From Candidatus Latescibacterota bacterium (GTDB lineage Bacteria; Latescibacterota; UBA2968; SICM01), in assembly GCA_965217865.1 (NCBI GenBank), contig CBDCJO010000002.1, forward strand, positions 3,616,001 through 3,680,000: a stretch of 64,000 nucleotides of DNA. Reading direction: 5' to 3'. The notes beneath the pieces are model-generated. The model did not search any database. It was not told where the DNA came from and worked only from the letters and a program-made list of their open reading frames with translations. Numbering within the stretch: the stretch's first letter is position 1; every line of letters starts with the position of its first letter. The position numbers were made by a program, and so were the translations under genes. Below, in pieces: positions 1 through 64,000 of this stretch.

Positions 1-822
1 GCCTTTCTGGTCGTGGTCCTGATCTTTACTGTTGCAGGGGGATTTGTTTCCTCTTCGGTAAAGGAACTGGCCGACAATGCAGGCGCTTATCAGAAAAAGA
101 TCACGAGCCTCTTGAGCCAGGGGATCGCGTTGGTGCCGTATGATCGCTTAGGAATCGGTGAGGAGGAAATTCGAGGGCAGCTCTCCTCTATTCCCGTGGG
201 CCGCATGCTGGTCAATTTCACCAACGCCATCATAAATATCTCTTCGAAGACCGTCCTTGTATTGATATTCGTGGTGTTTATGCTGATCGGAAGGGAAGTT
301 GACCGAGAAGCTACAAAGCCCGTATGGCTTGAAATCGAGTCTCGGATAAAGCGCTATCTGGTTACCAAAGTTCTGCTCTCGGCCGTCACCGGCCTGTTGG
401 TGGGCTCGATCCTGTATTTGCTGAATGTGGATCTCGCCTTTGTATTCGGGTTCCTCGCGTTTCTCCTGAACTTCATCCCCAGCGTCGGATCGATCATCGC
501 GACGTTCCTCCCCCTGCCTATTATCCTCGTCAGCCCGGAAGGTTCCTGGACGGTGGCATTGCTGGCATTGGCCCTGCCCGGGTCGGTTCAATTCCTGATC
601 GGAAGTGTCGTGGAGCCGAAGGTGATGGGCACCTCCCTGGACCTCCATCCCATCGTCATCCTGCTCGCGCTGATCATCTGGGGGGTGCTCTGGGGTGTGG
701 TGGGCATGTTGCTTGCCACGCCGATTACGGCGGTTTTGAAGATCCTCTCGGAGCAGCACGAAATCACCAGGCCGGTCGCTCGGCTTATGGCGGGCCGGCT
801 GGACGGGTTTTCCGCATCTTAG
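1..822 (+). CDS. AI-2E family transporter (5' end outside window)
   Basis: Multi-TM protein with family motifs LLNFIPSVGS, VEPKVMG..LDLHP and WGVLWGVVGMLLATP. Confidence 0.85.
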   Translation, partial: AFLVVVLIFTVAGGFVSSSVKELADNAGAYQKKITSLLSQGIALVPYDRLGIGEEEIRGQLSSIPVGRMLVNFTNAIINISSKTVLVLIFVVFMLIGREVDREATKPVWLEIESRIKRYLVTKVLLSAVTGLLVGSILYLLNVDLAFVFGFLAFLLNFIPSVGSIIATFLPLPIILVSPEGSWTVALLALALPGSVQFLIGSVVEPKVMGTSLDLHPIVILLALIIWGVLWGVVGMLLATPITAVLKILSEQHEITRPVARLMAGRLDGFSAS

Positions 823-850
823 GACTTCCTCCCCTTGCCTCGGCATAAAA

Positions 851-1498
851 ATGGATCGGATCAAAAATCTGTTTAAATCGGATCAGCCGATCAGGTGGTT
901 GTTCTACGGCGACAGCATCACCCATGGCGCCACGCATACGTTCGGCCAGCGGGATTATACTCAGCTGTTTGCCGAACGGGTTAGGGCCGAGATGGGACGT
1001 CCCATGGATGTGGTGATCAACACCGCGATCAGCAGCAACACGACTCTGGATCTGCTCGAGGGTTTTGACTGGCGGGTGGCACAGTTCCGGCCGCACGTGG
1101 TATTTTTGATGATCGGAATGAACGATTGTTCGGACCAGCGAGAGATCGGGCCGGAGGTGTTCGAAAAAAATCTTATCAAACTCGTTGAAAAGATCGAATC
1201 GATTCGATCACAAGCTGTTCTCCAAACGACATGCCCGGTCCTTCCGGGAACCCGTCCCGACCGGGAGCCACACTTCGATCTTTACATGGATAAGATTCGG
1301 CGGGTGGCCGGATCGAGAGGGATTCCCCTGATCGATCACACGAGGTACTGGAAGGACCAAGCAGACAAACACTTCTTTTGGATGAGTAACGCCTTCCACC
1401 CCAACGCATATGGACACCGGGCTTTCGCCGCCCTTCTCTACAAGGAGCTGAATATCAGCGATCCGGAAAGCCGTTCGTGCGGGTTTTATTTCCCATAG
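851..1498 (+). CDS. SGNH/GDSL hydrolase family protein
   Basis: GDSIT block I, GMND block III, AFHPN..GH block V. Confidence 0.85.
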   Translation: MDRIKNLFKSDQPIRWLFYGDSITHGATHTFGQRDYTQLFAERVRAEMGRPMDVVINTAISSNTTLDLLEGFDWRVAQFRPHVVFLMIGMNDCSDQREIGPEVFEKNLIKLVEKIESIRSQAVLQTTCPVLPGTRPDREPHFDLYMDKIRRVAGSRGIPLIDHTRYWKDQADKHFFWMSNAFHPNAYGHRAFAALLYKELNISDPESRSCGFYFP

Positions 1499-1502
1499 CA
1501 AA

Positions 1503-1568
1503 GGCCGTGGATCGTCGTTCGTGGATCGTGATTCGTCCCCCCCCCCCCCCCGGGAGCCGTGGATCGCA
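1503..1568. repeat. Degenerate GTGGATC/GTCGTTC heptamer tract enclosing a C15 homopolymer (1537-1551)
   Basis: gccgtggatcgtcgttcgtggatcgtgattcgt-C15-gggagccgtggatc; same heptamer family as 22270-22320 and 24510-24610. Confidence 0.7.
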
Positions 1569-1649
1569 GCCTAAATAGCAACCCTGGACAGAACCAGTAA
1601 ATCACTAAATAGGTCAAAAAAACGGCGGGCTAAAAAGGACGCCGTTTTC

Positions 1650-2567
1650 ATGTTTTGGCTCAACACGATATTTCGTTCTGGAGGATCGGAACTGGTCTCT
1701 TTCGGGGAATTCCTTGGGCTTGGCTGCGCATTTATCTGGGCCCTGAACGTCCTGATCATCAAGAGCCAATTGCGCAGCGTTCCCCCCGCGTTGTTGAATG
1801 CGGTCCGATGTGGTGTAGCGGCCATTTTCTTCTGGTTGTTGCTCCCGTTTGAAATGCCCTTCTCATACGGAGAGGTCACGTTGGGGGAGTGGGGGCTGCT
1901 GATCGGTTCTGTGGTGATCGGCGATACGCTCTATCTGATTGCGATAAAAGAGATCGGGGTGTCCCGATCCCTTCCCCTAGTCGGGATCCATCCCCTGGCC
2001 ACGCTCTTTTTCGAGCACCTCTGGTTACGCAGTCCCTTCGGGTGGTCCTTTGTGCTCGGGACTTGCCTGGTAACGGCCGGGGTCATCTGCCTTTCCATGC
2101 GAACGAAAAAGTTGGCCTTGGTCCAATCCGGAGGGCAGCCCGTGCGGCTGTTATTCGGGGTGTTCCTTTCGGTTTTGGCGGCAATTCTCTGGGGGTTGAG
2201 CACGGTGATGATCAAGCCCGCCCTGGCTCATCTGACGGTGGTTCAAGCAAACAGCATCCGCTTACCTGTGGTGGCAGCCCTTCTCTTCTGGGTCCACCGC
2301 TGGGGTGAGTCGGGTCCGGGATTAAAAGAAATGGGACGGCGTTCCCTGATCATTTTGGCTGGTGCGGGCATCCTGGGGATAGGTCTGGGTTCTATGATGT
2401 TCCTGACCGCAATCGACCTGGTGGGGCCGGCCAAAACGGCAACGTTGGTCTCGGCGATGCCTGTCTTCGGACTGATTATGTCCGTGATCTTTCTGAAAGA
2501 GGAGGTGAACGGTACCCTCGTGCTCGGGGTCGTTCTTTGTGTGACGGGGGTGTGGTTGGTGCTTTAA
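1650..2567 (+). CDS. DMT/EamA family transporter
   Basis: About 10 TM helices in two EamA repeats; C-terminal PVFGLIMSVIFLKE; true start may lie a few codons downstream. Confidence 0.85.
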   Translation: MFWLNTIFRSGGSELVSFGEFLGLGCAFIWALNVLIIKSQLRSVPPALLNAVRCGVAAIFFWLLLPFEMPFSYGEVTLGEWGLLIGSVVIGDTLYLIAIKEIGVSRSLPLVGIHPLATLFFEHLWLRSPFGWSFVLGTCLVTAGVICLSMRTKKLALVQSGGQPVRLLFGVFLSVLAAILWGLSTVMIKPALAHLTVVQANSIRLPVVAALLFWVHRWGESGPGLKEMGRRSLIILAGAGILGIGLGSMMFLTAIDLVGPAKTATLVSAMPVFGLIMSVIFLKEEVNGTLVLGVVLCVTGVWLVL

Positions 2568-2654
2568 GGAGGGGGGAGGGAGTATAAATGGAAATTGCAA
2601 ACTTAAAATTGCAAAATTAGATAAAACCCCTTGAAGATCATTGAAGGCCAGGGG

Positions 2655-3773
2655 CTATCCCATATCCCTTGCCCGTGACAACCAGCGCTCACAATCAACA
2701 CGCTTCCCGCTTTTTCCGGACGACAAAGCCGCGAGGGGGATGATCACCCCTGTCAGAATCGAATCCGGTTCAAGGGGGCCTTCCGGTTTGGATCGAAGCC
2801 ATTCGAGGAAATCGATATGAATCCGGTAGTCAGCGCCGCCGTGACCTCCTTTGGATGAGGGCAGTCGGATTTTCTGGGGTCTTTTCCCATATCGCCAGAG
2901 TGTCACGGATGTCCGCGGGACCTGAGGCCTGCGAGTATGGAGTATGGTATCGATCTGTCCGGCCGTTCCGTTAAACACATAGTGGCGTGCGTAGTCCGGT
3001 CCGGTTGTCGTGAAAAGAAATGTGAATGCCGTTCCGTTCTTAAACAGGCCGGATGCGCAGCAGATGTCGTGACTGGTGGGGTTTTTCTTGTGAGACCTTA
3101 TGCCGACTCTTTTCTCCGGTTTCAAAACAACCCGAGGATTGACGTTCCATACGTTGCACGCGGCGATTCCAACACAACTGGCGGTCTCCGTGTTGAGGGC
3201 ATGCTGGACGAAATCGGTGTCGTGTGTGATCTTTGTCAGCACGACATCTCCGGCCAGGTCCGTATCTCTATAATATTTCCTGAGAAATGAATTACTTGCC
3301 CAGTCGCTGCCCGTGTTGACATGAACGAGGACGCTTTGAACAGATCCGATTTTTCCATCCCTCAGGAGTTTTGTCGTAGCCACAGCAGCGGGGAAACGCC
3401 TGAGATTGTAGCCTACGAAAAGAGGGTAGGTATGTTTGACGACCTGACGATACAGATGAACCGCATCCTTCCACGTCCTCGCGACAGCTTTTTCGAGATA
3501 GACGGGTATTCCCTTTCGAAGGGCGGCGAGGGCCTGGTCAGCGTGCTGAGCCTCCTGGCTTGCCACAACCACGAAGTCAAGCTTTTCTCCTGACAGGAGT
3601 TCCCGGTGGTCGTGGTAGAACCGCTTTCCGAACCGTCTGTTCTCCTCTCCGGTGGGCCGGCGAGGATCTGAGACAGCGATACATTGAGATCCGTGGCTCT
3701 CAAAGCAGGCCGCGTGATATCGACCCCGACCCCCGTAGCCGATCAAACCAAATTTATACTTTCGGTAATGCAA
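2655..3773 (-). CDS. Gfo/Idh/MocA family oxidoreductase
   Basis: GLIGYGGRG Rossmann motif, VYLEKA, VGYNLR, HDTD, GGHGGAD. Confidence 0.85.
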   Translation of the reverse strand: MHYRKYKFGLIGYGGRGRYHAACFESHGSQCIAVSDPRRPTGEENRRFGKRFYHDHRELLSGEKLDFVVVASQEAQHADQALAALRKGIPVYLEKAVARTWKDAVHLYRQVVKHTYPLFVGYNLRRFPAAVATTKLLRDGKIGSVQSVLVHVNTGSDWASNSFLRKYYRDTDLAGDVVLTKITHDTDFVQHALNTETASCVGIAACNVWNVNPRVVLKPEKRVGIRSHKKNPTSHDICCASGLFKNGTAFTFLFTTTGPDYARHYVFNGTAGQIDTILHTRRPQVPRTSVTLWRYGKRPQKIRLPSSKGGHGGADYRIHIDFLEWLRSKPEGPLEPDSILTGVIIPLAALSSGKSGKRVDCERWLSRARDMG

Positions 3774-3873
3774 TTGGGTCCCTCACCTTCTTTTGGCTTT
3801 TTCCGAACCCAGAAAGTGGCCGATGGGATCGAATTTGCCGCCGCCTCTCACCGTTTCCCCCATGATGTCCTGC

Positions 3874-3902
3874 TTGACATCCTTATTTCAGAGGGTTAGA
3901 TT
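3874..3902 (+). promoter_or_regulatory. Putative sigma-70 promoter for the SDR-racemase-PhyH-ThuA-Gfo cluster
   Basis: TTGACA (3874-3879), 17 bp spacer, TAGATT (3897-3902). Confidence 0.5.
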
Positions 3903-4020
3903 GGATTTTAAACACGACGTGGATCATACTGGGGATGCTATTTTTAGGCTATTAAGATAATCCCATTCACTCAACACGCAAGCCGAAAAGATGGCTGATG
4001 CCTGAATTCGGGCAAAGGAG

Positions 4021-4827
4021 TTGGCCGTGCGTTTAAAGGAAAAAGTGGCCGTAGTCACGGGAGGAGGTGGGGGCATCGGATCCGGTATCTGTATGGTCCT
4101 GGTGAGGGAGGGGGCGGATATCGTCGTCTCCGACCTGAGCCTGGAGGCGGCCAAGAAGTGTGTCGGGCTGATCCAGGAGAAGGGTAGGCGTGGACTGGCC
4201 ATAGAATCGGATGTGACTGTAGAATCGGATTGCATATCGGTGGTCGAAAAGGCGCTGGAAGCGTTCGGACACGTGGACATCCTTGTCAACAACGCGGGAC
4301 ATTACGGAGAACGATTGGGCTCTCCGTTTACGAACCAGACCGAGGCGGAGTGGGACGATAATTTCGCGGTCAACGTGAAAGGCCCTTTTTTCTTTTGCAA
4401 GGCGATAGCGTCTCATATGATTGAACGGAAATTCGGGAAGATCATCAATATCTCCTCGATCGCGGCCAAGCGGGATCCCTCGGTTGTTCCGGCCTATGCC
4501 GCGGCGAAGAACGCGGTTTTAAACCTGACCCGCATTGTGGCCAAGGATCTCGGGCCGCACAACATCAATGTGAACGCAGTCTGTCCCGGGGTGGTCTGGA
4601 CGGATTTCTGGCACCGGCTGGCCCCCCTATACGCGAAGAAGGACCCCACCTACGAGGGGCTCGAACCACGCGCTTTCTTCGAAGAGTTGGTCCGGCGGAA
4701 CGCTCCTTTGCAGCGAGAACAGACGCCGGAGGATATCGGCAACCTGGTCGCCTTTCTGGCCTCGGAGGAGGCCAGGAACATCACCGGCCAGGCCATCCAC
4801 GTGGATGGGGGGATGGCCATGGGGTGA
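4021..4827 (+). CDS. SDR family NAD(P)-dependent oxidoreductase
   Basis: TGGGGGIG, NNAG, YAAAK catalytic motif, ITGQAIHVDGG. Confidence 0.92.
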   Translation: MAVRLKEKVAVVTGGGGGIGSGICMVLVREGADIVVSDLSLEAAKKCVGLIQEKGRRGLAIESDVTVESDCISVVEKALEAFGHVDILVNNAGHYGERLGSPFTNQTEAEWDDNFAVNVKGPFFFCKAIASHMIERKFGKIINISSIAAKRDPSVVPAYAAAKNAVLNLTRIVAKDLGPHNINVNAVCPGVVWTDFWHRLAPLYAKKDPTYEGLEPRAFFEELVRRNAPLQREQTPEDIGNLVAFLASEEARNITGQAIHVDGGMAMG

Positions 4828-4924
4828 GGGGGCGGAGGTCATGTAAGTGCAAAATGGAAAATGTAAAATGAAACAGGTCGATCCCAAAAAGCCGCAATCC
4901 AAAATCCGGATCTAAGGAGTCTAA

Positions 4925-5590
4925 ATGCCGGAGACCCTGACGTTTCTTCATACCGCTCCTGTTCTCGTTGACACCTTCAACAGGCTTATTGAGGAGATCG
5001 CACCGGATGTCCCCGTGCGGCATATCATTGATGAAAGCCTCTTGCAGGAAGCCCGGGACAGGGGCGAGATCACTCCGGACCTTTCCCGGCGGGTCGGAGA
5101 CCTGATCCTCGAGGCGGTCAAGCAGGATGCCAGGGTGGTTCTCTGCACCTGTTCAACGATCGGGGCCTGCGCCGAGGACGCGAACCGACTCACGGACCGT
5201 CCGGTCCTTCGGGTCGACCGGCCGATGGCCGAGAAAGCCGTTTCCATGGGATCCCGGATCGTTGTCGCGGCCTCACTTGAAAGCACCATCCCTCCAACTC
5301 GAGAGCTTATTATAGCCGTTGCCCGTGAGGCCAAGAAGGAGATTGAGATCGTGGACTTGCTGTGTGAGTCGGCGTGGGAAAGGCTTGAAGCAGGGGATCA
5401 GGAGGGATATGTCCAGGAAGTGGCGAACGAGCTTAAGACCGCTGCTTCAAAGGGGGACGTCATCGTGCTGGCACAAGCCTCGATGGCCCCGGCGACGGAT
5501 CTATGTCCGGATCTTCCGATCCCTGTACTGAGCAGTCCCCGAATGGGGCTGGAGGCGGCGGTCGAAACGTACAAGGCAGCGAAACTTTAA
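4925..5590 (+). CDS. Asp/Glu/hydantoin racemase-like protein
   Basis: FLHT start, LCTCSTIG, RVDRPMA, IVLAQASM, VLSSP; RBS aaggag. Confidence 0.75.
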   Translation: MPETLTFLHTAPVLVDTFNRLIEEIAPDVPVRHIIDESLLQEARDRGEITPDLSRRVGDLILEAVKQDARVVLCTCSTIGACAEDANRLTDRPVLRVDRPMAEKAVSMGSRIVVAASLESTIPPTRELIIAVAREAKKEIEIVDLLCESAWERLEAGDQEGYVQEVANELKTAASKGDVIVLAQASMAPATDLCPDLPIPVLSSPRMGLEAAVETYKAAKL

Positions 5591-5634
5591 AAGTGAAATA
5601 AGAGAAATAGGAAATAAATTGTTGGGACCCCCAA

Positions 5635-6498
5635 ATGCGTCGAATCACGGACGAGGAGATCCGATTTTTCGATGAAAACGGGTACGTGATCGTGCCCCAA
5701 GCCCTCGGTCCGGAGGAGCTCGTTCATTTCAAGACAGAATCGAAGCGGCTGATCGATGAGGTCATGGCTGGCGGACCGGCGGACCGGATGTGCAGACGGG
5801 GGCCGGAGGGGATCCCCTACTACCTGAGTTATCTCCACGCCCATCCCAACACCTTTTCCCTTCGCTTGCTCGGCCACCCCTTTATCGGGGATCTATTGAG
5901 GCGAATGGTGGGAGAGGACTTCATCCCGTGTTTTGAGTCCCTCGTTTTCAAGATTCCGGGAAAAGGCTCATCGGTACCCTGGCACAGGGACGGCAATCCG
6001 CTACCGGGTCCTGAGCGCATTTTCAACATCGATATCTATCCGGACCGGTCCACGGTGTCCAATAGTTGTGTCTGGGTGGTGCCCGGGAGCCATCTCTGGG
6101 AGAAGGAACGGGCGGACGAGATGATTTCCCGGGGCCGGAGGAATTTCAACCTCCCGGATGCCGTGCCCGCCGAAGTGGAACCCGGCGACGTGCTTCTCCA
6201 TCACGTCAAGGTCATGCACGGCAGTACGGTCAACAACAGCCAGGAGCTTCGGCGGGTGGTCTATTTTGACAACCGGGCCGTGAGCTGGAACCAAAAATAC
6301 GGATGGTGGACTGAGGAATACATGGAGCTGAGATGCAAGCTTTTCCAATGCGCCCTGAACGAGCGGCGGTCCAGGCCTTACACCGAGGATGATGAAACCT
6401 TCGAATACGTTGTTCCCGAGGGTATGCCCGTGTGGCGGCCAGGAGATTCGATCGATCTTCAAGCAGCCCGGGAAGGGCGTAGCCTTGATATGAGATAA
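5635..6498 (+). CDS. Phytanoyl-CoA dioxygenase (PhyH) family protein
   Basis: FFDENGY, WHRD Fe ligands, VPGSH, GDVLLH..HGS..N..RR. Confidence 0.85.
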
Positions 6499-6512
6499 AA
6501 AAGGAGATCGGT

Positions 6513-7238
6513 ATGAGTCCACCCATCCGTGTAACCGTCTGGAATGAGTTCCGGCACGAGCGGAAAAAACCGGAAGTCGCGGAGATCTACCCGGAAGGCA
6601 TCCACGGGGCGATCGCGGATTATCTTGAAGCACAACCCGGGATGGTCGCCCGGACCGCGACCCTGGACGAACCGGAGCACGGACTGACGGAGGCGGTCCT
6701 GGCAGAAACGGATGTCCTGACGTGGTGGGGCCACGGGGCGCATCAGGAAGTGAAAGATGATGTCGTGGACAGGATCCAGGATCGCGTTCTGGATGGAATG
6801 GGATTGATCTGTCTTCATTCCGCGCACTATTCAAAGATCTTTAAACGGCTGATGGGGACAGGCTGCAGCCTCAAATGGCGGGCGATCGGGGAAAGGGAGC
6901 GGATCTGGGTCGTGGATCCCGCACATCCGATCGCCGAGGGGATCGGGGACTATTTCGAGATCTCCCACGCAGAGATGTACGGCGAGCGGTTCGACATCCC
7001 CCAACCCGATGAGCTCGTGTTCATCAGCTGGTTCCAGGGTGGGGAGGTCTTTCGGAGCGGCTGCGGTTTCCATCGAGGCCGGGGCAAAATTTTCTACTTT
7101 CGGCCGGGCCACGAGACCCATCCAATATTTTACCAGGAAGAGGTCCGGAGAGTGATCTCGAACGCGGTAACCTGGGCGGTCTCTCCAAGGGGGGCGTCTC
7201 CCGTGTTCGGCAACCGTCAGCCACTCGAGAAGTGGTAG
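6513..7238 (+). CDS. thuA: ThuA (trehalose utilisation) family protein
   Basis: [47 protein letters not shown]. Confidence 0.85.
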
Positions 7239-7257
7239 GCGCAGGTGGAGGATCTCG

Positions 7258-8354
7258 ATGAAAGGATCCAGGTACAGAGCAGCAGCGATCGGCAGGACTG
7301 GAGGGGGAGACTACGGTCACGGCCTCCACAAGGCATTCCAGGGAATCGAGTCTGTCGATTTCGTGGCCGTCGCGGATTCGGATCCCCAGGGTCTGGAGAG
7401 GGCAGGATCTGAGACGGGCGCGATTCACGCCTATGCGGACTACCGTGAGATGCTTGACAAGGAGAGACCCAATCTGGTCAGCGTCTGTCCGCGGTGGACG
7501 GACTGTCACCTCGACATGGTCCTGGCCTGCCTCGCGGCCGGCAGTCACGTCTACTGCGAGAGAAGCCGATGACGGCCAACCTGGAAGAGGGGGACCGGAT
7601 TGTCCAAGCCGCGGAAGAGGCCGGTCGAAAAGTCGCTGTTGCCCACCAGGGAGTCTACCTGTCGAGGACCCAGGCAGTCTGCCGTATGCTGGAGGAGGGG
7701 AAGATCGGGGATGTGCAGGCCATATATGGTCACGGAAAGCAAGATCATCGGGGGGGCGGGGAGGATATGATCACGCTCGGCACCCACCTGTTTAACATGA
7801 TGCGGTTCTTCGAAGGCGACCCGGAATGGATGTTTGCGCAGGTCACAACCGGAGGTAGAGATATCGGACCCGAGGATATCAGGGAGCCGACAGAACCGGT
7901 CGGGCCCGTGGCGGGGGACTCTGTCAACTGCTTCTATTCTTTCAAGAATGGCGTGTCGGGATATTTCGACTCCAAGAAGGATCAAGCGGGTGGGGGGAAG
8001 CGGTTCGGTCTGGAGATCGTCGGCAGCGATGGAATTCTGTCCCTCCGCGGGGGGACCGCAGGGGAGGTTATGCTCTATCCACATCCGGTTTTTCTCCCTG
8101 GCGAGCGATCGCAGGGCTGGGAGCATCTGGCCTTCGAGGAAGATACGCTTTCGACCGGCAACCAACTCGCCATAAAGGACCTGATCTCGGCGATTGAGGA
8201 GGACAGGGAACCCCTTTCGAGCGGACGGGATGCCGTGGCCGCCCTTGAGATGATTCTCGGGGCTTACGAATCGCAGATCAGCGGGGGCAGGGTTTCCTTT
8301 CCGCTCAAAGATCGACGGCATCCATTGGAAAGGCTAAAGGAAATTGAAGATTGA
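7258..8354 (+). pseudogene. Gfo/Idh/MocA oxidoreductase with a frameshift at ~7560
   Basis: HVYCE|KPM motif is split between ORFs 7258-7572 and 7494-8354 at tgcgagagaagccg; real lesion or sequencing error. Confidence 0.8.
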
Positions 8355-8684
8355 ATATTGGGGGACCCTCCAGAAAGTCGTGAATTGTTCAAAATATTGG
8401 GAATTATATACTTGACAAAGGCTATTTGCTTTATCCCAAAATGTTGAGTTTTTTGCGAAAGTTTCGCAGAATGCCCCGTCCTTTGGCCGGAGATCGTCCG
8501 ATTCGAGCGATTTCTTTACCTGATTTTTGATGTCCTGTTTCTATATTTGTCGGCATGGGGACTGCCAACAGATTGTTTGAGTAGACAGAGCCTTCATCAC
8601 TATCATGACTTTATCAAGTATATAATCACCAAAATATTCAATATTCAATGAAGTTGGGATATCCCGCCACAACCAGGTGATTAA

Positions 8685-9497
8685 ATGGACGATCACGAGA
8701 AGTTCCTGTTCGATCTGAACGGCTATCTGGTTCTGGAGAACGTGCTGACGCCGGATGAAGTAGCCGCCTGTAATCGGGCCATAGACCAGAATCCCGACCG
8801 GGTTCGCGTCCGCTCGGAGGAGCAGTCCCTCTCAGGCAAGTCGAAGGCGCTCAAGGGGAAGCAGGGGAGGGGTGATATCTGGGGGATGCTCACGTGGGCG
8901 AAACCCTGGTGCCAGCCCTTCCGGGACCTCCTGGCTCACCCGAAGATCGTACCGGTTCTGACAGAAATCCTCGGTGAGGGATTTCGGCTGGATCACCTCT
9001 ACGGCATCGCGATGGAGGCCGGATCGGAGGGCCACGTCCTTCACGGGGGCGGCACGCATAGCTACCCGATCCACCACTACGAGTGCCGGAACGAACAGAT
9101 TCGCTGCGGGCTGACCGTGGTGGCCTGGTCCCTGACCGACTGCGGCCCAGGGGACGGAGGGTTCGCGTGCATTCCCGGCAGCCACAAATCCAACTTTCCC
9201 ACCCCACCCGACGTTGCCCGCCTGGAGAGGGATCTTGGGGTTGTGAAGCAGGTTGTCGTTCGGGCGGGGTCGGCCATCATCTTCACCGAAGCCCTCACCC
9301 ACGGGACCATGCCCTGGAGAGCCAAACACGAACGGCGCTCGATCCTCTACAAGTACTCCCCGGGTCCGCTCTCCTACGCGGGTGACCATCTTCCGGAAGG
9401 CGTGGCGGAGGACATGGATGCCTTCACGCCCGAACAGCAGGCGGTATTGGAACCGCCCCACCGGATCCGACCCCGAACCGTTGAAGAGAAGAAATAA
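8685..9497 (+). CDS. Phytanoyl-CoA dioxygenase-like protein
   Basis: FLFDLNGY, FRLDH, LHGG, IPGSHKSN, FTEALTHGT, RRSILYKYSP. Confidence 0.8.
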   Translation: MDDHEKFLFDLNGYLVLENVLTPDEVAACNRAIDQNPDRVRVRSEEQSLSGKSKALKGKQGRGDIWGMLTWAKPWCQPFRDLLAHPKIVPVLTEILGEGFRLDHLYGIAMEAGSEGHVLHGGGTHSYPIHHYECRNEQIRCGLTVVAWSLTDCGPGDGGFACIPGSHKSNFPTPPDVARLERDLGVVKQVVVRAGSAIIFTEALTHGTMPWRAKHERRSILYKYSPGPLSYAGDHLPEGVAEDMDAFTPEQQAVLEPPHRIRPRTVEEKK

Positions 9498-9586
9498 AAG
9501 AACCTTCCCGCCAGCTCTCCCGTAAACCATTCTAATATATTGTAATTAAATTTCTTATAGAAATTAAACCCGAGGCCCCTTTTTGC

Positions 9587-9615
9587 TTGACAAATGAACA
9601 AATGTTCACTAAATT
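9587..9615 (+). promoter_or_regulatory. Sigma-70 promoter with a LexA-type box (GAAC-AAAT-GTTC, 9596-9607) in the spacer
   Basis: TTGACA 9587-9592, 17 bp, TAAATT 9610-9615; palindrome TGAAC-AAAT-GTTCA; degenerate second site near 9624-9643. Confidence 0.75.
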
Positions 9616-9660
9616 GTAGACCCGAATAAGTGCTCAAACGTTCAGCTAAAGGGGCTGGTA

Positions 9661-10464
9661 TTGTCATCAAGGGATCTTCCGGCGAAGGAGTCATCGCCTT
9701 CAATCATACCCGGGCTTTCCGCTCACAAGGTGTCCTACCGAGAGGTGGTGAAAAGCTTTGAAGCGCCTTCGGGAAAAAATTTGTTGCTTTACGGGGACAA
9801 ACGGGTCTTCCGTCTGTCCCTCCATCTGGCCGTTCAGGCCATGGCCAGGGGAGCGACCATTGCCGTTGTGGATGGGGGAAATCAGTTTGAGGTCCACACG
9901 GTTGCGCGCCTGGCCAGGGAGCGACGCATCAACCCCGAGATTTTCCTCAACCGGATATTCATTTCACGGGGCTTTACGTGTTACCAGATGGAACAGGCCA
10001 TTACGAACCGGCTGCCGGGATTTTTGAAGCGTATCGATTCGAACATCGGGATGATTTTCGGCCTCCTGGATACCTTCTACGATGAGCAGGCACCCACGAG
10101 GGAAGTCCGAGGGATCCTTAAAAGGGTGATGAAGGCTCTGGAAAAGATGAAGAGAGAGGAACTCTCGGTTCTGCTGGCCTGCACCGAATACAAGGTCCTT
10201 CCCAGGGAAAGAAGGAATCTGTTCAAGGCCCTGAAGGAAGGGATCGACAAGGTTTATCACCTGACGGCCGACCCGGGGGGAAGTCCCAGGTCCGTCCTTT
10301 TACAGGAGTTTCCAACCAGGCATTCGCCTGGGCTTTTGCGGAAGGAGGTTGCCCCCGATGGGACGAACCGTTCCCACCTTCACGAACCTGATCGATTACG
10401 AAATGGCCAGCTGGTCGAAGTACCGACGAGGGCTTCGCAAGGAGGATCAGAGCCTATTCGATGA
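9661..10464 (+). CDS. Inactive RecA/RadA-like (iRadA, ImuA-analogous) protein
   Basis: Walker A degenerate (LLYGDKRVF); VVDGGNQF; IFISRGFTCYQM (RAFT-type); LLDTFYDE; first gene of the PolB2 operon. Confidence 0.75.
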   Translation: MSSRDLPAKESSPSIIPGLSAHKVSYREVVKSFEAPSGKNLLLYGDKRVFRLSLHLAVQAMARGATIAVVDGGNQFEVHTVARLARERRINPEIFLNRIFISRGFTCYQMEQAITNRLPGFLKRIDSNIGMIFGLLDTFYDEQAPTREVRGILKRVMKALEKMKREELSVLLACTEYKVLPRERRNLFKALKEGIDKVYHLTADPGGSPRSVLLQEFPTRHSPGLLRKEVAPDGTNRSHLHEPDRLRNGQLVEVPTRASQGGSEPIR

Positions 10465-10690
10465 TCTGTTTCGCGCTGCTAAACGCCACGTCGCTGAGAA
10501 CTTCTACATGATGCGGTCCATTCCATTCGAAAGCATCTCGATGGCGATGATGCTCGAACAGCGGAGACTGATCAAGTGTCTGGAGGACCGCGTGACAGAG
10601 CTGGATGATGCGCGGAAGGAAATTGCAAAATGGAAAGTGCAAAAGGAAGGGCCTGCCCATGTCGAATGTCATCACGGGCTGGCTGTTTGA
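10358..10690 (+). CDS. Small alpha-helical PolB2 partner protein (arCOG07300-like)
   Basis: MGRTVPT...W.KYRRGLRKEDQ.LFD.LF signature; ggagg RBS upstream; lies between iRadA and PolB2. Confidence 0.75.
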   Translation: MGRTVPTFTNLIDYEMASWSKYRRGLRKEDQSLFDDLFRAAKRHVAENFYMMRSIPFESISMAMMLEQRRLIKCLEDRVTELDDARKEIAKWKVQKEGPAHVECHHGLAV

Positions 10691-12998
10691 TGTTTATCCT
10701 TCGGCTCCGGGCACCACACTCTGGTTCATCGACCGGGAAGGCATCAAGCACCGCTGCTTCGCAAGATTCACGCCTTCATTTTATCTTTATCTGAGCGCCT
10801 CGGGGCAAAAGCGAGCGGAGGACCTTGGGGATCGTGCGCCTGCCCGAACCTCCTTTACGCGGGTATCTCGAAAGGAGCTTTTTTCCGGGAAATGGCTGGA
10901 CATCCTTCAGGTGACTGTACACGCCCCCAAGCGGTTCAGAGAGGTGGTGGCTTTTTACGAGAGGTTTTTTCCGCACTTCGCCTTTTTCAACTCGGATATT
11001 CCGGTTGCCCAGCTTTTTTTGTACGAAACCCAGCTGTTCCCCCTGGCCTTAGGGGAGTACGAAGTGGATGGCGCTGGAGAGCTCAAGGGCTGGACGGTTC
11101 ACGATTCCCGTGAAGCCGTCGAGTATGAGCTTCCCCCTCTGGAGATCATGGTGCTCCGGAACGCGAATGATTTCGTCCCTCCCAAGTACCAACCCCAGAT
11201 CCAGCTTGAGGTCTCCTACGAAGGAAAATCCTATCTGTTCGAGCACAATTCCTCCCTCGAAACCCTGGAGTCACTCAACGGACATCTCCGTCGATGCGAT
11301 CCGGATATCATTCTGACTGAGCACGGGGATGCGACCCTCCTTCCGAAGCTGACCGAACTCGCAAGGCGGCACAAGTTTCCCCTCCTGCTGAACCGAGATG
11401 CGTCAGCGGGATATGTGATCACACGGGAATCGAGTTTCTTCCAGTACGGCCAGGTCATCCACAAAGACGGCGCATTCGAACTCGCCGGTCGCTGGCATAT
11501 CGATGTGGGGAACTCTTTCACGGTGGCCGAGTCGGAGCTTGACGGCCTGTTTGAGATCATGCGGGTCACCCAGATGTGTCCCCAGAAACAGGCCCGGGCG
11601 AGCATCGGAACGGGGCTGGCCTCTTTGCAACTTTCGTGGGCACACCGGAACCGGGTCCTGATTCCATCGAAGAAACGTGAGCCGGAGGAATTCAAGTCAG
11701 CCGCAACGCTTCTAATGGCTGATCGGGGCGGGTTGATCTACCAACCCCCGAGGGGTTACCACGAAAATATCGCAGAGCTGGATTTTGTCTCGATGTACCC
11801 ATCGATCATGGTCAAGCACAACGTGTCACCGGAAACGGTCAACTGCCGTTGCTGTGAAAACAGCAACGTCCCGGAGCTGGGTTATACCCTGTGCGAAAGA
11901 CGCGACGGAATCGTGCGGGAGACCCTCAGGATGGTTTTGGAAAAACGGGCTTACTACAAAAAGATGAAAAGGAGATTCAAGGGGAAGGACGAAAAGCTAT
12001 TCCTTCGCTACGACAGGAGACAGGATGCCTTGAAGTGGATGCTGGTGACCTGCTTCGGTTATCTGGGCTACAAAAACGCCCGGTTTGGAAAGATTGAGGC
12101 CCACGAGGCCGTAAACGCCTTCTCCCGGGAAACGATCCTGAGGGCCAAGGAGATCGCCGAGGACCGCGGGTTCCAACTGGTCCACGCCATTGTAGACTGC
12201 GTTTGGCTTCGAAAGGAGCAGGCGACGGAGAGAGATTACGAGGAACTCTGCCGCATCATTTCCGAACAGGTGGGAATCGATATTTCCCTGGAGGGGATAT
12301 ACACCTGGATCCTTTTTCCGTCTTCAAAAATGGACCCTGTCTTAGCCACGGCCAACCGCTACGTGGGATGGTATCGCCACGGGGAGATGAAGGTTCGGGG
12401 GATCGAGGTCAGGCGTCGCGACACCCCCAAATTCATCAAAAAGATGCAGTCCGAGGTGCTGGACAGGATGGCAAAGGCCGGGAATAAGAGGGAACTGGAG
12501 AGGCTTTTTCCGGAGCTCCTGGGGACGGCCGGGGGATTTATCGAAGACCTTCAAAAAGGCCGGGTAAATCCCATGGAGCTGGTCCTTCGCCGGCGGGTCA
12601 CCAAGGAGGCCGACGAATACTTGAATCAGAGCATCAGCGCGGTGGTCTCGAACATGCTCGACGGGATGGGTCTACACCTTGCCGCGGGGGAGTCGATCGA
12701 TTTTATCATCATCGATCAATCCGGGAAGAGGGGAAGGGAGAAGGCCAAGCCTCTCGCACTCTATTCGTTCGAAGACGGGTATGATATCGAGAAATACACG
12801 GAGTTGGCTTTGAAAGCCCTGGAGACCCTGTTTCTTCCTATGGGCTACGACTTTGACAGGTTGAAACAGTTTTATAACCTCCTGCCCCAAAAAAGAATTC
12901 CAAGGCCAGAAGGACGTCAGTTCGACCTTTTCGATTCGAGCGCCAAACCCTCCCTGCTGAAGAATTGCAAAGTGGAAAATGAAAATTGCAGAATGTAA
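10659..12998 (+). CDS. polB2: B-family DNA polymerase, PolB2 group
   Basis: Motif A LDFVSMYPSIM, motif B KWMLVTCFGYLG, motif C HAIVDC (variant of YGDTDS), KVRGIEVRRRD; exonuclease motifs degenerate; ATG 10659 after ggaagg. Confidence 0.85.
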   Translation: MSNVITGWLFDVYPSAPGTTLWFIDREGIKHRCFARFTPSFYLYLSASGQKRAEDLGDRAPARTSFTRVSRKELFSGKWLDILQVTVHAPKRFREVVAFYERFFPHFAFFNSDIPVAQLFLYETQLFPLALGEYEVDGAGELKGWTVHDSREAVEYELPPLEIMVLRNANDFVPPKYQPQIQLEVSYEGKSYLFEHNSSLETLESLNGHLRRCDPDIILTEHGDATLLPKLTELARRHKFPLLLNRDASAGYVITRESSFFQYGQVIHKDGAFELAGRWHIDVGNSFTVAESELDGLFEIMRVTQMCPQKQARASIGTGLASLQLSWAHRNRVLIPSKKREPEEFKSAATLLMADRGGLIYQPPRGYHENIAELDFVSMYPSIMVKHNVSPETVNCRCCENSNVPELGYTLCERRDGIVRETLRMVLEKRAYYKKMKRRFKGKDEKLFLRYDRRQDALKWMLVTCFGYLGYKNARFGKIEAHEAVNAFSRETILRAKEIAEDRGFQLVHAIVDCVWLRKEQATERDYEELCRIISEQVGIDISLEGIYTWILFPSSKMDPVLATANRYVGWYRHGEMKVRGIEVRRRDTPKFIKKMQSEVLDRMAKAGNKRELERLFPELLGTAGGFIEDLQKGRVNPMELVLRRRVTKEADEYLNQSISAVVSNMLDGMGLHLAAGESIDFIIIDQSGKRGREKAKPLALYSFEDGYDIEKYTELALKALETLFLPMGYDFDRLKQFYNLLPQKRIPRPEGRQFDLFDSSAKPSLLKNCKVENENCRM

Positions 12999-13204
12999 AA
13001 TTAGAGTCTCCGTCGGCTCGAAACCTGAACAGGTAGATTAGCCGACCAACCTGGGACATGCTCCACTTCAGACGCCCGTCGCAGTCACCTGTGATGGGCG
13101 TTGCCATTTCCGGGAGGCTTGCAAAAACCCCATCTCTCTATTATATTGGCATAATCTGTGGAACCGTCGCGCCGGGATCCAAGGGGGACAGGTACTAAGA
13201 AGGA

Positions 13205-13765
13205 GTGTCGAAGATGCGTTTCAAGATCGATCCCGAGCGGGTCCGGACCGCATTCGGCGAGGTCAGGCATGTAAAGGGTTTCGAAGAGAGCTGTGCCCTT
13301 TTTGAGGGGGGAAGGTTGCCGGTCGAGATGCTTCAGGCGATGTCCCTTCGGCCTGAAATCCTGAAGGCCTTCGGACATCTGGGTGAAGGGATCTATCCCG
13401 GGGGCCTCCTGGAACGCAATCTCAAAGAAAAGGTCATCCTGAAGGCCTCGAAGCTCAACGGCTGTCAGTTTTGTGTAAACAGCCATCGCGAAATCATGAG
13501 GCACCTCGGGATCCCCCAGGCCCAGATCGAACAACTCGAAGCACCGGAGAACCTGACGGACCGTGAGTCGCTCGCAGTCCGTTATACCGAGGCGGTGATC
13601 GACGATTCCAATCGGGTGAGCGATGAACTCTTCGCGGATCTCAGCAATCGGTTTTCATCTGAAGAGATCGTGGAGCTCACCTTTTTGATCGGTTTTATCA
13701 GCATGTTGAACCTGTTCAACAATGCCCTTCAGGTGACTTATCGGGACGAATACGAAAAGATTTAG
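13205..13765 (+). CDS. Carboxymuconolactone decarboxylase / AhpD family protein
   Basis: NGCQFCVNSH (CxxCxxxH), FSSEEIVELT..G...N.FNNAL; TTGCAA-17-TATATT at 13119-13147. Confidence 0.8.
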   Translation: MSKMRFKIDPERVRTAFGEVRHVKGFEESCALFEGGRLPVEMLQAMSLRPEILKAFGHLGEGIYPGGLLERNLKEKVILKASKLNGCQFCVNSHREIMRHLGIPQAQIEQLEAPENLTDRESLAVRYTEAVIDDSNRVSDELFADLSNRFSSEEIVELTFLIGFISMLNLFNNALQVTYRDEYEKI

Positions 13766-13767
13766 TC

Positions 13768-14655
13768 GTGAGGGGTTTTATGGATCGAACGAACAACACC
13801 CACCGTCTACGGAAGTTGCTGTCTCGGCCCGGGATCATTCGAAGCCTTGGTGCTCACGATGTATTTACGGCCTTGATCGTTGAGCAATCGGGGTTCGAAA
13901 CCGTTTTCATCGGGGGGTTCGGGACGAGCGCTTCCCTGTTGGGCCTCCCTGACCTGAACTTCCTGACTATGTCGGAGATGGCCGATGCCCTCAGGCGCAT
14001 GGCGGCACGCGTTTCGATCCCGGTCATCGCGGACGGCGACACGGGTCACGGCGATCTCCATAACGTCCAGCGAACCGTCTCGACGTTCGAATCCGCTGGG
14101 GCATCCGGGATTCTGCTGGAGGATCAGGTTGCCCCCAAGCGTTGCGGCCATTTCGCGGATAAACAGGTTGTCCCGAAAGAAGAGATGATTCTCAAGATAA
14201 AGGCGGCCGTGCGCGCCAGGAGCGACCCGGACTTCGTCATCTTCGCCCGTACGGACGCACGCCAGATGAACGGCCTTGACGACGCGGTCGATCGGGTGAA
14301 CGGATACTGCGATGCCGGGGCGGACATCGCCTTCATCGAAGCCCCGCAATCCAGGGGCGAGCTGGAGGAGATTCCCCAGCGGGTCGATTTTCCCCTCTTC
14401 GTGAATATGCTGACGGGCGGGGTTACACCGATATTATCCGTTCAGGAACTCGAAGAACTGGGCTACAAGATCGTTGTCTGCCCGATCGAGTCCCTGATGG
14501 TCTGCGCCCGAGCGATGCGAGACCTGTGCGAAACGCTGAAGACGACCGGACGAGTGGATCGAATTGCGACTGAAGCGATGAGCTTCGACGAGGTTAAGAA
14601 TGTCCTCGGCCTGTCCGCCTATCTTCGCATGAAAGAGGGAATAGAACAAAATTGA
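13768..14655 (+). CDS. Isocitrate lyase / PEP mutase family enzyme (2-methylisocitrate-lyase-like)
   Basis: IADGDTGHG, EDQVAPKRCGH, ARTDA, FIEAP. Confidence 0.85.
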   Translation: MRGFMDRTNNTHRLRKLLSRPGIIRSLGAHDVFTALIVEQSGFETVFIGGFGTSASLLGLPDLNFLTMSEMADALRRMAARVSIPVIADGDTGHGDLHNVQRTVSTFESAGASGILLEDQVAPKRCGHFADKQVVPKEEMILKIKAAVRARSDPDFVIFARTDARQMNGLDDAVDRVNGYCDAGADIAFIEAPQSRGELEEIPQRVDFPLFVNMLTGGVTPILSVQELEELGYKIVVCPIESLMVCARAMRDLCETLKTTGRVDRIATEAMSFDEVKNVLGLSAYLRMKEGIEQN

Positions 14656-14693
14656 TGCAAAGATATGGACCTCCTAATTGATGGAGAGCACTT

Positions 14694-14927
14694 TTGGACA
14701 AACTGGTGGAGGTGAGCAGGGCCTACGGGGAGATAGAGGCCCAGGTCATCCATAGCTTCCTGGAAAGCCACGGCATCGAATCCATGCTGAGAGGCGAGGC
14801 CCTTCGGATCACCCATGGATTTACGATCGATGGATTGGCCGAGGTCCGGATTCTTGTCCGGCCGGAGGACGCCGAAAGGGCAAAGGAGATCATCGCCGCA
14901 TGCCAGAAAAAGGGCGGGGTCCAGTGA
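14694..14927 (+). CDS. DUF2007 (putative signal-transducing) small protein
   Basis: EAQVIHSFLESHGI...VRILVRPEDAERAKEII; ggagag RBS. Confidence 0.7.
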   Translation: MDKLVEVSRAYGEIEAQVIHSFLESHGIESMLRGEALRITHGFTIDGLAEVRILVRPEDAERAKEIIAACQKKGGVQ

Positions 14928-14977
14928 CCAGGCTTGAAGGGGAAGGGGTTTAAATCCGTACTCAAGGGAGAAGAGAG

Positions 14978-15955
14978 ATGGTCGGATTTGCGGTGGTCGG
15001 ACTGAGACAGGGTTCCAATCGAGCCAGAATGGTCGTTGAGACCGACGGCGCAGGGCTGAAGGTTGTGGTCGACCTGAACGCGGAACTGGCCGAGAAGGTG
15101 GGGGCCGGGCTGGAATGCGATTGGGCTGCGGATCTCGACCAGGCCCTGGACCGGAAGGACGTGGATGTGGTGATGATCATGACGCCGAGCGGGACCCACG
15201 CGGATCTGGGCATACAGGCTGCACGGGCGGGAAAGTTCGTTGTGACGACAAAACCGATGGATGTTTCCACCGAGGCTTGTGACCGCCTGATCACTGCGTG
15301 TGAGGACGCAGGGGTCGGGCTGGCCGTGGATTACGAGAGTCGCTACCGGGACAACAACTACCGGGTCGCGGAGGCCCTAAGGCAAGGTTGGCTGGGCAAG
15401 CCGATTCTAGGTGAAGCCCGGTTCAAGTGGTTTCGCAGCCAGGCGTATTTCGACCGGGGAGGCGGTTGGCGAGGCACCTGGAAGATGGATGGGGGTGGGT
15501 CGCTCGCCAATCAGGGCGCCCACCTGCTCGACCTGCTTTGCTGGTTTATGGGGGACCCTGTGACGGTCTACGGGGAGATGGCTGTGATGAATCACGAAAT
15601 CGAGACCGAAGATATCGGACTCGCCATTCTCAACTTCAAAAATGGCGCGAAAGGCGTGGTCGTGGGGACGACAACCTTCCCCGGGGATCCTTATTTCAGC
15701 GCGGAGGTACACGGGAGCGAGGGGGGGGTGTTGATCGACGATGCCCTTAGGGGTGAAATGCGGGTTTTCGGAGAAGGGATCGAGGAACGATTGATGAAGC
15801 TGGAAAACGGGATCCACAGCATCGTTGAGGACGTGGTCCATTCGGTCTCGCACGGGACGCCTGTCCGGGTAGACGGGCGGGAAGGCCGCCGAACTGTTGC
15901 CTTGCTGGAGGCCATTTATCAATCTGCACGAGAGAACAAGGCCGTGAATTTCTAA
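14978..15955 (+). CDS. Gfo/Idh/MocA family oxidoreductase
   Basis: TPSGTH, TKPM, WRGTWKMDGGGSLANQGAHLLD, ETED. Confidence 0.85.
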   Translation: MVGFAVVGLRQGSNRARMVVETDGAGLKVVVDLNAELAEKVGAGLECDWAADLDQALDRKDVDVVMIMTPSGTHADLGIQAARAGKFVVTTKPMDVSTEACDRLITACEDAGVGLAVDYESRYRDNNYRVAEALRQGWLGKPILGEARFKWFRSQAYFDRGGGWRGTWKMDGGGSLANQGAHLLDLLCWFMGDPVTVYGEMAVMNHEIETEDIGLAILNFKNGAKGVVVGTTTFPGDPYFSAEVHGSEGGVLIDDALRGEMRVFGEGIEERLMKLENGIHSIVEDVVHSVSHGTPVRVDGREGRRTVALLEAIYQSARENKAVNF

Positions 15956-15981
15956 TTAGGAGATCCCACGGGAGAACTGTT

Positions 15982-18537
15982 GTGAAAAATGTTCACACCT
16001 ATCACGTGGTACCTTCCATCCCGGAAAGGCTGATGAACCTCAAGGACTTGGCCTTCAACCTCAGATGGGCCTGGGACCACGAGACGATCGCACTTTTTCG
16101 CCGTTTGGATCGGGACCTTTGAGAGGCGACGGGCCACAATCCCGTCCTGATGCTTGGGACCATCGAACAGAGTCGTCTTCGGGAAGCCGAGGGAGACGAG
16201 TCTTTCCTGGCGCATCTGGAGCGTGTCCATAAAGATTACGAACGGTATATGACGGAGCCCGCGTGGTTTCAGAAAGCCTATCCAGAATATAAAGATCTCC
16301 GGATTGCCTATTTCTCCGCGGAATTCGGTCTCACCGAATGTCTCCCGATATACAGCGGGGGCCTTGGGATCCTGGCCGGAGACCATCTCAAGTCCGCCAG
16401 CGAGTTGGGGCTTCCCCTGGTTGGCGTAGGCCTCCTCTACCAGAAGGGTTACTTTCGACAGTACCTGAACGTGGACGGCTGGCAGCAGGAACGGTACCCC
16501 ACGAACGACTTTTACAACATGCCGCTTCAACCTGTCCGCAAGGAGGACGGGCGTCCGGTGTTCGTAGAGCTGCAGTTGTTGGGACGCAAGGTCCGGGCCC
16601 AAGTTTGGCGTGTCCATGTAGGACGGGTCCCTTTATATCTCCTCGACACCAACCTCCCGGCGAACCGGCTCGAAGACCAGGATATCACGGACGAGCTGTA
16701 CGGCGGCGATCGTGAAACCCGGATCCGACAGGAGATCGTCCTGGGTATCGGCGGCATGAAAGCCCTTGCGGCGATGGGGATCCACCCGGAGGTTTGCCAC
16801 ATGAACGAGGGGCACGCCGCGTTCCTCGGTCTGGAACGCGTCCACATGCTTGTCGAAGCCCATGGGTTGACCTGCCGGGAGGCCAGGCAGGCCAGCAGCG
16901 CGGGAAATGTGTTCACGACACACACTCCAGTTCCTGCCGGGTTCGACCTATTCGAACCGGATCTGGTCATGCGCTATTTCGGCGACTACGCAGCTTCCCT
17001 CAACATCCCGTTCGATGTCTTCCTGGGACTGGGTCGGAGCGATCCCTCAGACACGGGCGAGCTGTTTAACATGGCCAACCTGGCGATGAAGCACGCCTCC
17101 GCGTGCAACGGGGTCAGCCGCCTCCACGGTAGTGTGACACGCCGAATGCTACACGCCACCTGGGCGGATTTCCCCGAGCACGAGGTCCCCGTTGCATCGA
17201 TCACGAACGGAATCCATATCCGCTCGTGGATATCGTGGGATATGGCGCAGCTCCTTGACCGCTACCTGGGCCCCAAGTGGATGGAAGGCCCGACCGATCT
17301 TTCGGCGTGGGAACGGGTGTCGCAGATTCCGGACGAGGAACTCTGGCGGACTCACGAGCGGCGGAGGGAGCGGATGGTCGCCTTCGCGAGAAGACATCTG
17401 CTGGAACAATTGGAACGGCGCGGGGCCTCGGAGCACGAAAGGAACGTTTCTCAGGGGGTGCTGGACCCCGAGGCGATCACCATCGGGTTTGCGAGGCGGT
17501 TCGCGACCTACAAGCGCGCGACGCTCATGCTGCGGAACCTGAAAGGCTTCGGCGGATCCTATGTGACCGGGAGAGACCCGCCCAGATCGTCATGGCCGGA
17601 AAGGCACATCCCATGGATCATGACGGGAAGGAGCTGATCAAACAGATCGTTCACTTTGCCCGAGACGAACAGATCCGGCGTCACGTGGTTTTTTTGGAGG
17701 ATTACGATATCTCCGTCGCCCGTTACCTGGTGCAGGGGGTGGATGTCTGGCTCAATACCCCGAGGCGGCCGATGGAGGCCAGCGGGACGAGCGGTATGAA
17801 GGTCCTGGCCAACGGCGGGCTGAACCTTTCAAATTAAGGATGGCTGGTGGGACGAGGGTTATGACCCCTCCGTAGGATGGTCCATCGGCAATGGTGAAGA
17901 GTACGAGGATCACGACTACCAGGATCGGGTGGAGACAGATGCGCTGTATGACCTCCTGGAACGGGAGGTCGTCCCCCTCTTCTACGACCGGGGGACGGAC
18001 GGCCTGCCGAGGGGATGGATCGCAAAGATGAAGGCCTCCATGAGCAAGCTCTGTCCTGTCTTCAACACAAACCGGATGGTCCACGATTATGTCGAACAGT
18101 GCTATCTTCCGGCGGCGCGACGGTATCGGAGTTTGACCCAAAAGGGAATGGAGCGCGTGAAGGAGTTAATCGCCTGGAAGACGAGACTCCGGCAGCAGTG
18201 GGGTGAGGTCCGCATCGAAAGTGTCGACGGAGAACCGCGGGAGAATGCCAGGGTGGGGATGCCGTTTGCCGTTCGAGCCCGCGTGCGCCTCGGTTCAATC
18301 GAACCCCAGGAGGTGTCGGTTCAGATCTACAACGGGCTTCTCGACACGAATAGGGATCTCCCCGAGGGATCGGTGATTCCGATGAGCTGGGAGGGAACGA
18401 TCAAAGACGGCGCCCATCTCTATCAGGGGAATATTCCCTGCAACTCCACAGGCCTGCACGGTTTTTCGATCCGGGTCATCCCTTGCCACGAGGACGCCGT
18501 TATTCCCCTTGAACTTCCCCTGGTGGTGTGGGAGTGA
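15982..18537 (+). pseudogene. glgP: Alpha-glucan phosphorylase with three lesions
   Basis: AYFSAEFG, YSGGLGILAGDHLK, HMNEGH, FARRFATYKR, EASGTSGMK; in-frame TGA at 16120-16122 (Trp position), frameshifts at ~17539 and ~17831. Confidence 0.88.
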
Positions 18538-18545
18538 GCTTCGGA

Positions 18546-21500
18546 ATGCCCATCTCGTTTTTTGCCCTACTCCTTCCCCTTTTTTCCCTCAATGCCGACA
18601 CCCTGCCTCAGTACGCTCCCCGAGAGATCCTGATCAAGTACCACCCCCACAGCCGGTCCAAACCCGCGGTCTCGCGCCTTGCCCGGCGTGTTGGGGTCCT
18701 GTCCGAAGTGCCCCTTCTTCCCCAACGCCGTATCGGCGCCGCCAAGCCCGTACGGAACAGTGAGGATCTTGAGCTCGTGTCGAAGTTACGGCTCGCCCCT
18801 GGTACGGATGTAGCCGGTGCGGTTAAAGCTTACCAGGCCTCAGGCATGGTCGAATACGCGCAGCCCAATTACCTCTACCGAACGATGGATGCCCCGAATG
18901 ACCCTCGTTTTTCGGACCAGAGGGATCTCCAGACGATCAACTGGCTGGCCGGATGGGAGCTCAACCTGCCGGCTGGGAAGACTTCCGTGATTGCGATCAT
19001 CGATTCTGGCCTTGACTATCTTCACGAGGACATTGAACCGGTTTTGTGGACCAATTCCTCCGAGGTCGATGGGACAACCGGGGTGGACGACGACCGAAAC
19101 GGTTATATCGATGATATCCGCGGGTGGGACTTCACGGACGCCCTGGACATCGCCGGGAGCGGGGATTATCTCGATCGCGACAACGACCCGATGGATGAGG
19201 GGGGGCACGGGACGCACGTCGGGGGAATCGCGGGGGCCGCGGTGGACAACGAGGTCGGAATCGCGGGGGCAAGCCCTTCCAGCAGACTGATGGCTCTCCG
19301 CGCGGGTTTTATATTCGAAGGTTCGACCTTCCTGGAGGACGACGACATCGCGGCGGCGATCGCCTATGCCGTTGAAAACGGAGCGGACGTGATCAATGCG
19401 AGCTGGGGATGCGATGAGATCTCCCAGGTCATCCGGGATGCCGTTCGGTATGCCGCCCGCAACGGGGTGACGATCGTTGCCGCGGCAGGCAACGGGGGAA
19501 CGGCTTCTCTGGTCTATCCCGCCGCTCTCAGTGAAGTCGTTTCGGTCGCAGCCCTGGACCCGCAGGGAAGCCTGGCCAGTTTTAGCAGCTTCGGCGAAGC
19601 GCTTGATCTGGTGGCACCCGGTGTCGGCGTCCTGAGCACCCGTCTGGGGGGGGGGTATCAAAGCCGGTCCGGCACCTCGCAGGCCACGCCCTTCGTATCC
19701 GGACTGGCCGCCTGGATCCTGGCTCTCAATCCCAAATTTTCACCGGAACAGGTCCGAGCTGATCTGAAGGTCTCCGCGACGGACGTGGGCAATTCGGGAC
19801 GGGATGCCACGTTCGGTTCCGGCCGCATCGATGTGGCCGCTTCTCTGGCCTCCCTGAGCGCCCCCTTTGTACAGATTATAACTCCCCCCTCAGGATTCGG
19901 AGTGTCGAGTTCCGTGGAGGTGACAGGCGTTGCAGGGGAAACGGGGACGGCATATCGTCTCGAGTGGGGATCGGGGACGGACCCGGTCACATGGGCACTG
20001 ATTGAAGAAGGTGCCGCGGAGGGGAGGCTTCAGACACTTGGCACCTGGACCGTGACCGGGTTGCCGGATGCGGTCTACAGTCTCCGGTTGCTGGCTTTTC
20101 CCAAGGACGGCAAGGAGGTGGAGAGTCGGGCGATCCAGACTCTGGATCGAACGCCACCGGTCTTTGTTCGCCAGGGTGTGGTTTCACGACTGGACAGTGC
20201 GGTTTCGCGTTATTGGGTCGAATGGGCCACCGATGACCGGGTGGAGACCACGCTCCATATCCGCTCTTCGGGCGCGGTAACGACCGTCGAGGTATCCGGG
20301 ATTGTAGAAGAAAATTCGAACCCCCTTCCCGACGGTCTTCCACCCGGACCGACATCGGTATCTCTTCTTGCCAGGAGCATATCAGGCCTGTCGTCACAGA
20401 GCCCGGATACGACCTTCGACCTGATGACCGAGTTCGTGTCCAGCCAGGGATTTACTCAGGTGGCGACGCTTCCGGATGGTTATCTGATCAACCGGCCATC
20501 CGACATGGACGGGGATGGCCGGCCGGAGATCGCCCTGATGCCCTATATCCCGGGTCAACCCTTCGGTCGTGTGAAGCTTTACGAGAAGGGGGAGGAATGG
20601 TCTCTCAACGAGATTTTTACGAGCGACGAGGACTTCCTTCCGTGGAATGTGGGGGATGTCAACGGCAACGGCAGACAGGAGCTGATGGGGGCAAATGTGG
20701 GCCGTCTCCGGCTTTTCGAAGGAGCCTCGGAAGGTGAGTTGCCGACCGAGGCCATCGTGGATATGTCCGATACGTGGGGAGGGGATCTGGCCGATCTGGA
20801 TGCAGATGGACGGCCTGAAATCGTGGCAAGATCGAACCCGCAGCATTCCCTTCGCGTCCTGAAATGGGTAGGCTCATCTCTCTCGGAGGTAGGCCTGCTC
20901 TCGAACACGACGGACGGGGAGAACAATCTGGGACCTCGTTATGCCATTGCGGACTTCGACGGCGATAGTCGCCTGGAGATCGTCTCGGGAGACTCGGACG
21001 GGGATCTGATTTTGTTTGAGAGAATGGAGGACGGAACATACGCGACCACCTGGACGGAGATCGGAAGGCCGAACGCCGATGCTCGGATCCTGAACGGAGG
21101 TGCGGACCTGGACGGGGACGGAAGACTGGAATTCATCGTCGCCCGAACCGACTCGCTTCCCGGCGACGATGTGGAACGCCGTTGGATCGTGTCCGTCTAC
21201 CAGTCGTCGGGGGATGATACCTACTCCGTAGAATGGCAGATGGAGATTCACGGCGTCTCTTCCACGGGCAACGGTGTCGCGATCGGTGATCTGACGGGGG
21301 ACGGAAAGGTCGATTTCGCAGTCTGCGCATTGCCCGACCTGTATCTGTTCACAGGGGCAGGGACCGACGATTACCGGGCGATCTGGTACATCCCCGTCGA
21401 TCTGACCTACCTCCCCGTGATCTCGGACCTGGACGAAAACGGCAGGCCGGAGATCGCCTTTAATCAGGGAGGCATGGTCCGGCTGTTCGAACGGGATGAA

Positions 21501-22265
21501 GGCTCCCTTCTTCCTTTACACCCGGAACGCGTCCGTGGGGTGGCTGCAGGTCCGGATCGCATTCTCCTCACCTGGACGGATCAGGAAGGGGTCGGATACC
21601 GGATCTACCGGGGCACTTCGCCGGACAGCCTTTTTGCAATCGCGGAGGGAATCGTGGCCGGTACCTATCTCGATACGCTGTTGACCGGGGAAAGGACCTA
21701 TTTCTACGCTGTCGCGGCCGTAGACGACCTAGCAGGGGAAGAATCGCGGTCGGGGATCGTCTCGGCACGGCCTTCCGATCTGTTCTCAACGCCTTTGCGG
21801 GCAGAGCCCCTCTCCCGCCGACACATCGCCCTTCTCTCCCAGCCCAGGCTTGAATTCGAATCCGCCCAAGAGCCTCGCAGATATCTTGTTCTGCCCGACT
21901 CTATCACCCCCTCATCCGCGATCCTGGATCAGGGCGGCCACCGGGTGGTGCTTGGACTGAAGGAGGCGCTCGGCACAGGGAGGACATACAGCCTCGTTGT
22001 TGAGGGTTTGAGAGACTCAACGGGGGGACCGGTGGACTTTCCGGTCAACCGGATCGTCGTCTCCTTCTCGATAGGTTCTGAGGGGCCGCTCTTTGCTCCG
22101 TTCGATCTTGATCGGAACGGTGAGGTGGGGTTTCCGGACTTTTTTCTTTTCGTGGAGGGCTTCGGAACCAATCTTCCCAGGTTCGATTTCAACGGAGATG
22201 CCAGGGTGGACCTGTCAGACTTTTTCCTTTTTGCCGAAGCCTTCGGCAAGGAAGCTGGGGAATAG
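18546..22265 (+). CDS. Secreted S8 subtilase with FG-GAP/VCBS repeats, FN3-like domain and C-terminal dockerin-like duplicated Ca-binding motif
   Basis: Signal peptide; catalytic triad IIDSG / HGTHVGG / GTSQATP; repeated DxDGDGxxE; C-terminal DLDRNGEVGFPDFFLF..DFNGDARVDLSDFFLF. Confidence 0.85.
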   Translation: MPISFFALLLPLFSLNADTLPQYAPREILIKYHPHSRSKPAVSRLARRVGVLSEVPLLPQRRIGAAKPVRNSEDLELVSKLRLAPGTDVAGAVKAYQASGMVEYAQPNYLYRTMDAPNDPRFSDQRDLQTINWLAGWELNLPAGKTSVIAIIDSGLDYLHEDIEPVLWTNSSEVDGTTGVDDDRNGYIDDIRGWDFTDALDIAGSGDYLDRDNDPMDEGGHGTHVGGIAGAAVDNEVGIAGASPSSRLMALRAGFIFEGSTFLEDDDIAAAIAYAVENGADVINASWGCDEISQVIRDAVRYAARNGVTIVAAAGNGGTASLVYPAALSEVVSVAALDPQGSLASFSSFGEALDLVAPGVGVLSTRLGGGYQSRSGTSQATPFVSGLAAWILALNPKFSPEQVRADLKVSATDVGNSGRDATFGSGRIDVAASLASLSAPFVQIITPPSGFGVSSSVEVTGVAGETGTAYRLEWGSGTDPVTWALIEEGAAEGRLQTLGTWTVTGLPDAVYSLRLLAFPKDGKEVESRAIQTLDRTPPVFVRQGVVSRLDSAVSRYWVEWATDDRVETTLHIRSSGAVTTVEVSGIVEENSNPLPDGLPPGPTSVSLLARSISGLSSQSPDTTFDLMTEFVSSQGFTQVATLPDGYLINRPSDMDGDGRPEIALMPYIPGQPFGRVKLYEKGEEWSLNEIFTSDEDFLPWNVGDVNGNGRQELMGANVGRLRLFEGASEGELPTEAIVDMSDTWGGDLADLDADGRPEIVARSNPQHSLRVLKWVGSSLSEVGLLSNTTDGENNLGPRYAIADFDGDSRLEIVSGDSDGDLILFERMEDGTYATTWTEIGRPNADARILNGGADLDGDGRLEFIVARTDSLPGDDVERRWIVSVYQSSGDDTYSVEWQMEIHGVSSTGNGVAIGDLTGDGKVDFAVCALPDLYLFTGAGTDDYRAIWYIPVDLTYLPVISDLDENGRPEIAFNQGGMVRLFERDEGSLLPLHPERVRGVAAGPDRILLTWTDQEGVGYRIYRGTSPDSLFAIAEGIVAGTYLDTLLTGERTYFYAVAAVDDLAGEESRSGIVSARPSDLFSTPLRAEPLSRRHIALLSQPRLEFESAQEPRRYLVLPDSITPSSAILDQGGHRVVLGLKEALGTGRTYSLVVEGLRDSTGGPVDFPVNRIVVSFSIGSEGPLFAPFDLDRNGEVGFPDFFLFVEGFGTNLPRFDFNGDARVDLSDFFLFAEAFGKEAGE

Positions 22266-22383
22266 TCTGAATCGTGGTCCGTGGATCGGAAAAGCCGGGG
22301 TCCGTGGATCGTGACTCGGAAAAAACCGAATCCTATCGATAAAAATCCTTTGCCGTTCCTCCAATTATTCGCATCGATTCTTA

Positions 22384-22519
22384 ACGAATCACGAATCACG
22401 AATCACGAATCACGAATCACGAATCACGAATCACGAATCACGAATCACGAATCACGAATCACGAATCACGAATCACGAATCACGAATCACGAATCACGAA
22501 TCACGAATCACGAATCACG
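22384..22519. repeat. Perfect heptamer array (ACGAATC)19
   Basis: 19 exact units 22384-22516 plus ACG. Confidence 0.97.
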
Positions 22520-22532
22520 GGGGGGAAATCGA

Positions 22533-23328
22533 ATGAACGCATACCAGGTCTCAACCTATATCGGCTCCGATGCCTTGACCTTGTTTCAGAAACGGGGTTA
22601 TCATATCCACGGCCGGTTGTTCTCGCCCGAGGAGATCGACGCCCTCACGGCCGCCTGTGAAGGTGTATGCCAGGGGACTTATGAAACGGGCAGGCCTCCC
22701 GACAGCATCTAACGAGACCATTTTCAAGGCGGTCACCAGCGAAAGGCTCGGGCACGTGGCCGCACAACTCCTGGGAGCCCCTTCCATACGGCTCTGGCAC
22801 GACCAGCTCAGCTACAAACCCGGAAATGGGGGGAAGGTGATCACCTGGCACCAGGACTGGATGTACTGGCAGATGATCTCAGAACCCAAGACCATCACCT
22901 GTTGGATCGCTCTGGATGACGTCGAACCTGAATCCGGGCCGATGATCTACCTGGAGGGCAGCCACAAACTGGGACTCCAGCCCAAGCCGTCCGGGATCAG
23001 CGGAGACGACCCTCAGAAACCGGTTATGCCCGACGGATCGGCACTTAAGGAGGTGCCGATCCTGATTCAATCGGGCCAGGTCGTGTTCCATCACGGCCTG
23101 ATGCTTCACGGGAGCCATAAAAACTGGAGTCTGAAGGCAAGACGTGCCATGGTCTCCCACGTCATGTCCGGCGAATGCACCTACCGGTATGTCGGTCGAC
23201 ATATCTGCGAGAAGATGATGGAGACTTATTCAGAACATCCCGGTCCGGGGGAACCCTTCAGGGGGCCCCAATTCCCGCAGATGTGGCCCGTGTCAATTGG
23301 GGATTGTGGAATGCGGATTGCGGGTTGA
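22533..23328 (+). pseudogene. PhyH family dioxygenase with frameshift/probable deletion at ~22705
   Basis: N-terminal FQKRGY in one frame; WHQD, LEGSH and HHGLMLHGS in another. Confidence 0.75.
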
Positions 23329-23384
23329 AGATCTGGAAATGGATTCCTGCTACAACCTCTCGCTGGATCTTGAATCCCGGAATC

Positions 23385-23432
23385 AAAAGCGCCTTCGTCG
23401 ATCCGTTCATCGATTGACGAAGGCGCTTTTTT
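23385..23432. terminator. Bidirectional intrinsic terminator
   Basis: aaaagcgccttcgtcgat...attgacgaaggcgctttttt between convergent genes. Confidence 0.8.
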
Positions 23433-23471
23433 AATCCAAAACCGGATTGGACCGGACCGAAAGCGGACACC

Positions 23472-24289
23472 TTACCGGATTTTTGCTGCAAAGGAATTGG
23501 GGCCAGGCTCCCTTCCCTCAAGGAAGTAGGGGAACGGGTTTACCCAACGACCGTCTCGTTTTATGCCGTAATGGAGATGCGGCGCCGTCACCCTTCCGGT
23601 TCTGCCCAGGTACCCGATGATCTGACCCCGTTTGACCCGATCCCCACGTCTCACGGAAAATCTCTGAAGGTGCGCGTAGACGGACTCAAGTCCATATTTG
23701 TGATCGATGAGGATATAGTTTCCGAAATTACCGTCTTTTCGACGCACTGAGACTTTTCCGTCCGCTGTGGCAATCACAGGTGTCCCGATTCTGTTGCAGA
23801 TGTCGACCCCGCGGTGCATATGGAGGGCGCCGGTGAAGGGATCCCGGCGGCGGCCGAATCGGGATGAGATCCACGAGTCTGGGCGAGGTACCGGAGATAT
23901 CGATGGGGTATGGTTTCGGATTATCGATATCATTCTCCAGCACATCGCCGATCTCATAGAAACTGCCCTTTAACCGTCTGGCTTCTTGAAGAAGGTGGTC
24001 CATGTCCAGGCGTGCCCGGTGAATCCCCGGGGTGGGGGGACTCTCCGGGATCGGATGCACGACAATAGAGGCCCTGGGTTGGAGGTTGGCCATCTGGAGC
24101 AGCTTATCTTCGCTTGAAACGAGGTACTTCATCTCCTCACGTAAATCGGCCAGTTCTGTAGCCAGATCTTCCAAACGCCCGGACAAAACCCGATTTTCGA
24201 TTTCGAGCATCACGAACCGGGTAATCCAGATCGGGGGATATCAGGCAAATGGTCCCAATCCATATTCGACCCAATCCACTAAACCGCAT
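23472..24289 (-). pseudogene. M23 family metallopeptidase with two frameshifts (~24235, ~23925)
   Basis: HRGVD, YAHL, PHLHY motifs; coiled-coil N-terminus in other frames; ATG 24289 with ggagg RBS. Confidence 0.8.
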
Positions 24290-24677
24290 AGGCCTCCTAT
24301 AGCATGCTGAACTAACGGAGGGGAAAGCCGGAGGGGGGATTGAACGGCGATATCGTAATTGGGGAGAAAAGGGACGATCGAGGAAGGTCCCGGCCAGCCG
24401 GGGTTGTTTTTGATTATAAATCAGTGTTTAAACAAATCGTTATATAATATATATGATCATTCCGCTTTCAAGTCAAGTATTTATCTGCTCTGAAACCAGG
24501 ACGGAATAGCCGGGGATCGTGGTTCGTGGATCGGAAAAGCCGTGGATCGTGGTTCGTGGATCGGGGATCGGGAAAGCCGTGGATCGTGGTTTGTTTGATC
24601 GGGGTTCGGAAAAGCCACTAATCTGAATCCATTCAAAAACCTTTGACTATTCCTCAAAAAATTCGCATCGATTTTTA

Positions 24678-24876
24678 ACGAATCACGAATCACGAATCAC
24701 GAATCACGAATCACGAATCACGAATCACGAATCACGAATCACGAATCACGAATCACGAATCACGAATCACGAATCACGAATCACGAATCACGAATCACGA
24801 ATCACGAATCACGAATCACGAATCACGAATCACGAATCACGAATCACGAATCACGAATCACGAATCACGAATCACG
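24678..24876. repeat. Perfect heptamer array (ACGAATC)28
   Basis: 28 exact units 24678-24873 plus ACG, ending 3 bp from the stop codon of the gene at 24880. Confidence 0.97.
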
Positions 24877-24879
24877 GAC

Positions 24880-25755
24880 TCATGTAGAATCAGGATATTT
24901 CCTTCCTCCCTGTTTTGCCCCGGCAATCTCGTGCCAATCGTATACCTTTCGGATTCTGAGGTTGTATGAAAACATTGCTTCCAACAACTGGTGATCGATC
25001 TTCAGTTCGCGACATCGACCGATAATCGCGCCCAGGTCCTTGGGGAAACATTTCCCACCGAATCCTCTTTCGGTGGTGACATTCAAGTGGCTCGGTCCGA
25101 TTCTTTTGTCAATCGCTACCGCTTCTTTGACATCGTCATAGCTTACCTCTTCTGCGTGGCAGATATCGTAAAAGATGTTCGAGATGGCGACTTTCGCGGC
25201 AAGCATCACATTACACTGGTACTTTACGATCTCTGCAGCAGCACTGCTCATCCGGACGATTCGTGTGGTTGGGAAACAGGTTCGATAGAGGTCGATTACC
25301 TTTTGCCCAATCCAGTCGTTGTCAGCTCCTACGACGGTTCGATCTGCGTTGATGAAATCCTCCAGGTAATTCGCCTCCGTGAGGAACTCGGGATTGAACG
25401 CAAAGGGGACCTCGGGATATGTGTTGGAATATCGACGTGTCGTACCCGGGACGACGGTGGATTTAATGACAACCGGTTTTCCTTGACCCGCGATACGGGG
25501 ACAGATCTCCTCCATCATCCGATCACATATGGACAGATCTATACGGAGTTCTTCTTCGTGAAATGGGGTGGGGAGACAGATGAAGATCAATTCGCTTTGG
25601 TCCAGTACGACATCCAGTTCATCGCTCTGTTTATATTTGTCGTAGATGAGGATCTTGTGTTTGGGCTCTTTGCCCCGCTCTCGATCGCGGTCTGCAAAGC
25701 CGTAGGCCACCGCTCTTCCAACAAAACCGTTCCCGATAATACCGATTGTACTCAT
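24880..25755 (-). CDS. UDP-glucose/GDP-mannose dehydrogenase family protein (short form, no C-terminal domain)
   Basis: GNGFVG, CLPTP, KSTVVPGT, NPEFL, GFGGKCFPKD. Confidence 0.88.
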   Translation of the reverse strand: MSTIGIIGNGFVGRAVAYGFADRDRERGKEPKHKILIYDKYKQSDELDVVLDQSELIFICLPTPFHEEELRIDLSICDRMMEEICPRIAGQGKPVVIKSTVVPGTTRRYSNTYPEVPFAFNPEFLTEANYLEDFINADRTVVGADNDWIGQKVIDLYRTCFPTTRIVRMSSAAAEIVKYQCNVMLAAKVAISNIFYDICHAEEVSYDDVKEAVAIDKRIGPSHLNVTTERGFGGKCFPKDLGAIIGRCRELKIDHQLLEAMFSYNLRIRKVYDWHEIAGAKQGGRKYPDST

Positions 25756-25804
25756 ATCCTGGCTATCTCCACGAAAATCACTGAATTTGATTCTCTCCTG
25801 AACC

Positions 25805-27160
25805 TTATAACTTTACAATTTTTCCCTCTCCATCGCTTACGCCCTTAGTGGCGTTTCGTGTATCCACAATGCACCTGGCGTGTGTCACAAGCCAGGAATA
25901 GTCGTGCATGCTGTGATTTGTCACGATAACAACGCAGTCTGAGGAGGCTATTGTTTTCTTATCCAGGGAAACGGACCGGAGCAGTTCGCCATCAACAGTG
26001 ATTTCATCGATATAAGGATCGTGAAAAGAGATGTTTACACCTTTTTTCATCAGAATTTCGATGACTTCCAGGGCCGGAGACTCCCGAATATCAGCCACAT
26101 CCGGTTTGTAGGTGACCCCCAGGACAAGGATTGACGATCCTTTGAGGCTCCGTTCGAACCGGTTGAGCGCATCCCCCACCTTGGACACGACGTAGGCGGG
26201 CATACCCCGTGTCACCTCACTGGCAAGCTCGATAAATCGGGAGTTGAAATTGAGGCCTCGGAGTTTCCAGGCCAGGAAGTGGGGATCAACCGGGATGCAA
26301 TGTCCCCCCAGACCCGGCCCGGGATAAAAGGGCAAGAAGCCGAACGGTTTTGTCGCGGCCGCATCGATCACTTCCCAGACGTTGATCCCAAGCCGATCGC
26401 ACATCAGAGCCACCTCGTTTACCAGCGCGATGTTCACGCTGCGAAACGTATTCTCCAACATCTTCACCATCTCGGCTGCCTGTGAGGATGAGACCGGTAC
26501 AACCTCTGAGATGAACTGCGTGTAGAACAAGACACCCATCTCTGTGCAGGCCGGAGTTATCCCACCCACCACTTTCGGTGTGTTCTTCAGGGTGTGGACC
26601 TGATTTCCGGGGTCCACCCGCTCCGGAGAAAAGGCCAGAAAGAAATCCTCTCCCGCCTTCAGGCCCTTTCCCTCAAGCAAGGGCAATACCAGTTCGTAGG
26701 TGGTGCCGGGATATGTTGTACTCTCCAGGATCACCAGCTTATCCGGATGGAAACGGGCGTGGATTTCTTCGAAGGCATTCATAATGAAGGAGACATCCGG
26801 ATCACGAGTCTTATTCAAGGGGGTGGGTACACAGACAACAATCACGTCCATCTGATCGATGACCGTGAAGTCCATAGTTATCTTGAACTTCCCGACTGCT
26901 TTCATCCCTGCAACCTCGAAATCCGGCACCCCCTGGACATCCGAATTGCCTGCGTCGAGCCGAGATACCTTTTCGGGGGAGGTATCCACGCCCGTCACCT
27001 CAAACCCGGCTTTCCCCAGCTCCACCGCCAGGGGCAGGCCCACGTATCCCAGGCCGACGACGGCTACCTTTGCCGATCGAGTTTGGATCTTTTCACGCAG
27101 TTTCGAGGGATCCGATTCCATAATCTTTTTACCATGTCTTGATAAACTATCTTGATTCAT
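25805..27160 (-). CDS. Nucleotide-sugar dehydrogenase (UDP-GlcNAc 6-dehydrogenase, WbpA-like)
   Basis: GLGYVGLPLA, ESTTYPGTT, FSPERVDPGN, GLGGHCIPVDP. Confidence 0.9.
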   Translation of the reverse strand: MNQDSLSRHGKKIMESDPSKLREKIQTRSAKVAVVGLGYVGLPLAVELGKAGFEVTGVDTSPEKVSRLDAGNSDVQGVPDFEVAGMKAVGKFKITMDFTVIDQMDVIVVCVPTPLNKTRDPDVSFIMNAFEEIHARFHPDKLVILESTTYPGTTYELVLPLLEGKGLKAGEDFFLAFSPERVDPGNQVHTLKNTPKVVGGITPACTEMGVLFYTQFISEVVPVSSSQAAEMVKMLENTFRSVNIALVNEVALMCDRLGINVWEVIDAAATKPFGFLPFYPGPGLGGHCIPVDPHFLAWKLRGLNFNSRFIELASEVTRGMPAYVVSKVGDALNRFERSLKGSSILVLGVTYKPDVADIRESPALEVIEILMKKGVNISFHDPYIDEITVDGELLRSVSLDKKTIASSDCVVIVTNHSMHDYSWLVTHARCIVDTRNATKGVSDGEGKIVKL

Positions 27161-27184
27161 ATGAATCGCCCATCGGGTGTGAAC

Positions 27185-27754
27185 TCAAGACTTAGTTGGA
27201 GTGGGATTTTGATTCAACGCGGTGTAACACTCGGGCTTTAAGACACCTACAAAAGGCAGATTCCGATATTGCTGATTGAAGTCGAGACCATAACCGACCA
27301 CAAATTCGTCGGGGATGGTGAACCCGCAGTATTCGATCGGAATCTCGATAGCACGGGTGGCGGGTTTGTCAATGAGAGTACACACCTTAAGACTTTTAGG
27401 CCCACGGGCGTTGAGGCTTCGAAGCAGGTAGTTCAATGTGAGACCCGTGTCTATGATTCCCTCGACGATTAGGACGTGACGTCCCGTGATGCTTATATCC
27501 AGATCTTTGAGGATGCGTACGACACCGGAACTCTGTGTAGACTGGCCATAACTGGAAATGGCCATCGATTCGATTTCGACATGAATTGTTATTTCCCGAG
27601 ACAGGTCCGACAGAAAAAAGAGAGAACCTTTCAGGATACCGATGAGGACGATTGGCCCATCCAGGGCCCCGTAATCCTTAGAGATCTGCCTTCCCAGGGA
27701 TTTCACTTTTTCAAGGATGGCCTGGGGATCGATCAGGATCTTATGAATATCTTT
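27185..27754 (-). pseudogene. hpt: Hypoxanthine phosphoribosyltransferase, native start removed by IS1595
   Basis: ILKGS..FLSDL, ISSYG, VLIVEGIIDTGLT (Gly at the usual Asp), FVVGYGLD..YRNLP; frame runs into the IS terminal repeat at 27755. Confidence 0.85.
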
Positions 27755-28589
27755 GGTAATTAGGAAGATATTGGTACCAGATTCACCAGATATGAAGCAA
27801 TAATTGGGAAGAGATCCTCGTCTTCTTGGTTGAATCTGAACTCTGTTTCCTTCAGGTATAAATGGAAATGATGTCGAGGGATTCCTCTGTATTGATATAG
27901 CCAATTTTTAGAAAAACTCCAGAAGCCTTCGATGCCATTGATGTGATGTCGGCCTTTGCCTTTGGGCACCCCTTCTTCTTTTCGAACAACCACGTGGTCA
28001 CCTTTGACTGACAGCCAAGTGTAGGCGTGCCAGTCATCGGTGTAGTATAGACTGCCTGCTTTGGTGTGTGAGGTCACAAGCGGTGTAAGGGTGTTTCGAC
28101 TTCGATCCGGAATGGGAAAGGTGAGGACTTTTCCGTTCCTCTGATAAAGCCCGAAAACCAAGTGTTTTCCGGCTGCTCCCCATCCACGCTTACCCTTATG
28201 ATGACCTCCATACATCGCCTCGTCCAACTCGATCTCACCCCAAAGCACCTGGTCCGTAAAGCTATGATCGTAGATGGCCTGGCGAAACGTGGTATAAATC
28301 CGCTGAGCCGTTTTCAGCGATACGGACAGGTAGTGCCTGGATCGGTAAGAGGGCACTCCCAATACAAACAGATAAAGTAAATGGGCAAGCTCGTCAAATG
28401 AAATTCGAAGCCTTTCAAGATAAGTGCCCGTGAAATCTTTAAACCGATATCCACACCGTGAACACCTGAACCGATCGTCTTTTAATAAGGGCAACCTGCG
28501 CTGATAATCGCAGCTTGGACATCGCCTTTTTCCACCCCAACGGGCTGCACGAAAATAGGCCCTACTTATCTTGCAGTCATTTGCTAACT
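27755..28589 (-). mobile_element. IS1595-family element, left end deleted (transposase ORF 27760-28602)
   Basis: Near-identical to the copy at 53076-53972; right IR at 27755-27780; identity stops at 28589 so the left IR and native start are missing. Confidence 0.9.
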
Positions 28590-28684
28590 CTAAGCGCAGC
28601 AAACAGTTGTATTATAATATCTTATAAAAAAAGACGATCAAGTTATAAATTTACATCTGTTTTAAAAATATATTGAAAAACCGC

Positions 28685-28713
28685 TTGACATCCAAGGAAC
28701 AAATGATTATATT
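28685..28713 (+). promoter_or_regulatory. Sigma-70 promoter driving the putative ncRNA
   Basis: TTGACA 28685-28690, 17 bp, TATATT 28708-28713; predicted +1 at ~28720. Confidence 0.7.
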
Positions 28714-28720
28714 ATCTGAC

Positions 28721-28883
28721 GAACCCCAAGAGGTCCTAAAATTTCTCTGAAACGCGGGTCGGAAGGTTCTGGAACCTCCTCTCAGCTAAGTTGATCAAGG
28801 GTTAAAGCGAATCGAGTAAAGCTGAGGGCAAGACCGAAGGATGCAGAGAATTGATAAAGGTCACTTGGGGTTCACTGTTTTTT
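28721..28883 (+). ncRNA. Putative ~155-nt structured RNA of unrecognised family
   Basis: Nested stems GAACCCCAAG/CTTGGGGTTC, TTCTCTG/CAGAGAA, GGTC/GACC, CTCTCAGCT/AGCTGAGGG; G-U wobbles and A-rich loops favour the + strand; T-tract follows. Confidence 0.65.
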
Positions 28884-29843
28884 ATTCCCAACCATCTGAT
28901 TAAGGCCATACTTATTCAGCAGGTTGTGGAAATCCCTCCTGTAAAATATCCGCACGTTTACGTCAGGATAGAGCTTTTTCAACCGACGTAACTTGCGGTT
29001 TTTTTTGGTCACCAGGCTCTGCTTCAGGGTGGTCAATTCGATAAAGGTATCCGAATCGACCAGGTAGAAGTCGGGTGAGAATGCCTCCGTTACTCTCCCT
29101 TCCCCATCCCATTCCAGCGGAAACGTCTTCGGTTCGAATTCCCACTGTATTTGATAAAAATCCAGTATTCTTGCGAACTCCTCTTCGCTCGTGTTTGAAA
29201 AAGCCGGTTTTTTTCCGTTCGGGGAGGGTTGGGTAACTGTTCCCGGAGGTTCGGATCTCTCCGTTTCAGGGAGGTGAACCGTCAGGGACCGCTGACCGAC
29301 GGCATTTACGATGATCTGGACGCAGGCCTGAACATCGAGCCGATCTGTGGAAAGGATGATATCATAGAGAAGGGGGTCATCGATCTTCCGACCATAGAGG
29401 GACTGGATGAAGCGGGCTTGATTCCGTTCCGCTTCCCTTAATGATTCAAGGGCGTGTTCTCGATCGGGTCCCAGCACATCAATCGTCCGTGACATACGGG
29501 TTTCTTCGAAGGCGAAGAATCGGACGTGGAGCGCATCCTGAAAATCCTGGAAGATACACTGGCCACCCCGTCCCAGGAGGATGAAATTCTCCTTCTCCGA
29601 CTTGTCCCTTATGAAAGAGTCGACGAGGTCAAGATAGAGCTTCCGATCGGAGAGGAGCCTTTCCCAGAATGAAGGGGCACGTTCCTGGATCTGGTCCAGA
29701 TCCCCTTCGTCCAGGCCGTATTCCAGGACCAGATGTTCCAGGCCCTTTCGATCGATGAGTACAAACCCAAGCCTTTCAGAAAGGGATTGGGCAACCTCTT
29801 CTCCGTTGCTTCCGAGTTGTCGGGAGATGGTGATGACGGCCAT
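28872..29843 (-). CDS. Cytidylate-kinase-like domain fused to a PD-(D/E)xK-like nuclease domain
   Basis: ITISRQLGSNG, LGRGG, YDIILST (cytidylate kinase-like family); C-terminal SEEEFARILD..WEFEP..FSPDFYL..FIELTT. Confidence 0.75.
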   Translation of the reverse strand: MAVITISRQLGSNGEEVAQSLSERLGFVLIDRKGLEHLVLEYGLDEGDLDQIQERAPSFWERLLSDRKLYLDLVDSFIRDKSEKENFILLGRGGQCIFQDFQDALHVRFFAFEETRMSRTIDVLGPDREHALESLREAERNQARFIQSLYGRKIDDPLLYDIILSTDRLDVQACVQIIVNAVGQRSLTVHLPETERSEPPGTVTQPSPNGKKPAFSNTSEEEFARILDFYQIQWEFEPKTFPLEWDGEGRVTEAFSPDFYLVDSDTFIELTTLKQSLVTKKNRKLRRLKKLYPDVNVRIFYRRDFHNLLNKYGLNQMVGNKKQ

Positions 29844-29893
29844 TGCAAGCCAGAAGGGAGGAACTTCTCAAGAGGATAAAGAAAAACTGATCT

Positions 29894-29922
29894 AAGATAG
29901 AGGAATGACAAGAGGTTGTCAA
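29894..29922 (-). promoter_or_regulatory. Sigma-70 promoter with palindromic operator TGACAA-N4-TTGTCA (29906-29921)
   Basis: Minus strand TTGACA-17-TATCTT; the palindrome overlaps the -35. Confidence 0.6.
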
Positions 29923-30273
29923 GAGAAAAGGGTGGAAACAGAACAGCCCCGGGGTTAAAAAACCCAGGGGCCAACCGTCAAATTTATGGATTCAAGTCGG
30001 GGCGGTGGCCATCCCCTTCCGCCGCTTCCGCAATCTTCCTCTCCCGTTGTTGTGAAGATGGCGGGTATATTCGTCGGATTATAACCACACGCCCCGCAAA
30101 CAGCTTGATCTCCTTACCTCTGTCATCAATTGATGCACAAGGCCCCTGAGGGAGTAACCTTACCCGTTGGGAGGGAGGGTTACGAATAAGGTAAGTCGTC
30201 CTTCAGAGGCCTCATGGTATAAACGATTAACCGGACAGGTGGTTCCTAAATTCTCGAGGCCATTCTCCGAAAT

Positions 30274-30498
30274 TTAGATTGGATTTTCAGCCTCCACAGG
30301 AGCAGGATTTCCGTTCGAATCGCTTTCCATCTTGCCGTGAATGAATCCCTTCACCCCGGAGGTGGCCTGGCTGATACCCTTCTGTATTTGCCGTCGGCTG
30401 TCGGTGGCCAGAAGGACAGCGAGCAAGCCCCCTGCCAGGGCGCCGGCGAACAATCCCGCCCAGAAGAAATCCCTGTGTACCTCTTTCTTCAAGAACAT
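30274..30498 (-). CDS. YtxH-like small membrane-anchored protein
   Basis: FFWAGLFAGALAGGLLAVLLA anchor; ggaggt RBS before ATG 30498. Confidence 0.65.
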   Translation of the reverse strand: MFLKKEVHRDFFWAGLFAGALAGGLLAVLLATDSRRQIQKGISQATSGVKGFIHGKMESDSNGNPAPVEAENPI

Positions 30499-30810
30499 GT
30501 CGGTTACCTCCTTTTTTCTAATGTTTTTCATGACGGGTATGATACGGGAGAAAAATCCAGATCCCCTTCCCGGTCCGGGGAGGTCCTCCATCGCCGCTTC
30601 GGCGACGTGGTCATCTTGATGTCCCCCCGGTTTTCGGAGCTGCGGGAATGCCAGCATCGTCTTATACAACCTTTATTTCGACAAGAGTGAATGGCGTGTC
30701 TCGACCTTCATGCAACAGGGTTGTTTGTTAAATGATAGAACATTATCTCCACTATGGATGTGATGATTATCACTAAAAAGCAGGTTAATTGGTGACTAGC
30801 TGGCCTTTTT

Positions 30811-30838
30811 GTAAGGGCGAACCGGCGGCTCGCCTACA
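30811..30838. repeat. Degenerate GTAG-family REP-like palindrome
   Basis: gtaagggcgaaccggcggctcgcctac. Confidence 0.5.
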
Positions 30839-30953
30839 TCTACATCATCTGACCCGGGAGGCCGGAGCCCACCCCCACAATATATTAGACGATTGGGGAA
30901 GAATTCGGTTGCGGATTGCGTATTAAATCAACCCTCGCGGTGGTCGCAAAGGC

Positions 30954-31462
30954 TTACTGAGCCCGAGATGCGACCGCATCTTCCTCCCCCAGGTCTCTAT
31001 CCATGAGGAAGAGCGCGTTTCCATCATCACCGACGAGTTTTAGTTTATGGACGATTTTCCTTGTGATCGCCTCCTCCTCCACCTGCTCGATGACGAACCA
31101 CTGCATGGAAGCGTTTGTGGCGTGGTCGTGTTCTTAACGGCCAGATCGACCAACTTGTTGATCTGGGCGGTTACTTCTTTCTCGTGTTCGTAGGCATTTT
31201 CGAATGCGGCAAGGGGGCTTTCCCACTTCATGGGAGGGGCTTCTATGGACCGGAGCTCGATTTTACCGTCCCTTTCGTTGATGAAATCGTAAATCCTCAT
31301 TGCGTGTTCCAGCTCTTCTCGGGCCTGGATGCGCATCCAGTGCGCAAAACCGTTCAGGTCCCGTGTCTGGAAATAAGCGGACATTCCTAGGTAGAGAAAG
31401 GCCGCGTAGAACTCGGCATTGAGCTGGTCGTTCAAAGCTGGCTGAACTTTATCGCTGACCAT
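30954..31462 (-). pseudogene. ftnA: Non-heme ferritin with a frameshift at ~31133
   Basis: LNDQLNAEFYAAFLY, EELEHAM, YEHE; DHAT..QWFVIEQVEEE continues in another frame. Confidence 0.85.
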
Positions 31463-31518
31463 GAGAATCTTCCTTATTATTGCTGTATGTGGCCTTTCTC
31501 CGAAATGAAAAGCAAGGT

Positions 31519-31737
31519 CTAGGAGTCTGGAAAGCGTTTGAGGATAAGTCGGGTCTCGATCTGGCGTTGGCCATAGCGCTCGATCTGACGCCGGATATCC
31601 GCAAGGGCGGTTCTTCTGATCCCCAAGTCTTTGAGCTGAACGGCCTGTTGGATGGGGCGGCTGTTTTGCCAGATGGAAAGGCCGCCAGCCAACAGAATCG
31701 CCACTCCTCCCACGATAATCACTTTGTTGAATTTCAT
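31519..31737 (-). CDS. Small hypothetical protein with N-terminal signal/anchor
   Basis: MKFNK plus hydrophobic helix; ends ~55 bp upstream of ferritin on the same strand. Confidence 0.45.
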   Translation of the reverse strand: MKFNKVIIVGGVAILLAGGLSIWQNSRPIQQAVQLKDLGIRRTALADIRRQIERYGQRQIETRLILKRFPDS

Positions 31738-31934
31738 TTCTGACGAAATGGGTCCTCAGGGGCTGGCTCCTATCTTTTGCGGGGGAGAGGGTGGGTAGGA
31801 GTCAGCCCCTGCCAAAGAAATGCTCAAAATTACCAAAAGAGGGACCAAACATCGGTGATCAACGAGCGAGACAATCGGAACCTGAGCGCTTATCCGACGG
31901 CGAGAAATTTATTTTGCTTTATTCCGGTTGAGGG

Positions 31935-33559
31935 TCATACAAGGCGACTCTCTCGAAGCGCCTCCACCGCCATTTTTCGCTCAGTGATGTCCTGGATGGT
32001 CGCGCGAACTCCGGTAACCCGCCCATCTGCATCCCGAATGAACCTGTCCAGCATCAGCACCCGAATCACGGTCCCGTCCTTCCGTCGCCATGTTCGCTCG
32101 TATGGCATTATTGATTCTCGCCCTGACAGCTTTTCGGTGACGGCTTTCCGGGACTCTTCCTGCTCCACGATAAACTCCCAGGGGTGCCGATCCAACATCT
32201 CCTCGGCGGTGTATCCGAGCATTCTCTGCGCGGTGCGATTGACCCGGCGGATGCGGCCGTCTGTGTCGATCTCGTGGTAGCCCACAGGGGCATGATCAAA
32301 CAGGTCGCGGAACCTGGCCTCGCTTTCTCGAAGCGCCTCCTCAGATTGATTCCGTTCAGTGATGTCCTGCAAGGATTGCCCGGATGCCGGTGACCCGTTC
32401 ATCCGCATCCCGAATGAACCTGTCCTACATCAGGACCGGAATCAGAGTCCCGTCCTTCCGTCGCCAGGTTCGCTCGTAGGGTATTGTGGACTCACCCCCT
32501 GAGAGTTTGTTCTCAATCGCCTGCCGGGATTCTTCCTGCTCCTCGATGAATTCCCAGGGACCCCGGCCCAGCATCTCCTCGGCGGTGTATCCGAGCATCT
32601 CCTGCGCGGTGCGATTTACCCGGCGGATGCGGCCGTCTGTGTCGATCTCGTGGTAGCCCACAGGGGCCTGGTCGTACAGTTCGCGGAACCGGGCTTCGCT
32701 ATTGCGATAAGCCTCGGCGCGAAGCCTCGCGGTTTGGAAAAAGTGAACCGTCAGGGAGAAGAGCATGGCCATCAGAAGCCCCCCCACCAGAGTGACTCGG
32801 GAAGGGGGGATTGGGCTTTGGCCAGCAACTCGGACCCGGGGAAGACCCGCACACGCCACGTGACGCCAAATAGCCTGATTGTGGCCTCCTGGCCCCACGC
32901 CTCTCCTTTCCCCCCACCTTCCTGATCGCGGCTGTAGATCTGCTCCAGCCCGTCGAAAACCGCAACTGAGTATCCTGGCGCAACCTGCTCGTGCAGGATG
33001 AAGTCGAACAGGTTTTTAATGAGAAAAACGCCGGTAATGAATCCGCCGAAGTCCTTCCCCTGGGAAATGGGTACATAAACCCGGAACCCCTTCCCACCCT
33101 GAATCAGGTCGAAGGCTCGTGTTACGGCCACCACGCGGCGGTTTCTTGCAGTCTCAAGCGCGGTCCGCCGCCTCTCCTCGAAGGTAAGGTCCAGATCCAG
33201 GGCGGCCTCATTACCATCGAGGGGCACGATCCAGCGCACGCGAGACGACGGATCCACCCATTCGACTGCCTGAGAACCGGGGTTATGCGCGGTGTAGTGC
33301 TTCGCATCCGCTTCCCACGCGCCCCTGGGTGTTCCAGCAAGATACTCCCATCGCTTTGCGACGCGAACCAACGCCAGGGTTTGAGATTCCATCTGGGCAA
33401 GGATCTCGCTTTTCACACTCGCGGCTGCAAGCTGACCCATCTGCACGATTTGTGCACTCTCCTGTCGATCCAGAGCTTTCCAGATGAAAGCTGTGAGGAT
33501 CGCCACGACCAAACCCATAAGGATCGGGAGCCATCTTGCCGATGTGAGTCCCTTGTTCA
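31935..33559 (-). pseudogene. Membrane sensor (CHASE-like extracytoplasmic domain plus two PAS domains), broken and lacking an output domain
   Basis: TM-extracytoplasmic-TM then PAS repeats (APVGYHEID...QDITERK); frameshifts ~32798 and ~32372, in-frame TAG 32425-32427, ends after the second PAS. Confidence 0.75.
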
Positions 33560-34423
33560 TGGACATAACCGATGAGCCTGTCGACCCCTTGGGTGACCTG
33601 ACAAAGTGCTGATCAGACGTGCTGGATTGGTCGACACCCCATAAGATCAGCCCCAAAATGGTGGCACTCAGTATCCGCTTTTCTCCTTCCATATGAATCC
33701 CCCAATCGTGTTAATGGACCGGGATTCAATTGATAGGGTCTTAAATCTTCAGGGGATGAAAAACCGTCGGGGGAAAACGGAGTTCAGAACAGGTCCCTCT
33801 GCCGCGGGGGCAGACAAGGTGAGTGCGGACCTCCATCCTCAAAAGACGGGCAACGCCTTGAATCCCGGGCCTCAGAATCCTCACCAATTCAGGTCATTCG
33901 ACCACCTTAATGCAGTTTTGTGAGTTGAATGGATTGGGCACGGTTTCGGCCTCGGGGTCGTTCTTCCATTTCCCATCGACCATGAAGCGGTACTCATATG
34001 TCCCAGGTTCGAGCATCATATATGTGCTCCAAGAATGCTTCTTGCCCCGTTTCAAACGCCGGGATTCCGTATCCCAATTGTTAAAGGACCCGGTCAGAAT
34101 CACCTCTTTTGCTTTGGGGGCGAGTAGGCGAAGCTTCAAAAGGGCTTTCTCCTTAATCTGCCTCACCCGTTCTCTTGTCAGTCCGAACCAGTCTCCGATC
34201 TCTTCAAGCGTCATCTCTTCGGCACCGTCCAGACCGAAATAAAGCCGAATGATCTCCGATTCCCGCTTTTCAAGGGTATCCAACACCGCCCATATCTCCT
34301 CCCGCATCTCCTTCGGGTCCATGGCTTCGTCAAAGGATGCTTGAACCGGGTCGCTCAGGGTCTGAAGCAGGTGTATCTATTCTGAGATAACAAGAGAAAA
34401 GCAGATAAAGGTCCAAGCAAGAT

Positions 34424-35449
34424 TCAGGCAGCCTTGTGGATGGTCTGGGATGTTCTTTGCCGATTGATTTCTATGCGGCGCTGCCGAGCCTCCTCCTTTC
34501 GACCTTGTCGGTGGTGAAGAATCTTTTGATGCTGGCCTTTATGCCTCTGAAGAGGCGTGACATACTGTATTGCCCCGTGATAGCGTTCGGCGTTGTAGCT
34601 GTGAATGAAGGAATCAATCAGGCCTTCCAGTTGATGGAATGTGAAGATGTCCTGGAAGCGCAGCCAGTCGTATTTGAATGTCCGGAAAAAGGCTTCGATC
34701 CAGGCGTTGTCCGTGGGTGTTTGATATCGGGCAAACAGCTGCGAGATGCCCAGGTCCTTGAAGAATTGGGCCATCGATTTGGCCTTCATCTGAGATCCGT
34801 GATCTGAGAGGGCTGTCAAGCTTATGGGCCCAGTGTCCAGCAGTCCTTCGTTGGCAAGGGCTTGATCCCAAGCCTGTTTGACCTGCTCCACGGTCGCGTT
34901 GAAGGAGAGCTTCCATCCTACGATCTTCCTGGAATACACGTCGAGAATGGCGGTAAAATACAGGAACAAACCGAAAAATGGGATGTAGGTCAGGTCCCAG
35001 CTCCAGACCTGATTAGGACCTTCAGGTTTGACCTGGGGCTTGCTCTGCTTGACCGGCGTCCTCACCTGTTTCCTGCGTGCCAGACGTTCTTTCCTGGCCT
35101 GTCGGTAGAAGCTGGAGGCCGAGGCCTGCACTACCCCCTTCTCTGAGGCTACCACCGCCAGCTGATGGGGAGGCAGATCGGCATAGGTCTCATCCCTTAA
35201 GAGGGCCGGGATTTGCTCTTTCTCCTCCCTCAGCAATCCGTGTGGGGCCTCATCAGGGGCGGGCCCGGGCTTCCCATCCAAAAGCGGGTCCGACACCCCA
35301 TCCAGCTTCTCTTCTCGATCTCGCCGGCTCCAGGCACAATACCGCTGGAGGGGAAGCTGTAGGATCTCGCAAGAACGGGTGAGTTTCACCCCTTTCTCCT
35401 TGGCCCGATGGACCATTAAGAGGATCTCGCGTTTGACCTCAGCTTGCAC
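34424..35449 (-). CDS. IS3 OrfB DDE transposase (integrase core)
   Basis: WSWDLTY, LDVYSRKIVGW, SDHGSQM, DNAWIEAFFRTFK. Confidence 0.92.
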   Translation of the reverse strand: MQAEVKREILLMVHRAKEKGVKLTRSCEILQLPLQRYCAWSRRDREEKLDGVSDPLLDGKPGPAPDEAPHGLLREEKEQIPALLRDETYADLPPHQLAVVASEKGVVQASASSFYRQARKERLARRKQVRTPVKQSKPQVKPEGPNQVWSWDLTYIPFFGLFLYFTAILDVYSRKIVGWKLSFNATVEQVKQAWDQALANEGLLDTGPISLTALSDHGSQMKAKSMAQFFKDLGISQLFARYQTPTDNAWIEAFFRTFKYDWLRFQDIFTFHQLEGLIDSFIHSYNAERYHGAIQYVTPLQRHKGQHQKILHHRQGRKEEARQRRIEINRQRTSQTIHKAA

Positions 35450-35472
35450 CCGGTGGCCCTTGATCGGGCCTG

Positions 35473-35808
35473 TCAGATCCCATTCACACTTTTTTTTAGC
35501 AGGGAAAGTTCCACAGATTGCTCAATGATCGTTTGCTCCAGGCGTGCCCGCTCTTTGCGCAGCTGCTCCACCTCCTCAGCCGATACCATCGGCTTGCGGC
35601 TCCGGCGACCCTTGAACTCCTTGAGGGCCCCGGACTTGACCGACTCACGAATACGCTTTAGATCCGAGGAATGAATGCCCCATTTCCGCAGCACCTGTGC
35701 AATGGGAACATCTCCCCGGCTGGCTTCAAGGAAAATCTCATACTTCTGTTCCGGGGACAAGCTCCTGCGCTTCTTGACCGGGTCACTGTTTGAGGACAGT
35801 TGCTCCAT
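35473..35808 (-). CDS. IS3 OrfA HTH protein; -1 frameshift signal A8G at 35489-35497
   Basis: SPEQKYEI HTH; slippery run; the -1 frame is open into orfB; hairpin ggcccgatcaagggcc downstream. Confidence 0.85.
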   Translation of the reverse strand: MEQLSSNSDPVKKRRSLSPEQKYEIFLEASRGDVPIAQVLRKWGIHSSDLKRIRESVKSGALKEFKGRRSRKPMVSAEEVEQLRKERARLEQTIIEQSVELSLLKKSVNGI

Positions 35809-36606
35809 CTTTACTCCTCCTGTGAGGTCAGGGATATCCCAAAATATGTATCCCTTCTCAACCCTACAGGCAACCAGGATCTTGCTTCGACCTTGCCCCC
35901 GTTTTTTCGGGCGATCTCAGACAAAAGATACAGGTTAGATCCGGATTCCTCATCAAAATGGGCATCGAGGGATATAGGCGGCTGAATGTCGCGCAGGGTT
36001 TGATCTATCTCCTCAAACGAAACACCCATGTCATCAGCAACCTGCTCTGTTGAAGGGGCATCCTGCAGCTCCTGCTGCAAACCCGGAGAAAGACCTCAAG
36101 ATACGGGCCGAGAGATCGAGCCGGCTAATGGGGATCCGAACGGTCCTTTCCACTCGGAGGGCATCAAGGATGGCCTGACGCACCCACCAGACCCCATAAG
36201 AGATAAATTTGAAGCCACACCTCCAATCAAACCGCTCCGCGGCTTTTAGGAGCCCGATGTTTCCTGCGCTGACCAACTCCTCCAGGCTAAGCCCCCGATT
36301 GCGGTAGCCCTTAGCAACACTCACGACGAAGCGGAGATTGGCCTGGACCAGCTCATTCCTCGCGTCCACGTCACCTTCCTGGATGGCGCGGGCTATCCGG
36401 CCCTCCTCTTCCGCAGAGAGGAGTCGGGAGCGAGAAATCTCCTTAAAGTACGTGGTCAGTGACCAATAAGAGGTCTTCTCGAGTTCCTGGCTGTCCATAG
36501 TTGAGATCCTCATGCTCATACGGAAAGATTTCGTTCAAATTTAAGGGTCTAATTAGCCTTTGACAATCGGGGGAATCCTGATTTTGGGGTTCGAAAAACC
36601 TGAAAA

Positions 36607-36740
<134 letters not shown>

Positions 36741-36828
36741 AGTGTACGGCATGGAGGTGTGATGAAGGGAAGGATGAAACCTGGAACTGATAGGGGGGAG
36801 AACAGGAGGTAGGGGGATCTGTCTTAAA

Positions 36829-37482
36829 TCAATCTTCAAGGGAGGTTAAACCTGACCGAATGGCGTACTTGGTTAGATCAGCGATGCTGTGGAGGTCGAG
36901 TTTCTCCATAATGTGCTGGCGGTATGTCTCGACGGTTTTAACGCTTACATTAAGATGCGAGGCGATCTCTTTGGTGGAATTTCCTTCAGCCAAGAGCTGA
37001 AGTACTTCACGCTCTCTACCCGTGAGGACGGAAGAATCCGGCTCGGTGTCTTTTGAGATCTTACGAACGTAGTCTTCTACCACGACCCCGGTTATCGAAG
37101 GGCTCAGGTAGATCTTGTTCGATCTCACTGTGTGGAGGGCGGTGACCAGCTCCTCGAAGGCGGAGTCCTTCAAGAGATAACCGGATGCGCCCGCACCAAG
37201 CATTCCAGAAACGAACCGCCTGTCCGAGTGCATGGAAAGGCCGATCACCTTGATGTGAGGGAATTCAGCTTTGATTTTGCGCGTTGCATCGATTCCGTTC
37301 AGATCGCGCATGCCGATATCCATGACGACAATTTCCGGGGAAAGGTCGCGGGCCATCTGGATGGCGGCGCGTCCGTCCTCTACCTCGGCCACGACCTCCA
37401 TGTCCGGCTGTCCCTGGATCAAGACGCGGAGGCCCTCCCGCACAAGCCTGTGGTCGTCGGCAAGGAGGATCCTGATGCTCAC
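36829..37482 (-). CDS. NarL/FixJ family response regulator
   Basis: ILLADDH, VVMDIGM, GYLLK, LTGREREVLQLLAEG..KTVETYR; GTG start after ggagg. Confidence 0.92.
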   Translation of the reverse strand: MSIRILLADDHRLVREGLRVLIQGQPDMEVVAEVEDGRAAIQMARDLSPEIVVMDIGMRDLNGIDATRKIKAEFPHIKVIGLSMHSDRRFVSGMLGAGASGYLLKDSAFEELVTALHTVRSNKIYLSPSITGVVVEDYVRKISKDTEPDSSVLTGREREVLQLLAEGNSTKEIASHLNVSVKTVETYRQHIMEKLDLHSIADLTKYAIRSGLTSLED

Positions 37483-37483
37483 A

Positions 37484-38668
37484 TCACCCCTCCTGTGTTG
37501 TGGCATTGGATGTTAAGGGGGCCGTCAAGACAGCTCTGGTTCCCTCTTTCGGGGTTGAAACGATCAGAAAACGTCCGCCAAGAAGATTCAAACGCTCCCG
37601 GATCTGGAAGAGACCAAGCTTCGGGGGCCGGTCTCCAGAGAGGCTGGTTCTGGACGTATCGAACCCGATCCCGTCGTCTTCAACCGTGATTTGTATGTCG
37701 TTGTCATTCCTTATAATTGACACCTTCGCGTGATGCGCGTGCGCGTGCTTGACGACGTTAATCAACAGCTCCCGCAACGTCCGAAAGAGGAGAACGCGAA
37801 CATCGTTGTTGAGGGGCTTTGGCTCTGAGTCATTCTCAAATTTAATCGAGATTCCGTGCTCTTCCTGGATCTGTTCGGTGAGCCATTCGGCTGCGGCTTC
37901 GAGCTCCAGTTCATAGAGGATTGGAGGGCTGAGCTCAAAGGTCAATGATCGGATATCCTGAATGATCTGGTCGAAAAGCCCTCGGAGCTCGTCAAGGGGT
38001 TTGTGAATATCAGTCGATGAAGCCGATGCGCGCAGTGCACCTAATTTAATCTTGGATACCGCCAGGGCCTGGCCGGTCCGGTCGTGCAGGTCTGCTGCGA
38101 TGCGTTTTCGTTCCTGATCCTCGGTCAATGTCAATTCGGAAACCAGAGACCTTAGTTCCTTTTGATAGGCCAGCAGTCTTTCCTCCGCCCGCTTGCGTTC
38201 GGTGATGTCCTGGATGGTTGCCCGGATGCCGGAAATCCGTCCATCAGCATCCCGCATGACGTGGTCCTGCATCAAGGTAGGCAGAAGAGTCCCATCCTTC
38301 CGCCGCCATGTCCGCTCGTAAGGACTGGGGGATTCAGACCCGCTTAGCTTGTTGACGACAGCCTGATGAGAAGCCTCCCGCTCAACGATAAACTCCCACG
38401 GGTGCCGCCCCAGGATCTCCTTCTCTGCATAGCCGAGCATGGCCAAGGCTGTGTAGTTGGTCTGGATGATACGACCCTCGGTGTCGATTTCGTGGTAGCC
38501 GACAGGAGCCTGGTCATAAAGGTCGCGAAACCTCGCTTCGCTCTCCCTCAAGGTCTCCTCGTCAGTTTGTCGGGGGCCGACCGCCGATGCTTCCAGCTCG
38601 GCAACCCGGCGCCTTATTATGGTTAATTCCTTAATAAGTTGCAGCTTTGTCTTATTTTGATCTTTCAT
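37484..38668 (-). CDS. PAS + HisKA_3 sensor histidine kinase (cytoplasmic)
   Basis: PAS, ERKRIAADLHD, ELLINVVKHA, VEDDGIGFD; start probably MKDQNKTK. Confidence 0.9.
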   Translation of the reverse strand: MKDQNKTKLQLIKELTIIRRRVAELEASAVGPRQTDEETLRESEARFRDLYDQAPVGYHEIDTEGRIIQTNYTALAMLGYAEKEILGRHPWEFIVEREASHQAVVNKLSGSESPSPYERTWRRKDGTLLPTLMQDHVMRDADGRISGIRATIQDITERKRAEERLLAYQKELRSLVSELTLTEDQERKRIAADLHDRTGQALAVSKIKLGALRASASSTDIHKPLDELRGLFDQIIQDIRSLTFELSPPILYELELEAAAEWLTEQIQEEHGISIKFENDSEPKPLNNDVRVLLFRTLRELLINVVKHAHAHHAKVSIIRNDNDIQITVEDDGIGFDTSRTSLSGDRPPKLGLFQIRERLNLLGGRFLIVSTPKEGTRAVLTAPLTSNATTQEG

Positions 38669-38836
38669 GTCATCCAAAAAAATTCCGTAACACAAGAAAA
38701 GCCGCACCTGTGCAATGCGGCTAACGATCAAGACCGTTCCCCTCCAGTGGCAAAAAATGCGGAGACCATTGATGGAAGAAACGAAATCAATAATGAAACA
38801 ATGTCAAGGAATTGTCAAGAAGAATACAGAGAGAAA

Positions 38837-39163
38837 TTATTGATGAAGGTGTGTGTATCTCAACAGGAGCCTGCTCTCCCTACGGGAATTCGAGGATGGG
38901 AAGGGGTGGGAAGGTTTCCGAGATCTCCGGCAGCGTTTTTCTGCGCGCAGGGCAACTGGACTAATTCTGAGACGGGATGGGGCGATCCGTATGAACATAT
39001 GAACGATCTTAACCCCGAGCGCATAAACCACACGTATGGGTAGATTCCACTTTAATCTATACGCCTTTCTTAATTTCGAAGGGAGCATGCCGGCAGCAAG
39101 TACATAATTAATTGGGCTAAGGAAGAAAAAAAACCGTGGACCACGGAGAAGTGCATCGGCCAC
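38837..39163 (-). pseudogene. C-terminal remnant of an MpaB/DUF2236-type oxygenase
   Basis: AAGMLPSKLRKAYRLKW...PSRLR motif; no N-terminal part. Confidence 0.5.
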
Positions 39164-39239
39164 CGCGCGGCAGCCCTTTAAGGGACGTTGGTTTGTGAAC
39201 AGTGGACCCTTTTATTCGTAAAGCCGACAGGGGGCGCCA

Positions 39240-39347
39240 CTACATTTTCGTTGCCCCGTAGATCATGGCAGCGTAGATCACCAGCAGGCTGAAGACAATT
39301 AACGCTCCCTTGATAAGGGAAACAGAGATTTTTAAGATTCTTTTCAT
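39240..39347 (-). CDS. 35-aa single-TM peptide (below the ORF-track cutoff)
   Basis: MKRILKISVSLIKGALIVFSLLVIYAAMIYGATKM, directly downstream of the riboswitch-like leader. Confidence 0.55.
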   Translation of the reverse strand: MKRILKISVSLIKGALIVFSLLVIYAAMIYGATKM

Positions 39348-39378
39348 CACAACTTTCCAATCTCTTCATCCGCCCCCC

Positions 39379-39500
39379 AAAAAGAAAAATCCGCACCCCC
39401 CCTTTCCCGACTTTTCTCGGTCTTCGGTAGTGCGGAAGTCTTTCCCTATTCGGCTGTAGCTTTGCGTCCTGACGCTTAGTTAGTTTGCCCTTTCGGATCG
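39379..39500 (-). promoter_or_regulatory. c-di-GMP-I (GEMM-I)-like riboswitch with overlapping terminator
   Basis: AAAGGGCAAAC...GGACGCAAAGC...CUACCGAA; P2 loop and P3 non-canonical; CCGCAC/GUGCGG stem plus U-tract. Confidence 0.55.
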
Positions 39501-39629
39501 TTAAAACGTCGTAAACACTAAAACGTCCGGAGGCCCCGATAGGTTCCCTTCGGCACGCTGTTATGGATTAACTTATTGTATAATCTATATATATTTATAA
39601 TTATGCCGGGGATCATCGGCAATAAAAAG

Positions 39630-39842
39630 TAAATCACCCCGCCCAAAGGGCGGGGCATTAACCACTCCCCTCCCCAAACAGATCCAACTGTAGGGGCCCT
39701 TTCTGCTCTTGAAGATGAAACCGAATATATCCTCTGATCACTTTAGAAGTTACCTTTTCGACTACGGTACGGACAAAACAGCCTTTTAGCTTACCCTCAG
39801 CAAGCTAAACTTTTCCTCCCCTTCCAAAGGAAGGGGTATCCA
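39630..39842. mobile_element. Putative non-autonomous IS200/IS605-type miniature element
   Basis: Two end hairpins CCCCGCCC-AAA-GGGCGGGG (39637-39655) and CCCCTTCC-AAA-GGAAGGGG (39818-39836); no ORF between them. Confidence 0.5.
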
Positions 39843-39966
39843 AGTTCAAATACTTTCATGAAGCATAGCTCAAACAGAAAATTGAGTCCCAAGGTTCAGT
39901 AGAGTGAACCGGGGTTCAAAGGTCCAGGTTTCCGGTTCCAAAGATTACTAGGATTTGAGTTTCGAG

Positions 39967-39994
39967 GTAGGGGCGCACAGTCGTGCGCCCCTAC
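39967..39994. repeat. GTAG-family REP palindrome
   Basis: GTAGGGGCGCAC-agtc-GTGCGCCCCTAC, 3' of amtB. Confidence 0.75.
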
Positions 39995-40056
39995 CGGATG
40001 ACGGTCTATGAAAATTTCCGATCAACAAAACGCCATATTTGGAAGAGGTCTGACGT

Positions 40057-41355
40057 TTATATGTTGTAACCTCTTTCGTCGTGCAGGGAGAGGTCCAATC
40101 CGGCTGTCTCCTCTTCCTGCGTGACCCGCAAGCCCACCACGGCATCGATTACCTTGAGGATGATCAGAGACCCGATCGCCGAATAGGCTGCTGTAGCGAC
40201 AATCCCTATGACCTGGATCCCGAGCTGGCTTCCGATGCTCCGCTCCAAGCCAACACCTCCCCAGCTCGCATCTGCGAAGATGCCGGTGAGCAAGGCCCCC
40301 ACCATTCCACCGATCCCGTGGACCCCGAACACATCGAGAGAATCGTCGTAGCCGAGTTTGTTCTTGAGGGTGGTGGCCCCCCAGAAACAGATGAACCCGG
40401 CCGCAAAACCGATGATCAAGGCGCCGATTGGGCCCACAAATCCCGATGCGGGGGTGATGGCCACAAGGCCACCTACGGCGCCGGTAATGATGCCCAGGAC
40501 ACTCGGGGTGCCGTTTTTGATCCACTCGACAAACATCCAGGTGAGGGCTGCGGCAGCCGTGGCGATATGGGTTACGGCCATTGCCATGCCTGCCGTGCCG
40601 TCCGCGGCAAGCTGGCTTCCCGCGTTAAAACCGAACCAGCCAACCCAGAGCATCGAAGCCCCCACCACTGAAAGGGTCAGGCTGTTGGGGGGCATCGGGG
40701 TCTTTGGGAATCCCTGACGCTTTCCAAGGACCACTGCTGCAACCAGGCCAGCAAACCCCGCGTTGATGTGGACAACCGTGCCTCCTGCGAAGTCGAGGGC
40801 ACCCAGGTCGCTCAACCAGCCCCCCCCCCAAACCCAGTGGCATACCGGGGCATATATCAGGGTCAGCCAGAGTCCCATGAACCAGAGCATCGCAGAGAAC
40901 TTCATCCGCTCGGCAAAGGCCCCAACGATCAGGGCGGGGGTGATCACCGCGAAGGTCAACTGGAACATCCAGAAGACGGTCTCCGGGATCGTTCCGGAGA
41001 CGGAAGAGACATTCACGCCTGACATAAAGGCCTTGCCAAGGCCGCCGACGAACTTGTTCATCGGACCCGTTTCAAACGCGAGGCTGTAGGCATAAAACAT
41101 CCAGAGGATGCTCATCAAAGCCGTGATCGCAAAGCACTGCATCATAACCGAGAGGACGTTCTTGCTTCGAACCAGGCCTGCATAGAAGAGCGAAAGGCCG
41201 GGGATGGTCATAAACAGAACCAGAACGCATGAAACGAGCATCCATGACGTATCACCCGAGTCGAGCTTGTCCTCGGCCATGGCAAGCCCTGGCAGGGCCA
41301 GGAGCAGGATCGTGATAAGCCCCAATAATCGACCTCGAAATCTACATGCCATCAT
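40057..41355 (-). CDS. amtB: Ammonium transporter
   Basis: FQLTFAVITPAL, DFAGGTVVHINAG, WFGFNAGS, DDSLDVFGVHG. Confidence 0.97.
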   Translation of the reverse strand: MMACRFRGRLLGLITILLLALPGLAMAEDKLDSGDTSWMLVSCVLVLFMTIPGLSLFYAGLVRSKNVLSVMMQCFAITALMSILWMFYAYSLAFETGPMNKFVGGLGKAFMSGVNVSSVSGTIPETVFWMFQLTFAVITPALIVGAFAERMKFSAMLWFMGLWLTLIYAPVCHWVWGGGWLSDLGALDFAGGTVVHINAGFAGLVAAVVLGKRQGFPKTPMPPNSLTLSVVGASMLWVGWFGFNAGSQLAADGTAGMAMAVTHIATAAAALTWMFVEWIKNGTPSVLGIITGAVGGLVAITPASGFVGPIGALIIGFAAGFICFWGATTLKNKLGYDDSLDVFGVHGIGGMVGALLTGIFADASWGGVGLERSIGSQLGIQVIGIVATAAYSAIGSLIILKVIDAVVGLRVTQEEETAGLDLSLHDERGYNI

Positions 41356-41381
41356 TTCTTCATCCCTCCTGAGTTAAGATT

Positions 41382-41720
41382 TCAAAGGGCATCGGAGCCC
41401 GTCTCACCGGTCCGGATCCTGATTACCTGTCCCACATCCGACACAAAAATTTTACCGTCTCCAACGTTTCCCGTCTGAGCGGCATTAACAATCGCTTCGA
41501 TCGCCTGATCGACCATGTCGTCGTTCACGACAGTTTCCAGCTTCACCTTCGGGACAAATTCCACCGAATATTCCGCACCGCGATAGACCTCTTTGTGACC
41601 CTTCTGTCGTCCAAACCCCCTGGCTTCGGTGACCGTCATTCCCTGGACCCCGATTCCAGACAGGGCTTCTCTTACCTGGTTCTCCCTGTGAGGCTGAACG
41701 ATTGCGGTGATGATTTTCAT
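41382..41720 (-). CDS. glnK: P-II nitrogen regulatory protein
   Basis: [31 protein letters not shown]; adjacent to amtB. Confidence 0.95.
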
Positions 41721-41986
41721 AGCCTGCTTCTCCTTGTGAGTTTAGGTGACAGTCCGGACGCAGTTCTCCGTGCCGAAGATTTCCGGCGGAACTCCGGCAT
41801 CGACAATCTCCTTTTCTTGCAAACCAAAATTTTATTGGGTTATGATGTCGGTACTTGAGAAGGCACCGCGCGGAATGAAAAGGAGCGGAGGGCCCGTAGC
41901 CGAACCCCCCGCTCCCCCGGCCAGGTGGGTAATGTAATCGATTGGTGAATCTAGGAGAGTACCCAGGTCTCATGAACCGGATACGG

Positions 41987-42715
41987 TTACATGCTGAAGC
42001 TGATTCCGAAACCCATCCAGACTTCCCCTTTGTCCCCGCCCGTTCCCACGATGCGTTCATCGGTATAACTGAAGCCTATGGACGGGCTGTAGGTGGCGAC
42101 CCCGTGGCTGATACCCACGGACGCGGAGAGGTTGAAGTCGTTGAAGCCGAACGATTTATTATTATAATTGCTGAATCCGGCGTTGATCCCGATCCCGAGC
42201 GCGGCCGCCTCACCCAGCGGGAATTCGGGACCGATACCCAGGGAGAGATAGGATGCATCGGCCAAGCCGAAGTCGTGGTAAACGGTGACGCTGGGTGCGG
42301 CCGGGCTGTCATTGCTGAGCCCGAAGTAGAACTCTTCCGAATGCTTCCCTCCCTTGGGTGCGTTGGGAAAGGTGTACTGGATGTAGCCGAGAGAGATACC
42401 CACGGCTTTACCCTCCTCACCGAAGCTCCGGTCCACGCTCAGGGTGAAATCGAGCTCATCGGCTGCGTCGAGGCCTTTGCTCCGGTCGGCCGTGGCCAGA
42501 GATGCCCAGGTGTTGAAGGCCAGGCCTGTGTCGCCAAAACCGAAGGTTACCGAAGGCTGGACGGATGGTTTATTTGCCAGGACATATCCCCGCCACCAAT
42601 ACTTAGAAAAGAAATCGAAACCTGCATCCATGGAGACCTTCATCTCCTGGGCCCCGGCTCGGCTTACGAACGAGAAGACCAGAATGACTAAAATCGCTCG
42701 AGAAATCTTTGACAT
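41987..42715 (-). CDS. TorF-like outer-membrane beta-barrel protein, copy 1
   Basis: Signal peptide, SKYWWRG, PSVQP, ELDFTL, GYIQYTFP, terminal beta-strand; upstream of glnK-amtB. Confidence 0.75.
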   Translation of the reverse strand: MSKISRAILVILVFSFVSRAGAQEMKVSMDAGFDFFSKYWWRGYVLANKPSVQPSVTFGFGDTGLAFNTWASLATADRSKGLDAADELDFTLSVDRSFGEEGKAVGISLGYIQYTFPNAPKGGKHSEEFYFGLSNDSPAAPSVTVYHDFGLADASYLSLGIGPEFPLGEAAALGIGINAGFSNYNNKSFGFNDFNLSASVGISHGVATYSPSIGFSYTDERIVGTGGDKGEVWMGFGISFSM

Positions 42716-42793
42716 GGAACCTCCTTCTGTTGGGTTAGACTACTACCTGTGGACATTCATTAACTTCGGACACCCTATATATAAGAAATCTAT

Positions 42794-42853
42794 GTTTCGT
42801 CCGTGTTTCAGGTTGGTTAAAAAAAGATTAACGGATTGTTAATTTTATGTAAC
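42794..42853 (-). promoter_or_regulatory. Array of six 11-bp-phased pentamers (GTTAC/TTAAC/TTAAT/TTAAC/GAAAC/GAAAC)
   Basis: Pentamers begin at 42794, 42805, 42816, 42827, 42838, 42849; all conserved in the paralogous promoter. Confidence 0.8.
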
Positions 42854-42997
42854 ATCCCGGAGGCGAACAGGCTGTAAAATGCCTCGGAACTCGGAATAAC
42901 CGGTTGATTATTAATAATATGATTCGAAATTTGGCCCAGAGATTTCGGCGTTTTGGCAATTCAGATTAAACAGGAGCGCCTTTGGATGGGATTATGA

Positions 42998-43711
42998 TTA
43001 TATACTGAAGAAGATCCCGAAACCCACCCACACCTCCTCCTTGTCCGCACCCGTTCCGACGATATTCTCATCTGTTACACTGAAACCGATGGACGGGCTG
43101 AAGGTGGCGACTCCCCGGGTGATGCCCACGGACGCAGAGACATTGAAGTCGTTGAAGCCGAACGGTTGATTATTATAATTGCTGAATCCCACGTTGACCC
43201 CGATCCCGAGGGCGGCCGCCTCTCCCAGCGGAAATTCGGGACCGATACCCAGGGAGAGATAGGATGCGTCGGCCAGGCCGAAGTCGTGGTAAACAGTGAC
43301 GCTGGGGGAAACCGGGCTGTCGATGCTGAGCCCGATGTAGAACTCCTCCGAGTGCTTCGCTCCCTTGGGTGCATTGGGAAAGGTGTACTGTATGTAACCA
43401 TAGGAGATGCCCACAACTCCGAAGCTCCGATCCAGGCTCAGGGTGAAATCGAGCTCATCGGACGCGTCAAGTCCTTTTTTCCGGTCGGCAGTGGCCATAG
43501 AGGCCCAGATATTGAAAGCCAATCCAGTACCGCCGAACCCGAGGGTTAGCGAAGGCTGGAGCGTGGGTTTATTCGCTAGAACAAATCCTCTCCACCAATA
43601 TTGAGAGTAGAAATCGGTACCCGCATCGAAGGAGACTATCATCCCCTGAGCGTTTGCCTTGCTCGTAAAAGAAACGGCAAGGATGACGAGAATCGCCCGA
43701 ATCATGGACAT
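42998..43711 (-). CDS. TorF-like outer-membrane beta-barrel protein, copy 2
   Basis: Close paralogue of 41987-42715; ATG after ggaggt. Confidence 0.75.
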   Translation of the reverse strand: MSMIRAILVILAVSFTSKANAQGMIVSFDAGTDFYSQYWWRGFVLANKPTLQPSLTLGFGGTGLAFNIWASMATADRKKGLDASDELDFTLSLDRSFGVVGISYGYIQYTFPNAPKGAKHSEEFYIGLSIDSPVSPSVTVYHDFGLADASYLSLGIGPEFPLGEAAALGIGVNVGFSNYNNQPFGFNDFNVSASVGITRGVATFSPSIGFSVTDENIVGTGADKEEVWVGFGIFFSI

Positions 43712-43792
43712 AGAACCTCCGCCGATTTGGGATTGGACAACCACATGATGGACAATTTATACCCGATTACACTATATATATAATGAATCGAT

Positions 43793-43852
43793 GTTTCATC
43801 CATGTTTCGGCAGGGTTAAATAATGATTAACGGATTGTTAACTTTGTGTAAC
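43793..43852 (-). promoter_or_regulatory. Second copy of the six-pentamer operator array
   Basis: Pentamers begin at 43793, 43804, 43815, 43826, 43837, 43848. Confidence 0.8.
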
Positions 43853-44445
43853 ACAGCGGGCGTGATTAGCGATTATTTAAAATTCCGGGTAATTGGCATA
43901 ACTCAAATAATAATAATAAGATTTATCCGATCTCTTCGAAAGAAGCCTTGACACAACCCTAATATAGACGAAAAAAAAGTCGCAAAAAAAATGAAAGCCT
44001 ATAACTAATTATCTTTTAATAAGAAAACATGGTCATTCAAAAATTGAAACGGGAATCCAGTCTGGCTGGCAGGGTTCCTGCTCTATCTATAAACGAGGAA
44101 AAAGAAGATCCCGGGATTTATCAGGCTACGCCGCAATGTCGATGAATTTGATAGGAAAAAAAATTTTCAATTCGTGATCGGGGTCACGACCTTTTTTTCG
44201 TTTGTTGTCGATATTAATAACAAGTTAGTAATAAGTAGTAAAGCGGTGAGGGTCTGGACGAACCACCGCTCCTAATTTCGCATCGTGCAGCACCTCAAGA
44301 CGGAGGACATTGATTGTCCATTGCGAACGTTTTGCGGATCGGATGAGATGCAGATCAGAACGCCGAAGAAAGTGCCAAGCTGGGACAAAGGCGTTCTCCG
44401 TTAGGTTTTATTTGAGGGTTTCACGATGTCGAAAGGAGGCGGACC

Positions 44446-44871
44446 ATGCTTCGCATCCAAAATCATATCGGGCATGCATTAGGGTTCTTGATCACGGCAC
44501 TCGTTGTGTTGGGCTGTGGAACACCCTATCCTCAGCAGCCAGAACCCACCTTGACCGCCAATACGCTTATCGGTCAATGGGTTCATACGCAGGATGATAT
44601 CGTAGATGAGGTCTGGTTCGAGGCGGGAGGTAAGTTTTCCCGATCGTTCGTCCAGAAGGACTACCGCAATTTCTGGTCGGGCACTTTCGACCAGTATAAG
44701 CAAACCCTTAAAATCTATCTTAAAATGCATGAGAACGATAATGGGAGCACCGAAATCGTGCCCCCGAGTATCATTCTGGTCTCCTACGATGTTGCGAGTC
44801 TGGACAAGCTTCGGATTCAAAATGTTTTGTATACGAGGCGGGAAAGCGAAACTCAGGATGTCGCCCCCTGA
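44446..44871 (+). CDS. Hypothetical lipoprotein (lipocalin-like beta fold suspected)
   Basis: aaggagg RBS; lipobox VLGC; LIGQW motif; paralogue at 47131. Confidence 0.65.
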   Translation: MLRIQNHIGHALGFLITALVVLGCGTPYPQQPEPTLTANTLIGQWVHTQDDIVDEVWFEAGGKFSRSFVQKDYRNFWSGTFDQYKQTLKIYLKMHENDNGSTEIVPPSIILVSYDVASLDKLRIQNVLYTRRESETQDVAP

Positions 44872-44978
44872 GCTTCGCACATAATCCATCAACGTCCTGA
44901 TTACGATATGAACAAAGCAAATTTTCCTTAACGCATCCTCGCTCGGTCTTCATAAATCCAGGTTGGTTGGAGCAAATG

Positions 44979-45011
44979 GAAAGGCCCCGGAGAGAATTTC
45001 CGGGGCCTTTT
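44979..45011 (+). terminator. Intrinsic terminator
   Basis: gaaaggccccgga...tccggggcctttt. Confidence 0.75.
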
Positions 45012-45324
45012 CCGTTCTTCCCAATTGCCAGTTTTTATTCTACTTGACTTCTGTTATATCCTCGTCTAAATTATTATAGTTGCGTGTAACAGATTTAGAT
45101 TTGAATTTAACACCGCTTCCCTGCGAAGGATGTCCTGACGCAAGCTAAACGTCAGCTTGTTTGCTCCGAATTTCTCCCCCAAGTTCCCCCTTTCGTTTGC
45201 TCGCAACGAAAAAAAAAGACCACGTCGCTCCCAGAAGCAATGTCTGGATCTGAGAATAGAAAGATCCTTCGACTCGCGGCAAAAACCGCCGCGGAGTTTA
45301 TCCTGAGCCTGTCGGAGTTGAGCC

Positions 45325-46275
45325 ATGAGCTTCGATTGGGCCGTTCTCGCGCTAATCGGCGCGATTGTATTTTCCTGTGTCCAGATTTTTATGACCTATC
45401 GGAGGCAAGTGATGCTCATCCAGCCGGCAGTCGAACAGCTTGAGACCAGCCGGGAAAATATCGAAACCCAGATCGAAGAGAGCGATCAAAACACAGAAGA
45501 GATCCACGGGATAATCGCCGAACTGGAAAAGGAGCTGGTCGACCTGGACGAAACCCGCGTTCAGCTCCAGGAGAAATTATCCGAACACGAGATGATTGAG
45601 GTTCCTTCGGGAGAATTCAAAATGGGGGATGATGAGGCAGGCTCGGATGAATATCCCATGCATACGGTTCTTCTCAACGCATTCTTGGTCGACAAGTATC
45701 CCATTTCGAACGCGCAATATAAAATGTTCGTCGATATCACCGCACACCGGCCACCTCCTCACTGGACGAGCGGGACCTACGCGATCAATAAGGCAGACCA
45801 ACCCGTCGCCAATGTCTCCTGGCATGACGCACAGGCTTATGCGCTATGGGTGAATAAAAGACTTCCCACAGAGGCTGAATGGGAAAAGGCAGCCCGGGGC
45901 CAGAAGGGTCAGACTTATCCCTGGGGGGATGCCTTCCGAAAAGACAACGTCAATTGCAATAACGAATACGATGGGGCCACCGAAGTCGGTCAATTCCCGG
46001 GTGGGGCAAGTCCTTACGGTGTGATGGACATGTGCGGGAATGTAAGCGAGTGGGTGGAGGATTGGTACTTCGACGACTTCTACAAAGACTCGCCGATCGA
46101 CAACCCGCCTGGACCGGCCGGCGGTCAATACCGGGTGATGCGCGGCGGTTTTTTTGGCGAAAACAAGGCCGGGGTCCGTTGCTCGAGCCGTCACTATTCC
46201 CCCCCGGCGTCCATGCAGGAGCACGTTGGTTTCCGGTGTGCAAAATCCCGGAAAAATTATGATGCAGCCCAGTAG
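45325..46275 (+). CDS. TM + coiled-coil + FGE/SUMF1-family domain protein
   Basis: VPSGEFKMG, PVANVSWHDA, RLPTEAEWEKAARG, DMCGNVSEW, VGFRC; FGE catalytic Cys pair absent. Confidence 0.88.
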   Translation: MSFDWAVLALIGAIVFSCVQIFMTYRRQVMLIQPAVEQLETSRENIETQIEESDQNTEEIHGIIAELEKELVDLDETRVQLQEKLSEHEMIEVPSGEFKMGDDEAGSDEYPMHTVLLNAFLVDKYPISNAQYKMFVDITAHRPPPHWTSGTYAINKADQPVANVSWHDAQAYALWVNKRLPTEAEWEKAARGQKGQTYPWGDAFRKDNVNCNNEYDGATEVGQFPGGASPYGVMDMCGNVSEWVEDWYFDDFYKDSPIDNPPGPAGGQYRVMRGGFFGENKAGVRCSSRHYSPPASMQEHVGFRCAKSRKNYDAAQ

Positions 46276-46485
46276 AGTTGAACCGTAATCAACACGGTTC
46301 ACCATAACATGCGTCCTGATCGGGAGATCACCGATGGACGCCCGCAAAGAAGAAAGTTGGGGGAATTGTGAAAAAGCCGCATTGAATAGGTGCGGCTCTT
46401 TGTTTTAGGAGAATTTCTATGCTCATTCGAGAAATTTGCTCTTGAAAACGTCGCGCATCTTGATTAACGAAATCTGTCAAGTCAT

Positions 46486-46982
46486 ATGAAATATCTCTAC
46501 CTTATGAGGCACGCAAAATCTTCCTGGATGGATGATTCATTGTCCGATCTTGAAAGCCTTTGAACAAGAGAGGCAAGAAGGACGCACCCAAAATGGCGAA
46601 GGTGCTTAGCGAATTCGACCACCTACCCGAACTCATTCTGACATCTCATGCCGTCCGGGCTGCAACAACGGCCGGTTATATTAAAGGCTCGGATGCCTTT
46701 GCAGAAACGCCCTGCGTTGAGGAAGAGCCGTTATACGGTGCCGGATCAGAAACGATTTTTGATGTGATCAGAACGCAGGACGATCGGTATCAATCCTTGC
46801 TGGTGATTGGTCATAACCCGGGGATGGAAAATCTTGCATCCATGCTTTGTACGGATCACGATGACATCACAATGCCGACAGCGGCCTTGATTCTGCTGCA
46901 CTTTCCTGTGGATCGATGGCGGGATGTGAAGATTAAGACGGGTCAACTAGGGGCGCTGGTCTTTCCGAAAAACCTGGCTTGA
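46486..46982 (+). pseudogene. sixA: SixA-like histidine phosphatase with a frameshift at ~46555
   Basis: MKYLYLMRHAKSSW in one frame; PLNKRG..S.AVRA..T..VIGHNPG..MPTA in another. Confidence 0.8.
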
Positions 46983-47130
46983 AGCAATTTGAAAAAACCG
47001 TCAAACCCCTTCGTTGTATTACCATAGGAAATATTATATATTAGTTTTTGAAAACCACTGCGATTTCCGTCCAAATTGCTTTAGGTTTCGGCTGTCTATC
47101 GGAGCTTATCCTTCATGGTGAAAATGCGAA

Positions 47131-47545
47131 AATGACCCGGTCCAAAGTTTCAGTGCACCGATGCCTAATTCTCATAGCATCGGTTTCTCTCCTAGTTTCC
47201 TGTTCCAAGGCCGAGGAACCCGAGCTGGATATCTTCAACCCTCTCGTGGGTTCGTGGTTCCACAATAGGGGGTCGGTTCGAGACGAATTCGAATTTCAAA
47301 AAGAATTTCAATTTCAACGAACTGTTACGCAAGGTGGAGAAGGCCGCCTATACTGGTCTGGATCCTACGATTTTCGGGTGGAACGTTCCATCAGGTTCCT
47401 CATCGGGGAATTAGAGGATGAGAACGGGCTGGTGGAGGTCGCACCTGCTCAGGTCCAGATCTTTCGCCTGAGAATTCTGAATGACGACGCGGTGGAGATC
47501 GGTGGTTTGTTGTATTTGAGAGAAGGGACGGAATTTGAGGTATAG
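47131..47545 (+). CDS. Hypothetical lipoprotein, paralogue of 44446-44871
   Basis: Lipobox LVSC; LVGSWFH..DEFEF..F.R..YWSGSY; start approximate (MTRSK). Confidence 0.6.
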
Positions 47546-47613
47546 GGAGTAATGACGGGGAAAGAAAATCAGTTTTGACAATACTGGGGGATGGACTGCG
47601 TGAGAATTTCCCG

Positions 47614-47648
47614 AAGCCCCGATGAATGATCCGGCGGGGGTTTTTTTA
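47614..47648 (+). terminator. Probable intrinsic terminator
   Basis: gccccg...cggggg followed by T7. Confidence 0.5.
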
Positions 47649-47785
47649 TTGAAGAAAAATAAAAGATATTGAAGATTGAAGAACCAATATTGGAAAATCC
47701 GTAGGACCTGAAGAAAGTCCTGGGTTGTTCAAAGATTCAAATCCCCGATGTTCAATATCAATGAAGATGTGGTCGTTGACTTACC

Positions 47786-48556
47786 TTAATTGAATTTCGG
47801 GGGCCGTTTTTCAAGGAAGGCTTTTGTACCTTCGATTCGCTCCTCAGCGTCCAGGACCCTGCCGAACGCCTTATTTTCCAATTCCATCCCATCTGAAAGC
47901 GCCCGATCGATTCCGTTGTTTATCGATCCGTTTGCCTGTTTAACGGCTTCGGGGGCGTTGCGGGAAATTCGTGAGGCCAATTCCATGCAAGTCTCCAGCA
48001 GAAGATTTCCTTCGACAACCCTGTTGACCAGGCCCATTGCGCCGGCCTCTTCGGCTGAAATCGGTTGTCCGCTCAGAATCATTTCTTTTGCTTGTCGCGT
48101 TCCCACCGCACGGGCAAGCCGCTGGGTGCCTCCAAAGCCCGGGATTAGTCCAAGGGTCACCTCCGGAAGGCCGAAGGTGGCATCGTCGCTGGCGTATATA
48201 AAATCACACGCCAGTGCCAACTCCAGGCCACCTCCCAAGGCGTATCCGTTGACAGCGGCGATGGTGACGGCGTCCATCTCCTCCAATTGAGAGGCGACTC
48301 GTTTTCCCAGACGACAAAAGTTGAGCATTCCCTCGCGATCAAGGGAACTCATTTCGTGAATGTCGGCGCCCGCAACAAAGGCTTTTTCACCCGATCCGGT
48401 GACCAACAGGACGCGGACTTTTTCCCGGGCTACGAAGTCGGTCAAAAATCCGTCGAGTTCCTCCAGCATTTCGCCATTAATCGCGTTCAGGGATTCTGGT
48501 CTGAATAAGGTCAGTATTCCGACGCGTTCTTTTTTTTCAAACCGGATATTTTTCAT
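47786..48556 (-). CDS. Enoyl-CoA hydratase (crotonase)
   Basis: AFVAGADI, NGYALGGGLELALACD, PEVTLGLIPGFGGTQRL. Confidence 0.93.
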   Translation of the reverse strand: MKNIRFEKKERVGILTLFRPESLNAINGEMLEELDGFLTDFVAREKVRVLLVTGSGEKAFVAGADIHEMSSLDREGMLNFCRLGKRVASQLEEMDAVTIAAVNGYALGGGLELALACDFIYASDDATFGLPEVTLGLIPGFGGTQRLARAVGTRQAKEMILSGQPISAEEAGAMGLVNRVVEGNLLLETCMELASRISRNAPEAVKQANGSINNGIDRALSDGMELENKAFGRVLDAEERIEGTKAFLEKRPPKFN

Positions 48557-48632
48557 GTCAATCCTTTTAATTTTGAAGATTGATTAATTGACGATCGGAG
48601 TCGAGCCAAACGGCGTTCTCATCAAACTACCA

Positions 48633-50006
48633 TCATAATTGGACGAAATCGCTGAACGGACCATAGAGATGACGGAAACCGGTTTTCAGGACGGTGTTCA
48701 CATCGTCGGGAGATCCGGCAACGCCGTCTGAAACGAGTTTTTCGGCAATGCTCCTGGAGGCCTTTAAGTATGATTTGGCCAGACGGGCGCCCAGGGTATC
48801 GATAGCAAATAGTCCGGCAAAGTGGTCTTTGAGTTTTCGATCGGCACCCGGATCCTGGGAGAGATCCTTCCATGTCAAATCAACCGGTGTCAAGGATCCG
48901 AGGGCGCGGTCGACATCGTCCCGTGCGCAGGCGTCGAGACCGACGTAATCACCCCCATCCGGTGTGAAAACGCCGACAGGCTCGCGCCCTTTGTATTGAA
49001 AGAATCCGTTTTTTTGAGACCCATCCGGGTTTTGTCCCCCCATCAACTCCTTGGAGATCAATTGTTCGATCAGATCCGCTTCGAACGACTCACCCGGGAT
49101 ATGACCAGCCATTAGCTTCAGGATCGATGAAAACACGTCCAGTCCCACATAGTCCAGGAGTCGGAAGATCCCCATAGGGCGGATCAGGCCTTCCAGGCTG
49201 ACTCTGTTTAATCCATAGATCGATCCGGCAACGCCGAATCGTTCGCTCAACCCGTTGACTTGGCTGAGAGCATAAAGGCTTTCGCGGATAAAATAGCCAT
49301 TCCCGATAAAGCCCGCGATGTCACGCGATGAAACCAGGGTTTTGCCGAACCGCCGGCCGATTTCCCAGGCTATCTCGGCGAGTTTGGGACTCGTATTTCG
49401 GGCGGGAATCAATTCCACCAGTTTCTGGACTAGTGGGGGGTTGTAGAAGTGGAATCCGATGATGCGTCCTCCGAGACCGGCTTCTCGGTCCATGAGTCCG
49501 ATCGGAATCGAAGAGGTGTTGGAAAGGAAGATGGCATCCTTCGGACAGATTTCGTTCAGCCGACGGAGGGTGTCGATCTTCGCCCGTTCGGATTCGGGAA
49601 CGGCCTCGAACACGAGTTGTGAGCGTCGGGCATGATGCAGATCGGTAGTTAAATGAATGATAGAGTGGATGTCTGAAACGAAGGATGTGGCGATCTCCTG
49701 AACACTTTTTAATTCACCCCGTTCCCGGAAAAGGGGCCGGATCGATTCGATCGTCTTCTCCGCCCGTCTGATGGCCTTGGCCTCAATATACGACATGAGA
49801 TCCTTGAGTGCCTTTTGGCGGATGTCGATCAGGTTCAGACGATATGGCCTTCCCCGATTTTCCTTCAGGTTCTTCAGGCGAGCCATTTCCTCTGCGGCTA
49901 AAAGAGAGATTCCGCGTCCCATGACCCCTGCCGCGCCGATTACCGCTACCTCCTCAAATCCTTTGTCCAAGTCTATGGGTTCTCCGATTCTCTTGTTTCC
50001 ATCCAC
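48633..50006 (-). CDS. 3-hydroxyacyl-CoA dehydrogenase
   Basis: GAAGVMGRGI, FEAVPE, SNTSSIP, GFHFYNP, GFIGN. Confidence 0.88.
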   Translation of the reverse strand: MDGNKRIGEPIDLDKGFEEVAVIGAAGVMGRGISLLAAEEMARLKNLKENRGRPYRLNLIDIRQKALKDLMSYIEAKAIRRAEKTIESIRPLFRERGELKSVQEIATSFVSDIHSIIHLTTDLHHARRSQLVFEAVPESERAKIDTLRRLNEICPKDAIFLSNTSSIPIGLMDREAGLGGRIIGFHFYNPPLVQKLVELIPARNTSPKLAEIAWEIGRRFGKTLVSSRDIAGFIGNGYFIRESLYALSQVNGLSERFGVAGSIYGLNRVSLEGLIRPMGIFRLLDYVGLDVFSSILKLMAGHIPGESFEADLIEQLISKELMGGQNPDGSQKNGFFQYKGREPVGVFTPDGGDYVGLDACARDDVDRALGSLTPVDLTWKDLSQDPGADRKLKDHFAGLFAIDTLGARLAKSYLKASRSIAEKLVSDGVAGSPDDVNTVLKTGFRHLYGPFSDFVQL

Positions 50007-52511
50007 TCAGTCCTCTATCGGTTGGATCTTGCGAGGTGAACAAGGGGTTCCGATCATGTATTCTTCTAGTGTAAAATGATCCACCTGGATGGCATCGATT
50101 CTTGCCTCTTCAGCATCACGGATCAATCGGGCTTCTTCCCGGTCGATGATTCCGGACTTGAGGGCCTCGGCTGAGAGCTGTTCGGGTTTCCCCTTGGGCA
50201 GCGTTCCCTCCAGAACAGCCTCCTTAATCCGGCGAAGCACGGGTTCAACCCGATGGGATAGCAACAAAGCACGTTCCAGCCTTCCCAAGGCCTCCCGATG
50301 ATCTGCCGGTATATAAATTCCCGAGGTCAACGAATCTCTTTGAGGACCCGGGGTCTGCACCGCACGTGCAACTTGAGACCCCAACTCGTCGGAGGGGTCA
50401 TCCGAGAACCGATTGACGCGGGACCATAGGCCCACAGGTCCCCGGAAGCAGAAGCCCAATCCCGGTAAAGCCAGGTTTTGGAAGAGTCCATCGAAACCGG
50501 ATTGTATCCGGGCAAACGCGTATCTCATGGACCAGTGGAGAAAAGGGAGATCGTTGACCGGGCGTCCTTCCGATTCGAAACGGCGCAATGTTGATACGCC
50601 GAGGTACATCCAGGAAAAGATATCCGCGAAACGTCCGGCCAATTTTTCTCTTCTTTTGAGCTGACTTCTATGGACTATCATCGCGACATCCGCCAGCAAG
50701 GCGAATGAGGCCGACGCCCACGCCAGTTTGCGGTAATAGCGAGAAGCGGGTCCCTTGACGGGTGAACCGGCCAGGTACCCCCGTGAAATGCTCAACATCA
50801 CGGACCGGAAGAGGTTTCGAATGAGGTGACCGACATGACTCCAGAATGCCCGATCGAATGGAGTGAGATCCCCGGTCCTGAGCGCCTCGATCTCGCTGTA
50901 GACAAACGGATGGCACCGGATCGCGCCCTGTCCGAAGATAATGAGGGTGCGGGTCAGGATGTTTGCCCCTTCGATCGTGATGATGATGGGCGCCAAAAGA
51001 TAGCTGTGAGCCAGAAGGTTGCGGGGCCCCCGGATAATCGCGTTTCCGGCGAGGATATCCATCCCGCAGCCGATGGCCTTACGGAAGAGTTCCGTTGTGT
51101 TGTATTTTGCGATCGCGGTAGCCACCCCAGGCTTCGCTCCTCCATCCAGACCGCCACATGTATAACGCCTGGCGGCTTCCATCAGGTAGGCATAACCGCC
51201 CAGGCGTGCCAGGGGTTCCTCGACCCCCTCGAACTTGCCGATGGGAAGCCCAAACTGTTTTCGTACGGCCGCGTGCGCCCCAGCCACGCGGGCGACGAAC
51301 TTCGCACAAGCGGTGGCAGTGGCCGGGAGCGAGATCCCGCGGCCTGCGGCCAGGGATTCCATCAGCATCCGCCATCCGTTGCCAGCCTGGGAAGGACCGC
51401 CGATTATATTTTCCACGGGGACGATCACGTCCCTCCCTTCGGTTGGCGCGTTGATAAAAGGCATGCCCATCGGATCGTGTCTCAGACTTGTGATCACTCC
51501 GGGCGTATCCGTAGGGATCAGGGCGCAGGTGATCCCAGGATTTTCTCTTTTTCCCAATAGGTTATCCGGGTCCTTGAGCCTGAATGCCAGGCCGAGGACA
51601 GTCGAAATGGCCGCGAGGGTGATGTATCGTTTTTTCCAGTTTAGCCGGAGGTATATCCTTCCGTCTTCTCCTTTGAAAACGGTTCCGACCGCCTTGATAG
51701 CGCCCGCATCCGAACCCGCTTCCGGTTCCGTCAAGGCAAAGCATGGCATCTCTTCTCCGCGGGCAAGGCGTGGAAGGTAATGATCTTTCTGTTCCTTCGT
51801 CCCGTAATGGATCAGGAGTTCGGCGGGTCCTATGGAATTTGGGACCATCACGGAGATACTCAAAGGAATCGATCGCGAGGCCAGTTTCCCCACGACTGCG
51901 CTGTTCGCCGAGGCCGAAAAGCCGAGGCCTCCGTATTCCTTCGGAATAATCATACCGAAGAATCGATTCTCTCTAAGATATGCCCATATGGTGGGCGGCA
52001 GATCTTTGTTCACATAAACATCCCAGTCGTTAACCAGACTGCAGACATCCTCCACAGGCCCTTCGAGGAACGCTCGTTCCTCGAAGTTCAGTTCGGGATA
52101 GGATTCTTTGTTAAGACGCTTGAAATCGGGCTTTCCGGAGAAGAGTTCCCCCTCGATCCATACTGTCCCCGCTTCGATCACTTCCCGCTCGGTCTCGGAG
52201 ATGACGGGTAGGAAGTCGATCTTTTTCAGGAAACACATCAACGGGGCAGACACCAGATGCCGACGCACCGGTCTGATGTTGAAGGTCAGTGCGAGGAGCC
52301 CGAACACGATCCAGAGCCAAGCCGGTGAACCGAAACCATACAGGAATCCCATAGAAAACAGGGTCCAGAGCCACAACGGCGAACCCGTGAACCCCAGGGT
52401 ACAAAGGATCGCCATAAACAGGATGATCTGGGCAGATGAAGGCCAGCTTAGCAAGACTTCATATGTCGATTCAAGGAAGTTCACTCCGGGAACCCTCAAT
52501 TGAGTTTTCAA
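50007..52511 (-). CDS. fadE: Acyl-CoA dehydrogenase, FadE type
   Basis: N-terminal TM, EAGTVWIEGELFSG, CFALTEPEAGSDAG, RKQFGLPIGKFEGV, TIEGANILTR. Confidence 0.93.
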   Translation of the reverse strand: MKTQLRVPGVNFLESTYEVLLSWPSSAQIILFMAILCTLGFTGSPLWLWTLFSMGFLYGFGSPAWLWIVFGLLALTFNIRPVRRHLVSAPLMCFLKKIDFLPVISETEREVIEAGTVWIEGELFSGKPDFKRLNKESYPELNFEERAFLEGPVEDVCSLVNDWDVYVNKDLPPTIWAYLRENRFFGMIIPKEYGGLGFSASANSAVVGKLASRSIPLSISVMVPNSIGPAELLIHYGTKEQKDHYLPRLARGEEMPCFALTEPEAGSDAGAIKAVGTVFKGEDGRIYLRLNWKKRYITLAAISTVLGLAFRLKDPDNLLGKRENPGITCALIPTDTPGVITSLRHDPMGMPFINAPTEGRDVIVPVENIIGGPSQAGNGWRMLMESLAAGRGISLPATATACAKFVARVAGAHAAVRKQFGLPIGKFEGVEEPLARLGGYAYLMEAARRYTCGGLDGGAKPGVATAIAKYNTTELFRKAIGCGMDILAGNAIIRGPRNLLAHSYLLAPIIITIEGANILTRTLIIFGQGAIRCHPFVYSEIEALRTGDLTPFDRAFWSHVGHLIRNLFRSVMLSISRGYLAGSPVKGPASRYYRKLAWASASFALLADVAMIVHRSQLKRREKLAGRFADIFSWMYLGVSTLRRFESEGRPVNDLPFLHWSMRYAFARIQSGFDGLFQNLALPGLGFCFRGPVGLWSRVNRFSDDPSDELGSQVARAVQTPGPQRDSLTSGIYIPADHREALGRLERALLLSHRVEPVLRRIKEAVLEGTLPKGKPEQLSAEALKSGIIDREEARLIRDAEEARIDAIQVDHFTLEEYMIGTPCSPRKIQPIED

Positions 52512-52741
52512 GAAAGATTATAGGACAGGTAAAATAACACCTGGTTGGTTCAACGATCTGTGGAATGGATCACCGAAGGTTTGTGCCTTTTGCAGGTGAG
52601 TTAAAATTCCGAGTATACAAAGGATATATCTTTGCCTATAATATAAAATAAATAGTTTATCGTATCTTAAAGAAATCCGCCTGTGAAATAATGGGGCGGA
52701 AATAAATTAGGCGCAATGGGTTATTTTGCAAGGAGGATTTG

Positions 52742-52993
52742 ATGGCAGCCCTGACATCTTTTGAAGGTTTTGCACATTTGGACGACGATGAGATCCAGAA
52801 TATCTTGAGGAAGGTCGAGACGGAGGATCTGGCAGCGGCTTTGAAACTGGCCAGCAATCAGGCGAAAAAGAGGATATTCGACAATATATCCGACCGGGTA
52901 AAGAAGATCATCCAAGACCGCATGGAAAAACTGTTGGACATATCGAAGGTGGAGATCGAGGAAGCGCAGCAACGGATAGTGAGTGTGTCTTGA
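52742..52993 (+). CDS. Stand-alone FliG C-terminal-domain protein
   Basis: FE.FAHLDDDEIQNILRKV..LAAALK..IFDNISDR..EEAQQRIV; aaggagg RBS. Confidence 0.75.
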   Translation: MAALTSFEGFAHLDDDEIQNILRKVETEDLAAALKLASNQAKKRIFDNISDRVKKIIQDRMEKLLDISKVEIEEAQQRIVSVS

Positions 52994-53075
52994 GACTTGG
53001 GTGCCGTATGATGGACTGCCCCTATAAACCATATATATCTTTTTTGCTGTTTTGGCTTTCAGTTTTTTATATTTT

Positions 53076-53972
53076 GGTGATTGAGTAGATATTGGCACCA
53101 GCGTATATTAATAATATGCTGGTAATTAATCCACTTAAGTTAGCAAATGACTGCAAGATAAGTAGGGCCTATTTTCGTGCAGCCCGTTGGGGTGGAAAAA
53201 GGCGATGTCCAAGCTGCGATTATCAGCGCAGGTTGCCCTTATTAAAAGACGATCGGTTCAGGTGTTCACGGTGTGGATATCGGTTTAAAGATTTCACGGG
53301 CACTTATCTTGAAAGGCTTCGAATTTCATTTGACGAGCTTGCCCATTTACTTTATCTGTTTGTATTGGGAGTGCCCTCTTACCGATCCAGGCACTACCTG
53401 TCCGTATCGCTGAAAACGGCTCAGCGGATTTATACCACGTTTCGCCAGGCCATCTACGATCATAGCTTTACGGACCAGGTGCTTTGGGGTGAGATCGAGT
53501 TGGACGAGGCGATGTATGGAGGTCATCATAAGGGTAAGCGTGGATGGGGAGCAGCCGGAAAACACTTGGTTTTCGGGCTTTATCAGAGGAACGGAAAAGT
53601 CCTCACCTTTCCCATTCCGGATCGAAGTCGAAACACCCTTACACCGCTTGTGACCTCACACATCAAAGCAGGCAGTCTATACTACACCGATGACTGGCAC
53701 GCCTACACTTGGCTGTCAGTCAAAGGTGACCACGTGGTTGTTCGAAAAGAAGAAGGGGTGCCCAAAGGCAAAGGCCGACATCACATCAATGGCATCGAAG
53801 GCTTCTGGAGTTTTTCTAAAAATTGGCTATATCAATACAGAGGAATCCCTCGACATCATTTCCATTTATACCTGAAGGAAACAGAGTTCAGATTCAACCA
53901 GGAAGACGAGGATCTCTTCCCAATTATTGCTTCATATCTGGTGAATCTGGTACCAATATCTTCCTAATTACC
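53076..53972 (+). mobile_element. IS1595-family element, complete copy
   Basis: 26-bp imperfect IRs 53076-53101 and 53947-53972 (21/26 match); no perfect target duplication. Confidence 0.9.
53116..53967 (+). CDS. IS1595 transposase
   Basis: CPSC/CSRC zinc ribbon, ELDEAMYGG, YTDDW, HINGIEGFWS, YLKETEFRFN. Confidence 0.92.
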   Translation: MLVINPLKLANDCKISRAYFRAARWGGKRRCPSCDYQRRLPLLKDDRFRCSRCGYRFKDFTGTYLERLRISFDELAHLLYLFVLGVPSYRSRHYLSVSLKTAQRIYTTFRQAIYDHSFTDQVLWGEIELDEAMYGGHHKGKRGWGAAGKHLVFGLYQRNGKVLTFPIPDRSRNTLTPLVTSHIKAGSLYYTDDWHAYTWLSVKGDHVVVRKEEGVPKGKGRHHINGIEGFWSFSKNWLYQYRGIPRHHFHLYLKETEFRFNQEDEDLFPIIASYLVNLVPISS

Positions 53973-54057
53973 ATAATTTTTAATATAAACAACCTTTGGC
54001 GCAGACACCGGGGGAGAAATCACGCCGTTGCGATTTTGAGTTTGATGGAGGCGGGCC

Positions 54058-54375
54058 GTGACCATTTGGATCATTTGGGTCGTCACGATAGTAATCGTGA
54101 TCGCGATTAAGTATTACGCTTTAAAGACCCTTTCCCAAAAAAATCTGGATCTAACCGCAAATGAAAGACATCTATCCTCGTTAACGGTGGAAAGCAACCT
54201 TGTCAGAAGCAGTCTTGATGTCACCAAAAGAAACCTGGCGGATATCCTTTCGATAACGGCAGGGCACGAAAGGGTTAGCGATAAACTGGTAAAAGAACTT
54301 AAAGAATTAGAAGAAAAAGAAGACAACGAAATCGAAGAAACGAAGAAGAAGATCTCAAGGGAAAAGGGTTCTTGA
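54058..54375 (+). CDS. Membrane-anchored coiled-coil hypothetical protein
   Basis: ggagg RBS, N-terminal TM, charged heptad-rich tail. Confidence 0.6.
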   Translation: MTIWIIWVVTIVIVIAIKYYALKTLSQKNLDLTANERHLSSLTVESNLVRSSLDVTKRNLADILSITAGHERVSDKLVKELKELEEKEDNEIEETKKKISREKGS

Positions 54376-54389
54376 ACAGGAGATCGGAG

Positions 54390-54497
54390 ATGGATTGGTT
54401 ACCCATATTAGCGTTAATCGGAACCGCCTTTTTCTTGATACCCATTTTAAATGATTTTCAAAAAAAGCTGGCTGCGATCGAAAAAAAACGCAATTAG
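54390..54497 (+). pseudogene. TM-anchored protein truncated by the transposon left end
   Basis: MDWLPILALIGTAFFLIPILNDFQKKLAAIEKKRN; stop lies inside the IR. Confidence 0.5.
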
Positions 54498-54543
54498 CAG
54501 ATTAAGGCTTGACTTCCCAAGCCAGAGTGAGTAACTTCACGCC

Positions 54544-55512
54544 ATGCCCAACTTTAAGAACCGGACTATGTGGACGGGAGACAACCTGGACATCATGCGT
54601 GGGATGAACTCCGAGAGCGTCGATCTGATTTATCTGGACCCCCCGTTCAACTCCAACCGCACCTATGCCGCACCCGTGGGGAGCAAGGCGGCAGGGGCAG
54701 CCTTCAAGGATTCATGGTCGTTGTCCGACTTGGATGTTGCCTGGATGGGTATTATCGCCGACAAACACCCCGCAATGTATAAGGTTCTGGAAGCGTCTGG
54801 CATCACTCACGGAAAAGGGATGCAATCCTACCTCTGCATGATGGGTGTCCGAATCATTGAAATGCATCGCCTCTTGAAGAATACGGGTAGCCTATACCTG
54901 CATTGTGACCCTACGGCCAGCCACTACCTGAAGCTGCTTATGGACGCGGTATTCGGGCCGGGAAACTTTAAGAATGAAATTACATGGTGCTACAAAAGAA
55001 TGGCAAGCCGGAACCAACGTCATTTTTCAAGGTGTCATGACGTTCTGCTGTGTTACGAAAAAACTCCCCGCTCAACCTTCAACCCTGATTCCGTAAGGCT
55101 TCCGTATTCGGAATCCAGCAAACGCAGAGCGGGACACAAAAAAACGAGCTTGGGAGGTGCAGCCCCCGCGTCTGGCGTGTGCGAACTCAACGCCAGGGGG
55201 CGTTTCCCTGAAGATTGGTGGGACATCCCAATCATAAGACCCAATGCGAAAGAAAGAGTCGGCTACCCTACGCAGAAGCCGTTGGCATTGCTTGACCGCA
55301 TTATCCAGGCAAGCAGCAATACCAACGATATGGTCCTGGATCCATTCTGCGGATGCGCAACAGCTCTCGTGTCGGCGGACAAAATGAACCGCCAATGGGT
55401 CGGAATAGACATCTCGCATAAAGCTTCCGAGCTTGTCAACATAAGACTTCAATCAGAATTGGGAGACCTTTATCATTCCCGCCTGGTTACGGTCCGGACC
55501 GACGTTCCGTAG
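54544..55512 (+). CDS. N6A/N4C DNA methyltransferase, beta class (N-part of an MTase-HNH fusion split by TAG)
   Basis: LIYLDPPFNS, YPTQKP, VLDPFCGCAT; TTGACT-17-TAACTT ends 6 bp before the ATG. Confidence 0.9.
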   Translation: MPNFKNRTMWTGDNLDIMRGMNSESVDLIYLDPPFNSNRTYAAPVGSKAAGAAFKDSWSLSDLDVAWMGIIADKHPAMYKVLEASGITHGKGMQSYLCMMGVRIIEMHRLLKNTGSLYLHCDPTASHYLKLLMDAVFGPGNFKNEITWCYKRMASRNQRHFSRCHDVLLCYEKTPRSTFNPDSVRLPYSESSKRRAGHKKTSLGGAAPASGVCELNARGRFPEDWWDIPIIRPNAKERVGYPTQKPLALLDRIIQASSNTNDMVLDPFCGCATALVSADKMNRQWVGIDISHKASELVNIRLQSELGDLYHSRLVTVRTDVP

Positions 55513-55521
55513 CGAACGGAC

Positions 55522-55770
55522 ATGGGCGAGATTCCCAACTATCGAACACATAAACACGTCCTGTTCGGCAAGCAGGAAGGAAAATGCGGCGGATGCCGGT
55601 CGCTGTTTCAATTCAGGAACTTCACGGTGGATCATATCGTACCCGACGTCAAAGGAGGAACCGACCATCCGGAAAACCTGCAACTGCTCTGCGGAGCCTG
55701 TAATAGCGTCAAGGGAAGCAATACCCATGAATATCTTGTGGCCAAACTGAAGGCGGATGGTATCCTGTAA
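55522..55770 (+). CDS. HNH endonuclease domain, in frame with the MTase
   Basis: CGGC..VDHIVP..GG..ENLQLLCGACNSVKG. Confidence 0.88.
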   Translation: MGEIPNYRTHKHVLFGKQEGKCGGCRSLFQFRNFTVDHIVPDVKGGTDHPENLQLLCGACNSVKGSNTHEYLVAKLKADGIL

Positions 55771-55788
55771 ATCGAAAGGAGAACTCAA

Positions 55789-55929
55789 ATGGCATACGAA
55801 AAAGACAACGAACAAAAACAGAATGAATCGCCACCACCGCCAGAGACAGATACAAGAGATTTAGTCAAGGACTCGGGCTCGGATGGTAGAGAATCCAAAG
55901 AACCACAAAAATCGACTCCAGACAAATAA
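55789..55929 (+). CDS. 46-aa charged, Pro-rich peptide
   Basis: gaaaggag RBS; MAYEKDNEQKQNESPPPPETDTRDLVKDSGSDGRESKEPQKSTPDK. Confidence 0.45.
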   Translation: MAYEKDNEQKQNESPPPPETDTRDLVKDSGSDGRESKEPQKSTPDK

Positions 55930-56075
55930 GGCCAGTGACAACAACAGAGACCACCCACTTCTTTTTGATGTTACTTATATTCTCTTTGAAGTGCAGGCCA
56001 GCCCAATATGTAATATCTTTCTTGAATTTCCAATGTGAACTGCCAAGGTGATGCTCGTACAAGCTTCTGGGGCTA

Positions 56076-57603
56076 GCAGCCTGTTGAAAAAGTGCGTTTA
56101 TGCCAAGATGACTGTTGTCTTTCCTTGTGGTTTGGTCCTATGATATATCAGGTTCAAACTGAGAAGGGAGGACGAGCAAATGGCAATGGGAAAACGAGGC
56201 CGACAGAGACAGGAAAACCTGTTCATCGCATCGAACACTTTGGTGAAATCTCCGGGTCATCCGTTCTACGAGAAGCTGAATCAGGTATTGGGGGCGAACG
56301 GCTTCGACGAGTTCGTCGAGGGGCTTTGCCAGCGGTATTACGCTCCTCATATGGGTCGCAAGGGCATTCCGCCCGGGGTTTATTTTCGGATGCTTTTGAT
56401 TGGGTATTTCGAGGGACTTGATTCGGAACGTGGGATCGAATGGCGTGTATCTGACTCGCTGACGTTGCGCCGGTTTTTGGGGTATGCCCTTGACGAACAG
56501 ACCCCGGATCATTCCAGCCTGTCTCGCATCCGGCATCGGCTTCCCTTGGAAGTTCACGAAGCGGTTTTCAAGTGGATCCTGAGGGTCTTGTGCAAAGCGG
56601 GTCTGGTGAAGGGGAAGACGTTGGGCGTGGATGCTACGACACTGGAGGCCAACGCCGCGATGCGCAGCATTGTACGCCGTGACACGGGTGAAGGCTACCA
56701 GGCATTCCTTGAGAATCTGGCCAAGGCCTCGGGCATTGAAACGCCTACCCGCGAGGACTTGTCCAAGATCGATAAGAAGCGACCGAAGAAGGGATCGAAC
56801 CAGGACTGGGAGCACCCGCACGACCCGGATGCCAAGATCGCTAAGATGAAGGACGGTCGCACGCACATGGCGCACAAGGTGGAGCACGCGGTGGATCTGG
56901 ACACCAATGCCATTGTGGCAGTGGCGTTGTCGGGAGCAGATGAAGGAGATACCGAGTCGTTGCCCTGGACGCTGCTCGAGGCGCAGCTCAATCTCAAGCA
57001 GGTCGCGAAGGACGAAAAAGCTGCCAAACGTTTGCACAGACAGCGTATACGGGAGGTGGTTGCGGACAAAGGATATCATAGCAACGATGTATTGACCAGT
57101 CTGAAGCAAGGCGGCATCCGGAGTTACATTTCAGAACCGGATCGGGGACGCCGCAAGTGGAACGGCCGACGAGATGAGCAGGCCGCGGTATATGCGAATC
57201 GACGCCGGATCAAGGGAGATCGCGGCAAGGCCTTGCGCCGAAGTCGTGCAGAACGGGTGGAAAGAACCATCGCTCACACATATGATACCGGTGGCATGCG
57301 CAGGTTGCACTTGAGAGACCGCGGCAATATCCTCAAGCGTTTGCTGATCCACATCGGGGGCTGCAACCTGGCTCTGCTCATGCGCAAAGTGATGGGCGTA
57401 GGTACTCCGAAGGCCCTCCAGGACCTGGCCAAGGCCTTGCAGCGTCTACTGCTCGTCCTACAATCACGTTTGCTGCCCTCGGTCACCTTTTTAACCTCTT
57501 ATCAGCGTCTCCTGCTCAATCTCCTTACCTTGATTTATCCGACCCGCACTCCAGGCGTCTTTTCCGTTTATGTGCGTTGAAAGGTAGTTCTTCAACGGGC
57601 TGC
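56076..57603 (+). mobile_element. IS1182-family element nested in the cargo transposon
   Basis: IRs GCAGCCTGTTGAA / TTCAACGGGCTGC, TA on both flanks. Confidence 0.88.
56180..57580 (+). CDS. IS1182-family transposase
   Basis: PPGVYFRMLLIGYFEGLDSER, PDHSSLSRIR, GVDAT, VADKGY, RVER. Confidence 0.9.
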   Translation: MAMGKRGRQRQENLFIASNTLVKSPGHPFYEKLNQVLGANGFDEFVEGLCQRYYAPHMGRKGIPPGVYFRMLLIGYFEGLDSERGIEWRVSDSLTLRRFLGYALDEQTPDHSSLSRIRHRLPLEVHEAVFKWILRVLCKAGLVKGKTLGVDATTLEANAAMRSIVRRDTGEGYQAFLENLAKASGIETPTREDLSKIDKKRPKKGSNQDWEHPHDPDAKIAKMKDGRTHMAHKVEHAVDLDTNAIVAVALSGADEGDTESLPWTLLEAQLNLKQVAKDEKAAKRLHRQRIREVVADKGYHSNDVLTSLKQGGIRSYISEPDRGRRKWNGRRDEQAAVYANRRRIKGDRGKALRRSRAERVERTIAHTYDTGGMRRLHLRDRGNILKRLLIHIGGCNLALLMRKVMGVGTPKALQDLAKALQRLLLVLQSRLLPSVTFLTSYQRLLLNLLTLIYPTRTPGVFSVYVR

Positions 57604-57900
57604 TAAGCACCGCCAGAGACTTGAACAATCTTCCAAACAAACAACATCCTGCACTTAAGGTAAATATCCCAATAGTCGCAATAGCCCAGTACATCCCAAG
57701 AGGCAGGTTTAGAGTCTTAGCTAATATGGGAATTGCCAATGTGAGCGTTATCACTACGGATAGGAGCGCGTGAAAAAGACTGTTCATGGCATCCCACCGT
57801 TGTTGGATAATATCATAAGACTTCACGGCCAAATTATAGGCCAGGTCCACAGAGGGGTATTTCGTTTCATCGTCCATAATTTAACCTCACGAAAAAAATG

Positions 57901-58785
57901 TTAGGCAAAGCACCCCTTCATGAACGTATCAAACGTCCGCTTGTTTTTCCGGTTGTTGTATTTGTAGCAGGCTTCAGCCACGTAGAACGGCGTGTAACGC
58001 TTCGTGTAGTGATGATGTGAACCGTACCAGGCACGCTTGAGCAGAGACCACACGCCTTCAATCGTGTTGGTATGTATATCGCCGTCCGAGTATTGCTTGG
58101 CGTGGTGGATCACAGCGTGATTCATGATTTGCCTTACGGTATTATAGGCACTGAATTCGTCCGTGACAAGCACCGACTCCGAAGGGTCTATCGCCTGTTT
58201 GATGAAGGCCAGAACCCCCGTACCCGACAGATCGTCCGCCACACGGGCAACTACCTTTCCGCCACGTTCCACGGCTCCTATAACCGGAGTCTTGCGGGTT
58301 CCTCGCCCCCTTGGAGCATTGCCACCGCCACCCGAACGCTTGTTACGTTTCCGCGGCTTGCCTCCGACGTAGGTCTCGTCGGCTTCGACGATCCCACGCA
58401 ACAATACCTTCCCCTGCCTCGTTGCCATCTCGGCACGAATCCGCTGTTGCACATACCATGCAGACCGTTGCGTAAGGTTCAGGTCACGGGCAAGTTGGCA
58501 GCTTGACAGGCTTTTCTTGGCGTTCACGATCAAAGCGATTGCCATAAACCACTTCTGAAGCGGAAGATGCGTACCCTGAAACATTGTCCCCGAAAGGACG
58601 TTAAAGCTGGACTTGCATGCATGGCAGTTCCAACGCCCTACAAGACTTCCCTCTCTCTTTCGCGCGCACTCCCCAACCACCCCACACAGCGGACAAAACG
58701 GATCACTTCCGAACCGGACACGCTCAAGATGCTCAATGCATTTTTCCTGCGTCGGGAACTTTTCAATTGCCGTCAACAAGTTCAT
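57901..58785 (-). CDS. IS1595 transposase of the cargo transposon
   Basis: CPLC/CHAC, VEADETYVGG, VTDEFSAY, HTNTIEGVWS; promoter TTGACT-17-TATATT starting in the right IR. Confidence 0.92.
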   Translation of the reverse strand: MNLLTAIEKFPTQEKCIEHLERVRFGSDPFCPLCGVVGECARKREGSLVGRWNCHACKSSFNVLSGTMFQGTHLPLQKWFMAIALIVNAKKSLSSCQLARDLNLTQRSAWYVQQRIRAEMATRQGKVLLRGIVEADETYVGGKPRKRNKRSGGGGNAPRGRGTRKTPVIGAVERGGKVVARVADDLSGTGVLAFIKQAIDPSESVLVTDEFSAYNTVRQIMNHAVIHHAKQYSDGDIHTNTIEGVWSLLKRAWYGSHHHYTKRYTPFYVAEACYKYNNRKNKRTFDTFMKGCFA

Positions 58786-58821
58786 TTTCCTTTCTCCCTT
58801 TTTTTGGTTAAATTAGTTGTT

Positions 58822-59790
58822 TTAACTACACTTAATATAACTAAAAAGGGAAGAAAAGTCAAGCCTTAATCTGCTAATTGCGTTCTCTTTTTGAAACCAT
58901 CTGAAGTTCAGGATATCCTCGTATGAAAACTGTAACAATACGGCCATGAACAATAATCCGGGAAGGTACAACAATCCATCATTCTTCATCCAGGCGGCTC
59001 CGGCGGTTAGGATACCACCCAGAACCCACTCTCTCCTTAATAAAGCGGCAACTGCAGCCACTGAGAAGACCTCTACACCGATATCACCATATCCGGCCGC
59101 AGCATGCCAGACTTGAAGGGGAAGGGCGGAAACGATAAACCCAGATCCGGCAGCAAGCCAGCGGTTTTGAGAAAATCTCCAAACCGCCAACCAAACGATC
59201 GCCGCAATCGCAACAAAAAAAATGAGCCCATCGGCACGTGCGATGGTATCATTCCATTCTCCGTGGAAGTTGGCCGTTACCGCCCGCCATATGGGTATCC
59301 CAAGCGGATAACCCTTGTTCCCTGTGAAGCCTAAAAAAACACCGGATGCAGGATCGAATGACCAGTTGGCCTGAGCGAAGATGGATCGGGCGCGCCCCGC
59401 CCAGTGCGTGAACGCATCTCCAAAATACAAAGGGGTTTGTGTTAGTTTCCAAACGCAAAATGCCAATTTTTCAAATATGGAGATCAGTACCACCCATTCG
59501 AACCATTTCAATTTTCCCGGTCTTAATTTCGGTACTGAGATGCCCTTTTTTAGCCATACCATAATCGTTGGGATCATGATCCCGATCATCATCATGATCG
59601 TCGATATTTTCATCGGTATGCCGGCAAAACCTGCGACCCCGATCCAAAGCGTCTCCACGTAAATTCCGAGGAGTAAACATGCTGTCAAACTCTCCCCCCA
59701 GGTTCGGTTACCCGGGCAAAGCCTCAATACCGTCCAGCCTGTCCATATGTTCAGCGCGACATGGAAAAATAATGCAAAAAATGTGGTCAT
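58822..59790 (-). pseudogene. Polytopic membrane protein (GT-C/ArnT-like), C-terminus cut by the transposon
   Basis: DA..HWA.RAR, YP, GYGD, WMKNDGL; last codons read through the IR. Confidence 0.6.
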
Positions 59791-59851
59791 TTATTTTCCC
59801 CTCAGACCAGGAACCCGTGCCACGTTACCGTTGCCGCCCATGCTGTCTGCT

Positions 59852-60661
59852 TCATTCCACTTTAGATATGACCAGAACCCGATCTTCCTTTGTCACGATA
59901 AAATCAGCTTGTGAGTCAGACTTAAACGGGACATAACGGTGATCGGATAAATAATACTTGATTAGCATGTTGGTGGGCGACCCCAGTCCCCTATAGGTCC
60001 ACGATCCGGTATCAATCTGGTTTGACGCGGCCGTAGTCCCGTCTCTCACCTGTTCTATAAGATTCACGTGTCTGTTATCTTCGATGTTTTTCACAATCAT
60101 CAGGTGGTCGTACATGGATCTCAAATCCATCCCCACCCACGCGATCAAAAATCCCGCAAACAGGGAGATGACGACGTTTTTTTTACAGAGATACACGAGC
60201 ACTGAAGAAATCAGAAACAGAATGAACAAAAAAGACTTCCACCGCCATGCCATAAATGTGTAACCGTACAGGAGATTAACCGTACTCCCAAGCCATAGGT
60301 GGGGATAAAAAAAGATCTCAAATTCATCTGTCAGAGAGGGCACCTCCAATTCAATCACGATGTTCGGGAATTTCGTAATCCCGATGGCCTTCGCCGTGCC
60401 CCTCCAAACGGCCTGATCCCGAGTTTCATACCAGTGCTCCCCTTTTCTTGAAGAATATTCTCGCTTCCATTCCCTGCCGTCTTCTCCGACCCAAACGATT
60501 TTGAACGCTCGACCTTCGTGCGGCAGGTTTAACCTGACAACCTTTCCTTCAATAGGAATTGTTCCCTCAATTTTACTCTTGATTGGAGTCGCACACGCGG
60601 AAGGGATAGGGTACGTGCTAAAAAAAAGGACAAGTGTAAAAATAAGACCCGATCTTGTCAT
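59852..60661 (-). CDS. Hypothetical membrane protein with signal peptide
   Basis: N-terminal hydrophobic segment, internal TM helices. Confidence 0.6.
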   Translation of the reverse strand: MTRSGLIFTLVLFFSTYPIPSACATPIKSKIEGTIPIEGKVVRLNLPHEGRAFKIVWVGEDGREWKREYSSRKGEHWYETRDQAVWRGTAKAIGITKFPNIVIELEVPSLTDEFEIFFYPHLWLGSTVNLLYGYTFMAWRWKSFLFILFLISSVLVYLCKKNVVISLFAGFLIAWVGMDLRSMYDHLMIVKNIEDNRHVNLIEQVRDGTTAASNQIDTGSWTYRGLGSPTNMLIKYYLSDHRYVPFKSDSQADFIVTKEDRVLVISKVE

Positions 60662-60754
60662 CCTCGAAGACCCCAGATAGTTGCGATGAGTGATGAGCCA
60701 ACCCGGCTTCGATTTTTCTGGAACGGGTTAAGACTTTGAGCTTACCCAGAAAAA

Positions 60755-62155
60755 TCAAAACAATCGAAAGATCAAAATAATCCAACCCAACGCGGAGAGG
60801 ATCGCGATGCCTGGAAGGGTCGCGCCCGGGAGCCATTCAAATAATAGTTCTGCGAGAGCGAGAAATCCCGATGTGACGCCTTTGGAGGCCCTATAGATGA
60901 AAGAGTCGATCACTTCCTTAGACCGGTAGCGGGCATCGAACGGCAGGGGAATATAAAGAATCTCCTTCCCAGCCCGGAATATCGAATAGTCGAGGGTTTT
61001 GAAGAGAAGATAGGCGCCGGCCCCTACGGTTAATGTGGGATGAACCAGGAGGATCGCCGCTGCGGCAATGTGGAGCACCGGAATCGCAAAGTGCACGAGC
61101 TTCATGGGAAGATAACATAAAGACAGCGGTGTTACCACGAATTGAAAAATAAATGCCGCGCCGTTGAGGAGTGCATAAAAGTTTCCGAGGTAAGCCGTTC
61201 TTGCATCCTTCACGGGTTCCGCTTCCTCTAAAAGGCCGCTGAAACGAAGGTCCAGGACAGTTGAAATCACCTGCGTGACGGCGATCAGGAGGGCGAGGAT
61301 GACCAGAGTGCGATGCTGTTTGAAAAGGTTCAGACCCACCAGGCTGCCGATCCCCTTTCGCTCTTTAGGGGTTGGCGCGGGTTCCCCGCCGAGGTTGTAA
61401 GCCAAACCGGACAGGATCCCTGCCGGGAGCAAAGATATAGCCGCGAATAGCAGCAGTTGTTCCGTGCCAAGCCATATCGCAAATTGTCCAACCACAAGCG
61501 CGCCGCAGATCGCGCCAATGGAGGCGATCCCGCAGATCGGTCCATTCCATCTTTTCGCCTGGTCGGAATCCAGGGTGCTGTCTATAAACGACCAGTACTG
61601 TTCGATCAAAATTACAATATAGGCCTCCCGGAGGACATAGAGCCCACCCAATGCCAGGTGGTTTCCCATCCGGATAGCCAGATAGCAGAAAAGGATGCCG
61701 AGTGCGGTAAATGCAGATGTGAGGAAGATCGTACGTTGCGCCCCGACCCGTGAGAGAAGCCATCCATAGCCATAGAGGAACACAAACGTTCCCACCGCCG
61801 AAAGGGCCATGACAATCGGCAATCTGTGCGCACCGAAAGTATCGATGTAAAGGGAGGTCGAAACACTTCGAACGAACGCGTACCCAAAAAGCAGGAAAAA
61901 GGCGGCTGCAGCCAGCGCGAGGACGGCCGGGATCGGGCGGGAGGACTTAAAATGGCCCGGGTTTTCCGGCGGTTGGGTGGTTCTCTGGTCTTCGTACAAG
62001 GTTCGGTGAGAGAATATCCTACTGGAAATCAGGTATGGCCATATATGATTTAATCGACGGTGACCCGCTTGAGTCCCAGATCGGAAGCCTTCTTCCACAA
62101 GGCCTTTCTCCGATCGGGGGTCAGCGGAGTCCCGGGAGGCCGGGGGTCTCCACAT
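60755..62155 (-). CDS. Npt1/Npt2 (TLC) nucleotide-transporter-like MFS protein; true start probably near 62000
   Basis: GYAFVRSVS.SL, QYWSF..QAKRWNG, DYSIFRAGKEILYIPL..RYRSK.VID. Confidence 0.75.
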   Translation of the reverse strand: MWRPPASRDSADPRSEKGLVEEGFRSGTQAGHRRLNHIWPYLISSRIFSHRTLYEDQRTTQPPENPGHFKSSRPIPAVLALAAAAFFLLFGYAFVRSVSTSLYIDTFGAHRLPIVMALSAVGTFVFLYGYGWLLSRVGAQRTIFLTSAFTALGILFCYLAIRMGNHLALGGLYVLREAYIVILIEQYWSFIDSTLDSDQAKRWNGPICGIASIGAICGALVVGQFAIWLGTEQLLLFAAISLLPAGILSGLAYNLGGEPAPTPKERKGIGSLVGLNLFKQHRTLVILALLIAVTQVISTVLDLRFSGLLEEAEPVKDARTAYLGNFYALLNGAAFIFQFVVTPLSLCYLPMKLVHFAIPVLHIAAAAILLVHPTLTVGAGAYLLFKTLDYSIFRAGKEILYIPLPFDARYRSKEVIDSFIYRASKGVTSGFLALAELLFEWLPGATLPGIAILSALGWIILIFRLF

Positions 62156-62943
62156 TCGATACCCAGGCGTTCGCTGAGCAACACCTTAAGGGAGACCGGA
62201 AAGCCAAACTCCTGCACGATATCGTAAAGCTCAGCGCCCGTCTGTTGTGCAGCTTCCGCGCTCTTGATATCACCCGCCTGGTAGGCTTTCCAAAGCGTCA
62301 CCCAGATTTCAGGCGCAGTACACGGCGAACCGTCGATGCAACCCGCCGCCCCGAGTGTCAGGGCAGGAAGCATGAAGGAACTGTCCCCGGTGAAACACAA
62401 TAGGCCCATCTTGGTGAATCTTCTAATGTTGGGATAATTCCACGCGGAGTGCTTCAGACCGATTAACTGCGGAACACCCTCCTGGACTTTTTTCGCCAGG
62501 TCCGGCGTGATCTCCACTCCCGTAGCCTGGGGAAGATTGTAGAGAAAAAAAGGCAGGTCAGCCGCGCCGGCAACTGTCTTGAAATGTTCGACCATGGCCT
62601 CATCGGTCTGTCCATAGATAAAGGGTGACAGGCAGCAGAGAGCGTCCACACCGGCTCGGGCGGCGTTTTCGGCCATCCTTGCCGAGCGGACAGTGGTCGG
62701 CGAGCCCACGTGCATGATAATTTTCACCCGGCCTCGGGATTGATCGACCCCGATCTCAGCAATCCTCCGATTCTCCAGATCGTCAAGCAAAATGCTCTCC
62801 CCCGCCCCCCCCGCAAGCCACAAACCGTGCACCCCCGCTTTGATATTGAACTCCAGTACCTTCCGAAACGCACTTTCATTGAGTTTGTCATCCGGGGTCA
62901 TCGGCGTGATGATCGCCGGGATTAAACCTTTGAAATCAGCCAT
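62050..62943 (-). CDS. Dihydrodipicolinate synthase / N-acetylneuraminate lyase family protein
   Basis: PAIITP, GGAGES (no Thr-Thr, so probably not DapA), LYNLPQATG, GLKHS. Confidence 0.85.
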   Translation of the reverse strand: MADFKGLIPAIITPMTPDDKLNESAFRKVLEFNIKAGVHGLWLAGGAGESILLDDLENRRIAEIGVDQSRGRVKIIMHVGSPTTVRSARMAENAARAGVDALCCLSPFIYGQTDEAMVEHFKTVAGAADLPFFLYNLPQATGVEITPDLAKKVQEGVPQLIGLKHSAWNYPNIRRFTKMGLLCFTGDSSFMLPALTLGAAGCIDGSPCTAPEIWVTLWKAYQAGDIKSAEAAQQTGAELYDIVQEFGFPVSLKVLLSERLGIECGDPRPPGTPLTPDRRKALWKKASDLGLKRVTVD

Positions 62944-62968
62944 TACAATCCTTCTGTATCCTCAGGTC

Positions 62969-63577
62969 CTAAACCACCCGGGTACCGGTTTTGACTTTCC
63001 CAACCTCTGGCCTCCGACCACTGACCCCCGACCTCTTGGGCTGCGGGGTCGGGGGAATAATCACCAGTTCCCCCTCCACAGAGCCATCCTCTATCCGCAT
63101 GATGGCGAGCGATATCGGCAACTTAAACCGCCTGGGTCCCGCGCTGCCGGGGTTCAAAAAGAGAACGGCTCCCCGGTGCTGGATGGAAGGCCGATGAGAA
63201 TGTCCGCTGATCACGGCGTCAAAACCACTTGCGGCCGGGTCAAGATCGAGCTGATTCAGGTCGTGCAGGACATAAATAGAAGCATCGCCGATCTGAACCG
63301 TCTCGGTCTCCGGGAGCTCGCGCGCCCAATCATCCCTGTCTCGATTCCCCCGAATCGCCACAACCGGCCCCACCGTCCGAAGGTTTTCAAGGATATCCGG
63401 CCTTCCGATGTCCCCGGCGTGAATAATCAATTCAGATCCGTCGAGATACTTGACTGCTTCCGGCCGGAGAAGACCGTGAGTATCAGAGATGACGCCGACG
63501 ATATGGAGACTCGACTCACGTGGATCTCTGGACTTTTCCTGGACTTTTCCCGTTTGATCAACCGATTTCGGCGACAT
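62969..63577 (-). CDS. YfcE-like metallophosphoesterase
   Basis: ISDTHG, HAGDIG, RGNRD, SGHSH, NPGSAGPRRF. Confidence 0.9.
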   Translation of the reverse strand: MSPKSVDQTGKVQEKSRDPRESSLHIVGVISDTHGLLRPEAVKYLDGSELIIHAGDIGRPDILENLRTVGPVVAIRGNRDRDDWARELPETETVQIGDASIYVLHDLNQLDLDPAASGFDAVISGHSHRPSIQHRGAVLFLNPGSAGPRRFKLPISLAIMRIEDGSVEGELVIIPPTPQPKRSGVSGRRPEVGKVKTGTRVV

Positions 63578-63758
63578 TCAGTCAGGAACCCAAGGATCAA
63601 TGGTCTTCAAACCTTCTGCGAGCGACACATAAAATAGGAATAATCCCCCTTCCCTACAAGCGGAAATCCGGATCGGAGGTTCACGATCAACCAAATAAAA
63701 GGCCGGTTCTTCTCAAGAACCGGCATATGAAGCTCCCACGTTAGACCTTTTGAGCTTC

Positions 63759-64000
63759 TCAAACGTCCTTCGCCAGAATCTCGACCATCTCCGAAAGCGT
63801 CCTGTTTTTATCCACGGTCTCGGCGGTTTCATCCGCCAGAGAGGTTCCGCCCACAAATCGATAGATATCCGCAGCCCCCTCGTATATCTTCGGCGTCAAC
63901 CCGAGATCTTCGAACGTTTTGGCGATCTCCTCCATTTCCCCGATCCATCTGCGGGCCTTGCTCGGCATTCTTGGAAGCTCTTTCTCCATCGATGATAATC
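63759..64000 (-). CDS. C-terminus of an NAD(P)-dependent oxidoreductase (DUF1932-type), partial
   Basis: MPSKARRWIGEMEEIAKTF. Confidence 0.7.
   Translation of the reverse strand, partial: LSSMEKELPRMPSKARRWIGEMEEIAKTFEDLGLTPKIYEGAADIYRFVGGTSLADETAETVDKNRTLSEMVEILAKDV

Follow-up and report, generated by a model that had tools for sequence, protein, structure and literature searches.

Bacterial PolB2 operons were described by Makarova et al. 2014 (PMC4104785) and Timinskas et al. 2025 (PMC11791011), and an enrichment of lexA near such operons in bacteria was already reported; the idea of a mutasome and of its link to lexA, put forward in an earlier note on the present DNA, had thus been published. 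No operator analysis was found in the accessible parts of either paper, and the word 'promoter' has no match in that of PMC11791011. The Gram-positive LexA box reads CGAAC-N4-GTTCG in B. subtilis and S. aureus (PMC9578287 Table 1), the published motifs of the Bacteroidetes CI-like LexA are GGA-N5-TCC and CTAA-N5-TTAG (PMC8565304), and our literature search for a LexA box of Latescibacterota returned none. Here we compare these systems with a polB2 locus in a window of 64,000 nt (the whole stretch of DNA analyzed) from a Candidatus Latescibacterota genome. We estimate a probability of roughly 0.8 that its iRadA-PPB2-PolB2 operon is repressed by the canonical LexA of the host and that DNA damage leads to production of a predicted proofreading-free complex that extends DNA past lesions.

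The iRadA-PPB2-PolB2 operon

The host is an uncultured marine-type bacterium. Three overlapping plus-strand ORFs are present in the window (Table 1), as the earlier note had claimed. The first product adopts a RadA/Rad51 fold (AlphaFold pLDDT 80; Foldseek E 3e-10) and has a RadA match in a profile search (E 1.8e-5), with neither an N-terminal domain nor an ATPase active site. Its P-loop position reads YGDKRVFRL, compared to YGPEGSGKT in the host RecA, in accord with the RecA-fold protein without a Walker A lysine that had been proposed. The iRadA start codon is probably a TTG, preceded by AAAGGGG, and residues past about 220, which overlap the PPB2 frame, are of low confidence. The PPB2 frame begins with the expected MGRTVPT, lies 9 nt downstream of a GGAGG sequence, and has 107 nt in common with iRadA and 32 nt with polB2; its MGRT motif, described in PMC11791011, is invariant in 19/19 aligned PPB2 rows. 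For PolB2, DNA_pol_B was the sole Pfam match and no exonuclease family was matched in the same search, which agrees with the B-family polymerase, HAIVDC motif and eroded exonuclease read from the letters alone. The QFDLF motif is retained in P0009 and P0013, the tails of which differ. The predicted iRadA-binding segment of the PolB2 loop bears the label FxxA. The role of the FKSA...DRGG loop and the canonical clamp motif (QLxLF) are taken from PMC11791011.

Table 1 Features of the polB2 locus (positions refer to the window)
Feature	Position	Strand	Description
-35 hexamer TTGACA	9587..9592	+	predicted operon promoter
Predicted LexA operator 1, TGAAC-AAAT-GTTCA	9595..9608	.	fills promoter spacer; slot and motif as at host lexA, recA and SplB-like gene
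-10 hexamer TAAATT	9610..9615	+	17-nt spacer
Predicted weaker LexA operator 2, TGCTC-AAAC-GTTCA	9631..9644	.	downstream of predicted transcription start
iRadA	9661..10464	+	267 aa; RadA/Rad51-fold protein without Walker A GKT
PPB2	10358..10690	+	110 aa, starts MGRTVPT; predicted arCOG07300-type small helical partner with MGRT arm
PolB2	10659..12998	+	779 aa; family-B polymerase, decayed exonuclease domain
FKSA...DRGG loop	11691..11732	+	aa 345-358; predicted iRadA-binding segment, then D(K/R) motif
Motif C variant HAIVDC	12183..12200	+	aa 509-514; lacks first Asp of DxD, retains second
QFDLF	12918..12932	+	predicted beta-clamp binding motif near PolB2 C-terminus

The three genes are adjacent, co-oriented and arranged in the type 1a order, and their folds and motifs are also those of type 1a. 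They are the standard iRadA-PPB2-PolB2 operon (type 1a PolB2 mutasome operon), a known system, as the earlier note had recognized. An Rfam search of the window gave no match.

The complex could be damage-induced without being a translesion polymerase, with PolB2 serving as a scaffold of little or no activity in fork rescue or recombination. Motif C has lost its first Asp, roles for inactive polymerases were proposed in PMC4104785, and no activity of a bacterial PolB2 was found in the cited literature. However, Asp375 (motif A) and Asp513 (motif C) are invariant in 66/66 aligned PolB2 rows, and Sulfolobus Dpo2, which bears the same motif C lesion, is an active extender (PMC8764526), so that we consider the scaffold role unlikely and retain the lesion-extending polymerase.

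Promoter site and predicted host LexA regulon

The promoter matches the earlier description (GAAC-AAAT-GTTC between TTGACA and TAAATT, 17-nt spacer): the core lies at 9596-9607, and the palindrome extends to 14 bp, beginning 2 nt past the -35 box. A second, weaker site had been placed at 9624-9643; such a site exists, but its position is best read as in Table 1. Operator 2 fits 9/10 half-site letters and scores 10.6 with the position weight matrix (operator 1: 16.8), and a second site is also found downstream of many lexA promoters. Among the strain differences listed, those near the promoter occur at 9579, 9620 and 9660, none of them within either operator, an observation to which we give no weight.

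It is the position of the palindrome, rather than its bare occurrence, that is unusual. A 9/10-or-better site at the operator offset was found at 5 among 1130 promoter-like sites, compared to a mean of 0.13 (maximum 2) for 119 other offsets. The bare 8-letter GAAC-N4-GTTC occurs in 115 genome copies versus 91-293 for other spacer lengths. Two other search strategies were discarded: the bare scan as a regulon finder (115 matches, no enrichment, lexA and recA missed), and ranking by the naked 14-bp palindrome, which was swamped by a 22-copy repeat.

Genome-wide, there are six promoter-embedded sites, four of which precede lexA, recA, a radical SAM (SplB-like) gene and the polB2 operon. When a matrix was built from the lexA, recA and radical SAM sites alone, the polB2 site received the top score, common to 14 of 6.43 million positions. 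Three strong host sites have no recognizable repair gene downstream (one histidine kinase, two without a clear ORF). Among 31 lexA promoters from ten genera, aligned by their -35 and -10 boxes only, TG[AC]AC-N4-GT[GT]CA is exact in 30 and present with at most one mismatch in all 31; the outer bases are T/A in 31/31, and GCAC or GTGC variants occur in most. The LexA box of Fibrobacter is TGCNC-N4-GTGCA. The recA promoters of relatives carry a promoter-embedded site at 13/30 loci and, under the strict rule, none at the other 17/30. The whole promoter pattern is found in 107/168 phylum genomes (reversed control: 0).

Compared to the proposed GAAC-N4-GTTC box, the palindrome is related but is not the literal Gram-positive box; it is the T/A-flanked variant TG[AC]AC-N4-GT[GT]CA. 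Because the box is this lineage variant, a scan for perfect GAAC-N4-GTTC misses host lexA (1 mismatch) and recA (2 mismatches). The motif had been expected before lexA, recA and uvrA: the variant precedes the first two, whereas no promoter site was found in the host genome at uvrA (2 genes), uvrB or recN, and a site at such excision and recombination genes is not required in all lineages (PMC3091678). Host dinB has no better than a 9/10 site, which lies 257 nt upstream and outside a promoter. Under the strict rule, none of the 17 dnaE2/imuB cassettes and none of the 12 dinB-type loci of the class has a site; therefore, control of mutagenic polymerases by LexA is not a general trait of the lineage. 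DnaE and the Y family are each represented by a single gene in the host genome (the latter DinB), neither of them within the polB2 operon, and ImuB-DnaE2 is thus lacking.

The host genome encodes both RecA and an intact, canonical LexA (G000:C1:228967-229596; PF01726 + PF00717) with its catalytic residues (Ala94-Gly95, Ser129, Lys166). Another lexA-like gene lies at G000:C2:1834761-1835481, but it is frameshifted and has no such site upstream, and we therefore discounted it as the regulator. The palindrome might instead be bound by a non-LexA regulator or belong to a promoter class, lexA, recA and polB2 being merely co-regulated. The predicted LexA recognition region reads ASTNGVRTTLSAL, and some sites in relatives precede a sigma-70 paralogue, an HD-domain protein and small unknown proteins. 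This is quite improbable in view of the rigid 5-N4-5 palindrome at 31/31 lexA promoters, which is near the Gram-positive box (PMC9578287 Table 1), and of the targets (lexA, recA, radical SAM, error-prone polymerase), which match the core SOS regulon of PMC7739468. The predicted LexA control of the polB2 operon, as had been proposed, is well supported by the site that lexA and recA carry in the same promoter slot. Because the promoter palindrome is that of the host lexA and recA promoters, damage induction of the operon through host LexA is likely. TG[AC]AC-N4-GT[GT]CA is the predicted LexA box of Latescibacterota and could be used to map the damage response of this uncultured class. The polB2 locus adds operator-level evidence for SOS control of a bacterial PolB2 operon even when lexA is unlinked.

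Origin of the cassette and its operator

The PolB2 core together with a PPB2 profile was found in 1/168 phylum genomes, and in G002, a genome of the same family, the genes upstream run on as a block into another phyH gene without the cassette. The supplement of PMC11791011 includes an operon (HCP99714.1, a different protein) whose genome bears the label Candidatus Latescibacterota; hence, the cassette is not unique to the host genome under NCBI's label. In a locus search covering close relatives (80 of 128 matches kept), 61 of the 63 related loci are titled Ignavibacteria/Bacteroidota and the other two are unlabelled. Host PolB2 is 65-69% identical to these relatives, and other full-length clusters reach at most about 45%; RecA identity between the same lineages (59-64%) is below that of PolB2. 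The host gene is nested in a group of 16 rows (support 100/99), outside of which fall two Bacteroidota rows, one (L049) with a donor-type operator.

Contaminating Ignavibacteria DNA with a chance motif match has been largely refuted and is barely credible. The bin contamination figure is 9.3% and lexA is on another contig (C1) of the assembly, but the genes flanking the operon upstream share 70-76% identity with those of same-family genomes, and the 90% clusters of PolB2 and LexA agree in the lengths of the contigs on which their members lie (5,782,071 and 5,461,225 nt). In addition, a 9.7-kb contig from another study spans phyH through polB2 (141 differences), and the promoter site is host-type rather than donor-type.

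A donor-type palindrome, CGACA-N4-TGTCG, occupies the same promoter slot at 34/44 Ignavibacteria/Bacteroidota loci, and the host-type site is present at 1/44. Orthologous polB2 promoters therefore do not share the motif, contrary to what had been anticipated; because they carry a different palindrome, its absence there indicates rewiring rather than chance. An HTH_3+S24 (phage-CI-like) repressor is present in 23/63 related loci and was not found in the host genome. Canonical LexA above the cut-off was found in 0/5 genomes of the likely donor lineage, and the host-type site gave 4 one-mismatch matches versus 6 control matches in five Ignavibacteria/Bacteroidota genomes. Given that the recA promoter has no donor-type site in 5/5 Ignavibacteria genomes, the regulon of the donor-type repressor seems to be small.

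A cross-phylum transfer with an operator swap is likely. We favor, with some reserve, a course in which the cassette crossed from Ignavibacteria to one Latescibacterota lineage, left its CI-like repressor, and had CGACA-N4-TGTCG swapped in-slot for the canonical-LexA operator TGAAC-N4-GTTCA. The LexA-controlled operon may instead be inherited or derive from a third, unsampled lineage, with the two operator types arising separately. AU tests (p 0.49, quick; 0.069, careful) of trees that put the host gene outside the rows of Ignavibacteria/Bacteroidota do not reject this alternative, the branch to the host gene is long (0.35-0.44), and no remnant of the donor palindrome was found near the host promoter (at best, 3 of 10 letters differ). 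The GC and GC3 of polB2 (0.547/0.687) match those of the genome (0.563/0.655), so its composition, which is ameliorated, gives no sign of recent import, and the locus search was confined to close relatives. Nonetheless, the rarity of the cassette in the phylum, the well-supported nesting of the host gene with L049 outside the group, and a PolB2 identity above that of RecA make a separate origin doubtful.

If the transfer with an operator swap is true, it provides a natural donor/recipient pair for a switch between repressor classes, and a matched promoter pair from two phyla that is testable with two purified repressors. It would also suggest that a bacterial PolB2 complex carries a cost when it is not repressed, hinting at an active mutator. 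For an entire uncultured class, it would define an SOS box not yet published, together with a small core regulon made up of lexA, recA and the SplB-like gene.

Proposed mechanism and comparison with known systems

The promoter layout is seen directly, with the 14-bp palindrome occupying the -35/-10 spacer and a weaker copy downstream. A LexA dimer on the palindrome would block RNA polymerase. When RecA stimulates LexA to cleave itself, a reaction for which the catalytic residues are in place, the promoter would become free. PolB2 and iRadA, one copy of each, would assemble with a trimer of PPB2, as in the published PolB2-iRadA-PPB2(3) models (PMC11791011), and load on the beta-clamp via QFDLF. 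PolB2 may extend mismatched or lesion-paired primer ends by analogy with archaeal Dpo2, to which demonstrations of extender activity and damage-induced mutagenesis are limited (PMC8764526, PMC11791011), perhaps after the single host DinB has inserted a base. The cassette presumably arrived from Ignavibacteria/Bacteroidota, leaving its CI-like repressor behind, and the host LexA operator would have taken the place of the donor-type operator in the same slot.

The protein system is known, and the regulatory detail is new but modest. It is well established that error-prone polymerases are recruited through changes of SOS regulator (PMC8565304, PMC7739468), so the polB2 locus is a tidy illustration that would hardly surprise a specialist. 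The locus resembles the type 1a PolB2 mutasome operon in gene order, MGRT arm, ATPase-dead RadA fold, IxD-type motif C, D(K/R) loop, decayed exonuclease and C-terminal clamp motif. It differs from described PolB2 operons in that lexA is unlinked, with control deduced from a shared operator, and in a host phylum otherwise without the cassette in the genomes searched.

The host-lineage site shares with the Gram-positive LexA box a 5-N4-5 palindrome, a GAAC/GTTC core and a canonical wHTH + S24 LexA, whereas its outer bases are T/A instead of C/G as in the Gram-positive (Cheo) box, its third position is A or C (TGAAC/TGCAC), and it is fixed 2 nt past the -35 box. As in the Bacteroidetes CI-like LexA system (Sanchez-Osuna et al. 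2021, PMC8565304), the likely donor lineage links an HTH_3 + S24 repressor to error-prone polymerase genes; however, the Ignavibacteria motif CGACA-N4-TGTCG differs from the motifs of that paper, which does not mention Ignavibacteria, and the host of the window has no such repressor. In contrast to ImuA-ImuB-DnaE2 and Pol V (UmuD'2C-RecA), the PolB2 operon has a family-B catalytic subunit of archaeal origin and a helical partner predicted to be trimeric, whereas a Y-family subunit is missing and the complex itself undergoes no S24 cleavage; the operon shares with both an error-prone polymerase, here predicted to be LexA-repressed, a RecA-fold partner and a clamp motif.

The operon and its genomic setting

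Judged by its genes, the operon is a fresh member of an already known system, since its features match those that define iRadA-PPB2-PolB2 operons in the available portions of PMC11791011 and PMC4104785, which also already report lexA genes adjoining bacterial PolB2 operons and propose a damage-response role. The three genes overlap on the forward strand. The first product, iRadA, has a RadA/Rad51-like predicted fold (pLDDT 80), with RadA, Dmc1 and Rad51 as best Foldseek matches (E 3e-10 to 2e-9), and the Walker A GKT is missing in alignment with the host RecA. The N-terminal MGRT of PPB2 is invariant in 19/19 aligned homologues. PolB2 is a family-B polymerase whose best model matches are archaeal-type; it keeps the motif A Asp and the second motif C Asp (invariant in 66/66 rows), has HAIVDC as its motif C, FKSA and DRGG within residues 345-358 and QFDLF at 754-758, and gave no match when an exonuclease family was looked for. 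The earlier note's identification of the trio is thus confirmed, including a RecA-fold protein without the Walker A lysine and an eroded exonuclease.

A short tandem repeat of AAAATG[CG] type encodes the C-terminal tails of PPB2 and PolB2; it is present in many copies in the host genome, and its copy number varies among strains, with a 14-nt insertion at window position 10633 in another study's contig. Several distant PolB2 relatives (P0142, P0153, P0174-P0176, P0187, P0189) reach 950-1300 aa, and their match is interrupted at about residue 466, the pattern expected if an intein sits in motif B.

The host genome (6.43 Mb, two contigs) is 96% complete and 9.3% contaminated. The operon belongs to the host chromosome, because the genes upstream share 70-76% identity with counterparts in two same-family genomes and other assemblies have PolB2 and LexA 90% cluster members on contigs of equal length. 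The closest protein to the host LexA comes from a Candidatus Handelsmanbacteria record (76%), followed by Latescibacteria- and Gemmatimonadota-labelled records (60-65%), which makes the host a probable member of the Latescibacterota.

Coordinates of the features in the window and in the host genome (G000, contigs C1 and C2)
Feature	Location	Strand	Remark
Whole operon	window 9661-12998	+	
iRadA	window 9661-10464	+	
PPB2	window 10358-10690	+	
PolB2	window 10659-12998	+	
Predicted operator 1	window 9595-9608		between -35 and -10
Predicted operator 2	window 9631-9644		weaker
Tandem repeat, PPB2 tail	window 10620-10645		
Tandem repeat, PolB2 tail	window 12963-13002		
Perfect box in promoter-like site	G000:C2:4076821-4076849	-	precedes histidine kinase gene (HisKA + HATPase_c)
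Orphan boxed promoter	G000:C2:2040629	+	strong; no clear sense ORF downstream
Duplicated segment, copy 1	G000:C1:639569	-	~200 nt; boxed promoter, short or broken ORF
Duplicated segment, copy 2	G000:C2:1029503	+	as copy 1
Palindromic repeat, examples	G000:C2:2354065, C2:5016326, C1:23443		
Second lexA-like gene	G000:C2:1834761-1835481		frameshifted; phage- or ICE-like region, beside recombinase-type gene; host-type box not found upstream
Fused double UvrA	G000:C2:4386990-4392755		two full UvrA matches in one 1954-aa open frame
Second uvrA	G000:C2:4637696		shorter

A predicted LexA operator in the host and its relatives

The bare motif that the earlier note pointed out, GAAC-N4-GTTC, is itself common, with 115 genome copies inside the 91-293 range of other spacer lengths; what is unusual is its placement in the promoter slot. 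Among 1130 promoter-like sites, five carry a site of at least 9/10 letters at the polB2 offset; over 119 alternative offsets the count averages 0.13. The promoters of host lexA (TTGACA-AA-TGAAC-TCAT-GTGCA-G-TATATT), recA (TTGACA-TA-TACAC-TTTT-GTTCA-G-TATATT) and the polB2 operon (TTGACA-AA-TGAAC-AAAT-GTTCA-C-TAAATT) share this layout, which occurs at six sites genome-wide: these three, a radical SAM gene (labelled by Pfam Radical_SAM, which we infer to be SplB-type) and two without a clear downstream gene. A slightly different pattern adds a seventh, upstream of a histidine kinase gene. Using a matrix built from the lexA, recA and radical SAM sites only, the polB2 site attains the maximum score, which is common to 14 positions, mostly repeat copies.

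Of 60 relatives, 57 gave a lexA match; their 30 top-scoring loci (18/30 from one genus) were aligned with the host promoter by the -35 and -10 boxes alone. TG[AC]AC-N4-GT[GT]CA was exact in 30/31 promoters, with one mismatch in the remaining one, and seven operator positions were invariant among ten genera represented once each. Of the 30 best recA loci, 13 have the promoter-embedded site and 17 do not, many of the latter from a family having two recA genes. The full pattern, partly circular because it was derived from the same sites, occurs in 104/132 genomes of the class and 3/36 other phylum genomes; its reversed control gave 0 matches in the same genomes. This shared palindrome is therefore predicted to be the LexA operator, a lineage-specific SOS box, and the comparative evidence for LexA control of the polB2 operon is strong (probability about 0.9).

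Of the promoters that the earlier note proposed to scan, lexA and recA carry the related box, but neither uvrA gene has a promoter site, nor do uvrB and recN in the host, and at dinB the sole match is a lone 9/10 site. A strict-rule site is likewise absent at 17/17 dnaE2/imuB cassettes and 12/12 dinB-type loci of the class. These results count against a wide LexA regulon.

What follows the 16 full-pattern sites of six relatives is the radical SAM gene, a gene for a sigma-70 paralogue, an HD-domain protein or a small unknown protein, or in some cases no clear gene. In several families of the class, the gene after the predicted box is the sigma-70 paralogue (loci L187, L190, L193, L195, L196); small proteins (95-140 aa) follow a strong box in four relatives (L182, L188, L191, L197) and are candidates for unnamed SOS genes. 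In both same-family genomes (L184, L186), orphan boxed promoters like that on C2 point towards a convergent gene's 3' end, and a small RNA or antisense transcript is possible. The duplicated segment is apparently a mobile-element remnant. A dispersed palindromic repeat of the host, presumably REP-like, has at least 22 copies, often after GTAG and often paired 100-800 nt apart; its centre, AATT-TG[AC]AC-N4-GT[GT]CA-AATT, matches the predicted box perfectly; the copies could titrate LexA, or the match could be coincidence. In family f2 of the class, most genomes have two full-length recA genes, many of these loci lacking the standard box. Many relatives' dnaE2-type genes (L159-L171) are followed by a Y-family gene, with neither an imuA-like ORF nor a host-type box before them.

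Origin of the operon and its operator

The polymerase core and the PPB2 profile were each found in 1/168 phylum genomes (52/168 with completeness of 90% or more and contamination of 5% or less), namely the host itself. The PMC11791011 supplement lists one operon from an NCBI-labelled Candidatus Latescibacterota genome with a protein differing from the host's, and therefore other acquisitions or label differences exist. Among the closest 63 loci in species genomes (from the best 80 of 128 matches, close relatives only), 61 are titled Ignavibacteria or Bacteroidota and two are unlabelled. Full-length PolB2 identity to Ignavibacteria/Bacteroidota loci reaches 65-69%, and is about 45% or less to other full-length clusters; RecA identity to the same lineages is 59-64%. 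Trees placed the host PolB2 inside the Ignavibacteria/Bacteroidota group (100/99 branch of 16 rows, two Bacteroidota rows outside), but placing it outside that group was not rejected by AU tests on a hand-picked subset of the full-length loci with unnamed, distant outgroups (29 rows, p 0.49; 22 rows, p 0.069). In one same-family genome (G002), the upstream block is followed after 41 nt by another phyH gene, without a cassette; in the other (G001), the contig ends where the block ends. Operon composition is host-like, and any transfer would therefore be old enough for amelioration.

The related operons share the promoter layout with another palindrome, TTGAC-N4-CGACA-N4-TGTCG. Upstream of the orthologous operons, whose promoters the earlier note proposed to check, 34/44 loci have CGACA-N4-TGTCG no more than 2.5 kb ahead of iRadA, and one has a weak host-type match. 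The 44 are what remains of the 63 loci, themselves from the best 80 of 128 matches, once 17 lacking an iRadA match in the examined stretch and two with <350 nt upstream are set aside. Five genomes with related operons lack a canonical LexA scoring above the family cut-off and encode an HTH_3 + S24 repressor, with the CGACA-N4-TGTCG palindrome upstream of its gene in 4/5 stretches and not found at recA. The gene for this repressor lies inside 23/63 related loci (again from the best 80 of 128 matches); the host lacks it. The system is reminiscent of Bacteroidetes, in which CI-like proteins stand in for LexA; the motifs given for these in PMC8565304 differ from CGACA-N4-TGTCG. A cross-phylum transfer with an operator swap is likely, if less secure than LexA control. 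No donor-site remnant was found in the host, whose site may be a remodelled donor site or may have arrived with a host promoter.

Proposed function and known SOS systems

In the likeliest scheme, LexA dimers bound in the promoter spacer, aided by the weaker downstream site, would hold the operon off until damage and RecA-stimulated LexA cleavage release it. The products would form a predicted PolB2-iRadA-PPB2(3) complex that may load on the beta-clamp via QFDLF and, by analogy to archaeal Dpo2, extend primers beyond lesions. With a single DnaE and a single Y-family polymerase in the host, against two or more matches to the DnaE family in 25/60 relatives, PolB2 may fill the role that DnaE2 cassettes have elsewhere in the class. 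The Fibrobacter LexA box is TGCNC-N4-GTGCA. The host-lineage box is close, but not identical, to the Gram-positive CGAAC-N4-GTTCG given in the accessible parts of PMC9578287 and PMC3091678; the earlier note's LexA-type control gains comparative support, whereas its equation with the Gram-positive form holds only as nearness. No published report of the host-lineage box was found in literature on LexA with SOS/Latescibacter, Fibrobacter or PolB2, in which subscription journals are little covered. Primer extension past lesions by archaeal Dpo2 is described in the accessible part of PMC8764526. That SOS regulators have convergently captured error-prone polymerases has been published before, in PMC8565304 and PMC7739468.

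Follow-up and report, generated by a model that had tools for sequence, protein, structure and literature searches.

Organization of the locus

Within the window, by which we mean the whole 64,000-nucleotide stretch of Latescibacterota DNA that was analysed, a fusion gene, an IS1595-family transposase gene and hpt all lie on the minus strand (Table 1). The 276 nucleotides between the fusion-gene stop codon and the insertion sequence contain a promoter on the plus strand and a hairpin (z -3.77), a candidate RNA gene predicted from the sequence. The initial annotation missed this gene, which we regard as the most informative part of the locus, and named hpt as the next host gene on the strand of the fusion gene; the linkage is real, but the IS1595 copy and the RNA gene intervene. 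Together, fusion gene, RNA and hpt make up a three-gene unit of less than 2 kb. These three genes travel together across phyla, and the RNA is a separate unit, running from promoter to U-rich tract, that is sometimes multiplied.

Table 1. Features of the locus, in window coordinates
Feature	Position	Strand	Remarks
Sigma70-type promoter of the fusion gene	29894..29922	-	TTGACA-17-TATCTT
Fusion gene	28872..29843	-	323 aa; degenerate Cmk-like domain, linker and predicted PD-(D/E)xK domain
Cytidylate_kin2 (PF13189) domain	29343..29837	-	residues 3-167; Walker A SRQLGSNG, without Lys
T7-endonuclease-I-like PD-(D/E)xK domain, predicted	28905..29201	-	residues ~215-313
Structured noncoding RNA gene, candidate	28720..28874	+	155 nt; U-rich tract after its end; convergent with the fusion gene
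Sigma70-type promoter of the RNA	28685..28713	+	TTGACA-17-TATATT, 11/12
Weak promoter-like site facing hpt, putative	28614..28641	-	9/12
IS1595-family element, outside the module	27755..28594	-	without the 57-nt left end of sister copies
hpt (HGPRTase)	27185..27754	-	PRPP loop VEGIIDTG; IS end in place of the native start

A degenerate kinase-like domain joined to a predicted nuclease fold

The N-terminal part of the fusion protein matches the Pfam family Cytidylate_kin2 in a profile search (E 3e-31), with 3fdi and 3hdt as its closest solved relatives, and is followed by a Pro-containing linker at residues ~190-214. It scores above the PF13189 cut-off and reaches 36 bits against the cut-off of 102 bits for TIGR02173. 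None of 114 fusion-length relatives has the GK[ST] of a Walker A motif, the Lys being missing in all 114, and the domain is therefore considered degenerate. The domain is likely a nucleotide sensor. What had been described as a P-loop kinase-like domain with a Pro-rich linker holds for fold and linker, but not for a canonical P-loop.

The promoter of the fusion gene contains a palindrome, TGACAA-N4-TTGTCA (29906-29921), that occurs once in the genome (0.22 occurrences expected by chance) and had been taken for the gene's own operator. The palindrome is real, but one of its arms is the -35 box, it is absent from two relatives in the phylum and it has loose matches at 3 of 160 loci, and we rejected it as a conserved operator. 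Our search for an operator or target of the module found none.

The C-terminal domain carries the motifs SEEEF..PDFYL..IELTT. Its ~100 residues matched no Pfam, NCBIfam or PADLOC family. In the ESM Atlas they belong to clusters that carry no annotation, the closest named ones being DUF790, phage endonuclease I and DUF1064 (leads under 0.9). Relatives are nonetheless numerous (1806 and 2483 in two length classes, 60-70% identical across phyla), and the unannotated family comprises 3233 clusters at 50% identity (E<=0.001, distant relatives included). Residues E220, D258, E269, T271, T272, Q275, K281, N282 and K284 are invariant; the three acidic ligands among them are kept in 120 of 120 aligned sequences, and Thr occupies the position of the Lys (ExK to ExT) in 379 of 379. 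A domain model built on a 71-sequence alignment (pLDDT 82.5) placed PD-(D/E)xK proteins in the top rows of a Foldseek and VIA comparison, with Z from 8.0 (rmsd 2.4, 79 aligned) to 6.0; none of the Foldseek rows reached E<=0.001, and the scores were middling with no clear winner. The structural matches included RAP-type mitoribosomal proteins, I-Bth0305I, Bax1, TnsA, Vsr and T7 endonuclease I.

In a profile comparison T7 endonuclease I, a dimer that cleaves four-way DNA junctions, was the sole significant solved relative (E 3.9e-5). Its acidic ligands have their aligned counterparts in E220, D258 and E269, and the Thr stands opposite the Lys of its ETKG motif. At this site the DNA-complex entry 2pfj has ETAG where 1m0d has ETKG; we take 2pfj to be the K67A form, which presumably binds without cutting. 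All 71 domain sequences matched PHROG endonuclease/resolvase profiles, and the score against the T7 endonuclease I family (PF05367) lies below the Pfam cut-off. By alignment and model, the domain is assigned to the PD-(D/E)xK fold with its acidic metal ligands retained, and the initial description of a PD-(D/E)xK-like domain with Thr in place of Lys is borne out. The resemblance to T7 endonuclease I (PF05367; 1m0d, 2pfj, 3cae; general background in excerpts of PMC10956419) lies in a small PD-(D/E)xK fold in which FxSxxE, PD and E align, whereas the module domain has ExT, is chromosomal and tied to hpt, and was not found in phages.

The helix after the ExT motif carries the invariant K281 and K284, and a migrated catalytic Lys has a precedent in the COG4636 nucleases (PMC551604). 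Like the module domain, COG4636/Tt1808 nucleases have a PD-(D/E)xK fold without the motif Lys, possibly relocated, and 1wdj was among the Foldseek rows. These nucleases proliferate as selfish genes, whereas the module domain is hpt-linked and present at one copy per genome.

Linkage of the domain to hpt

In the best 80 of at least 592 confirmed genome matches to the domain, hpt lies inside the locus in 79; in 77 it is either fused to the domain gene (2) or found within 400 nt downstream (75), the distance being at most 60 nt at 56 loci. Metagenome loci agree (hpt at 70 of 80, the remaining 10 being mostly short contigs), and in Thermomicrobium roseum domain and Hpt are directly fused on a 918-kb plasmid. 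The conserved linkage to hpt anticipated by the initial annotation is evident in these counts, and its idea of a nucleotide-coupled module stands. A scan of 140 proteins (124 of 150 representatives plus 16 chosen) found the domain fused to Cytidylate_kin2, HPRT, GAF+HPRT, MerR HTH and PC4 domains and to single oddities, partners that are by sequence assigned as sensor or nucleic-acid-binding domains.

The window hpt passes the TIGR01203 model (207.8 bits, cut-off 150). It is the only hpt found in its genome, as is the linked hpt of genome G127, a circumstance that we counted against the regulatory role discussed below. Of 50 genomes tested, all drawn from those of the 80 loci, 37 have a second hpt. 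Changes at one or more of 16 active-site positions were seen in 47 of 81 linked Hpts versus 14 of 39 unlinked ones, and changes at three or more in 23 of 81 versus 0 of 39, mostly within one Acidobacteria clade. Several linked Hpts have lost catalytic residues.

The non-canonical PRPP loop noted earlier is present in the window, but is not a module-wide trait. Across 79 module Hpts the position in question is D in 71, G in 7 and A in 1, and it is D in all 67 metagenome Hpts scored. Within the phylum, the three genomes with the module (the window and two relatives) all have the EG loop, and the two family relatives without the module both have an ED pair and no EG. The E-G loop is thus lineage-specific across the module Hpts as a whole, although inside this phylum it goes with the module. 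In a tree built by a quick method the linked Hpts form several lineage clades; the window Hpt and 13 linked Chloroflexota Hpts group with unlinked ones (SH 90), so the tree does not establish a single origin for a linked paralog. A predicted complex of two Hpt chains with the domain scored 0.62, with one control at 0.43, giving no verdict either way.

A predicted structured RNA beside the module

The RNA has conserved ends consisting of a 10-11 bp closing stem, a mismatch, and GGUC paired with GGUC as a tandem wobble. A TTGACA box ~34 nt upstream, the promoter spacing of 17 and the U-rich tail are likewise common to the copies. Between these constant ends lies a purine-rich rod, so that lengths range from 117 to 471 nt; purines make up 54-68% of the RNAs, whose loops are A-rich, and no conserved open reading frame was found inside them. 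Seven of 15 pairs in the closing stem show compensatory change, a count reached in 0 of 500 shuffles but biased upward by deriving the structure from the same sequences. The RNA ends scored 42-64 bits at 15 loci against a shuffle maximum of 21. A strict sequence pattern matched the window alone, and a loose promoter-plus-motif pattern matched 50 of 50 genomes and the reversed control too.

No Rfam family matched the RNA, and on this ground we rejected riboswitches and other Rfam families as identities. We likewise rejected 6S RNA, since RF00013 gave no match and a separate canonical 6S exists in 4 of 5 RNA-bearing genomes, and Y RNA, since Ro60/TROVE is absent from 5 of 5 RNA-bearing genomes, which are MAGs and may be incomplete.

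Counting loci with a score >=20 together with a promoter or a U-tail, we found the RNA next to the module at 31 of 160 related loci, 18 from genomes and 13 from metagenomes, which represent at least five phyla; none of 39 unlinked control hpt loci had it. This tally leaves out five borderline rows (L030, L067, L069, L185, L218) and keeps two just below the shuffle maximum of 20.4 for their promoter and tail (L002, L216). For example, the RNA has the equivalent position in G127 and G097, and its ends recur at Desulfobacterota, Methylomirabilota, Bacillota and Anaerolineae loci, where it may lie upstream of, between or downstream of the genes on either strand. Among 80 metagenome loci that had not been used to train the covariance model, 7 gave matches beside the domain at E<1e-5. 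In the phylum of the window, the domain occurs in 3 of 168 genomes and strong RNA matches in the same 3 of 150; all three trained the model, and two of them hold extra, untrained copies. Another 21 genomes of the phylum have weak RNA matches alone (E 0.001-0.45). In the class of G089, 30 of 121 genomes have both domain and RNA (7 of the 30 trained the model), 18 the domain only, 4 the RNA only and 69 neither. Here the RNA accompanies 29 of 29 Cmk-length frames versus 1 of 19 short PC4-like forms, a difference that may reflect two lineages since these genomes are kin and not independent; direct inspection of the short-form or truncated loci found the RNA at 0 of 19.

The RNA was undetected at 129 of 160 loci, including those of Acidobacteriota, Armatimonadota, Actinomycetota and many Chloroflexota, and searching 50 module genomes whole with strict filters gave no strong match in these four phyla. 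Together with the 19 loci inspected directly, this indicates that the RNA is accessory or has diverged beyond detection. Some genomes have up to 7-8 copies, and every copy has a promoter and tail of its own; the dispersed copies are 69-93% identical, and the -35 box is retained in 17 of 17. Variable position and orientation, combined with dispersed copies that keep their promoters, are the pattern of a trans-acting RNA.

Multiple dispersed copies, some of them in shared repeated flanks, might also be expected of an independent or selfish RNA that merely hitchhikes with a self-sufficient domain-Hpt pair, the domain being, for instance, a DNA-structure-binding partner of Hpt. The failure to detect the RNA at most loci and the four RNA-only genomes, which are incomplete MAGs, fit such an RNA as well. 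We consider it quite unlikely, however, because the RNA adjoins the module in at least five phyla in varied positions and orientations, because strong matches in the window's phylum are confined to the domain-bearing genomes, and because the copies retain promoter and stem and show no terminal-repeat or transposase signature in the flanks examined.

Genomic context and the question of defence

The initial annotation saw in the locus a resemblance to nucleotide-sensing defence or toxin systems. In excerpts of the AvcID reports (10.1101/2021.03.31.437871, PMC10511110), an effector fused to a P-loop-kinase-like domain is kept inactive by a noncoding RNA of 171-300 nt encoded next to it. AvcID, or DcdV-DifV of Vibrio cholerae, as excerpted there, shares with the module a kinase-like-effector fusion, an adjacent noncoding RNA and a nucleotide theme. 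By this analogy the fusion protein would be a toxin restrained by a labile and abundant RNA, in the manner of type III toxin-antitoxin systems, and released when a phage shuts off transcription, with Hpt tuning it or acting as a second inhibitor. Besides the shared logic, several observations favour this idea: the RNA gene, with its strong promoter, adjoins the protein gene in the window and at the 31 loci and tracks Cmk-length fusions; the domain is patchy in its own phylum; the E/D/E residues are invariant and, on the COG4636 precedent, a migrated Lys might serve catalysis; and other members of the domain family have weak PADLOC matches (E>=1.6e-5).

Nevertheless, the genomic context does not support a defence role. 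Searches of 50,697 phage records and of IMG/VR gave no match to the domain, and one plasmid record contains it. Besides hpt and the Cmk-like gene, no neighbours were common across phyla, and those named by NCBIfam (77 ORFs) are housekeeping genes; RecG, ClpB/C, DinB, RNase HII, RimP, Apt and ABC transporters are among the neighbours. PADLOC, the check proposed initially for the window, found 0 families among the window proteins. Among 145 neighbour ORFs at 32 loci, called by a crude script from module loci alone, 20 had partial matches to the generic ABC, Clp, helicase, HEAT, macro and AAA domains, and one LeoA-like dynamin is a possible defence gene. The domain also evolves very slowly, its cross-phylum identity being 59% versus 54% for Hpt, and is single-copy. 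Finally, the RNA was undetected in most lineages, which speaks against an obligatory antitoxin, although diverged RNAs could have been missed. The systems differ in construction, too: the AvcID effector is a dCTP deaminase, whereas that of the module has a nuclease fold, and the module, unlike AvcID, lacks the Walker A Lys, is partnered by Hpt, lies off islands and has an RNA that occurs in several copies, lies antisense or downstream and was undetected at most loci. We therefore judge an AvcID-like anti-phage system to be unlikely, with a chance that is still appreciable.

A possible nucleotide-sensing regulator

We conclude that the module is real, spans multiple phyla and fits no catalogued family, and that the RNA is its undescribed third part. 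No description of module or RNA was found in the open-access literature; the RNA could nonetheless be listed among RNA motifs catalogued in subscription journals or supplements. Our preferred reading, held tentatively and at somewhat less than even probability, is that fusion protein, Hpt and hairpin RNA form an RNA-protein regulator that acts on the host and senses nucleotides, with an RNA that would bind the nuclease-fold protein and restrain it. Hpt, with its purine/PRPP/IMP-GMP pocket, would report nucleotide status, as would the interchangeable N-terminal domain, be it degenerate Cmk-like, GAF, MerR HTH or PC4-like. The nuclease-fold domain would recognize structured nucleic acid, either binding it or cutting it by means of an invariant helix lysine, and the abundant RNA, acting like a sponge RNA, would use its conserved closing stem to titrate the protein. 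We favour this regulator over its rivals because of the slow evolution, the housekeeping contexts, and an RNA that was undetected in most lineages and is multiplied in others. The invariant E/D/E metal ligands, on the other hand, are more to be expected of an active nuclease than of a protein that only binds, and we counted this against a regulator.

CsrB/RsmZ, 6S and Y RNAs titrate proteins; they are transcribed from a promoter of their own to a terminator, exist in multiple copies and combine conserved ends with a variable interior. The module RNA likewise runs from promoter to U-tract, is multi-copy and has constant ends, but it differs from these RNAs in having no Rfam match, no Ro60 and no linked CsrA that we saw. 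A parallel for the Hpt partner is offered by TilS-HprT of Bacillus subtilis, in which, according to excerpts of PMC8152036, the HPRT gene overlaps its partner gene and the pair acts as a nucleic-acid-binding regulator. The module differs in the nuclease fold of the partner, in an Hpt that is mostly the second paralog of its genome and in the accompanying RNA gene.

The purine-rich composition and variable length of the RNAs might instead point to RNA turnover or salvage, in which the nuclease would cut structured RNA, the Cmk-like domain and Hpt would recycle or sense the products, and the RNA would be scaffold, substrate or purine store. At some Actinomycetota loci apt follows hpt, and the top structural match of the domain (Z 8.0) is a RAP-type RNA-binding domain. 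We nevertheless regard this as the least probable of the explanations considered, given the missing Walker A Lys, the loss of catalytic residues in several linked Hpts, the absence of Ro60/TROVE from the five RNA-bearing genomes and the fact that no other salvage genes were found conserved near the module.

The nucleotide-sensing regulator could represent a new class of ribonucleoprotein in at least five phyla, namely an enzyme descended from T7 endonuclease I whose active site has been rebuilt, with purine gating by HPRT and kinase-like domains and a multi-copy RNA as buffer, a proposal that we put forward more tentatively still. The analysis assigns a candidate protein partner to an undescribed multi-phylum noncoding RNA family and a candidate pathway to a protein family so far without annotation. 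If true, the proposal would explain the second hpt of many environmental bacteria and add a moonlighting role for HPRT.

The IS1595 copy

The IS1595 copy is truncated at its 5' end; the 57-nt left end is present in 12 of 13 other near-full copies. As assembled, its end stands in place of the first hpt codons. An 8-mer on contig C1 that matches the IS target duplication is not followed by an hpt N-terminus, and we dismissed it as a chance match. Four RNA sequencing runs covered the IS and 33 nt of hpt alone and are silent on expression of the module. The two module-bearing relatives in the phylum have no IS at this site, and comparison with them indicates that the window hpt loses at most a few residues; the IS1595 copy is incidental to the module.

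Divergence of the module in Acidobacteriota

The substitutions Y119F, K180R and Y205F/C are common to the linked Hpts of L019, L024, L036 and further Acidobacteriota loci, and they suggest that these proteins may bind an altered ligand or be pseudo-enzymes. Among the loci with substituted Hpts (L019, L024, L036 and others) the Cmk-like domain is likewise diverged, and the hairpin RNA was sought there and not found.

The nuclease-fold domain also occurs in other architectures, including triple fusions of GAF, nuclease-fold and HPRT domains (P0351 and P0368), a protein with a MerR HTH (P0317) and one with a SMODS match at its C-terminus (P0259). The Cytidylate_kin2-like family is expanded in the class of genome G310, which alone contains 16 matches. 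Rfam 6S RNA was not found in any of five Latescibacterota genomes (G000, G001, G002, G097 and G127).

Neighboring features and repeated DNA

Additional features of the window.
Feature	Position	Strand	Remark
Short tandem repeats	~22400-22530 and ~24500-24690		intergenic DNA
M23 peptidase gene	23472-24213	-	apparently over two frames
Nucleotide-sugar dehydrogenase genes (n=2)	24880-27160	-	immediately 3′ of hpt
IS1595-family element	27755-28594		
Ferritin gene	31040-31462	-	frame breaks after ~residue 111

Within the dehydrogenase pair, the 291-aa protein is without the C-terminal UDP-binding domain. The M23 peptidase gene appears to be split into an N-terminal coiled part and the M23 domain. 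The broken ferritin frame is possibly a frameshift. The IS1595-family element, whose whole length is 897 bp with an 8-bp target duplication, has at least 14 near-full copies in the source genome; several copies have unmatched flanks, for which rearrangement or assembly are possible causes. The intergenic tandem repeats read in one frame as an ITNHESR-type heptad. Several dispersed copies of the hairpin RNA have a repeated non-coding stretch of 150-400 bp nearby (flanks of loci L280, L282, L285, L286 and L287).

Follow-up and report, generated by a model that had tools for sequence, protein, structure and literature searches.

A promoter-led structured RNA with a covarying terminal helix, associated with a nuclease-like gene and hpt in several bacterial phyla

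Introduction

What is the short promoter-led element that converges on a nuclease-domain gene in a Candidatus Latescibacterota genome? The window, as we use the term, is the whole analysed stretch of 64,000 nucleotides; the genome it comes from is called G000. An earlier note, made from the sequence alone, described a self-contained structured RNA gene at this site and proposed that it is a new sRNA, a divergent 6S-like RNA or a partner of the adjacent nuclease. 6S RNA is the natural starting reading because none of the 132 genomes of the window's class, G000 included, contains an RF00013 6S, and because the zapA locus leaves no room for one. G000 has two zapA-family genes (L037, L038), with about 70 bases from the first to the next gene.

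Results

A folded RNA gene at the window locus

The interval 28721-28873 on the + strand is confirmed as a real, promoter-led, folded RNA gene (Table 1). The -35 element TTGACA (28685-28690) and the -10 element TATATT (28708-28713) are separated by a 17-nt spacer, and together they form the top-scoring promoter site within 27500-30000. A perfect 10-bp stem, pairing 28721-28730 with 28864-28873, starts seven bases past TATATT. The terminal helix of the window RNA consists of these 10 bp, an A.A mismatch and 4 bp that contain a tandem of G-U and U-G pairs. These tandem wobble pairs may resemble the closing stem of 6S RNA.

The predicted fold contains the nested helices and the side hairpin, mostly with high pair probabilities, and A accounts for 47% of its unpaired bases. 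Folding favours the + strand (-54.8 kcal/mol, against -47.6 for the - strand). The folding z-score is -2.35 for the RNA with its flanks, with 5 of 200 shuffles equally good, and -4.1 for the 153-nt RNA alone (25 shuffles). The RNA contains no ORF of at least 70 aa and is followed by a T6 tract. The TGA stop codon of the kinase-nuclease gene (28872-28874, - strand) overlaps the final two stem bases. The earlier description of promoter, closing stem, nested helices, A-rich loops, strand, T-tract and stop-codon overlap thus stands, as does the absence of an ORF. Its side hairpin is present in the window fold but is not a conserved feature, because rod-like folds are predicted for the two nearest homologues. 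An Rfam search of the window gave no match at the RNA, neither at the gathering score nor at E<=10. The RNA is single-copy in G000.

One sponge metatranscriptome (run X1) contains a single 199-nt contig that is 100% identical to 28738-28936, with a depth of 4.7. It spans most of the RNA and extends 63 nt past the predicted 3' end into the kinase-nuclease gene; there is no other X1 contig within 27100-29900. Contigs of run X2 cover the insertion sequence only. The one unstranded X1 contig is a weak hint that the RNA is expressed.

Table 1. Features of the RNA locus (window positions)
Feature	Position	Strand	Basis or remark
hpt, hypoxanthine-phosphoribosyltransferase-like	27185..27753	-	PF00156; first codons replaced by IS
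IS1595-family element between RNA promoter and hpt	27754..28588	-	outside the system
sigma70-type promoter of the RNA, TTGACA-17-TATATT	28685..28713	+	11/12 consensus matches
structured non-coding RNA, 153 nt	28721..28873	+	both ends deduced from the promoter, the stem and the U tail
terminal helix, 5' arm	28721..28735	+	covariation
variable interior	28743..28850	+	predicted fold; unconserved across the family
interior helix	28743-28749/28844-28850	+	predicted fold
side hairpin	28761-28779	+	predicted fold
interior helix	28781-28787/28820-28826	+	predicted fold
terminal helix, 3' arm	28859..28873	+	covariation; also predicted from the 5' arm model
323-aa protein, cytidylate-kinase-like and T7-endonuclease-I-like domains	28872..29843	-	inferred partner; profile and fold matches
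U tract (T6), likely transcript end	28878..28883	+	sequence; found again in homologues

Elsewhere in the window, short tandem repeats occur at 22384-22519, where they encode a repeated ITNHESR within an ORF, and at 24678-24876. The region 33894-36519 presumably holds a sigma-factor-like gene that appears to be interrupted by an IS3-like element (ORFs 34424-35449 and 35473-35808).

Homologues share a covarying terminal helix

A DNA similarity search against 100 relatives matched only G078, a genome of the same class. It carries two copies of the RNA, one between the kinase-nuclease gene and hpt at a locus without the insertion sequence, the other at a distance of 13.5 kb. Each is led by a TTGACA promoter of its own; the end helix is shared and the interiors differ. 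These homologues, the closest to the window RNA, are the ones that fold as rods. The second copy (L004:1416-1669) follows a decayed piece of the 3' end of the nuclease gene, which suggests a local duplication. G078 also has a weak c-di-GMP-I-like match at L004:2819-2900.

A scan of the genome collection with the single protein as query gave no match. The homologues given here come from loci around relatives of the protein, 80 from metagenomes and 80 from named genomes. Many of these loci carry an element with the promoter, the end helix and a U tail. By their record titles the carriers belong to Methylomirabilota, Acidobacteria, Spirochaetia, Chloroflexota, Syntrophobacteraceae and other delta proteobacteria, Bacillota (Syntrophomonadaceae), Coriobacteriia and Actinomycetota. 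The family has in common a TTGACA promoter, a covarying terminal helix and a U tail, and its interior varies freely: members are 81-417 nt long, with interiors of about 50-390 nt.

In an alignment of 21 sequences, 13 of the 16 terminal-helix pairs show changes on both sides. In one of 28 sequences, double changes occur at 9 of 12 pairs and 97.6% of the cells are paired; none of 500 shuffles reaches the observed paired cells or double changes, and slid controls are far lower. The homologues and covariation that the RNA reading called for are thus found, and across phyla. The helix sequence is also kept beyond what pairing needs, with a CC-R-AG core, the A.A mismatch in 14 of 21 sequences and the G-U/U-G tandem. 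Such conservation across phyla points to a protein site.

The first homologue sets were chosen for having the promoter and the helix, so two independent model checks matter. Model R1 describes the helix and is promoter-free. It led to 13 further accepted copies, all with TTGACA (11) or TTGACT (2) at the same distance; three weak matches were dropped and one partial match was completed later. Model R2 describes the promoter and the 5' arm by sequence only. Among 20 checked matches, 15 have a 3' arm and a U tail 104-417 nt further on (13 new, 2 from training). Two of the remainder are cut by contig ends, and the three lacking TTGACA had no 3' arm and were dropped. A detector built on strict rules picks out a single site in the 6.4-Mb G000 genome, the window RNA itself. 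It finds none in 28 kinase-only loci or in 49 6S loci, two in 30 hpt loci of the class (G000 and G078), and members at 17/80 and 14/80 nuclease loci.

The interiors fold well (z from -2.2 to -11.6) and are elaborately folded within lineages, and many homologues are multibranched. They are 62% purine and 16% U, free in length and sequence, and GNRA makes up 21 of 66 predicted tetraloops. No interior motif runs across the family: the best 6-mer occurs in 19 of 50 members, with shuffles reaching up to 15.

Weak model matches (L284-L286, L306, L307, L313; L336, L350, L355; L364-L370; L378) were dropped for a missing promoter or 3' arm or for lying within coding sequence. L016 and L021 were rejected as members since they fall in a kinase ORF, and two viral-contig pattern matches had neither the family promoter nor the 5' arm on inspection. 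L375-L377 stand outside the counts. At L079, L085, L089 and L102, an RNA-like element with promoter, closing stem and U tail occupies the same place with another stem sequence; its interior resembles that of L084. These four are possible divergent members and are kept outside the models and counts.

The RNA co-occurs with the nuclease-like gene

The RNA is present in 35 of 80 genomes that bear the T7-endonuclease-I-like domain (G132-G211). It was not found in the other 45, some of which were searched deeper, where the searches scored the best 20-150 candidates per incomplete MAG. In the window's class it occurs in both genomes with the nuclease domain (G000, G078) and was found in none of the 130 without it. 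A sample of 150 genomes from the phylum of G147, counted after seven weak matches had been dropped, contains 5 genomes with the domain; the RNA occurs in 3 of these and was not found, among the best 20-150 candidates per genome, in the other 2 or in any of the 145 without the domain. Without the training genomes G147 and G174 the counts are 1/3 vs 0/145 (p = 0.02). The carriers are related to one another, and the genomes are incomplete MAGs. The nuclease-like protein may often exist without the RNA. Upstream of hpt, no RNA was seen in 28 class genomes that lack the nuclease gene. The association proposed between the RNA and the adjacent gene is supported by these comparisons, and co-occurrence makes the nuclease-like domain the likeliest binder of the helix.

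In 28 of the 35 carriers the RNA lies beside the nuclease-hpt locus; in the others it lies elsewhere, with up to five copies per genome. Among the 28 loci, tabulated by hand, the RNA is between the two genes and antisense in 6, past the nuclease gene, where the contig ends, in 1, after hpt in 18 (15 on the opposite strand, 3 on the same strand) and before the nuclease gene in 3. The convergent overlap with the nuclease stop codon therefore holds at the window but not as a general arrangement, other members having other positions, the sense strand or other contigs. The RNA and the nuclease gene are on separate contigs in G174 and G213, and G147, G149 and G132 have several RNA copies, each with its own promoter. 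Linkage in cis is thus not needed, and the off-locus copies suggest that the RNA acts in trans.

Two loci from Dehalococcoidia (L330, L331) hold members of 417 nt and 207 nt that converge on a further hpt copy, a divergent one; no nuclease gene is visible at either locus.

The linked protein carries a T7-endonuclease-I-like domain

The neighbouring protein's N-terminal domain (aa 3-188) is PF13189. Its kinase fold comes nearest to kinase-like structures that are themselves uncharacterised (3hdt, Z 22.2, rmsd 1.7, 164 aligned), and fold searches of the PDB with the whole protein gave kinase matches only. The C-terminal domain (about aa 210-316) has no Pfam or NCBIfam name. A profile match over the core (E 1.1e-5) relates it to T7 endonuclease I, and further matches are to endonuclease and resolvase families in PHROGs and to viral models of endonuclease I; Atlas features (0.88) serve as a lead only. 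The single-sequence structure model of this domain has a pLDDT of 40.6.

T7 endonuclease I cuts DNA junctions. As in that family (PF05367; PDB 3cae, 2pfj, 1m0d), the acidic catalytic positions are kept. E220, E237, P257, D258, E269, T271 and K281 are invariant in the 145-146 distinct sequences that cover each site. In contrast to the T7 family, the site of the catalytic-motif Lys is occupied by Thr (146/146); the invariant K281 lies in the next helix and may stand in for the missing Lys. Judged by these residues and the matches above, the domain has a PD-(D/E)xK core with acidic metal ligands; its PD-EXX-K pattern, which adjoins a basic KKNRK helix, is among those that the accessible text of PMC3424549 describes for this fold. 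A further difference is that the domain is cellular, RNA-linked and fused to Hpt or to the kinase-like domain. Its architectures comprise a stand-alone form before hpt, the kinase-like fusion and, in Chloroflexota, a fusion to Hpt. At one locus (L360, G214) the nuclease-like gene does not precede hpt but comes after an ORF resembling adenine deaminase, presumably another purine-salvage context.

Structure prediction of the domain with Hpt gave a score of 0.55, compared with 0.00 for the best of 3 controls; among 157 solved pairs 116 reach the prediction mark, and among 215 mismatched pairs 2 do so, but scores at or below 0.60 include only 18 of the solved pairs and both mismatches. The runs agree in at least 80% of contacts, with a partner pLDDT of at least 75. 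We read this as a weak indication that the two proteins may bind each other.

The Hpt loop and the insertion sequence

In the window Hpt, EG replaces ED in the PRPP-binding loop; the 24 other readable Hpt of the class all keep ED (4 unread). A change to EG or EA is found in G000, in G078 and in 7 of 67 readable nuclease loci. Of the 23 loci that have a nearby RNA, 7 show the change, vs 0 of the 44 without; six of the seven had a known RNA, and the seventh genome was then searched, with the RNA directly after hpt. The cases fall in about three lineages. Besides the window, EG/EA Hpt are seen at L126, L162, L166, L167, L168, L170, L186 and L187, only in genomes with the RNA at the nuclease-hpt locus.

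The window hpt is the only one found in G000. The IS1595 element beside it is absent at the syntenic G078 locus and has more than a dozen near-identical copies in G000; the window copy lacks about 17 terminal bases that most others have. As the element replaced the first codons of hpt, the gene may be inactive, or its start may now lie within the IS.

Comparison with known RNA classes

6S RNA is a rod of about 200 nt whose two long arms flank a central bubble, according to the accessible text of PMC8876501 and PMC9130861. The window family resembles 6S RNA and Ms1 in its strong housekeeping promoter, in the pairing of its ends in a closing stem and in helices broken by internal loops. It differs in length (81-417 nt), in lacking a constant central bubble or apical arm and in being often multibranched. 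Rfam gave no match at the RNA in 20 and 16 homologue loci, and RF00013 scored neither there nor in the window. A canonical RF00013 6S is present elsewhere in 23 of the 35 carriers. The family is also patchy and tied to one gene, whereas a 6S is usually a single gene present throughout a lineage; not found in 130 of 132 class genomes, it does not fill the 6S gap of that class. On these grounds we reject the identification as 6S RNA, and the suggestion of a divergent 6S is not supported.

Bacterial Y RNAs (YrlA, Yrn1, with Ro60/Rsr) are another parallel. In the accessible part of PMC4201824 their genes are described as adjoining a dedicated protein gene, modular and often present more than once per genome, likenesses that extend to our family; the protein binds at a short terminal motif, and through the RNA Ro60 is tethered to an effector. 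The protein linked to our family is, in contrast, a T7-endonuclease-I-like domain, and no Ro60. TROVE/Ro60 (PF05731) is found in 0 of 5 carrier genomes tested, G000 included, and the RNA has no Rfam Y RNA or YrlA match and no conserved tRNA-like module. It is thus not a Y RNA.

SRP RNA, RNase P RNA and tmRNA are rejected because G000 has each of them elsewhere (Rfam/ARAGORN), and a riboswitch or cis-leader because members are mostly antisense or downstream of neighbour genes, or stand alone. A search for guide or antisense pairing within G000 found none beyond shuffles (best 28.2 bits vs 28.2-34.2).

A PhoH2-associated RNA candidate (bioRxiv 10.64898/2026.10.21.760802) is similar in that, in the accessible text, a structured RNA with lineage-specific architectures is put forward as the partner of a nuclease-domain protein encoded next to it. 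It differs in the protein (PIN-PhoH) and in the lineages. The main text of that preprint contains no hpt, hypoxanthine or cytidylate, and its database and supplements may hold the family unnamed. The same three terms are absent from the main texts, supplements aside, of PMC8632094 and PMC11109978. The full-text literature, with subscription papers largely outside its scope, yielded no description of the RNA. With its promoter, covarying helix and U tail kept across homologues and no Rfam match, the family is apparently new, that is, real and undescribed, in keeping with the first of the three original proposals.

Discussion

Our preferred explanation, to our minds about an even bet, is that the terminal helix docks the nuclease-like domain in a ribonucleoprotein with Hpt. 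The fixed helix would be the docking site of the T7-endonuclease-I-like domain, and would thus be bound and not merely stable. The docked domain would form the ribonucleoprotein together with Hpt, and the RNA would be abundant and act in trans. Once bound, it would serve as a decoy or tether that restrains the nuclease-like domain, and Hpt through it; this restraint would couple nucleic-acid turnover to purine salvage. Its role would be comparable to that of a Y RNA tethering Ro60 to its effector. The idea that the RNA is a partner of the adjacent nuclease is, through co-occurrence, the best-supported reading; binding of the RNA by the domain is what we infer from it. A more far-reaching form, which we hold only tentatively and consider doubtful, pictures an ancient cross-phylum ribonucleoprotein: a resolvase-fold domain would have turned to the fixed RNA helix as its target, carry interchangeable payloads of 50-390 nt and be docked on Hpt. 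The RNA would gate purine salvage directly or be a purine reserve released by the nuclease, with the Hpt loop changing where the RNA is present.

The RNA could instead be the substrate of the nuclease, abundant, purine-rich and cut after recognition of the helix, so as to feed salvage by the kinase-like domain and Hpt. The composition of the interiors and their lack of constraint, the multiplied copies in some genomes, the invariant acidic residues and the salvage-type neighbour enzymes would all suit such a role. Purine-rich loops are, however, common in structured RNAs, the interiors are elaborately folded within lineages, and Hpt acts on free bases, not on nucleotides freed by a nuclease; we consider this reading unlikely. 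Next in our ranking, and likewise unlikely, is Hpt as the direct partner, inhibited or scaffolded by the RNA, with the nuclease-like domain a further subunit or a bystander. The RNA beside an hpt without a nuclease gene in view at L330 and L331 suggests that Hpt could be the partner, the position just downstream of hpt on the opposite strand is the commonest (15/28), and the loop change is confined to RNA-linked Hpt. Yet hpt occurs in 113 of 132 class genomes and the RNA was found only in the two with the nuclease gene, some Hpt from RNA-less genomes of the class are nearer to the window Hpt than is that of G078, and both genomes with the L330 and L331 copies also encode a nuclease-Hpt fusion.

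It is improbable that the RNA is an additional, divergent 6S-like molecule binding RNA polymerase and linked to nuclease and hpt by synteny only. The promoter, the closing stem and the rods of G078 would suit this reading; RF00013 is missing from 12 of the 35 carriers as well as from the whole class, the zapA locus of G000 has no space for a 6S, and some bacteria have two 6S paralogues (PMC8876501, accessible text). The separate canonical 6S in most carriers, the range of sizes and architectures, the absence of any RF00013 score at the homologues and the failure to find the RNA in 130 of 132 class genomes weigh against it. Action in cis, as an antisense transcript or a bidirectional terminator that makes hpt independent of the gene upstream, seems quite improbable: it would suit the window and the 6 of 28 loci with the RNA antisense between both genes, as well as the end that overlaps the stop codon, but not the members that follow hpt, precede the nuclease gene, occupy the sense strand or lie at a distance under promoters of their own, nor the lack of pairing to the rest of G000 beyond shuffled controls. 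Most improbable by our estimate is a small mobile DNA element with terminal inverted repeats and a free interior, mobilised by the resolvase-like protein. Inverted ends, variable interiors, several copies per genome, the decayed nuclease-gene piece before the second G078 copy and the resemblance of the domain to a junction resolvase would be in line with it. Against it, every accepted copy has its promoter outside the repeats at a fixed distance, the G-U pairs and U tail are strand-specific, GNRA is frequent among the predicted tetraloops, and G000 has a single copy.

Non-coding RNA classes that span many bacterial phyla are few, and whole-length models can easily overlook one that combines a fixed end-helix with a free interior. 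Through the family, a conserved but unannotated nuclease-like domain becomes approachable for the first time, one which automatic cluster names label as a hypoxanthine-guanine phosphoribosyltransferase family protein. The system is small: the protein domain has about 110 aa, the shortest RNA measures 81 nt, and the enzyme assay is a standard one. If the helix serves as a portable handle for protein binding, as the docking reading proposes, the family would represent a second Y-RNA-like architecture, built on a different protein, and possibly an RNA-level control of purine salvage.
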